Shown piece after piece: positions 1 through 26,464 of a DNA stretch of 26,464 bases; position 1 is the stretch's first letter, and every line of letters begins with the position of its first letter. Origin of the DNA: a virus (lineage: Duplodnaviria > Caudoviricetes). The DNA lies in IMG/VR virus record IMGVR_UViG_3300011438_000035, positions 1 to 26,464 of that record; one strand, given 5' to 3'. A program made the position numbers and the translations under genes. The notes under the pieces were generated by a model. That model did no database searches. It was not told the origin of the DNA and saw nothing but the letters and a program-made list of their open reading frames with translations.

Positions 1-1
1 C

Positions 2-781
2 GCGCTCGCCGACGCGCAACGCACCGCCATCGGTGATGAAGCCGCGACGCAGGCAATGGCTATCTCCGTTATAGGTAACGCGGGGGCCAGTGCGTTCTCC
101 TGCGTTAACCAATACATCGAAGGCGTGCGACGGCTGGCTGGTAAGACCGTTACGGTATCATTCTGGGCATACGCCACGACCGGATCGCCTAAGATTGGCG
201 TCGCCGCCACGCAACAGTTTGGCTCGGGCGGATCACCATCGGCTGATGTGCTGATCAATGGCACGGCGACACCGGCACTCACGAACAGTCCGGTGCGCTA
301 CTCAATCACATTCACATATCCAAGTGTGGCGGGTAAGACGCTGGGCACCAACGGCAATGACAGCAGCCGCCTCGGGTTGTTCTTCTCGTGTGGTGCGACC
401 TACAACACGTTCGCTGGCGGCATCGGCGTGCAGAGCGCGACGTTCGTGTTGTGGGGCGTGCAACTTGAGGTCGGTTCCGTGGCGACACCATTGGAGAAGC
501 CTGATCCACGTTATGATTTGAGCAACTGTCAGCGGTTCTTCCATGTGGGTTGGCTACAACAAGGCGGATATAATGTTAATGCTGGCCCTGGACTTTCTGC
601 GTATACACTCCCGGTGACTATGCACCATGCGCCGACGCTTGTTCCGTACTTTACTTTCGCCGTCTGCACGCTGAACAATTTCAGCGCCTCTGGCTCTGGT
701 AATCTTGGGCTCACGGTAACAGCGACAGCGACCGGAACATATCTTTGCTATGGCAACTTCACAGCATCCGCTGATCTCTAA
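2..781 (+). CDS. Tail fibre / receptor-binding protein, C-terminal part (5' end lies outside the window)
   Basis: Frame is open from position 2. Motifs 'QYIEGVRRLAGKTVTVSFWA' and 'GVQLEVGSVATPLE...DLSNCQRFF' are typical of phage tail fibres with a carbohydrate-binding-like domain. Confidence 0.8.
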   Translation, partial: ALADAQRTAIGDEAATQAMAISVIGNAGASAFSCVNQYIEGVRRLAGKTVTVSFWAYATTGSPKIGVAATQQFGSGGSPSADVLINGTATPALTNSPVRYSITFTYPSVAGKTLGTNGNDSSRLGLFFSCGATYNTFAGGIGVQSATFVLWGVQLEVGSVATPLEKPDPRYDLSNCQRFFHVGWLQQGGYNVNAGPGLSAYTLPVTMHHAPTLVPYFTFAVCTLNNFSASGSGNLGLTVTATATGTYLCYGNFTASADL

Positions 782-792
782 GGAGCACCGAC

Positions 793-972
793 ATGGCTTC
801 CGAATATCAACTGATCGCACCACTCCCCGGCTTGGAAACGCAAACCGTATTGAGGGTTCGAGATCAGGCGTTCATTCCGTTTGACGAAGCAAACCGGGAC
901 TATCAGGAATATCTGGAATGGATGGCTAAAGGCAACAAAGCGGATGATCCCGCGCCCGGTCCAACAGCCTAA
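793..972 (+). CDS. Small tail fibre assembly/chaperone-like protein (59 aa; absent from the ORF track)
   Basis: AAGGAG RBS at 780-785, ATG at 793. Translates MASEYQLIAPLPGLETQTVLRVRDQAFIPFDEANRDYQEYLEWMAKGN. The 'IPxDxxNxDYQxYLxW...GN' motif is commonly found after tail fibre genes. Confidence 0.8.
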   Translation: MASEYQLIAPLPGLETQTVLRVRDQAFIPFDEANRDYQEYLEWMAKGNKADDPAPGPTA

Positions 973-1025
973 TGAAAATTCCTCTGACCGGAGGCGCCTA
1001 TCAGGCCAGAAGCGTCGTCGCCTCT
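972..1025 (+). pseudogene. Orphaned original 5' end of the gp10-like gene (the ORF runs on in unrelated sequence to 1169)
   Basis: TAATG coupling to the upstream gene. MKIPLTGGAYQARSVVAS matches LTGGAYQARSVIAS at 1749-1790 in 13 of 14 residues. Confidence 0.85.
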
Positions 1026-1031
1026 GTAATG

Positions 1032-1060
1032 TTGCTTAAACCTTTTCGATGTCCTATGAC
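1032..1060 (+). promoter_or_regulatory. Putative sigma70-type promoter giving a leaderless endonuclease mRNA
   Basis: TTGCTT (1032-1037), 17 bp spacer, TATGAC (1055-1060). ATG follows 5 nt later at 1066 with no Shine-Dalgarno. Confidence 0.5.
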
Positions 1061-1065
1061 GCGGC

Positions 1066-1734
1066 ATGTCACATGCAAGCGATCTTACGGGTCTACGGTT
1101 CGGAAAATGGACTGTGGTCGGTCTCAATTCCATAGTTCGGCGCAACAGAATGTGGAATTGCCGTTGTGATTGTGGGAAAGAACGATCTGTTTTCGGGGGG
1201 TCGCTCAAAGGGGGTGTATCAACGTCTTGTGGTTGTAATATTGGTCTGTCCGCGAAGCAACGCTTCACCAAACACGGCCAATCCGGGTCGAGGTTTTATA
1301 TGATCTGGGGAACAATGCAGCAGCGATGCCTTAATCCGAAAAGCAAAGCATACCACCGTTACGGAGGGCGTGGGATAACCATATGCGACAGGTGGCTGGA
1401 TTTTACTCGGTTCCAGGAAGATATGGAGCCAACCTGGAAAGACGGATTATCCATAGAACGAATAGACGTGAACGGAAATTATGAACCGTCTAATTGCAAA
1501 TGGATACCGGTAGGGGATCAATGGAAAAATAAGCGGCCGTGGAAGGAATGGCGGAAGCCGGAAATGCTTGTAACCAACACATCTGGAATTAAGGGGGTTT
1601 ATTGGTCCAAAAGGGACCGTCGTTGGTGCGCGGCAATCAGCATCAAAAACAAGACACATTATCTCGGGTCATTCGTGTCCAAGGATGACGCCGCCGAAGC
1701 TTATCGTTCCGCCGCCATCAAGAGGACGTCATAG
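1066..1734 (+). CDS. Free-standing HNH-like / AP2-domain homing endonuclease
   Basis: 'DLTGLRFGKWTV..WNCRCDCG', 'MQQRCLNP..YHRYGGRGITIC', 'SIERIDVNGNYEPSNCKW', and a C-terminal AP2 domain 'NTSGIKGVYW..RWCAAI..HYLGSF..DAAEAY'. Visibly AT-richer than its neighbours. Confidence 0.88.
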   Translation: MSHASDLTGLRFGKWTVVGLNSIVRRNRMWNCRCDCGKERSVFGGSLKGGVSTSCGCNIGLSAKQRFTKHGQSGSRFYMIWGTMQQRCLNPKSKAYHRYGGRGITICDRWLDFTRFQEDMEPTWKDGLSIERIDVNGNYEPSNCKWIPVGDQWKNKRPWKEWRKPEMLVTNTSGIKGVYWSKRDRRWCAAISIKNKTHYLGSFVSKDDAAEAYRSAAIKRTS

Positions 1735-3218
1735 TGGTGCGACAGGTTCTCACGGGGGGCGCGTATCAAGCCAGGAGCGTGATCGCCAGCGCCCAAAGGA
1801 TGGTGAATCTTTATTCTGAACCCGTTCCGGGAAATCAAACGGAGCCTGCCCCCGCAACCTGTTACCCGACGCCTGGTCTCACGCTGTTCGGCACGATCGG
1901 CAGCGGCCCGATACGCGGACTTTACCGGGCCGCGGACAATGAGACGTTCTGTGTGTCTGGGACAGGTTTCTACCGGTTGAACCTGCCGGCCGGGACCGGC
2001 GCCCTTATCGGCACCATAGACGCCGCGTCGCCCCCCTACAAGCCGGTTGGCATGGTCGATAACGGGCTGGAAGTGGTCATCGTCGATGGTGGTCCGACAG
2101 GGTGGAGTTACAACCTTTCATCCACGGTATTTGGCCCGATCACGGACCCGAACTTCCAGGGCTCCGTGAGAGCGGATTACCTCGACGGGTATTTTTTGTT
2201 CGCGCACCCAGGCAGCATCATATCGCCGCCCATATTCTATTCCTCCGACTTTCTCGCCCTGACGTTCGATCCGTTATGGGTCGCCAACAAAATCGGGTTC
2301 AGCGATCTGCTGCGGACGGTCGTCGTGACACGGCGCACGATCTGGCTCATCGGTGATCGCACGACGGAGATATGGTCGAACACCGGCAAGTCGGATTTCC
2401 CGTTCGAGGCGCAGCCGGACGTGTTCATCGATCACGGTATCGTCGCGGTTTACTCGGTCGCCACTTTCGATAACGGCGTCTTCTGGCTGACGGCGGACAG
2501 AACCGGCCAGGGCATCGTGCTGCAAGGCGCGGGGTATCAAACGAAGCGGATTTCGACCTACGCCATCGAGGCGGAAATCGCCGGTTATACCGAAATCAAA
2601 GACGCCATCGGCTACTGTGTCCAGTATCTCGGCCATACGATGTATGTCCTCACGTTCCCCACCGCCGATAAGACCTGGGTCTACGACATAACCACCGGGC
2701 ACTGGCACGAGTGGCTGTGGACCGATCCCGCGACGGGACTGAATCACAGGCATCGCTCAAATTGCTTTTGCGCGATCGAGGGCGGCACAGCTAACGGCAT
2801 GTTGCTTGTCGGAGACTGGCAGAACGGCAACGTCTATAAACTCGACCAAAACGCGTTCACCGACAACGGCGCCGCGATCCACCGCGTTCGCTCGTTCCCG
2901 CATATGCTTCAGGACGGGCGGCGCGTGTTCTACAATGAGTTCCTCGCCGACATGGAGACCGGCACGGCAACGGGCGACACCATTGTCTTGTTGCGATGGT
3001 CGAACGACCGTGGCCATACGTGGGGCAATCCCGTCCCGCAGTCGCTGAACACGACGGGCACGCTGACATCGATGCAGTGGCAGCGGCTCGGACTGGCGCG
3101 CGACAGGGTGTGGGAGTTGTCGTGGACGGCGCAGGGCATGGTCGCGTTGCAGGGCGCGTGGATCGACGCGGTGGTGGGCGACGCGCCCACGGCCGCCCCG
3201 GCAACGGCGGACGCCTGA
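1734..3218 (+). CDS. P22 gp10-like packaged-DNA stabilisation / tail hub protein
   Basis: AGAGGA RBS before GTG. Beta-rich 494 aa with 'VNLYSE', 'PTPGL', 'RISTYAIE', 'YVLTFPTADKTWVYDITTGHWHE' and 'LRWSNDRGHTWGN...WQRLGLARDRV'. Confidence 0.88.
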   Translation: MVRQVLTGGAYQARSVIASAQRMVNLYSEPVPGNQTEPAPATCYPTPGLTLFGTIGSGPIRGLYRAADNETFCVSGTGFYRLNLPAGTGALIGTIDAASPPYKPVGMVDNGLEVVIVDGGPTGWSYNLSSTVFGPITDPNFQGSVRADYLDGYFLFAHPGSIISPPIFYSSDFLALTFDPLWVANKIGFSDLLRTVVVTRRTIWLIGDRTTEIWSNTGKSDFPFEAQPDVFIDHGIVAVYSVATFDNGVFWLTADRTGQGIVLQGAGYQTKRISTYAIEAEIAGYTEIKDAIGYCVQYLGHTMYVLTFPTADKTWVYDITTGHWHEWLWTDPATGLNHRHRSNCFCAIEGGTANGMLLVGDWQNGNVYKLDQNAFTDNGAAIHRVRSFPHMLQDGRRVFYNEFLADMETGTATGDTIVLLRWSNDRGHTWGNPVPQSLNTTGTLTSMQWQRLGLARDRVWELSWTAQGMVALQGAWIDAVVGDAPTAAPATADA

Positions 3219-3219
3219 C

Positions 3220-3501
3220 ATGGCGGGAGAACTCCACGTCCCCCTGCCATCGACCATGTCGCCGTTGGTCGATGGCAACGGCAATGTCACGATGGCGTGG
3301 CGCGCCTGGTTCGCCATGGTTGACAAACGCCTCGGCCCGTTCGGCGGGCTCATGTTGCCATCCGGCGTGACCTGGACCAGCGGCACGGGCGCGCCGATCG
3401 CGGCGCAGCCTGTTGGTTCGTTGTATTCTCAGGAGGACGGCACGGTGGGCTTTACAATTTATGTCAGTCAGGGCGGCGGCGTGTGGACGGTGGTGGGATG
3501 A
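3220..3501 (+). CDS. Short tail protein (tail-needle/gp26 position)
   Basis: N-terminal 'PLVDGNGNVTMAWRAWF' and C-terminal 'GTGAP...PVGSLYSQEDG...TIYV' resemble phage tail proteins. Lies directly after the gp10-like gene. Confidence 0.6.
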   Translation: MAGELHVPLPSTMSPLVDGNGNVTMAWRAWFAMVDKRLGPFGGLMLPSGVTWTSGTGAPIAAQPVGSLYSQEDGTVGFTIYVSQGGGVWTVVG

Positions 3502-4532
3502 GACCGTTTGTCATCCTGGCGACACCGCGCAGCCGCACGAAGTGGTTATCGACGCTCTTGTCCTACGGCGACTGGCATTGCGGCCACGACCAGATCGTGC
3601 ATTGCCGTTCGATGGACGACGTGGCCTCGTGGTTCGCCCAGTCGTTCACGGGCACCGTGGAGACCGCCGCCGCGCCGTTCTGGCGGCTTCTGCCGCCGGA
3701 CGTGACGGTTGTCACGCTGCGCCGCCCCGTGGCCGGCGTGGTGGCCTCCTACGCCCGCGGCGGACTCGTTGTTCCTCCCGCCATCATCGAGCGGCAGATC
3801 CGCAAACTCGACCAGATCGAGGCGCGGCTGCCCAACGTGCTTCCCGTCACGTTCGACGACATTTCGACCGAGAGCGGGTGCGCGCGTGTGTTCGAGCGCT
3901 GTCTTGGTATATCCCACGATCATGCGTGGTGGGCCGCGTGCGACGTCGTTAATATCCAGATCCACCTGCGGCAGATGATGCGCCACTGGCGCGCGCACGA
4001 AGCGCAGATCAACAAGATGACGAAGACCGCGAAACATCGTTGCATCGTCGCGATGGACAGAAAGCCGCGCGATATCGACGGCATGACTTACCAGCACGAA
4101 CCGTTCGAAACGTTCTGGCATGACGCGGCGCCGTTACTCGCGGAACATGCCGTCAGAGCCGGAGAGGCGCCGGATTATCCGCTGTCGTTCAACCTGCCGT
4201 TACTACGGGCGCTCGACGCCCACGGCATGTTGCAGACGATGACAGCGAGAATGAATGGCCGTGTATTCGGATACCTGATGACGATCGTGGGGCCGTCGAT
4301 CGAGGCGCCGGATCTGATTGAGGGCCAGCACACCATCTTCTACGCGTCGCCCGACGCGCCCGGTGTCGGTCTGAGGCTGCAACGAGCGGCGGCCGACGCG
4401 TTGCGCGAGCGAGGCGCCAAACAGGTGCTCATGCGCGCGGGCGTTCGCGCCTCGGGACCGTTGTTGAACGGTTACTATAAGAAACTGGGCGCCGAAGCGA
4501 TCGGAACCCTTTACAGAATGGAGTTAAACTGA
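3498..4532 (+). CDS. Sulfotransferase-like P-loop domain fused to a GNAT acetyltransferase
   Basis: ATGA overlap at 3498. N-terminal half: 'FVILATPRSRTKWLSTLL', 'VVTLRRPVAGVVASY', 'VLPVTFDDI'. C-terminal half: 'TARMNGRVFGY', 'FYASPDAPGVGLRLQRAAADALRERGA', 'YYKKLG'. Confidence 0.75.
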   Translation: MRPFVILATPRSRTKWLSTLLSYGDWHCGHDQIVHCRSMDDVASWFAQSFTGTVETAAAPFWRLLPPDVTVVTLRRPVAGVVASYARGGLVVPPAIIERQIRKLDQIEARLPNVLPVTFDDISTESGCARVFERCLGISHDHAWWAACDVVNIQIHLRQMMRHWRAHEAQINKMTKTAKHRCIVAMDRKPRDIDGMTYQHEPFETFWHDAAPLLAEHAVRAGEAPDYPLSFNLPLLRALDAHGMLQTMTARMNGRVFGYLMTIVGPSIEAPDLIEGQHTIFYASPDAPGVGLRLQRAAADALRERGAKQVLMRAGVRASGPLLNGYYKKLGAEAIGTLYRMELN

Positions 4533-5338
4533 TGGGTGTGGGCGGGGTCGCGGCGGCAACCATTGGCGCAAGCGTTATCGGAGCCGGAGCCTCGCTCTAC
4601 GGTTCCAACAAAGCGGCGAGTTCCGCCGACAAGGCCGCCAACCTCCAGCAACAGCAATACGGCCAAACGCGCGCGGACCTCGAGCCGTATTTCGGGCCGG
4701 GCCAGGAGGCTGTCACCAACGCCCTCTCGCTCGCTCAGAGCGGCCCGACGGGCGGCGGTCCCGACTACACGTCACTGGCTTACGCCAACCTGCCGGGCAA
4801 CATGACGCAGGAGCAACTGGAGGCGACGCCCGGCTACCAGTTCACGCGCGACCAGGGGCTTAAATCCGTGCAGTCAGCGGCGGCGGCGCGGGGTCTGGGT
4901 GTCAGCGGAGCGGCACTCAAGGGAGCCGCCGAATACGCGACGGGCCTCGCGAACAAGACCTACCTCGACCAGTTCAATGTCGCCCAGCAGCGGTTCGGCG
5001 ATTACCTCAATCTGAACACCGGCCAGCAAACCAACCTGCAAAACCAGTACTCGCGGCTGTCGGGCATCGCCACGCTCGGGGCCAACGCCGCCGCCGGTCT
5101 CGGAACGCAGGGGACGAGCGCGGCATCAACGGCGGGCAATTACCTCAATCAAGGCGGTCTCGCGCAGGCCGCCGGAGCGCAGGGCGTCAACAGCGCGCTG
5201 ACGGGCGGGGTGAATAACTACCTGGCCTACAACGCTTACAACAATCGGACGAACGCGACGACGCCGCAGACGACGGGCTACGCGGCAAGCGGGAACACCG
5301 ACGCGTTCAACATCCCGTGGCAGACAGGGAAGGTCTAG
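4532..5338 (+). CDS. DNA ejection/transfer protein (P22 gp7-like)
   Basis: Gly/Ala/Gln-rich with a hydrophobic N-terminus. Conserved block 'PGYQFTRDQGLKSVQSAAAARGLGVSGAALKG..EYATGLA'. Confidence 0.8.
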   Translation: MGVGGVAAATIGASVIGAGASLYGSNKAASSADKAANLQQQQYGQTRADLEPYFGPGQEAVTNALSLAQSGPTGGGPDYTSLAYANLPGNMTQEQLEATPGYQFTRDQGLKSVQSAAAARGLGVSGAALKGAAEYATGLANKTYLDQFNVAQQRFGDYLNLNTGQQTNLQNQYSRLSGIATLGANAAAGLGTQGTSAASTAGNYLNQGGLAQAAGAQGVNSALTGGVNNYLAYNAYNNRTNATTPQTTGYAASGNTDAFNIPWQTGKV

Positions 5339-5341
5339 ACC

Positions 5342-6874
5342 ATGGCTGATGACATCATTAACGCACTGCAAACCGCCAACCGTTCCGCCTCGGTGTTGCA
5401 GGGCATCGCCAATCCTCCGCAGGTCAATCCCCTGGCGGCGATCTCGGCCGGCAATCAGGCGGCGCAAGCGGAGTTCCAGACGCGCAAGATGCAGGCGGAT
5501 CAGGCGCTGGGTGACGCTTACCGACAAGCGGTCGATCCCGAAACGGGACGCTTCAATCCGCTGAAATTCAATCAGATCATGGGCGGCAACCCCATGACCT
5601 CATTCGCGGCCAAGGGTGGCGTCGAGAGTTCGCAGGTGCTGCAAGGGGCGCAACTTGAGCAGAACGCCAAGATGCAGGGACTGCTTAATGAGTCTATCAC
5701 GGCGGCCCTGGCCTCGCCCGACGCCAACCTGAAGGACGCGGTGTTGCAGCAGGCGGCACGACTGAAGGCCGCCGGATATCCCACTGACCGCATCGACGCC
5801 AGTCTGTTGCACCTGTCGCCCGATCCCACGCAGTTACGCCAGCAACTGGAAACGGTGCGCGTGCAGAGCCTGCCGCCAGATCAACGGCAGTCGGTGATTT
5901 ACGGTCGTCCCGGCGGCGTCGATCAGGGAACGCAGTATCAACCCACCATGACCGATGTCAGAAGAGGAACGGTCACTCCAACGGGGCCTGGGGTTCCTGT
6001 TTACGCGGGGCCTGGGACGCAGGGTCAACAGGTTCAGTGGACAGACAACCAGGGCGTCATGCACGACACGACATGGGCGGAATACAACACGGCTCGCGGC
6101 AATGGGAACGTCGTCGGACCCGTCAGGATGTCCCCCGCCCCCGCACCAACGGCCACTCCTCCCGCCGTCAATGGTTCCCAACCGCCCGCGGCGAACGGGC
6201 CACAAACGCGCACCGATACGACGCGACCGGAGCCGGGCATGGAGGCGAAGTGGAAGGCGTCGGCCGATGCCTACAACGCCGCCAACGCCGAGGCGGGCAC
6301 CTACCAGCAACGCGTCTTTCCGCTGGTGCAGGCGCACACGATCCTCAAATCCGGCGATGTCACGACGGGCGCCGGGGCCGAGGCGTTGAACGCCGTCAAG
6401 AGCCGCCTGATGACCGTCGCCACGACGCTCGGCGCGGACGCGCAGACGATCGCGCAGGCCGATTTCGACAAGACCGCGAAATACATGCAGCAATACGTCA
6501 ACCAGATGGGCCTGTCTGGCCGCTCCGATCAGGCGATGGCGTCGGCCATCAGCGGCAATCCGTCCGCGCATATCTCGACGCTCGCCAATCAGCAGATCCT
6601 GCCGGTGATGATCGGCATGGAACGCATGAAACAGACGATATTCACCGACTTCCAGAAGGGCGGCGGCAAACCCAACGGGTTCAGCGACTACCAGACCAAC
6701 TGGCAGAACACGCACGATCCGCGTGCGTTTATTTTCGACATGATGGACGTGCCGGCGCGCGAGAAGATGGTCAAGGGCATGTCGCCCACGCAGCGGCAGG
6801 CGTTCGCGCGGACGCTTGATCTGGTGGAGCGCAACCCAGGCGTGATGGGGCAGGCCGCCATGCCGGGGCACTAA
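5342..6874 (+). CDS. DNA ejection protein (gp20 position)
   Basis: 510 aa, Gln/Ala-rich and helical. Second of three consecutive internal virion genes. Assignment is positional. Confidence 0.6.
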   Translation: MADDIINALQTANRSASVLQGIANPPQVNPLAAISAGNQAAQAEFQTRKMQADQALGDAYRQAVDPETGRFNPLKFNQIMGGNPMTSFAAKGGVESSQVLQGAQLEQNAKMQGLLNESITAALASPDANLKDAVLQQAARLKAAGYPTDRIDASLLHLSPDPTQLRQQLETVRVQSLPPDQRQSVIYGRPGGVDQGTQYQPTMTDVRRGTVTPTGPGVPVYAGPGTQGQQVQWTDNQGVMHDTTWAEYNTARGNGNVVGPVRMSPAPAPTATPPAVNGSQPPAANGPQTRTDTTRPEPGMEAKWKASADAYNAANAEAGTYQQRVFPLVQAHTILKSGDVTTGAGAEALNAVKSRLMTVATTLGADAQTIAQADFDKTAKYMQQYVNQMGLSGRSDQAMASAISGNPSAHISTLANQQILPVMIGMERMKQTIFTDFQKGGGKPNGFSDYQTNWQNTHDPRAFIFDMMDVPAREKMVKGMSPTQRQAFARTLDLVERNPGVMGQAAMPGH

Positions 6875-6877
6875 GCC

Positions 6878-9373
6878 ATGGCCGATCTCGTTTCCGTCGC
6901 CTCGCCGTCAGGCATCAAATTCACCGTCTCCACGGACGCGGCCCCCGCGTTCTCCGGCTTCCTCGCCGAACTGGAGGGCGCCGGATACAAACTCTCGCAA
7001 AAGGAAAGCGGCGGCTACAATCCGCGCAACATCGCCGGCACCAATACGCCCAGCCAACACGCGTTTGGCAACGCGGTCGATATTAACTGGCAGCACAATC
7101 CGCGCGGCGCCGGAACGCCGTCCGATCTGCCACCCAATGTCGGCGACATCGCCCGCAGTCATGGCCTGAGGTGGGGCGGCGAGTGGAAGGGTGACACGCG
7201 CGACCCGATGCACTTCGAATATACTGGAAAGCCCGTGGCCATAGCATCGTCCGACGATCTGCTCACGCGGATGGGAAAACTCGCGCCCGCGACGCCTCCT
7301 CAGAGCGACGCCGCTCCGGCTCCGACACAGACGACGCCAGAGGCGCCCGCGCCGTCAGCGGATGATCTGCTGGCGCGCATGAACACGACGGCGCCACCAT
7401 CGGCGCCCGTGAAAGAAGCCCCGGCGGGTCGCGGCGGCATCGGTCGCAACATCGCGGCGGGCGAACTGGAGGGCGTCGGCGGCACTGTCAACGCCCTCGC
7501 CAATCCCTCCGGCACGCTCGGCAAGATGATCGGCACGGGGATCGTCTTCGCGCACGATGCCGCGGCGCCCGTGTTCGGTTACGAACGGTTCCCCGACAAA
7601 GTGCGGAATTTCCTGCTCGGCGCCGATATGGAGCAACAGCCGGGCACGGCGGCTGTCGAGGCGATCGGGCGCGGCGTGCAGGCGGCGACAGGCGGGCAGA
7701 CCGTTCCATCGGAGGTTCCCGCCACGACGCCCGGCGAGCAATACGTCAGGACAGGCGCGCAGGGAACCACGATGGGCGCGCTGCTCGGTCCTAACGCTCT
7801 GATGGGCGCGGGCGTCGGAGGCGCCGGAACGATCGGCGGCAAGGCGCTCGGCGACTGGGTAAAGGACCAGGGTTACGGGTGGGCCGCGCCCATGGCGGAA
7901 CTCGCGGGCGGTGTCGCGGCCGGTGGCGCCGTGATCCCGGTGGCGATGGGCGCGCGGGCCGGAACGAACCTGCTCCAGCGCGGCGTTAACCGCATCGCCG
8001 AGGGACCGGCGCCCCGCCCCCTGTCGGAAGTGGAGCGAGCGCGTGCAACGGCGGCGGGCGCCACGCCGGAAGACATCGACGCGATGAGCCCAGGACCGTC
8101 TCCGGGCATGGGCGGCCCTTCCCCTGGCATGGGTGGACCGCAGCCGAAATCAGCCGGGGCGGCGGCGACGCCAGCCTACGAGGCTATCCACACGCCGGCC
8201 GAGGAGGCCGTCTACCGCTCGACGGCCGATGGTTCAAAACTGCTGGAGCCGCAGATCATCGGCGAACGCGACCTCAACCAATACATCCCAGGCGAGACCG
8301 TCAACAACGCGGAGCGCGAGCAGACGGTAACGACGGCGCGGGAACTAAAGGAACTCGGCGCCCGCGTGCCGGAAGCCTCGCAGATCGACAAGGTGGCGGC
8401 GGAAGCCAACAACACGGCGCGTCAGGTCTATGCCCGGAACACGTCCAAGAGCGAGATCGACATACACAATCGCACGACCCAACGGGAAACCGATATAAAC
8501 GCGGATAAGAAGACCGTCTTCGCGCCTGAGAACGTCACGGGGTCATTCGATAAGCAGCCGGTCATAGAGCACATGGAAGCCGTCCTCGCCGACCCCGAAA
8601 ACCTGCATAACGGCGCTTTGCAGAAACTTTACCGAGAACAACTTGAACGGGTGAAAGCCGCCGATTTCAATAACCCCATCGAGGCGTGGAGCCTGCGCCG
8701 GGACTTTGATCGCATCACCAGCAAACGCATGCAGGCGGACGATCCAAACGCGCATAGCATCGCGCATCATCTTGATCAGGCGTCGGGCGTCATTGACAGT
8801 CAGATTGAGAAAGCCGCCCCCGGCTACCGGACGATGCTCGACAAATACAAAGAACACTCGCGCGCCGTCGAAGAGATGACCGTGCTTCAGGGCATGTTCG
8901 ACAAGCTGCGCGGCCCCGGTCAGAAATTCACCTATAACGACTTCCAACGCTTCATGAAGAACGTCGTGGACAGCCGCCGGACGCCGTCAACGGATCTGAA
9001 CGCGTTCAAGGCGATCTCCGACGAGAACATGACGCGGTTGTGGAACATCCGCGACAGTCTGCGGCGCAGCGCATCGGCCCTGGAACTGGCTCGCGCGGCC
9101 GGGTCCGATACGATGCCAAACATCATCGACGCGCTGCGAGGCACCTTCAAGACAGGCGGTGCGACCGCGCTGCATCTGGCTGCTGGCCACTTGTTCGGCC
9201 CAGGCGGCAATGTCGCCGTGCAGGTGCTCAGCAGCATCATCAAGAACTCGACTGATCGGGTTCAGATCCGCCGCGCCCAGGCTGAGATGCGCCGCCTGAT
9301 GAACCCCTCGGAACCGCTACGCCCGCCGCCGGGGCAGGAGAACCCACTAAGCGGGGCGCCACCGCCTCCCTAA
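6878..9373 (+). CDS. Large DNA ejection protein (gp16 position) with N-terminal M15-family peptidoglycan peptidase
   Basis: 'GGYNPRNIAG...SQHAFGNAVDIN...LRWGGEW...DPMHFE' (SxHxxGxAxD, DxxH zinc motif), then a Pro/Ala linker, glycine-rich hydrophobic segments and a helical C-terminus. Confidence 0.8.
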   Translation: MADLVSVASPSGIKFTVSTDAAPAFSGFLAELEGAGYKLSQKESGGYNPRNIAGTNTPSQHAFGNAVDINWQHNPRGAGTPSDLPPNVGDIARSHGLRWGGEWKGDTRDPMHFEYTGKPVAIASSDDLLTRMGKLAPATPPQSDAAPAPTQTTPEAPAPSADDLLARMNTTAPPSAPVKEAPAGRGGIGRNIAAGELEGVGGTVNALANPSGTLGKMIGTGIVFAHDAAAPVFGYERFPDKVRNFLLGADMEQQPGTAAVEAIGRGVQAATGGQTVPSEVPATTPGEQYVRTGAQGTTMGALLGPNALMGAGVGGAGTIGGKALGDWVKDQGYGWAAPMAELAGGVAAGGAVIPVAMGARAGTNLLQRGVNRIAEGPAPRPLSEVERARATAAGATPEDIDAMSPGPSPGMGGPSPGMGGPQPKSAGAAATPAYEAIHTPAEEAVYRSTADGSKLLEPQIIGERDLNQYIPGETVNNAEREQTVTTARELKELGARVPEASQIDKVAAEANNTARQVYARNTSKSEIDIHNRTTQRETDINADKKTVFAPENVTGSFDKQPVIEHMEAVLADPENLHNGALQKLYREQLERVKAADFNNPIEAWSLRRDFDRITSKRMQADDPNAHSIAHHLDQASGVIDSQIEKAAPGYRTMLDKYKEHSRAVEEMTVLQGMFDKLRGPGQKFTYNDFQRFMKNVVDSRRTPSTDLNAFKAISDENMTRLWNIRDSLRRSASALELARAAGSDTMPNIIDALRGTFKTGGATALHLAAGHLFGPGGNVAVQVLSSIIKNSTDRVQIRRAQAEMRRLMNPSEPLRPPPGQENPLSGAPPPP

Positions 9374-9633
9374 CAAGTCGGGGCGAGGCGGTACATCCTT
9401 CGCGACAATCCTTCCACTGTCGGGGTGCCTTGTGCGTCCACGTCCGGCGCGCGGCTGGTCATGTAATCCGGCGCGGGACAACTCTTGGCCGCGACCTGCG
9501 GCATGTGGACGTTCCGATCAACGAACGCGACGAGCGCCCACATCGCGAACAGGACGAACGCCCCCGCCGACAGCGCGAGGATGATGCCGGCGGCCATGAT
9601 CTGAAAGCCGCGGCTGAGGATAGTCAGGAACAA
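9370..9633 (-). CDS. Small membrane protein
   Basis: Long hydrophobic stretch 'IMAAGIILALSAGAFVLFAMWALVAFV'. Stop overlaps the stop of the gp16-like gene. TTG start is uncertain. Confidence 0.6.
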   Translation of the reverse strand: MFLTILSRGFQIMAAGIILALSAGAFVLFAMWALVAFVDRNVHMPQVAAKSCPAPDYMTSRAPDVDAQGTPTVEGLSRRMYRLAPTC

Positions 9634-9821
9634 TGCTCGCTCTCCGGCATCCGCTTTTCCGGTGGGGTCAGCGACTGAAAATCACAGGCTTCGGTCCATA
9701 TCCACGCCGTTACCTCTTCGATCCGCGCCATGCTTCGCATGTTCGCTTCTGACGGAAAGGTCATCATTCGCGAAGCGGCCAAAGAACATAGCGCTTCCGC
9801 CTTATCGCGGCTCATAGTCAT
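9624..9821 (-). CDS. Hypothetical protein
   Basis: GGAG upstream of ATG 9821. Fits the chain of leftward genes. Confidence 0.45.
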   Translation of the reverse strand: MTMSRDKAEALCSLAASRMMTFPSEANMRSMARIEEVTAWIWTEACDFQSLTPPEKRMPESEHCS

Positions 9822-9841
9822 GTTCCGCTCCGTCCGGTTGG

Positions 9842-10042
9842 TTATCGCCTGGCATTGATTACCTCCAGACACTTCGGGCAGGTCACAGCCTCATCGCGGA
9901 AGGTCCACGTCGCCCGGCGCATGTCGATCGCTCGCGGCGACTTGAAGCACAACGCCGACACGGAACCATCCACCCGGATCTTGGCGGCACGATGATACGT
10001 CCGCTGCCGGTGCGCGCGCCGGTTCGTTGGGTCAGCGGCCAT
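9842..10042 (-). CDS. Small zinc-binding hypothetical protein
   Basis: ATG 10042 overlaps the upstream gene end. Contains H...C...'VTCPKC'. Confidence 0.65.
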   Translation of the reverse strand: MAADPTNRRAHRQRTYHRAAKIRVDGSVSALCFKSPRAIDMRRATWTFRDEAVTCPKCLEVINARR

Positions 10043-10220
10043 TGTCCGTTGCCTCCCACTCATCGGCGATCTTCCGGAGCATCGCGGGCACCAAAGGCAT
10101 CCCGACCGACCGCGACAAATCACGTATTTCCGACGAGCACGTTCCCGTGGCGATGACTTCGCCGTCCAGTAGCACCTCAATGAGGAGAGGCCGCCGGCTC
10201 GTTGGGTTATCGTCGCTCAT
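10032..10220 (-). CDS. Hypothetical protein
   Basis: GGAG RBS, 62 aa, overlaps both neighbours. Confidence 0.6.
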   Translation of the reverse strand: MSDDNPTSRRPLLIEVLLDGEVIATGTCSSEIRDLSRSVGMPLVPAMLRKIADEWEATDNGR

Positions 10221-10503
10221 AGATTTTCACTCCGTCTCGCACCCATCGACGCACCAGGAACTCGCATCCGCTCATCAGCGCGATCCCGTTGGCCTTTCCG
10301 GTGTGCGTCACGCGCTTACCGCATCCGCAACGGCACATGCGCCGTCGGCGCCAATGTTCACGCGGCCACGGATCGGCATAACGGACATGATCGGTCGCGC
10401 TGCCCCACCTCCCCCAATCGGCCGTTCCACCGCGCATCGCCGCCGACAACGCGGCTGAAGACAGGGCGTTGAGGCCGCTCGTTTCAGGATTGCTCACGGG
10501 CAT
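10207..10503 (-). CDS. Small Cys-containing hypothetical protein
   Basis: 'RRMCRCGCGKRVTH..ANGIALMSGCE'. Start uncertain (10503 or 10497). Confidence 0.6.
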   Translation of the reverse strand: MPVSNPETSGLNALSSAALSAAMRGGTADWGRWGSATDHVRYADPWPREHWRRRRMCRCGCGKRVTHTGKANGIALMSGCEFLVRRWVRDGVKIYERR

Positions 10504-10684
10504 TGTCGCAGCAGGCATTGTCGCACAGCCATTCGTCTATTCCACTCTGGTTGAACATCGCTTCGCGGATGCCGAGGTGGCAGCCGCAACCCGGACATTT
10601 CGGTGTGGCCTGGTCCGGGTCGTCTCGGCAATCCCGTAGCCACTGCCTCACGGTCGGAAAGGCGCTCGTTTCAGGTGTTGGCAC
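10484..10684 (-). CDS. Small zinc-ribbon hypothetical protein
   Basis: AAGGAG RBS before GTG. 'CPGC...CDNAC'. Confidence 0.55.
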   Translation of the reverse strand: MPTPETSAFPTVRQWLRDCRDDPDQATPKCPGCGCHLGIREAMFNQSGIDEWLCDNACCDNAREQS

Positions 10685-10757
10685 CGTCCGCTCTCCTTCG
10701 GTTGCTCCCCAGCATTCCCAGTATGCGCGCCAGCTTCGCGCGGTCAGAGGGAGTCAT
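10671..10757 (-). pseudogene. Frameshifted or truncated small gene ('KLARILGMLGSN-EGER')
   Basis: ATGA-coupled start at 10757. Reads MTPSDRAKLARILGMLGSN; a 1-nt shift near 10700 continues EGER into the 10484-10684 frame. Confidence 0.5.
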
Positions 10758-10963
10758 GGCTCGGACCTCCGCTGGCGCATTTCGTCCTCCAGCCTTGAGA
10801 TGCGACGCCCAAGAGTCAGGCTGTCTTCCATCACGTAAACGACATGACCTTTGGTGTTGGTGACATCGTCCCGCACCAGGGTGATGGCGTCGAGCAACTC
10901 GGCCATCTTGGTGTTCACCTGGGTGAGCATGTTTTCAAAAAAGGCTTTTTCGTCATCGTCCAT
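10754..10963 (-). CDS. Small coiled-coil protein
   Basis: 69 aa with heptad pattern, 'MDDDEKAFF...LGRRISRLED'. Resembles 16560-16820. Confidence 0.75.
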   Translation of the reverse strand: MDDDEKAFFENMLTQVNTKMAELLDAITLVRDDVTNTKGHVVYVMEDSLTLGRRISRLEDEMRQRRSEP

Positions 10964-10981
10964 CGCTCAAATCCTGTTTGT

Positions 10982-11090
10982 GGATGAGCGGCGCTCGGGC
11001 TACACCCCACGTCAGGGTCCCCGAAACCGCTCACCCGGTTTCCGCGCGCGGTCGGATGACAGTCCGGCCCGCGCACCCGCCTCATACTCC
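10982..11090 (-). ncRNA. Candidate structured RNA (closing stem plus three hairpins)
   Basis: Closing stem 11073-11085 with 10984-10994. Arms: 11046-11072, 11023-11042 (perfect GAAACCG/CGGTTTC) and 10997-11022. Folded by hand only. Confidence 0.4.
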
Positions 11091-11202
11091 CGTCACCAGG
11101 ACAGCGGCAACAACTTCGCACGGTTGCCGACCGGCCACGACCGTATCACGCCGACGCACGTCATTTCGTGGCATTTAGCGCCAGGTCTCATATTCTGGAA
11201 AC

Positions 11203-11288
11203 TGGCGGAAATGCGCCGTTTTTCGCACAAAGCGGTGAGTTTGCGCGAGGAACACCGCTGAGAATATATGGCGGAAATCCGCCGTTTT
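11203..11288. repeat. 20-bp direct repeat pair flanking an inverted repeat; candidate attP or host-factor sites
   Basis: TGGCGGAAATGCGCCGTTTT (11203-11222) and TGGCGGAAATCCGCCGTTTT (11269-11288), 19/20 identical. AGCGGTG (11231-11237) and CACCGCT (11253-11259) lie between them. Confidence 0.7.
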
Positions 11289-11308
11289 CTCGTCATGGTT
11301 GGCGGTTG

Positions 11309-11638
11309 TCACTTGGTTTCCATTTTGATATCATTACGAGCGCGCTTTTCCCAGTCAGCGAGGTCCGTATCGTATTGTTCCTGAACCCATAGCCATGGCG
11401 TTCCGCTTCGGGTGCCGGTCCAACCTTGATCGGCCATGTTCCCTTCCAGGATTTGCGTGTCCAGTTTTCTCGCGCGCACACAGAGATCCAACCCTTCGCA
11501 CAATAACACTCGCAGATGCTCATAATCATTGAGGGTTTGCACAACTTCCTCGATCTTGATCATCACGCCATCGCGGAGAATAGCCGCGCCATCGCCGCAC
11601 AATCCTTCGGTCCAGTACGATGTTAAATCGTCGCTCAT
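11309..11638 (-). CDS. Hypothetical protein (109 aa)
   Basis: GAGGA RBS, ATGA overlap with the int stop. Begins MSDDLTSYWTEG. Confidence 0.7.
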   Translation of the reverse strand: MSDDLTSYWTEGLCGDGAAILRDGVMIKIEEVVQTLNDYEHLRVLLCEGLDLCVRARKLDTQILEGNMADQGWTGTRSGTPWLWVQEQYDTDLADWEKRARNDIKMETK

Positions 11639-12588
11639 GCTTTCCTCGTTTGCAGCCTGACAATAGCAGCCGTCGCCATCCGCTCCTGATCCGCGCCTTT
11701 CGTATAAAGGCTGACCATGGCCAACGACCGATGCCCGGTGATGGCGGCGATTTCGTGCGCGCTGCACCCGGCCTCCGCGAGGTTCGTCGCGGCTAACTTT
11801 CTCAACCCGTGGACGTTGCGCCCCGGCTCGAAGCCAATCCGCCCCAGCGCCTTCCTAAGCCCGTCCGTGACCCGGTTGGGCGACCACGGGCGGCCACGGC
11901 TGTTGACCAAGATCGTCGTCGCGCGCCTGGGCCACTGGTCCATCGCGGCCTTCAACGTCGGATGCACGGGGATGACAAGCGGTGTTCCCGTCTTCCCCTG
12001 CGTCACTCTGATCCGCTCGCCGTCGTAATGCGTCCAGGCCATACGGCACAAATCGCCGCGCCGCTGGCCGGTGAACAAGGCCAACAACACCAGACGCCGC
12101 AGGTGCTCAGGCAGGGCGGCGATCGCCTGATCCGCCTGCGCCTGGGACCACGCCGGGAGATGACCGCCGGGGATGAGATCGATCGAGCGGGCTGGATTGT
12201 GCTCGAGCCAGTCGGCTTTGATCCCCCAGCTACACAGCGCGGACACGACATTCACAAAACCGTTGGCCGCTCCGGGTTTTCCGGTGGAGAAGATGGCATC
12301 ACGCACGGCGCGGATGTGCTGGCGTTTTACATCCGTGGCCGCGCAATCGCCGAAGCCCGACAGACGCTTGAAGTAAAGCGCGCATTTCTTCTTACGCGCG
12401 TCCGACAATCGATCCCACTCGGGACTTCTCTTGTATGCTTCAATCAACATCGCGAGGCTGTCGACCGGATGTTTGACCGCGACAGGCTTCGTCCGCGCGT
12501 ATTCATACGTGCGAACCGACCCGTCCGCGAGCCGCTTTCTGACGGTCTTGGTCTTCGGCTTCGCGACGGATTTGGTCGACCACACCAT
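11635..12588 (-). CDS. int: Tyrosine recombinase / phage integrase
   Basis: Catalytic set: 'LFTGQRRGDL' (R), 'QGKTG' (K), 'HGLRK' (HxxR), 'ITGH', 'SLYT' (Y). Confidence 0.95.
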   Translation of the reverse strand: MVWSTKSVAKPKTKTVRKRLADGSVRTYEYARTKPVAVKHPVDSLAMLIEAYKRSPEWDRLSDARKKKCALYFKRLSGFGDCAATDVKRQHIRAVRDAIFSTGKPGAANGFVNVVSALCSWGIKADWLEHNPARSIDLIPGGHLPAWSQAQADQAIAALPEHLRRLVLLALFTGQRRGDLCRMAWTHYDGERIRVTQGKTGTPLVIPVHPTLKAAMDQWPRRATTILVNSRGRPWSPNRVTDGLRKALGRIGFEPGRNVHGLRKLAATNLAEAGCSAHEIAAITGHRSLAMVSLYTKGADQERMATAAIVRLQTRKA

Positions 12589-12793
12589 TTACCGCTTCCC
12601 CAATATCGGCGCCCGCGTCCTCGGCGCCCATCGCCCGGTCGAGCGCGAGCCTGTCCCACCTTGGACTCTGTTTCCCGAGTCGGTATGTCGCCGCCGGTAG
12701 CGTGCCACGGCGCACGGCGCGGCGGAATCCTTCGGTGTCGTAGCCGACGTAATCCGCCGCCTCGCGTGCCGGCAACCACCTCGACTCAATCAT
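12503..12793 (-). CDS. xis: Excisionase-like winged-helix DNA-binding protein
   Basis: 'WLPAREAADYVGY....FRRAVRRGTLP......SPRWDRLALD'. Overlaps the int start. Confidence 0.8.
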   Translation of the reverse strand: MIESRWLPAREAADYVGYDTEGFRRAVRRGTLPAATYRLGKQSPRWDRLALDRAMGAEDAGADIGEAVNGVVDQIRREAEDQDRQKAARGRVGSHV

Positions 12794-12954
12794 CGTCTGC
12801 CCCCACGATAGTCCAACCACAACCTCAACCGCTCGTTTTCCACCATGTCCCGCTGGAGCCGCAACTGCTCGGTCTGATACAGCCGCCGATCGAGGCTCGA
12901 CTGGCTGACGCACGCGGCCAGGGGCAGCAGCGCGGCGAGGCAGAGCCACCTCAT
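12790..12954 (-). CDS. Small lipoprotein (54 aa; absent from the ORF track)
   Basis: MRWLCLAALLPLAA|CVSQSSLDRRLYQTEQLRLQRDMVENERLRLWLDYRGGRR. Lipobox LAAC. ATGA-coupled on both sides. Confidence 0.7.
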   Translation of the reverse strand: MRWLCLAALLPLAACVSQSSLDRRLYQTEQLRLQRDMVENERLRLWLDYRGGRR

Positions 12955-13163
12955 AGCCGGCGCTTGCCGCGATACCGGCTCAGATGCTCCACCGCGACGG
13001 CCTCGGCCATCCGCGCCGAGAGGCGGCTATCCTCGACCAGCTCGTCCAGGCACCGCTCCTGCGCCCGCACACGCGCGGCAAGGGCACGCAGGCGGCAGGC
13101 CAGCGCCGGGTCGGTCTCGCTGATGGCGTCGGCGATCTCGATCAGTTCGGCGTGGTTGCTCAC
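12951..13163 (-). CDS. Hypothetical helical protein (70 aa)
   Basis: GTGA overlap start at 13163. MSNHAELIEIADAISETDPALACRLRALAARV. Confidence 0.65.
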   Translation of the reverse strand: MSNHAELIEIADAISETDPALACRLRALAARVRAQERCLDELVEDSRLSARMAEAVAVEHLSRYRGKRRL

Positions 13164-13309
13164 GTCGCCACCCCCAGCATCCAGATGATGACCGACGCGG
13201 TGGTCAACGCGACCAGGGCGGCATCGGGGAGCGCGGCCAGGAAGGCTTCCAGCCGCATGGTGCGGCGGCGGCGATGATGACGGTGCCACGCGAGGCTATT
13301 GATGGGCAT
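13160..13309 (-). CDS. Small membrane peptide (49 aa; absent from the ORF track)
   Basis: TGATG coupling to recT. MPINSLAWHRHHRRRTMRLEAFLAALPDAALVALTTASVIIWMLGVAT. Confidence 0.6.
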   Translation of the reverse strand: MPINSLAWHRHHRRRRTMRLEAFLAALPDAALVALTTASVIIWMLGVAT

Positions 13310-14181
13310 CATGTCGTCACCGGCTGCCGGAAGGGGTCGGATGACGGATCGGCGAACACGCCATCGTTCGGCGCGGTCGTGGCCTCGGCGGTGCGTGCGA
13401 TGGCTTCCATGATGAGGTCTTGCAGCCGGTCTTTGTGCGCGCCACGTGCCCGATCCTGCGCCGCCTGAACGGATGGGCGGGCGAGTATTTCATCCACTTC
13501 GTCGGCGCTCTCGCACGCGGCCAGTTCAGCGGCCAGTGCGGCGATCCACTCGTCCGGCGTTTGTTTTGGCTTCGGCTGCTCGGCCGCCGGTTCGGGCGCG
13601 GCGGCTGGTGCGGGGTCGGCATCCAGCGTCGTGCCCCGGAACGTGTCGCGGACGGTCTGGGCGTCGAACTCCTCCGGCGAGTAAACGCCCAACATGACTT
13701 CCGGCGCGTGGCGGCGTGCCCAAACGCGAGTTCCGGCGTAGCAAAGCTGCTGCTCGGGTTGCTTGACCCACATGCCGTTCGTGGTTTTCGCTTCCTTCAG
13801 CCAGAGGGTTATTTCCCTCGGCTTTGTTTCGCCCTTGATGGTGCCCCGCACCGTGACCTTCAAATCGGGACCCGCGCCGGAGTATTCGTATTCCAACCGG
13901 GCAGCCATGATCCCGCTACCGTTGAGGGCGGCGGCGACAAGTTTGCCCTCAAAATTTAGCTTGCCGTTGATGACCGAAGTGCAGGCGGCGACGGCGAACG
14001 GTGACATTCCCCACCGCATCGCCTGCTCCACGATGAGCAGACAGTCGCCGGGATTTTTCCGCAGATGCTCTGGAATGCCGATCTTCCCAAGCGACATCAT
14101 CTCGGCGAGCCGGATGGCGCTCTCCATGTTCGTCGGCATCAGCACGTTGGCGCTTCCGCCGGCAGGGACGATCGCGTTCAT
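13309..14181 (-). CDS. recT: RecT-family single-strand annealing protein
   Basis: 'IPEHLRKNPGDCLLIVEQAMRWGMSPFAVA...INGKLNFEGKLV' and 'WVKQPEQQLCY...WARRHAPEVMLGVYSPEE'. Confidence 0.82.
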   Translation of the reverse strand: MNAIVPAGGSANVLMPTNMESAIRLAEMMSLGKIGIPEHLRKNPGDCLLIVEQAMRWGMSPFAVAACTSVINGKLNFEGKLVAAALNGSGIMAARLEYEYSGAGPDLKVTVRGTIKGETKPREITLWLKEAKTTNGMWVKQPEQQLCYAGTRVWARRHAPEVMLGVYSPEEFDAQTVRDTFRGTTLDADPAPAAAPEPAAEQPKPKQTPDEWIAALAAELAACESADEVDEILARPSVQAAQDRARGAHKDRLQDLIMEAIARTAEATTAPNDGVFADPSSDPFRQPVTT

Positions 14182-14636
14182 GCTTCTCTCCTAATATTAC
14201 GGATTGTCTTGACTGAAACGCCAAACCACGCGGCGACGGCCCAGGCCGGGGTTTCATCCTCGCGGATTTTCACACGCCACTCGGGCGGGATTACGTAGGC
14301 TTTTCCGTGCCGTCCCTTGCTGTTCATGTCCCGCATATTCGCGGCTTGCGTGCCGATAAACAGATGATCCGGGTTGACGCAAAGCGTTACATCGCAGGAA
14401 TGACAAACCACGTCACCCGGTTTTAGATCGTGTCCTTGCGCGATCATCATCGCCCGGTGAGCCAGTTCTGGCTTGCCTCCAGGCAGAAACGCCATGCCAT
14501 AATCTCGGGCATAAAGGCCACCTGTCCAGAGCCAGCAGCCGCTCCAAGGAACAGGAATTGTGCGCTCCATTAGTCGTTCGAGTAGCGGTCTACCCTTCCG
14601 CGCCCGCAAGCCGGAGAAACCCTTGGCGGCGTCCAT
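14178..14636 (-). CDS. Free-standing HNH endonuclease
   Basis: 'GCWLWTG..YG..AHR..VVCHSCDVTLCVNPDHL..GTQAANMRDM..KGR' plus a C-terminal HTH-like segment. Confidence 0.9.
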   Translation of the reverse strand: MDAAKGFSGLRARKGRPLLERLMERTIPVPWSGCWLWTGGLYARDYGMAFLPGGKPELAHRAMMIAQGHDLKPGDVVCHSCDVTLCVNPDHLFIGTQAANMRDMNSKGRHGKAYVIPPEWRVKIREDETPAWAVAAWFGVSVKTIRNIRREA

Positions 14637-15160
14637 CAGCGCGTCCGCACTGAAATCGAAGGCAAACCCTCGACCAACTCCGCGCCGGGAATGACAACGC
14701 CGACGGTCAAATCAGCCATCAGAGCGTTTTTGTCAGGCGTGCGGGTCACTTTCACATAGTCATCGGGGATCACTGCTTCGTCGGTGATATTCACACTCTG
14801 CCGGGGAGCGAGAACCGAGGCAGTAAAGTCCGGGGCTTCCCGCTTGCGCCATTCCATCGCTGTCATGATCGCCATTGCGGTGCCGCGCAAAGCCATGGCG
14901 CGGTTGACATATCGCTTTTTTCTGACCTGCAGATCCTCGATCATCTTGCCGGCGGCCTCGGCCTGGGATGTCGCGAACACCGCCGCCCGCACCGTCCTCG
15001 CCAGAATGTCTTCAACATCTCCCGTCTCCTGGCCCAGGATTTCCTCAAGCGCCTGCTGGTCATGTTCGAGGCTTTCGTCCTCAAGCAGTAACCGGGCGCG
15101 GGCGCTCTGCCAGACGCTCAGGGCAATTTCGGTTTTGAATGCGCTCGGTGCTTCGCTCAT
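14636..15160 (-). CDS. Siphovirus Gp157-family protein
   Basis: Coiled-coil N-terminus and C-terminal 'SVNITDEAVIPDDYVKVTRTPDKNAL...GVVIPGAEL....SISVRTR'. Adjacent to recT. Confidence 0.82.
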   Translation of the reverse strand: MSEAPSAFKTEIALSVWQSARARLLLEDESLEHDQQALEEILGQETGDVEDILARTVRAAVFATSQAEAAGKMIEDLQVRKKRYVNRAMALRGTAMAIMTAMEWRKREAPDFTASVLAPRQSVNITDEAVIPDDYVKVTRTPDKNALMADLTVGVVIPGAELVEGLPSISVRTR

Positions 15161-15333
15161 GCCGCCCTCCGTTCCACCGGTTCAACCTCGACATCCGCCA
15201 GCGCCGCGCGCAGCAGGCGTTGTTTCGCGCTGTTCACGCGATCCTCGACCACCTCGGGGCAGCCGCTGTGCTTAATCGCGAGATCAAGGTCACGAAGAAT
15301 GAACTCGATCGTGGTGGCGTGGAGCGTGCTCAT
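15157..15333 (-). CDS. Hypothetical protein (58 aa)
   Basis: ATGA-coupled on both sides. Confidence 0.6.
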   Translation of the reverse strand: MSTLHATTIEFILRDLDLAIKHSGCPEVVEDRVNSAKQRLLRAALADVEVEPVERRAA

Positions 15334-15563
15334 AGCAGCGCATCCGCTTTCTGCTCGGCGGCATGAACGGCGCACCAGGCCGCACCATCAACCCATTCCG
15401 TCGCGTCGGCGCGGCACCGCCACCCGTTACACTCAAGCGTGACCTCGCCCGTGCCCTCGCACGTCTCGCACTGCTGAGTGCGGACCCACGGATCGTTGCA
15501 ATGCCCGAGGCAGATGCGACCGGCGCCGGAGCAGTCGTGGCATTCAGAGAGGAGGGGCGTCAT
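15330..15563 (-). CDS. Small DnaJ-type CxxCxGxG zinc-finger protein
   Basis: 'CHDCSGAG' and 'CETCEGTG', plus a second C..C/CxxH cluster. Confidence 0.7.
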   Translation of the reverse strand: MTPLLSECHDCSGAGRICLGHCNDPWVRTQQCETCEGTGEVTLECNGWRCRADATEWVDGAAWCAVHAAEQKADALL

Positions 15564-15782
15564 CTAATGAACTCCCTCAGCGGCGGCCGGACGGAACTGA
15601 CGATCCCATTCGTGATCCACCCACCCATCATCATAGTAGCTTTTCACCGCGGCGATCTGGTCCATGTCGAAAGGGCCATCAATACTGTAGTGATCCCAGT
15701 ATTCTTTTCCGGCCTGAGTGCCGGCGATCAACATGGATAACTTTATCCAGAGGAGTTTTTCTTCGTGTGTCATCTCGTCCAT
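15564..15782 (-). CDS. Hypothetical acidic protein
   Basis: TGATG coupling to the antirepressor gene, 72 aa. Confidence 0.65.
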   Translation of the reverse strand: MDEMTHEEKLLWIKLSMLIAGTQAGKEYWDHYSIDGPFDMDQIAAVKSYYDDGWVDHEWDRQFRPAAAEGVH

Positions 15783-16402
15783 CAGTTCATCTCCGCCACG
15801 TCGATCGGTCCGTTGGTGTCCAGATCAATGGTGAATTTGAACTCGGCTTGGCGCAGCATGGCTTCAGCCGATGGCATCATGGGGAGGCCAAGATAGGCCA
15901 TCATCTCGCACCCTGCCCGTCCTCCGGCGGCTCTGATGTTGAGATTGACCAGCTTCATCTTATCGAGGACCGACATCGCCATCACTTCATCGGCGACAGA
16001 CCCGCCGGGCGCCAACGAGGCATGGCCTCCAGGGGTACGGAAGTTAGCGACCCCCTTACGAGCGAAGAAATGGTCGTGCAGAACGTGGAAGCATTGCTCT
16101 CGGTAGGCTCTGACTTTTGGGCGCGATTTTTCATTGCAACGGTTCTCATCGATCCCGAACAGCCATCCAGCGACCAGATGGATGTCGAGGCAGACCATTT
16201 CCTGGGGGCCGCCGGGCGAAGGTGTGACCGTGATGGTCATACCTTTGGACAGGATCGGGTCGCGTTTGATCCGTTGAAGCTGCTTGTTCCACGCCACACC
16301 GAGATCAGCACAGATCGGTTTGATAGCCACTCCGACCACGTTGGTCTCTTCAACGGCGAAGAGGGTGTCGCCCTGGAAGGCGATGGTTACGACGTTCGTC
16401 AT
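15782..16402 (-). CDS. ant: Phage antirepressor with P22_AR N-terminal domain
   Basis: AGGGAG RBS before ATG 16402. 'VAIKPICADLGVAWNKQLQRIKRDPILS...MVCL..VAGWLFGIDENR...YREQCFHVLHDHF'. Confidence 0.88.
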   Translation of the reverse strand: MTNVVTIAFQGDTLFAVEETNVVGVAIKPICADLGVAWNKQLQRIKRDPILSKGMTITVTPSPGGPQEMVCLDIHLVAGWLFGIDENRCNEKSRPKVRAYREQCFHVLHDHFFARKGVANFRTPGGHASLAPGGSVADEVMAMSVLDKMKLVNLNIRAAGGRAGCEMMAYLGLPMMPSAEAMLRQAEFKFTIDLDTNGPIDVAEMN

Positions 16403-16424
16403 GGGGTGCTCCCTGGTATGGGAG

Positions 16425-16483
16425 ATATTATCCACGCCTCGTGTAAATTATCAACCACAAAATACACGTCACGTGGATAATAT
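16425..16483 (-). promoter_or_regulatory. Leftward early promoter (PL-like) with two operators
   Basis: TCCACG-CCT-CGTGTA (16431-16445) and TACACG-TCA-CGTGGA (16463-16477). Minus-strand TTGATA (16454-16449) and GATAAT (16432-16427). Confidence 0.8.
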
Positions 16484-16559
16484 GTGCCCCCCCACCACCA
16501 GGGGAGACGCCGCCAGCCTCCCGTGAGACTCCATCCGGACGCTCTGCTATGCTGTGAGC

Positions 16560-16820
16560 ATGGACGATGAAACCAAAGCTTTCCTGCTCGCCATTGAAGC
16601 TCGCCTGATGGCGCGCATGAACGACCAACACGAGCGTCTGGCCGATCGTATAACCACCCTCGCTGGAGATGTGCGTAACCTACGCAGCGAGCACGGTGTG
16701 ACCCGCGATCTCGTATCCGCCTTGCCCGCGACCGTCCTGGGCGCGATCGAGAAGCCCCTGTTGCGTCGTATCACCAGCGTCGAGGACCGGCTTGACGATC
16801 TGGAAAGGAAGCAAGGTTAA
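16560..16820 (+). CDS. Small coiled-coil protein, probably leaderless
   Basis: Extended -10 TGcTATGCT (16545-16553) lies 6 nt before ATG 16560. 'MDDETKAFL...LLRRITSVEDRLDDLE'. Confidence 0.75.
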   Translation: MDDETKAFLLAIEARLMARMNDQHERLADRITTLAGDVRNLRSEHGVTRDLVSALPATVLGAIEKPLLRRITSVEDRLDDLERKQG

Positions 16821-16970
16821 GTGGCCGCCGCCTACAAGCAGGGCCTGTTGCGCTACGAGCCTTGGAAGGTGATCGCCCTCGCCGCTGGCGCGGGTGCCGG
16901 TGCGATGGCTGCCGCTGTCGCGCTCATGACGGCACTGGTGCGTTTGCTTGTCCCTGGGGCAGGCCAGTGA
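16821..16970 (+). CDS. Small membrane peptide (49 aa; absent from the ORF track)
   Basis: GTG start directly after the upstream TAA. MAAAYKQGLLRYEPWKVIALAAGAGAGAMAAAVALMTALVRLLVPGAGQ. Confidence 0.55.
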   Translation: MAAAYKQGLLRYEPWKVIALAAGAGAGAMAAAVALMTALVRLLVPGAGQ

Positions 16971-17014
16971 TAGCCTTTAGGAACTTGTGAGGTTGTGGCA
17001 TCACCGTTCTCCCT

Positions 17015-17049
17015 GAAAGCCCGTCGGGATCATCCCCTGGCGGGCTTTC
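17015..17049. terminator. Probable bidirectional intrinsic terminator
   Basis: GAAAGCCCGTCGGG / CCTGGCGGGCTTTC stem located between convergent genes. Confidence 0.7.
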
Positions 17050-17102
17050 GCATTGTGGGGCCACTGGTGCCCTTCCGCGAGACGCCGGGCGCGGTGGACT
17101 AA

Positions 17103-17423
17103 TCAGTTCTTCGTTTCAGTCGGAACAGGGTTCGCCAGTAGAAGCGCCCCCTCGATCGCGAACTTCAGACTGAGTGCCGCGTTGATGTTCATCCGGAGAT
17201 GGGCGACCACGACGTTGTCCGCCATGACCCTAGGCTCATTATTCACTGGCATATCCCTGGCGGCGGTCAGGGTAACGCGGATAATACCACTCACGTGGCC
17301 AAAGGCGGGAGCATTCTCGAAATAGAGGAATGGAGCATGAGCACTGGCGATAGCGGACACATTCCCTTGAGTGCTGGGAATAACTTCGACGATTGGCGAC
17401 TGCGGACCGGCTTTCTCGGACAT
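17103..17423 (-). CDS. Hypothetical protein downstream of the repressor (106 aa)
   Basis: GAAGGT RBS, ATG 17423. 'APFLYFENAPAFGHVSGIIRVTL...VVVAHLRMNINAALSLKFAIEGAL'. Confidence 0.75.
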   Translation of the reverse strand: MSEKAGPQSPIVEVIPSTQGNVSAIASAHAPFLYFENAPAFGHVSGIIRVTLTAARDMPVNNEPRVMADNVVVAHLRMNINAALSLKFAIEGALLLANPVPTETKN

Positions 17424-17493
17424 GGAAACACCTTCTATTTCTGGAACCCTGAAAAAGAACAATGGCTTCCTTCTGAAAAGCCGTTCCGCCCGC

Positions 17494-17967
17494 CTACCGC
17501 TTCCCCAGATTGACCACACGCGCCTTCGGGCAGTCGCCGGCGTTATTTTCCGCGACGCTTCCTCCCACCGGAGGGGAAGGCGGGGGCCGGGTCGGCAGGG
17601 GAAAAGGGATAGTGGCGTCTGGTGCCGGCGTCGGTGATGGCGCTGCTCTCGGTCGCCCACGACGCGGCTTGACCGCTTCCGAGGCTTTAAGCTCAATTTG
17701 CAACTGGACTTTTTTGGCTAACCCGAACGTTAGTTTCTCTATCTCATCCTTGATGATATAATCAGTGGAAAATCCATATGCTTTGGATATTTTCCCCAGC
17801 TTTACGCTATCGATCTTATTGCGCCCTCCCTCCCAGGCGCTAATCGCCGACAGCCCGACCCCTGCTGCTGTCGCGAACTCCTCCTGCGTTACGCCGAGGG
17901 CGTCCCGGACCAACTGAAGTCGGCGGCCCATTTCCTTCTGAGCAATCGAATCCGGCTCATGTTCCAT
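17494..17967 (-). CDS. CI-like XRE-family repressor without an S24 peptidase domain
   Basis: HTH 'GRRLQLVRDALGVTQEEFATAAGVGLSAISAWEGG'. Divergent from the cro-like gene. Start taken at ATG 17967 because upstream starts fall within the operators. Confidence 0.85.
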   Translation of the reverse strand: MEHEPDSIAQKEMGRRLQLVRDALGVTQEEFATAAGVGLSAISAWEGGRNKIDSVKLGKISKAYGFSTDYIIKDEIEKLTFGLAKKVQLQIELKASEAVKPRRGRPRAAPSPTPAPDATIPFPLPTRPPPSPPVGGSVAENNAGDCPKARVVNLGKR

Positions 17968-17997
17968 GACGGGAGCTTGCCCGTGCAAACCCAATAA

Positions 17998-18048
17998 TAC
18001 ACGACACGTGTCATAGGGGTTGAGATATTCCACGTGACGTGTGATTAT
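17998..18048 (+). promoter_or_regulatory. Rightward early promoter (PR-like) with two operators
   Basis: TACACG-ACA-CGTGTC (17998-18012) and TCCACG-TGA-CGTGTG (18029-18043). TTGAGA (18020-18025), 17 bp spacer, GATTAT (18043-18048). Confidence 0.8.
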
Positions 18049-18056
18049 TCGCCGCC

Positions 18057-18296
18057 ATGCTCACAAAAGACCTCATCGTGGCCCTCGGGGGGCCAACTAC
18101 CGTGTCGCGGATGCTGGGACTGACCGCCTCGGCGGTCACCAACTGGCAGATGCGCGAGGAAATCCCGAGAGCCCATTCTCTTGATATTTGGCGAATGGCT
18201 CTTGAGGCCGGTGTGGATTGGACGCCAGCCAATGCAAAAGCAATTCAACATTTATTGGCTGCACGTTCCATTCGCGAACCGGCGGATGCCGCATGA
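18057..18296 (+). CDS. Cro-like HTH regulator
   Basis: 'DLIVALGGPTTVSRMLGLTASAVTNWQMREEIP'. No SD and ATG 8 nt after the -10 element, so leaderless or nearly so. Confidence 0.88.
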   Translation: MLTKDLIVALGGPTTVSRMLGLTASAVTNWQMREEIPRAHSLDIWRMALEAGVDWTPANAKAIQHLLAARSIREPADAA

Positions 18297-18423
18297 GCAC
18301 GTCCCCACCAAGGCCCTTACGCATGCGAAGCCGTTGGCGCGGCATCGCATTCGAAAACGTCTCGATCTCTCTGTGTAACAATTCAACTCTCATGTCAGGA
18401 GCCGTAATCCGATGGGAGTAACC

Positions 18424-18864
18424 ATGTCTCGCCAAAACTTTTGCGATCACGAGGCCGAAGCCCGGAGTCTCGTGTCTCGCGCGATCGCCGCATTCCGCCG
18501 CGCCGGACACAAGAACGAAGACGCCGTCAGCATGGCCGCCGATCTGTTCCACATCAGTCAACGCAAGGCGTGGTCTCTCAAATACGGGCAGCCGGTTCGT
18601 GTCACGCCGTCGCTACGCGAGAGGCTGTTGGCCTGCTGGTGGACATCGATGGAACGACGCGCCGCTGAACTGCGACGCGATGCCGATGCGCTTGAAGAAC
18701 AAGCGCGCACCGCCGCGTTGGCGAACGCCGGCCAATATGAATTGCCGCTAGGGGTTGGGGATGTGGAACGCGATCAAGGCCGAGCTTTACCTGTTCCTGT
18801 CTCGCAGATCCACGAAGCGCGGCGATTACGTCAGAGCCGCGCACTGGATGAGGCGGTGGACTGA
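18424..18864 (+). CDS. HTH-containing early protein (CII position)
   Basis: GGAG RBS. 'AVSMAADLFHISQRKAWSLKYG' followed by a coiled coil. Alternative start at 18412. Confidence 0.7.
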   Translation: MSRQNFCDHEAEARSLVSRAIAAFRRAGHKNEDAVSMAADLFHISQRKAWSLKYGQPVRVTPSLRERLLACWWTSMERRAAELRRDADALEEQARTAALANAGQYELPLGVGDVERDQGRALPVPVSQIHEARRLRQSRALDEAVD

Positions 18865-18898
18865 GCTGCGGCCGCCGCACTGCCGGAGAACACCATGA
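18761..18898 (+). CDS. Possible small overlapping protein (45 aa)
   Basis: G-rich RBS, ATG 18761. MWNAIKAELYLFLSRRSTKRGDYVRAAHWMRRW; overlaps the 3' end of the previous gene. Confidence 0.4.
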   Translation: MWNAIKAELYLFLSRRSTKRGDYVRAAHWMRRWTELRPPHCRRTP

Positions 18899-18971
18899 CC
18901 CATCGGCCTCCCGGTCCCCCACCCGAGGCTCGATCGAGTGGCGGGCGTTACCCGCTCATTACCCCCGACTT

Positions 18972-19009
18972 CCCTCGGCTCGTGCCCCAAGCGAGCCGGG
19001 GGGCCTTTT
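18972..19009 (+). terminator. Putative intrinsic terminator (tR-like)
   Basis: CCCTCGGCTCG / CGAGCCGGGGG stem followed by CCTTTT. Confidence 0.55.
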
Positions 19010-19026
19010 GCGACTGAGGCGTTGAG

Positions 19027-19839
19027 ATGAAACCTCTTGCTGTGGACCTCTATTGCGGCCTTGGCGGTTGGACGGAGGGCCTGCTCGCCGAGGGCTACGA
19101 CGTGATCGGCTTCGACATCGAGCAGCATGCATACGGCGAACACCGCTATCCCGCGCAACTGGTCATCCAGGACGTGCTCACGCTGCACGGCGCGCAGTTC
19201 AAAGACGCCGCGCTGATCGTCGCGAGCCCGCCGTGTCAAAACTATTCATATATGGCGATGCCCTGGTCTCGCGCGAAAGAGAAGGCTCGGGCCATTCGCG
19301 CTGATGCGACCGGGAAGGCGTTGGCCGATCTCAACGCGCTGTTCAATGCGTGCTTCAGGATCCAGCGCGAAGCCAGCGAGGCGGCCGATCATCACATCCC
19401 CATGGTCATTGAGAACGTGAAGGGCGCGCAACCATGGGTGGGACGGGCGCGCTGGGCATTCGGTAGCTTTTTCCTCTGGGGCGACGTGCCCGCGCTCATG
19501 CCAATCCAGCGATATCACCAACGGTTGAAGGTCAGTTCCGGCGAGCAATGGAACGTCAACCGTCCAAACTTCACGGGCACGCTCGGTTGGGATGATGGCC
19601 TGAAGGTTCCCGGCTTTCGCTTCGATGGAAGCGGTAGGTCGTTTCAGACGGCCTCGGTGGAGACAAGCGGCCACAAATCCCAAGGCATGAACTGGTCCGA
19701 CCAGACGAAACGTGGCCAGGACTTCACGCGCATCGGCGGGCGCGGGACAAGCAAAGGAGCCGCCCGCAAAGCCGCCTCCGCGATGATCGCGAAAATCCCG
19801 CTGCCGCTGTCACGCCACATCGCGGCGACCTGCCGATGA
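19027..19839 (+). CDS. Short C5 cytosine DNA methyltransferase-like protein
   Basis: Motif I 'DLYCGLGG', motif IV 'ASPPCQ', motif VI 'ENV'. Confidence 0.82.
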   Translation: MKPLAVDLYCGLGGWTEGLLAEGYDVIGFDIEQHAYGEHRYPAQLVIQDVLTLHGAQFKDAALIVASPPCQNYSYMAMPWSRAKEKARAIRADATGKALADLNALFNACFRIQREASEAADHHIPMVIENVKGAQPWVGRARWAFGSFFLWGDVPALMPIQRYHQRLKVSSGEQWNVNRPNFTGTLGWDDGLKVPGFRFDGSGRSFQTASVETSGHKSQGMNWSDQTKRGQDFTRIGGRGTSKGAARKAASAMIAKIPLPLSRHIAATCR

Positions 19840-20156
19840 ACCACACGGCGACAGGGCGCCTCGCCGCGCTGCCAGACGAAAACGGCGACCTCACCCGCGC
19901 GCCGTGCCCGTCGTGCCGCGCCTCCACTTCCGACGTGACCGACAGCCGCGCATGGCACGGGCAGGTCAAACGACGCCGGAAATGCCGCGCCTGCGCGCAT
20001 CGGTGGTCCACGCTGGAAGTGCCGTTCGATGTCACCAACACGCGGGAATTTCACGTGATGGAAGCGAAGCTGCGGCGACTGGCGATGGAAGCGACCGAGA
20101 TGGCGGACGCGCTCCGGGGGCTCGCGGAACTCGTGCCGGCAAAAAGCGAGGGATGA
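19836..20156 (+). CDS. NrdR-type N-terminal zinc-ribbon protein lacking the ATP-cone
   Basis: 'CPSC...SDVTDSR.....VKRRRKCRACAHRWSTLE' followed by a short coiled coil. Confidence 0.8.
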   Translation: MNHTATGRLAALPDENGDLTRAPCPSCRASTSDVTDSRAWHGQVKRRRKCRACAHRWSTLEVPFDVTNTREFHVMEAKLRRLAMEATEMADALRGLAELVPAKSEG

Positions 20157-20157
20157 A

Positions 20158-20661
20158 ATGGCCGCATCGACATGGGCATCACCGGAAATCGACGCGCGCA
20201 TTGTCGCACTGAAGCAGACGGGCCTGTCGCACGCTCAGATCGCGGTGGCGATCTGTCATGAGTTCAAACCGACGTGGGTCAACAAGAACATGGTGCTTCG
20301 TCGCGCCAGGACCATCCTGGGCATCGACCGGGGCGAGAAGGCGGCCAACGAGAGGCAGGAGCGCAAGCGCGCGGCTGAGCGGGCGGCGCTGGAACCCAAG
20401 ACACCGAAGACGCGGCCGATGGCTCAACCGCCGCCCACCGTGACCCTGCCGCCGCTGGCGAGCGCGCTGGTGGCGTGGCCCGTGTTTCCGCCACCCGTCG
20501 TTCCCGCTCCGCTCGGTAACGGCAAATGCGCATTCCCGCTCTGGCCCAATGGAGCGCCGATCAGCCACGAATATTGCTCGAAGCAAACGCCGCTCGGGAG
20601 CAGTTGGTGCGCGACGCATCACGCCGTTGTCTACCACCGCGTTTCGACGAGGGCCGCATGA
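20158..20661 (+). CDS. GcrA-like cell-cycle regulator
   Basis: N-terminal 'W...ARIVALKQTGLSHAQIA...NKNMVL' and C-terminal 'CAFPLW...EYC....GSSWCATHHAVVY', joined by a Pro-rich linker. Confidence 0.82.
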   Translation: MAASTWASPEIDARIVALKQTGLSHAQIAVAICHEFKPTWVNKNMVLRRARTILGIDRGEKAANERQERKRAAERAALEPKTPKTRPMAQPPPTVTLPPLASALVAWPVFPPPVVPAPLGNGKCAFPLWPNGAPISHEYCSKQTPLGSSWCATHHAVVYHRVSTRAA

Positions 20662-21173
20662 CCGCCGCGCGCCCACCTAACACGCAGCGCGAGTGGTCGT
20701 TACAACGAAGTATCGTCGTCTACCTCTCAAAAGCCCTGCCACTGACAGCATACTTTACATCTATCGACATCGGTTCGGCGGGCAGCGCCCAGGCCGGGCA
20801 GCTACGCAAGGCCAGGGGCGTCAAGCCCGGCATCGCGGACATTATGGTCATCTGGTCCGGGACTGTTCTGTTCCTGGAGATCAAGGTCGGCACGCAACCA
20901 TCCGACGCGCAAAAACTGTTCCGCGATCAGGTCACGGCCAACGGCTGCTGGTGGGCGCTCGCGAGATGCCCCGAGGACGTGGAGCAGGCGTGCACCCTCG
21001 CGGGTATTCCCCTCCGCGCGACATTCGGCCAGATCCACGCCCGCATCGCCGAGCAGCAGGCGCACCTGCCCGCGAAACGCAAGCGCGCGGCCCGCCCACG
21101 CAAGGCCGCAACGGGATCCACTGGCAGCCTCACCGTGGCGCAGGCCCGGCGGCTCGGACTGTGGAACCCGTGA
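20658..21173 (+). CDS. VRR-NUC (PD-(D/E)xK) nuclease
   Basis: ATGA overlap at 20658. 'GVKPGIADIMVI....LFLEIK....SDAQ'. Confidence 0.85.
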   Translation: MTAARPPNTQREWSLQRSIVVYLSKALPLTAYFTSIDIGSAGSAQAGQLRKARGVKPGIADIMVIWSGTVLFLEIKVGTQPSDAQKLFRDQVTANGCWWALARCPEDVEQACTLAGIPLRATFGQIHARIAEQQAHLPAKRKRAARPRKAATGSTGSLTVAQARRLGLWNP

Positions 21174-21988
21174 CCCGCACCGAAGTAATCGGCGATGCGA
21201 CGCTGTATCTGGGCGACGCGCTGGAAATTCTGCCGACAATAACAGGCGTGGACGCGTTCCTACTTGACCCTCCGTATTCCTCGGGCGGCCAGTTCCGAGG
21301 CGACCGCACGGCGAAGACATCGGCGAAGTATATCCAAACAGGCAGCGAGTTCACCTGCCGGGTGGAGTTCGCCGGAGACAACCGCGATCAGCGAGCGTTT
21401 CTCGCGTGGTCCGCTCTCTGGTTCGGCTACATGCTGAAAGCATCCAATCCCGGCGCTACCGTTTGCGCGTTTACCGATTGGCGGCAACTCCCGACTATGA
21501 CCGACGCCATCCAGGCGGGCGGTTGGGTTTGGCGCAATCTCGTGACGTGGTGGAAGCCCGGAATACGGATGCAGCGCGGTCGCTTTTCGTCCAGTTCCGA
21601 ATACATCGTCTACGCATCGAACGGCGTTCCCATTGAAGGGGAGCGGTCGCCGCAAAACGTCCTTCAATACGCCCCCGTTGGCGGCGATGACAAAGAACAC
21701 ATCGCGGAAAAGCCGGTCAGACTTCTGCACGACCTCCTGGGCGTAACCCTGCCGGATGGGATTGTTTGCGACCCGTTCATGGGCGGCGGTTCGACAGGTG
21801 TTGCCTGTGTCCAGACAGGGCGACGGTTTATCGGACTGGAGATCGACCCGTTTCATTTTGAAACGGCACTGCGCCGCATCGAACAGGCGCAGCGTCAACG
21901 CGACCTGTTCATTCACGCGACGCCCATCCCCCTCGACCCCGCCGAACAACGCTGCCTGGAGTTCTTCAGGGAGCCCGAGGATGGCTGA
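21170..21988 (+). CDS. Beta-class N6-adenine/N4-cytosine DNA methyltransferase
   Basis: GTGA overlap at 21170. 'LYLGDAL', 'DPPY' preceding 'HIAEKP' and 'DPFMGGGSTG'. Confidence 0.92.
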   Translation: MTRTEVIGDATLYLGDALEILPTITGVDAFLLDPPYSSGGQFRGDRTAKTSAKYIQTGSEFTCRVEFAGDNRDQRAFLAWSALWFGYMLKASNPGATVCAFTDWRQLPTMTDAIQAGGWVWRNLVTWWKPGIRMQRGRFSSSSEYIVYASNGVPIEGERSPQNVLQYAPVGGDDKEHIAEKPVRLLHDLLGVTLPDGIVCDPFMGGGSTGVACVQTGRRFIGLEIDPFHFETALRRIEQAQRQRDLFIHATPIPLDPAEQRCLEFFREPEDG

Positions 21989-22253
21989 CCGCACCAACCA
22001 ACCATCGCTGTTCCCCGAACGGCCCCAGACGCCCTCCAGGCCGCGCCACGTCGTGCCACAGGCGCGCTCCTCGCACGTCGCCACCGTCCGCACGCCCTCG
22101 GGCGTCGTCTACGACTTCCACGACTGGACGCCCCTCGGCCCGCCGCTGCCGTTCGAGAGCATCCCGCCAGAGATCAGGCTCCCAGGCGAACCCGGATACA
22201 TCGAGATGGACAAGTTCATGCGCCCCGCCGGCGTCAAGGGGGGGGCGGGATGA
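21981..22253 (+). CDS. Hypothetical Pro-rich protein (90 aa)
   Basis: GGAG RBS, ATG 21981, overlaps both neighbours. N-terminal QPSLF. Confidence 0.6.
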   Translation: MADRTNQPSLFPERPQTPSRPRHVVPQARSSHVATVRTPSGVVYDFHDWTPLGPPLPFESIPPEIRLPGEPGYIEMDKFMRPAGVKGGAG

Positions 22254-22822
22254 AACTCCCCGGTCCTGTCCCCCGCATGTCGCCAACGATGCTCGAACGC
22301 ATCCGTCCCGTCCTGGATGAACCGTGCTCGGGATATCGGTGCGGAGGCGGCGAGGCACAATTCACCCGGCGCCGGATCGGCGCCGCGGTTACGATCCACT
22401 TACAATGTCAATCATGCGGCAAGTCGCTGACCGGCGCGTTGAGGCGGGCCGAGTTCTATACCTGGCAGGACTTCCCCGCGTGGGACGAAGAGATCCGCAC
22501 TACATGGGACGAGGGGCAACGCGCACAACATATCGAATACGCTCAAGACATCAACGCGGCGAGGGAGAGGCGGGCCGCTGACGCAGCGGTGCGCCGCGCG
22601 GAATACAGCCGATGGCTCCTGACATCCCCCGAGTGGCGCACCCTCCGTGACCGCGTCTGGCGCCGCGCCGGAGGCACCTGCGAAGCCTGCCTCGCCAATC
22701 GCGCCGGAGACATCCACCACGTCACCTACGCCCTCGGCCGCCTCCCACCAGCCTGGGAACTCCGCGCCGTTTGCCGACAGTGTCACGACCGTCTGCACGA
22801 CTGGACCGGCGGCGAGGAATGA
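22250..22822 (+). CDS. HNH endonuclease-like protein with an N-terminal zinc ribbon
   Basis: 'SPEWRTLRDRVWRRAGGTCEAC....DIHHVTY......ELRAVCRQCHDRLH'. Confidence 0.82.
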   Translation: MKLPGPVPRMSPTMLERIRPVLDEPCSGYRCGGGEAQFTRRRIGAAVTIHLQCQSCGKSLTGALRRAEFYTWQDFPAWDEEIRTTWDEGQRAQHIEYAQDINAARERRAADAAVRRAEYSRWLLTSPEWRTLRDRVWRRAGGTCEACLANRAGDIHHVTYALGRLPPAWELRAVCRQCHDRLHDWTGGEE

Positions 22823-25245
22823 TCCTCACCATCGAAACCGTCTCGGCCACGCGCGCGCAACTGTGGAGTGCTGGCTTCCGTCCCGTGCCCATCATCAACT
22901 GGGACGCCAAGGGCCCATCCCCCGGCAAGCGACCCCTCGGCGATAACTGGCGCGAGAGCGCACAGAAAGACCCGCCGTTCTGCACCACCATCGCCGCCGT
23001 CGATTTCGCGACCAACACAGGCATCCTCGCCGATGGCCTGCGCCCCATAGACATCGACATCGACGACCCCGCCATTGCCGCCCGCGTGCGCGACCTCGCC
23101 ATCGCTCGCTTTGCCCCCGCGCCCACACGCACCCGCCAAAACAGCCCGCGCTGCCTCATGCTCTACGCCGCCGCCGAGGGACAACCCCGCAAGATCGCCA
23201 TCACGGGCGCTACTCACACCGCCGCCAACGCCTGCAAGATCGAGATCCTCGGCGCCGGCCAACAGTTCGTCGCCTTCGGCCGCCACGCCACCGGAGCGGA
23301 CCTGGAATGGACCATCCCCCCCGGCGATATCGTCCGGCCAAACCTCCCCGTCATCACCGAAGCCCAACTCGCGGCGTTCCTCGCCGAGGCCGCCGTCATC
23401 ATCGATGCGGCACCACCGGGATATACTAACGGCCACGCCAATGGCGGCGACCACACCGGACAGAGCGCCGATCCCCAGGCCGAGCCGCTACGGGTCGCCG
23501 CCGCCATGGCAGCCATCCCAAACACCGGACCCGCCGACTGGGACGCATGGAGCCGCATCGGCATGGCTCTCTGGGCCGCCACGGGCGGGTCCGCCTTCGG
23601 CGGCGAGTTGTGGGAACAGTGGTCTAAACGCCACCCCGCCTACAATGCGGAAAAGACCCTGGAACGCTGGCGCGACTTCCCTAAATCGCCACCAACCCAC
23701 ATCGGCGCCGGCACGCTGTTCCACCTCGCCGGCGGCACGTTCCACCCCGAACCAGAGACGCCGGAGCCGCCCCCACCGATAGACGATCCCGGCTACTACA
23801 ATTCCGTCGAAATGGACGCGCCGCCTCCCGGTCCAAAAGAGGGAGCGGTGCGCGCCGTCTTTGATCCATGGAACACGCTGCGACCCGTTGCCTTCCCAAT
23901 TAACGCACTCCCCGAACGCCTGCGCGCTTTCGTCACCTCACGCGCCACCACGATCGGCGCCGACCCTTGCGCCATCGCCTGGGCGTGCCTTTCCGCCTGT
24001 AGCGCGGCTATCCATGGCGAGACGCGGCTACGGATGAAACGCCACGACTACTGGACCGTGGCGCCCGCCCTGTGGGTCGCATTGATCGGCGCGCCATCAA
24101 CCAAGAAAAGCCCGATCATCGACGCGGCGTGGACCCCGACCGGGCGCGTCCAGCACGGCGATCTAAAGCAATATCAAGGTGAACTCGCACGGTGGAAAGC
24201 ACTGTCGAAGAAGGATCGGGAAGAGACCCCCGAACCCGCGAAACCACGCAGGCTGATCAGCCACGACGGCACCATGGAGGCACTGCAAGAGATCCTTTCG
24301 CGGCAATCTCGCGGGATAGGCGTGCTCCGCGATGAACTGGCCGGATGGATCGGGTCAATGGAGAAATACGCCCCCGGCAAAGGGGGCGCGGCCGATAGGG
24401 CTTTCTGGCTACAGGCATATAACGGCGGCGCGCATGTCGTCGATCGCGTGATGCGCGGAACCGTGGCGATCGACAACCTATTGGTCACGCTCTGCGGCGG
24501 AATACAGCCGGAGCGGTTGCGCCAGTTCGGCGACCTCACTGATGACGGACTGTGGCAACGGTTCATCCCGGTCATCGTCGCCCCAGCCGCGATGGGCACG
24601 GACGAACCACCCGACCGGACGACCAACGACTACCGTGACATCGTTTGCGACCTGATCGATGCGCCGGCGGCGGACCTACGCCTGTCACCCGATGCCCACG
24701 CGATCCGGGACGATATGCAAACGCGCATCCACAAATTGGAACTGTCCGAGGTTCTCGGCGCGCGGTTTTGTGGGTTCGTTGGCAAACTTCCGGGTGTCTG
24801 GGGCAGACTGTGCATCGTGTTGCACATGGTAGCCGGAGAGACCGGAGACGTGTCGGAGACGACAGCGTTCAACGCGCATCGCCTGTTATTTCAGTCAGTC
24901 CTGCCTAACGCCGCGCGCGTCTATACGACCATGGGCGGCGCTGGCGCTGACATCGAGGCCACGCGCTCGATCGCGGGATATGTCCTGACCAAAGGGTTGC
25001 ACCGGATCGTCCTGTCAGACCTGACCAGCAATGTCCGGGTCTGCCGTCACAAGTCGGTCGAAGACATCCGCAAACTACTTTCCCCATTAGAGGCTGGCGG
25101 ATGGCTCGCGCCAGAGAAGGAGTTCGCGCCAACGTCCTGGTTGGTCAACGAGACCGTTCACGACTTCTTCGCGCGTCAGGCCGGGATCGAGCGGGACCGC
25201 AGGGTGATGGTGCGGTCCCTCATCACGGGAGGAATTGATATGTGA
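22819..25245 (+). CDS. Replicase: Prim-Pol + PriCT-2 + DUF3987-type helicase-like domain
   Basis: 'GKRP..W..NTGIL...IDIDID' (Prim-Pol). 'DWDAWSRIGMAL..WEQWSK..RWRDF..IGAGTLFHLA' (PriCT-2). 'IGAPSTKKS', 'TMEAL', 'RDELAGW', 'DGLWQRF' (DUF3987). Confidence 0.88.
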   Translation: MILTIETVSATRAQLWSAGFRPVPIINWDAKGPSPGKRPLGDNWRESAQKDPPFCTTIAAVDFATNTGILADGLRPIDIDIDDPAIAARVRDLAIARFAPAPTRTRQNSPRCLMLYAAAEGQPRKIAITGATHTAANACKIEILGAGQQFVAFGRHATGADLEWTIPPGDIVRPNLPVITEAQLAAFLAEAAVIIDAAPPGYTNGHANGGDHTGQSADPQAEPLRVAAAMAAIPNTGPADWDAWSRIGMALWAATGGSAFGGELWEQWSKRHPAYNAEKTLERWRDFPKSPPTHIGAGTLFHLAGGTFHPEPETPEPPPPIDDPGYYNSVEMDAPPPGPKEGAVRAVFDPWNTLRPVAFPINALPERLRAFVTSRATTIGADPCAIAWACLSACSAAIHGETRLRMKRHDYWTVAPALWVALIGAPSTKKSPIIDAAWTPTGRVQHGDLKQYQGELARWKALSKKDREETPEPAKPRRLISHDGTMEALQEILSRQSRGIGVLRDELAGWIGSMEKYAPGKGGAADRAFWLQAYNGGAHVVDRVMRGTVAIDNLLVTLCGGIQPERLRQFGDLTDDGLWQRFIPVIVAPAAMGTDEPPDRTTNDYRDIVCDLIDAPAADLRLSPDAHAIRDDMQTRIHKLELSEVLGARFCGFVGKLPGVWGRLCIVLHMVAGETGDVSETTAFNAHRLLFQSVLPNAARVYTTMGGAGADIEATRSIAGYVLTKGLHRIVLSDLTSNVRVCRHKSVEDIRKLLSPLEAGGWLAPEKEFAPTSWLVNETVHDFFARQAGIERDRRVMVRSLITGGIDM

Positions 25246-25250
25246 AAAAT

Positions 25251-25371
25251 CCTGACAATCCTGACAACCCGGACAAACCTGATTGCGTGCAATATATAAT
25301 TAGAATCAGGTTTTCCTTCTTATTTATTCGATTTCTATAAATGCCCCCACGCGCAATCAGAATTGTCAGGA
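25251..25371. repeat. Putative replication origin: 9-bp iterons around an AT-rich core
   Basis: Tandem CCTGACAAT, CCTGACAAC, CCGGACAAA, CCTGATTGC (25251-25286). Inverted copies at 25304-25310, 25353-25360 and 25362-25371. AT-rich 25291-25342. Confidence 0.8.
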
Positions 25372-25383
25372 ATGGAATGGACC

Positions 25384-25656
25384 ATGACCAACATCCGTAG
25401 AGACGAAACCATCGTAACCGCCAACCGCCCAACAGCGGACGACCCAGTCAGACGACATATCGAAAACGTCGCATACGACCATGGAAGGCGCACGGCGCTC
25501 CGACAACAACTCAAGGCGATCGTCGACCAGGCAGCCGCACAGGCGAGACGGGCAACCAAAACGGCGGACGGACCACTCGCGGACGGATACGAGCAGGAAC
25601 TGGCCGAAGGCGACAGCCTGTTGTGGCGGACACTCAACCTCGCACTGAGCCAATGA
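25384..25656 (+). CDS. Hypothetical protein
   Basis: Helical 90 aa ORF, ATGA-coupled to the next gene. Start 25372 or 25384. Confidence 0.6.
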   Translation: MTNIRRDETIVTANRPTADDPVRRHIENVAYDHGRRTALRQQLKAIVDQAAAQARRATKTADGPLADGYEQELAEGDSLLWRTLNLALSQ

Positions 25657-25862
25657 CCCGAGTCCGACTCACTGGCGCCGCCCGGTGCCGCTTCCCAGAC
25701 ATCGGCACCGCCCACGGCACCACCACGGCCGAGACCAGCCATTGGATCAGCGGCGAATGCGGCAAGTGGATCAGCGTCGAATGGCCCGGAGACCGCACCA
25801 CATGGCTCCGCGACGAGGACATCGAACTGGTGCGAGATGATGAAACCGATATGTCGAAATAA
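25653..25862 (+). CDS. Small beta-barrel-like hypothetical protein
   Basis: ATGA overlap. 'RVRL...GT...WISVEWPGDRTTWLRDEDIELV'. Confidence 0.55.
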   Translation: MTRVRLTGAARCRFPDIGTAHGTTTAETSHWISGECGKWISVEWPGDRTTWLRDEDIELVRDDETDMSK

Positions 25863-25880
25863 ATAGGGCCGATCCGGATC

Positions 25881-25920
25881 TGTGTTGACAACGCACAAAT
25901 CAACGCGGATTAGTGTGTTG
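25881..25920 (+). promoter_or_regulatory. Candidate late promoter
   Basis: Consensus TTGACA (25885-25890) inside the imperfect palindrome TGTGTTG-A-CAACGCA. Poor -10. TGTGTTG recurs at 25914-25920. Confidence 0.4.
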
Positions 25921-25942
25921 GACGCAACAATGGAGCAACGCC

Positions 25943-26293
25943 TTGGATGGAGGCATCACGGGAAAGGGCTTCAGAAAGGGCCAATCCGGCAATCCCAGTG
26001 GCCGTGCGAAGGCATGGGGAGACGTTGCCGATATGGCGAAGCAGCACACGCCAATGGCCATCAGCGCCCTCGCCAGGATCGCCAGCGACCGCGAGGCCCC
26101 TCCATCTGCCATCGTTGCTGCCTCGGTCGCGCTCCTCGATCGCGGGTGGGGTCGCCCCGCGCAGGCGATCACCGGATCTGACGGCCAGCCGCTCGCCATC
26201 GATTTCCGCTGGGCTGACAGCACTCCAACCGTCACAATCACCCAGGCAACGCGAACGATCGAGGCTACAGCTGCAAATTTGCAAACGGATTGA
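25943..26293 (+). CDS. Terminase small subunit-like protein (DUF5681-type motif)
   Basis: GGAG (25932-25935) precedes TTG 25943. 'FRKGQSGNPSGR...AISAL...AASVALLDRGWGRPAQAI'. Confidence 0.75.
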   Translation: MDGGITGKGFRKGQSGNPSGRAKAWGDVADMAKQHTPMAISALARIASDREAPPSAIVAASVALLDRGWGRPAQAITGSDGQPLAIDFRWADSTPTVTITQATRTIEATAANLQTD

Positions 26294-26464
26294 GGTCGTA
26301 ATGACCTCTCCAGTGCGCTCTTTTACAAACCCCGCATACACCCGCATACGACCGTTTTATCAGGTGGCCGATAGCAAATACGGCGGAAATGCTGGGCTTT
26401 TCGGTCTATGTCATGACATTTGCACGGTGTCAGCGGACGGTAATAGCACTATTACCAACGGCCC

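Follow-up and report, generated by a model that had tools for sequence, protein, structure and literature searches.

How does a phage keep a virion gene working when the start of that gene is found twice, once on either side of an endonuclease gene? The question arises from a stretch of viral DNA of 26,464 nucleotides (the whole of which is referred to here as the window), a 26-kb piece of a temperate podophage-like genome with integrase, RecT, repressor and primase genes as well as tail fibre, connector and ejection genes. The gene concerned (1734-3218) encodes a head closure protein of type Hc3 (phrog_578, E 5e-96), and its product matches stabilisation proteins in the PDB, P22 gp10 among them at E 0.003. 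It sits between adaptor/fibre genes and ejection genes, with a DNA-ejection gene downstream, as expected for the P22 gp10-like Hc3 family. In P22, gp10 is essential. Relatives of the gene in GenBank phages are all distant (52 records, <60%). The locus consists of the following parts, the truncated first copy of the gene start being called the stub:

793..972, + strand: 59-aa gene, 3' of the tail-fibre gene, with a stop overlapping the ATG of the stub; a non-conserved upstream neighbour
972..1026, + strand: the stub, 18 codons from the native start of the gp10-like gene, left stranded; matches a cassette-free contig at 34/38 nt and has family-typical codons
1027..1065, + strand: 39-nt spacer which arrived with the nuclease
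1066..1734, + strand: 222-aa HNH-family endonuclease gene with a Cys-rich N-terminal module, a His-less ERID-x4-Y-x3-NC core and a C-terminal AP2 domain
1720..1726, + strand: SD-like AAGAGGA in the 3' end of the nuclease gene, 7 nt from GTG 1734 and 10 nt from GTG 1737
1734..1862, + strand: 5' patch of foreign origin that replaces the start of the gp10-like gene, ~43 codons; 54.5% nt identity to the cassette-free allele L335
1863..3218, + strand: recipient-type body of the P22-gp10-like head-closure/tail-hub gene; ~90% nt identity to L335, phrog_578, PDB relatives

The reading frame of the stub continues as junk to 1169. No promoter for the nuclease was found at the threshold of the promoter scan; by eye, a weak -35/-10-like pair below that threshold can be seen in the spacer at 1032-1060, and its predicted start site would land on the nuclease ATG, which has no SD, making a leaderless transcript possible. 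A -10-like hexamer at 4/6 was not found in the window's spacer, while six of seven other spacers have one and that of L462 does not, under a loose rule with no chance control.

The initial annotation had described the two copies (984-1025 and 1749-1790) as sharing 13 of 14 residues and differing at 11 of 42 nt, with eight codons changed synonymously and one V/I exchange. This description is accurate, and the copies are the sole pair of 14-residue stretches with at least 13 identities in a six-frame translation of the whole window. The TAATG coupling of copy 1 to the upstream gene (969-974) was likewise confirmed, as were the ribosome-binding site that copy 2 has of its own in the 3' end of the endonuclease gene (AAGAGGA at 1720-1726) and the assignment of the gene between the copies to the HNH-AP2 type (phrog_374, E 1e-71; AP2 at residues 173-219, under the Pfam cut-off). 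The HNH stop overlaps the GTG start of the gp10-like gene (TAGTG, 1732-1736). The difference of 11 in 42 nt had been taken as a sign of recoding, but it is ordinary: among 374 pairs of cassette-free alleles sharing at least 13 of the 14 residues, a pair differs at a median of 10 nt, and at 11 or more in 41% of cases, a background which rules out copy-to-copy divergence as proof of recoding. In three other phages with a stub, the copies differ at 16-20 nt. An assembly artefact is ruled out as well, as contigs from three other studies (X2, X3, X4) bridge both junctions, the one from stub to nuclease by X2 764-1333 and X4 950-1163 and the one from nuclease to copy 2 by X2 1548-1774 and X3 1652-1846. 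Positions 300-3400 lie within one contig of run X1, possibly the source run.

Which of the two copies is native can be read from relatives without the cassette. L335, a cassette-free and collinear allele, aligns gap-free to the window's gp10-like gene, with 53-60% nt identity over 1749-1868 and about 87-90.2% from 1863 on; same-residue codons differ in 24/29 cases in the patch versus 99/431 in the body, a contrast that is inflated because L335 itself is AT-shifted in this segment. Since the start of L335 is AT-shifted, a second source of the empty allele was checked. A cassette-free contig of 266 nt from run X1 matches the stub at 34/38 nt, continues with 75 other letters in exact register and rejoins the window's body at 1862 (40/41 nt), and an X1 contig of equal length and depth matches L335 at 114/123 nt up to the end point of the stub. 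Run X5, from a separate study, holds a similar empty allele and, according to loose ends inspected by eye, also a window-type patch. Because of the identity step against L335 and the cassette-free contig that runs from stub to body, the stub can be assigned to the recipient's own start and 1734-~1862 to a foreign source, and the gp10-like gene is a chimera in which a foreign patch of ~43 codons precedes a body of recipient type. The replaced piece hence does not end at 1790, as had been proposed, but runs to about 1862. Copy 1 is thus native and copy 2 foreign. The earlier view that this is not a target-site duplication stands, and so does the expectation that cassette-free relatives read through contiguously (L335, the 266-nt X1 contig and the X5 allele). 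Occupied and empty alleles coexist at the locus, with 106 distinct cassette-free starts versus 7 nuclease-adjacent ones. The diverged tract of gp10 beside the nuclease, 1734-~1862 in the window, is similar in L140, L137, L004 and L194 and absent in L141.

In the window's nuclease, the canonical HNH His is replaced by Arg, and Arg131, Tyr139, Asn143 and Asn155 are invariant in 55/55 aligned cores. PacI is described as using a loop Tyr in place of His in the part of PMC5714182 available to us. A model of the core (pLDDT 85) gave PacI as top match in a wide structural search (VIA), weakly so (Z 5.7, rmsd 4.1, 81 aligned) and tied with an unrelated chain at 5.5, followed lower down by Gme HNH (3.0) and I-PpoI (2.3). 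Foldseek gave no match with the core model, PDB sequence searches with the nuclease returned AP2 alone or nothing, and a full-length model matched AP2 domains only, weakly. Nuclease activity is plausible. The nuclease gene lies outside any intron or intein, with no Rfam match, its own start and stop and no common splice register. Two further HNH genes are present in the window at 14178-14636 (- strand) and 22250-22822 (+ strand), one between RecT and Gp157 and the other 5' of the primase; duplicated flanks were looked for at both and none were found.

For a wider view, 459 loci were classified, leaving out the window's own records and with some of the underlying scans partial, followed by 80 nuclease loci from a partial scan; three scans covered 7-46 of 64 parts. 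At least 12 distinct phages carry the nuclease directly in front of gp10, four with a stub (the window, L140, L194, L004) and eight without (L137, L141, L365, L462, L463, L464, L528, L155). L140 has an intact 222-aa HNH-AP2 protein, 42% identical to that of the window; the L194 nuclease is broken in 5' repeats; and L004, three records of one phage, retains a 60-aa nuclease remnant. The prediction that other carriers share the junction was borne out for L140, which breaks at the same nucleotide, but not for L004 and L194, which break 4-6 codons further on. Nor is the duplication a fixed feature of the cassette, as first thought: because 8/12 carriers have none, it is best seen as a by-product in some contexts. 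The context that differs is the upstream neighbour. A gp4-like adaptor lies upstream in 7/8 stub-less carriers, L155 being the exception (the seven calls come from tblastn in three cases, PHROG in one and ORF inspection in three, that of L528 from C-terminal residues only), and none was found in the four stub carriers, with only 200 nt of flank in L194. A stub thus occurs in 4/4 carriers in which no gp4-like gene was found and in 0/7 with one (Fisher p 0.01; hand-classified, with lineages that are not independent).

A search with the nuclease only placed its top three matches next to gp10 and 4/80 overall (partial scan, the query alignment consisting of gp10-adjacent proteins in 4/5); since the three best matches adjoin gp10, this nuclease subfamily is tied to the gp10 gene. 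In the tree, which is poorly resolved, the gp10-adjacent nucleases do not form one clade: the window's groups with L194, L365, L462 and L463 (92/96, not starred) and that of L140 with the stub-less L137 (96/90). Common descent of the window and L140 elements as the cause of their identical junction is unsupported by this tree. Several carriers and relatives show peculiarities of their own. In L004 (3859-4041), L194, L462 and L463, the first 20-45 nt of gp10 are dual coding, the nuclease ORF running over them in another frame. In L139 and L155, a fibre-like gene 5' of gp10 ends in a gp10-like C-terminal domain; the L155 nuclease is on the opposite strand and L139 has none there. L401 (1453-2010, minus strand as read) holds a gp10 relative with a poly-proline and Ig-like insertion and a stop before the body.

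Codon usage at the gp10 start was compared on 184 full starts, which reduce to 125 distinct ones and, after 12 with short flanks were dropped, to 106 without the cassette and 7 adjacent to the nuclease. When the GC3 of the body is subtracted from that of the first 26 codons, the mean is -0.26 in nuclease-adjacent versus -0.04 in cassette-free starts (p 0.006); the window's own drop over these codons is merely 0.08, with its dip at codons 16-45. When codon typicality was scored per position against 76 GC-rich empty alleles, the codons of copy 2 proved atypical (0-5th percentile) in 4/4 stub carriers, as did the start in L137, and L462 and L463 fell at the 3rd and 7th percentile, while five of the 12 nuclease-adjacent starts are unremarkable (L141, L365, L464, L528, L155). 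All 12 stubs scored are typical (34th-97th percentile). A carrier and its nearest empty allele have only 11-15% of 5' codons in common (window/L335, L140/L040, L137/L353), below every one of 101 empty-empty pairs, which share at least 24% and are not independent of each other; no such drop was found in L141. An AT shift in the segment is seen as well in ten of the 106 cassette-free alleles, including L335; these may be escape alleles or former carriers. The strongly AT-shifted cassette-free starts over the first 26 codons are L058, L095, L089, L003, L042, L052 and L335.

The reading that we favour, with a probability of roughly 0.7, is that of a free-standing homing endonuclease which would target the conserved first ~25 codons of the gp10-like gene and move together with the diverged 5' piece of that gene lying next to it, which would itself escape cutting. 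During mixed infection or contact with a prophage, a cassette-free allele would be cut or nicked by the nuclease near codons 17-24; recombination of the right end with donor sequence in the body of gp10, at a crossover near 1862, would then copy in patch and nuclease. Where the gp4-like adaptor upstream is shared, the left end could also recombine by homology, leaving no duplicate, and where a variable tail-fibre gene lies upstream, as in the window, it would join illegitimately at the break and strand the old start, which might later act as a short left homology arm. Translation of gp10 would start at GTG 1734/1737, with no splicing, and depend either on the SD of the gene itself or on coupling to the stop of the nuclease. 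What we infer from this pattern is cutting specific to the empty allele, co-conversion of the patch and an illegitimate join on the left, and the patch at 1734-~1862 is likely cleavage-resistant. One-sided illegitimate repair with junctions of this kind is described for homing of T4 td in the accessible part of PMC2988022, and the RecT encoded by the phage counts in favour of a homing reading. Points against it are the Arg in place of the catalytic His together with the weak PacI match, the nuclease-free stubs described below, the five unremarkable nuclease-adjacent starts, the AT-shifted empty alleles, the window's small GC3 drop and the scatter of gp10-adjacent nucleases in the tree.

The same arrangement might instead belong to a WHO-type element from the outset, with the stub as standing left homology arm, two-sided recombination and one fixed junction. 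In its favour, the break falls at one and the same nucleotide in the window and in L140, TAGTG coupling is found in both, and their codons agree in 56% of cases in the patch against 43% in the body; the stubs are recipient-like, and the model for WHO elements of yeast, as far as given in the accessible text of PMC7282813, does use a duplicated fragment as homology arm. Yet the arm would be merely ~55 nt at ~80% identity, the junctions of L004 and L194 lie 4-6 codons further on, and the window and L140 nucleases are only 42% identical and group apart, L140 with the stub-less L137 (96/90). We regard such an origin as somewhat unlikely; for later rounds, it is compatible with the homing reading preferred here. 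A nuclease residing in a self-splicing intron, or bypassed in translation with the stub joined to the body, is extremely improbable. Stub and copy 2 do share a frame in the window (765 nt), and codon 3 would allow one U^/G^ join, but no Rfam match appears at E up to 5 over 700-2200, just 39 nt are non-coding, in the three other stub carriers the spacing is indivisible by 3, no splice register is common to the carriers, and copy 2 has its own start and SD. A group I intron with an encoded HNH, or bypass, was rejected on the Rfam result and the splice register, in agreement with the initial view of a locus that works without splicing.

Relatives in which the duplication is independent of the endonuclease gene had been named at the outset as evidence that would count against the proposal, and in part this is what is seen: nuclease-bearing stubs occur in four phages, but there are also nine distinct nuclease-free gp10 stubs (L037, L049, L050, L090, L109, L188, L244, L316, L566). 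These end at codons 15-22 of the profile, the same codons as the nuclease-bearing ones, and are mostly joined directly 5' of the RBS of a tail-fibre-type gene, the downstream connector being a distant gp10 or of another family. No nuclease was found after the stub in six longer records; the flanks of four others are too short to exclude one. They may be scars left when the same cut was repaired with another phage as template, remnants of carriers that later exchanged both nuclease and gp10, or the outcome of an ordinary exchange hot spot. The last possibility leads to module shuffling independent of the nuclease, in which a donor block with nuclease and gp10 start was joined just inside a recipient gp10 at a hot spot before that gene and the nuclease is a passenger. 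Besides the nuclease-free stubs themselves, it would account for loci where fibre genes and a gp10 of 30-35% identity come after the stub (G002, G003, G005, G007) or where a different virion protein family does (G004, with one further record leading into an ORF that begins like that of G004), and for the outcome of a search that took the upstream tail gene instead of the stub as its key, in which 38 distinct loci lie behind one common tail gene with many different downstream genes. Left unexplained are a foreign piece of merely ~43 codons that is silently diverged, the closest nuclease relatives at the same gene, and stub ends confined to codons 15-22 of ~480, including those of five stubs among the 38 loci of the stub-blind search, where no recognisable shorter or much longer stubs were seen. 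Such shuffling is considered quite unlikely as the origin of the locus.

A further reading takes the first ~25 codons of gp10 to be a nuclease-attacked arms-race site across this group of soil phages, at which breaks would drive exchange of tail modules, the AT-shifted empty alleles being escape variants. Repair from a carrier would then give stub, nuclease and patch, and repair from an unrelated phage a nuclease-free stub with new fibre genes and a different connector. We put this forward tentatively and hold it to be rather doubtful as a whole; if true, mosaicism of tails and host range would be driven directly by a selfish nuclease. The same logic recurs at other genes in three of the 80 nuclease loci. 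L478 (2417-3888) has a 9-codon stub of a Dam-like DNA methyltransferase gene, a spacer with a TATAAT box, a related nuclease and a silently diverged full start; in L490 (2375-3289), the nuclease continues in frame from the former gene start, and a full 78-aa gene begins anew downstream; and L524 (2380-3395) is the mirror case, an integrase whose 3' end has been replaced, with a diverged and GC-rich version of its last ~25 residues standing as an orphan behind the nuclease. The locus illustrates how a virion gene can house an intron-less nuclease in its coding start and still survive, and annotators should take stubs of this kind and out-of-pattern gene starts as genuine. At this locus, an empty allele, the patch boundaries and a candidate cut window of ~30 nt are now defined.

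Integrative elements that rebuild their target gene had been proposed as the analogue, but phage intronless homing, WHO elements and fungal mORFs are closer. A search of the literature, with most subscription journals outside its coverage, found no account of a phage nuclease with a stranded gene start; the accessible parts of PMC10448857, PMC2248197 and PMC8393795 cover HNH-AP2 genes of phages and, in a fungus, an N-terminal duplication, without describing the layout of the window in a phage. Intronless homing by T4 SegF, SegG and MobE likewise involves an intron-free nuclease beside a conserved target gene, a self allele that differs by substitutions and co-converted flanks, as far as the reviews PMC2988022 and PMC13565253 could be consulted, and the eight stub-less gp10 carriers fit it directly. 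The presumed target here lies within ~130 nt of the nuclease, compared with hundreds or thousands of bp in the intronless homing systems covered by the accessible text, and the old gene start is stranded upstream in four phages, while the available parts of both reviews mention no such duplicate. HNH genes inside coding sequence without an intron are described in the portion of PMC2988022 at hand for Aeh1 mobE in nrdA and T4 mobA in gene 60, where the protein is split into two chains, unlike the single full-length chain rebuilt here.

The WHO element at FBA1 of yeast, in the sections available of PMC7282813 and bioRxiv 10.64898/2026.08.13.744650, is also splicing-free and combines a nuclease with a resistant piece of an essential host gene, the resistance being putative in the window; it too yields a chimeric gene, and the displaced piece stays as a fragment beside the nuclease, mirrored here to the 5' end. 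From the same sections, WHO uses a LAGLIDADG plus zinc finger protein (HO-related), replaces that gene's 3' half in diploid yeast, forms stacked clusters and has had its cleavage shown, whereas a His-less HNH plus AP2 protein, 43 replaced 5' codons, a phage host, no clusters seen and putative cleavage characterise the present case. The window element works like WHO but, as an HNH-AP2 gene beside a phage connector gene, is not a WHO member. Hybrids in fungal mitochondria (Allomyces atp6; Glomus atp6, atp9, cox2 and nad3) similarly carry an endonuclease ORF that arrived together with the end of a gene from elsewhere, and the native end so displaced is closer to an ORF-less relative than to the inserted one; in contrast to the locus studied here, these mORFs are C-terminal rather than N-terminal, of the LAGLIDADG or GIY-YIG type and organellar, as far as described in the accessible part of PMC3630166. 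Intronless homing, as in the stub-less carriers, and gene-end replacement of the WHO/mORF type, as in those with a stub, appear as two outcomes of one element, set by upstream homology.
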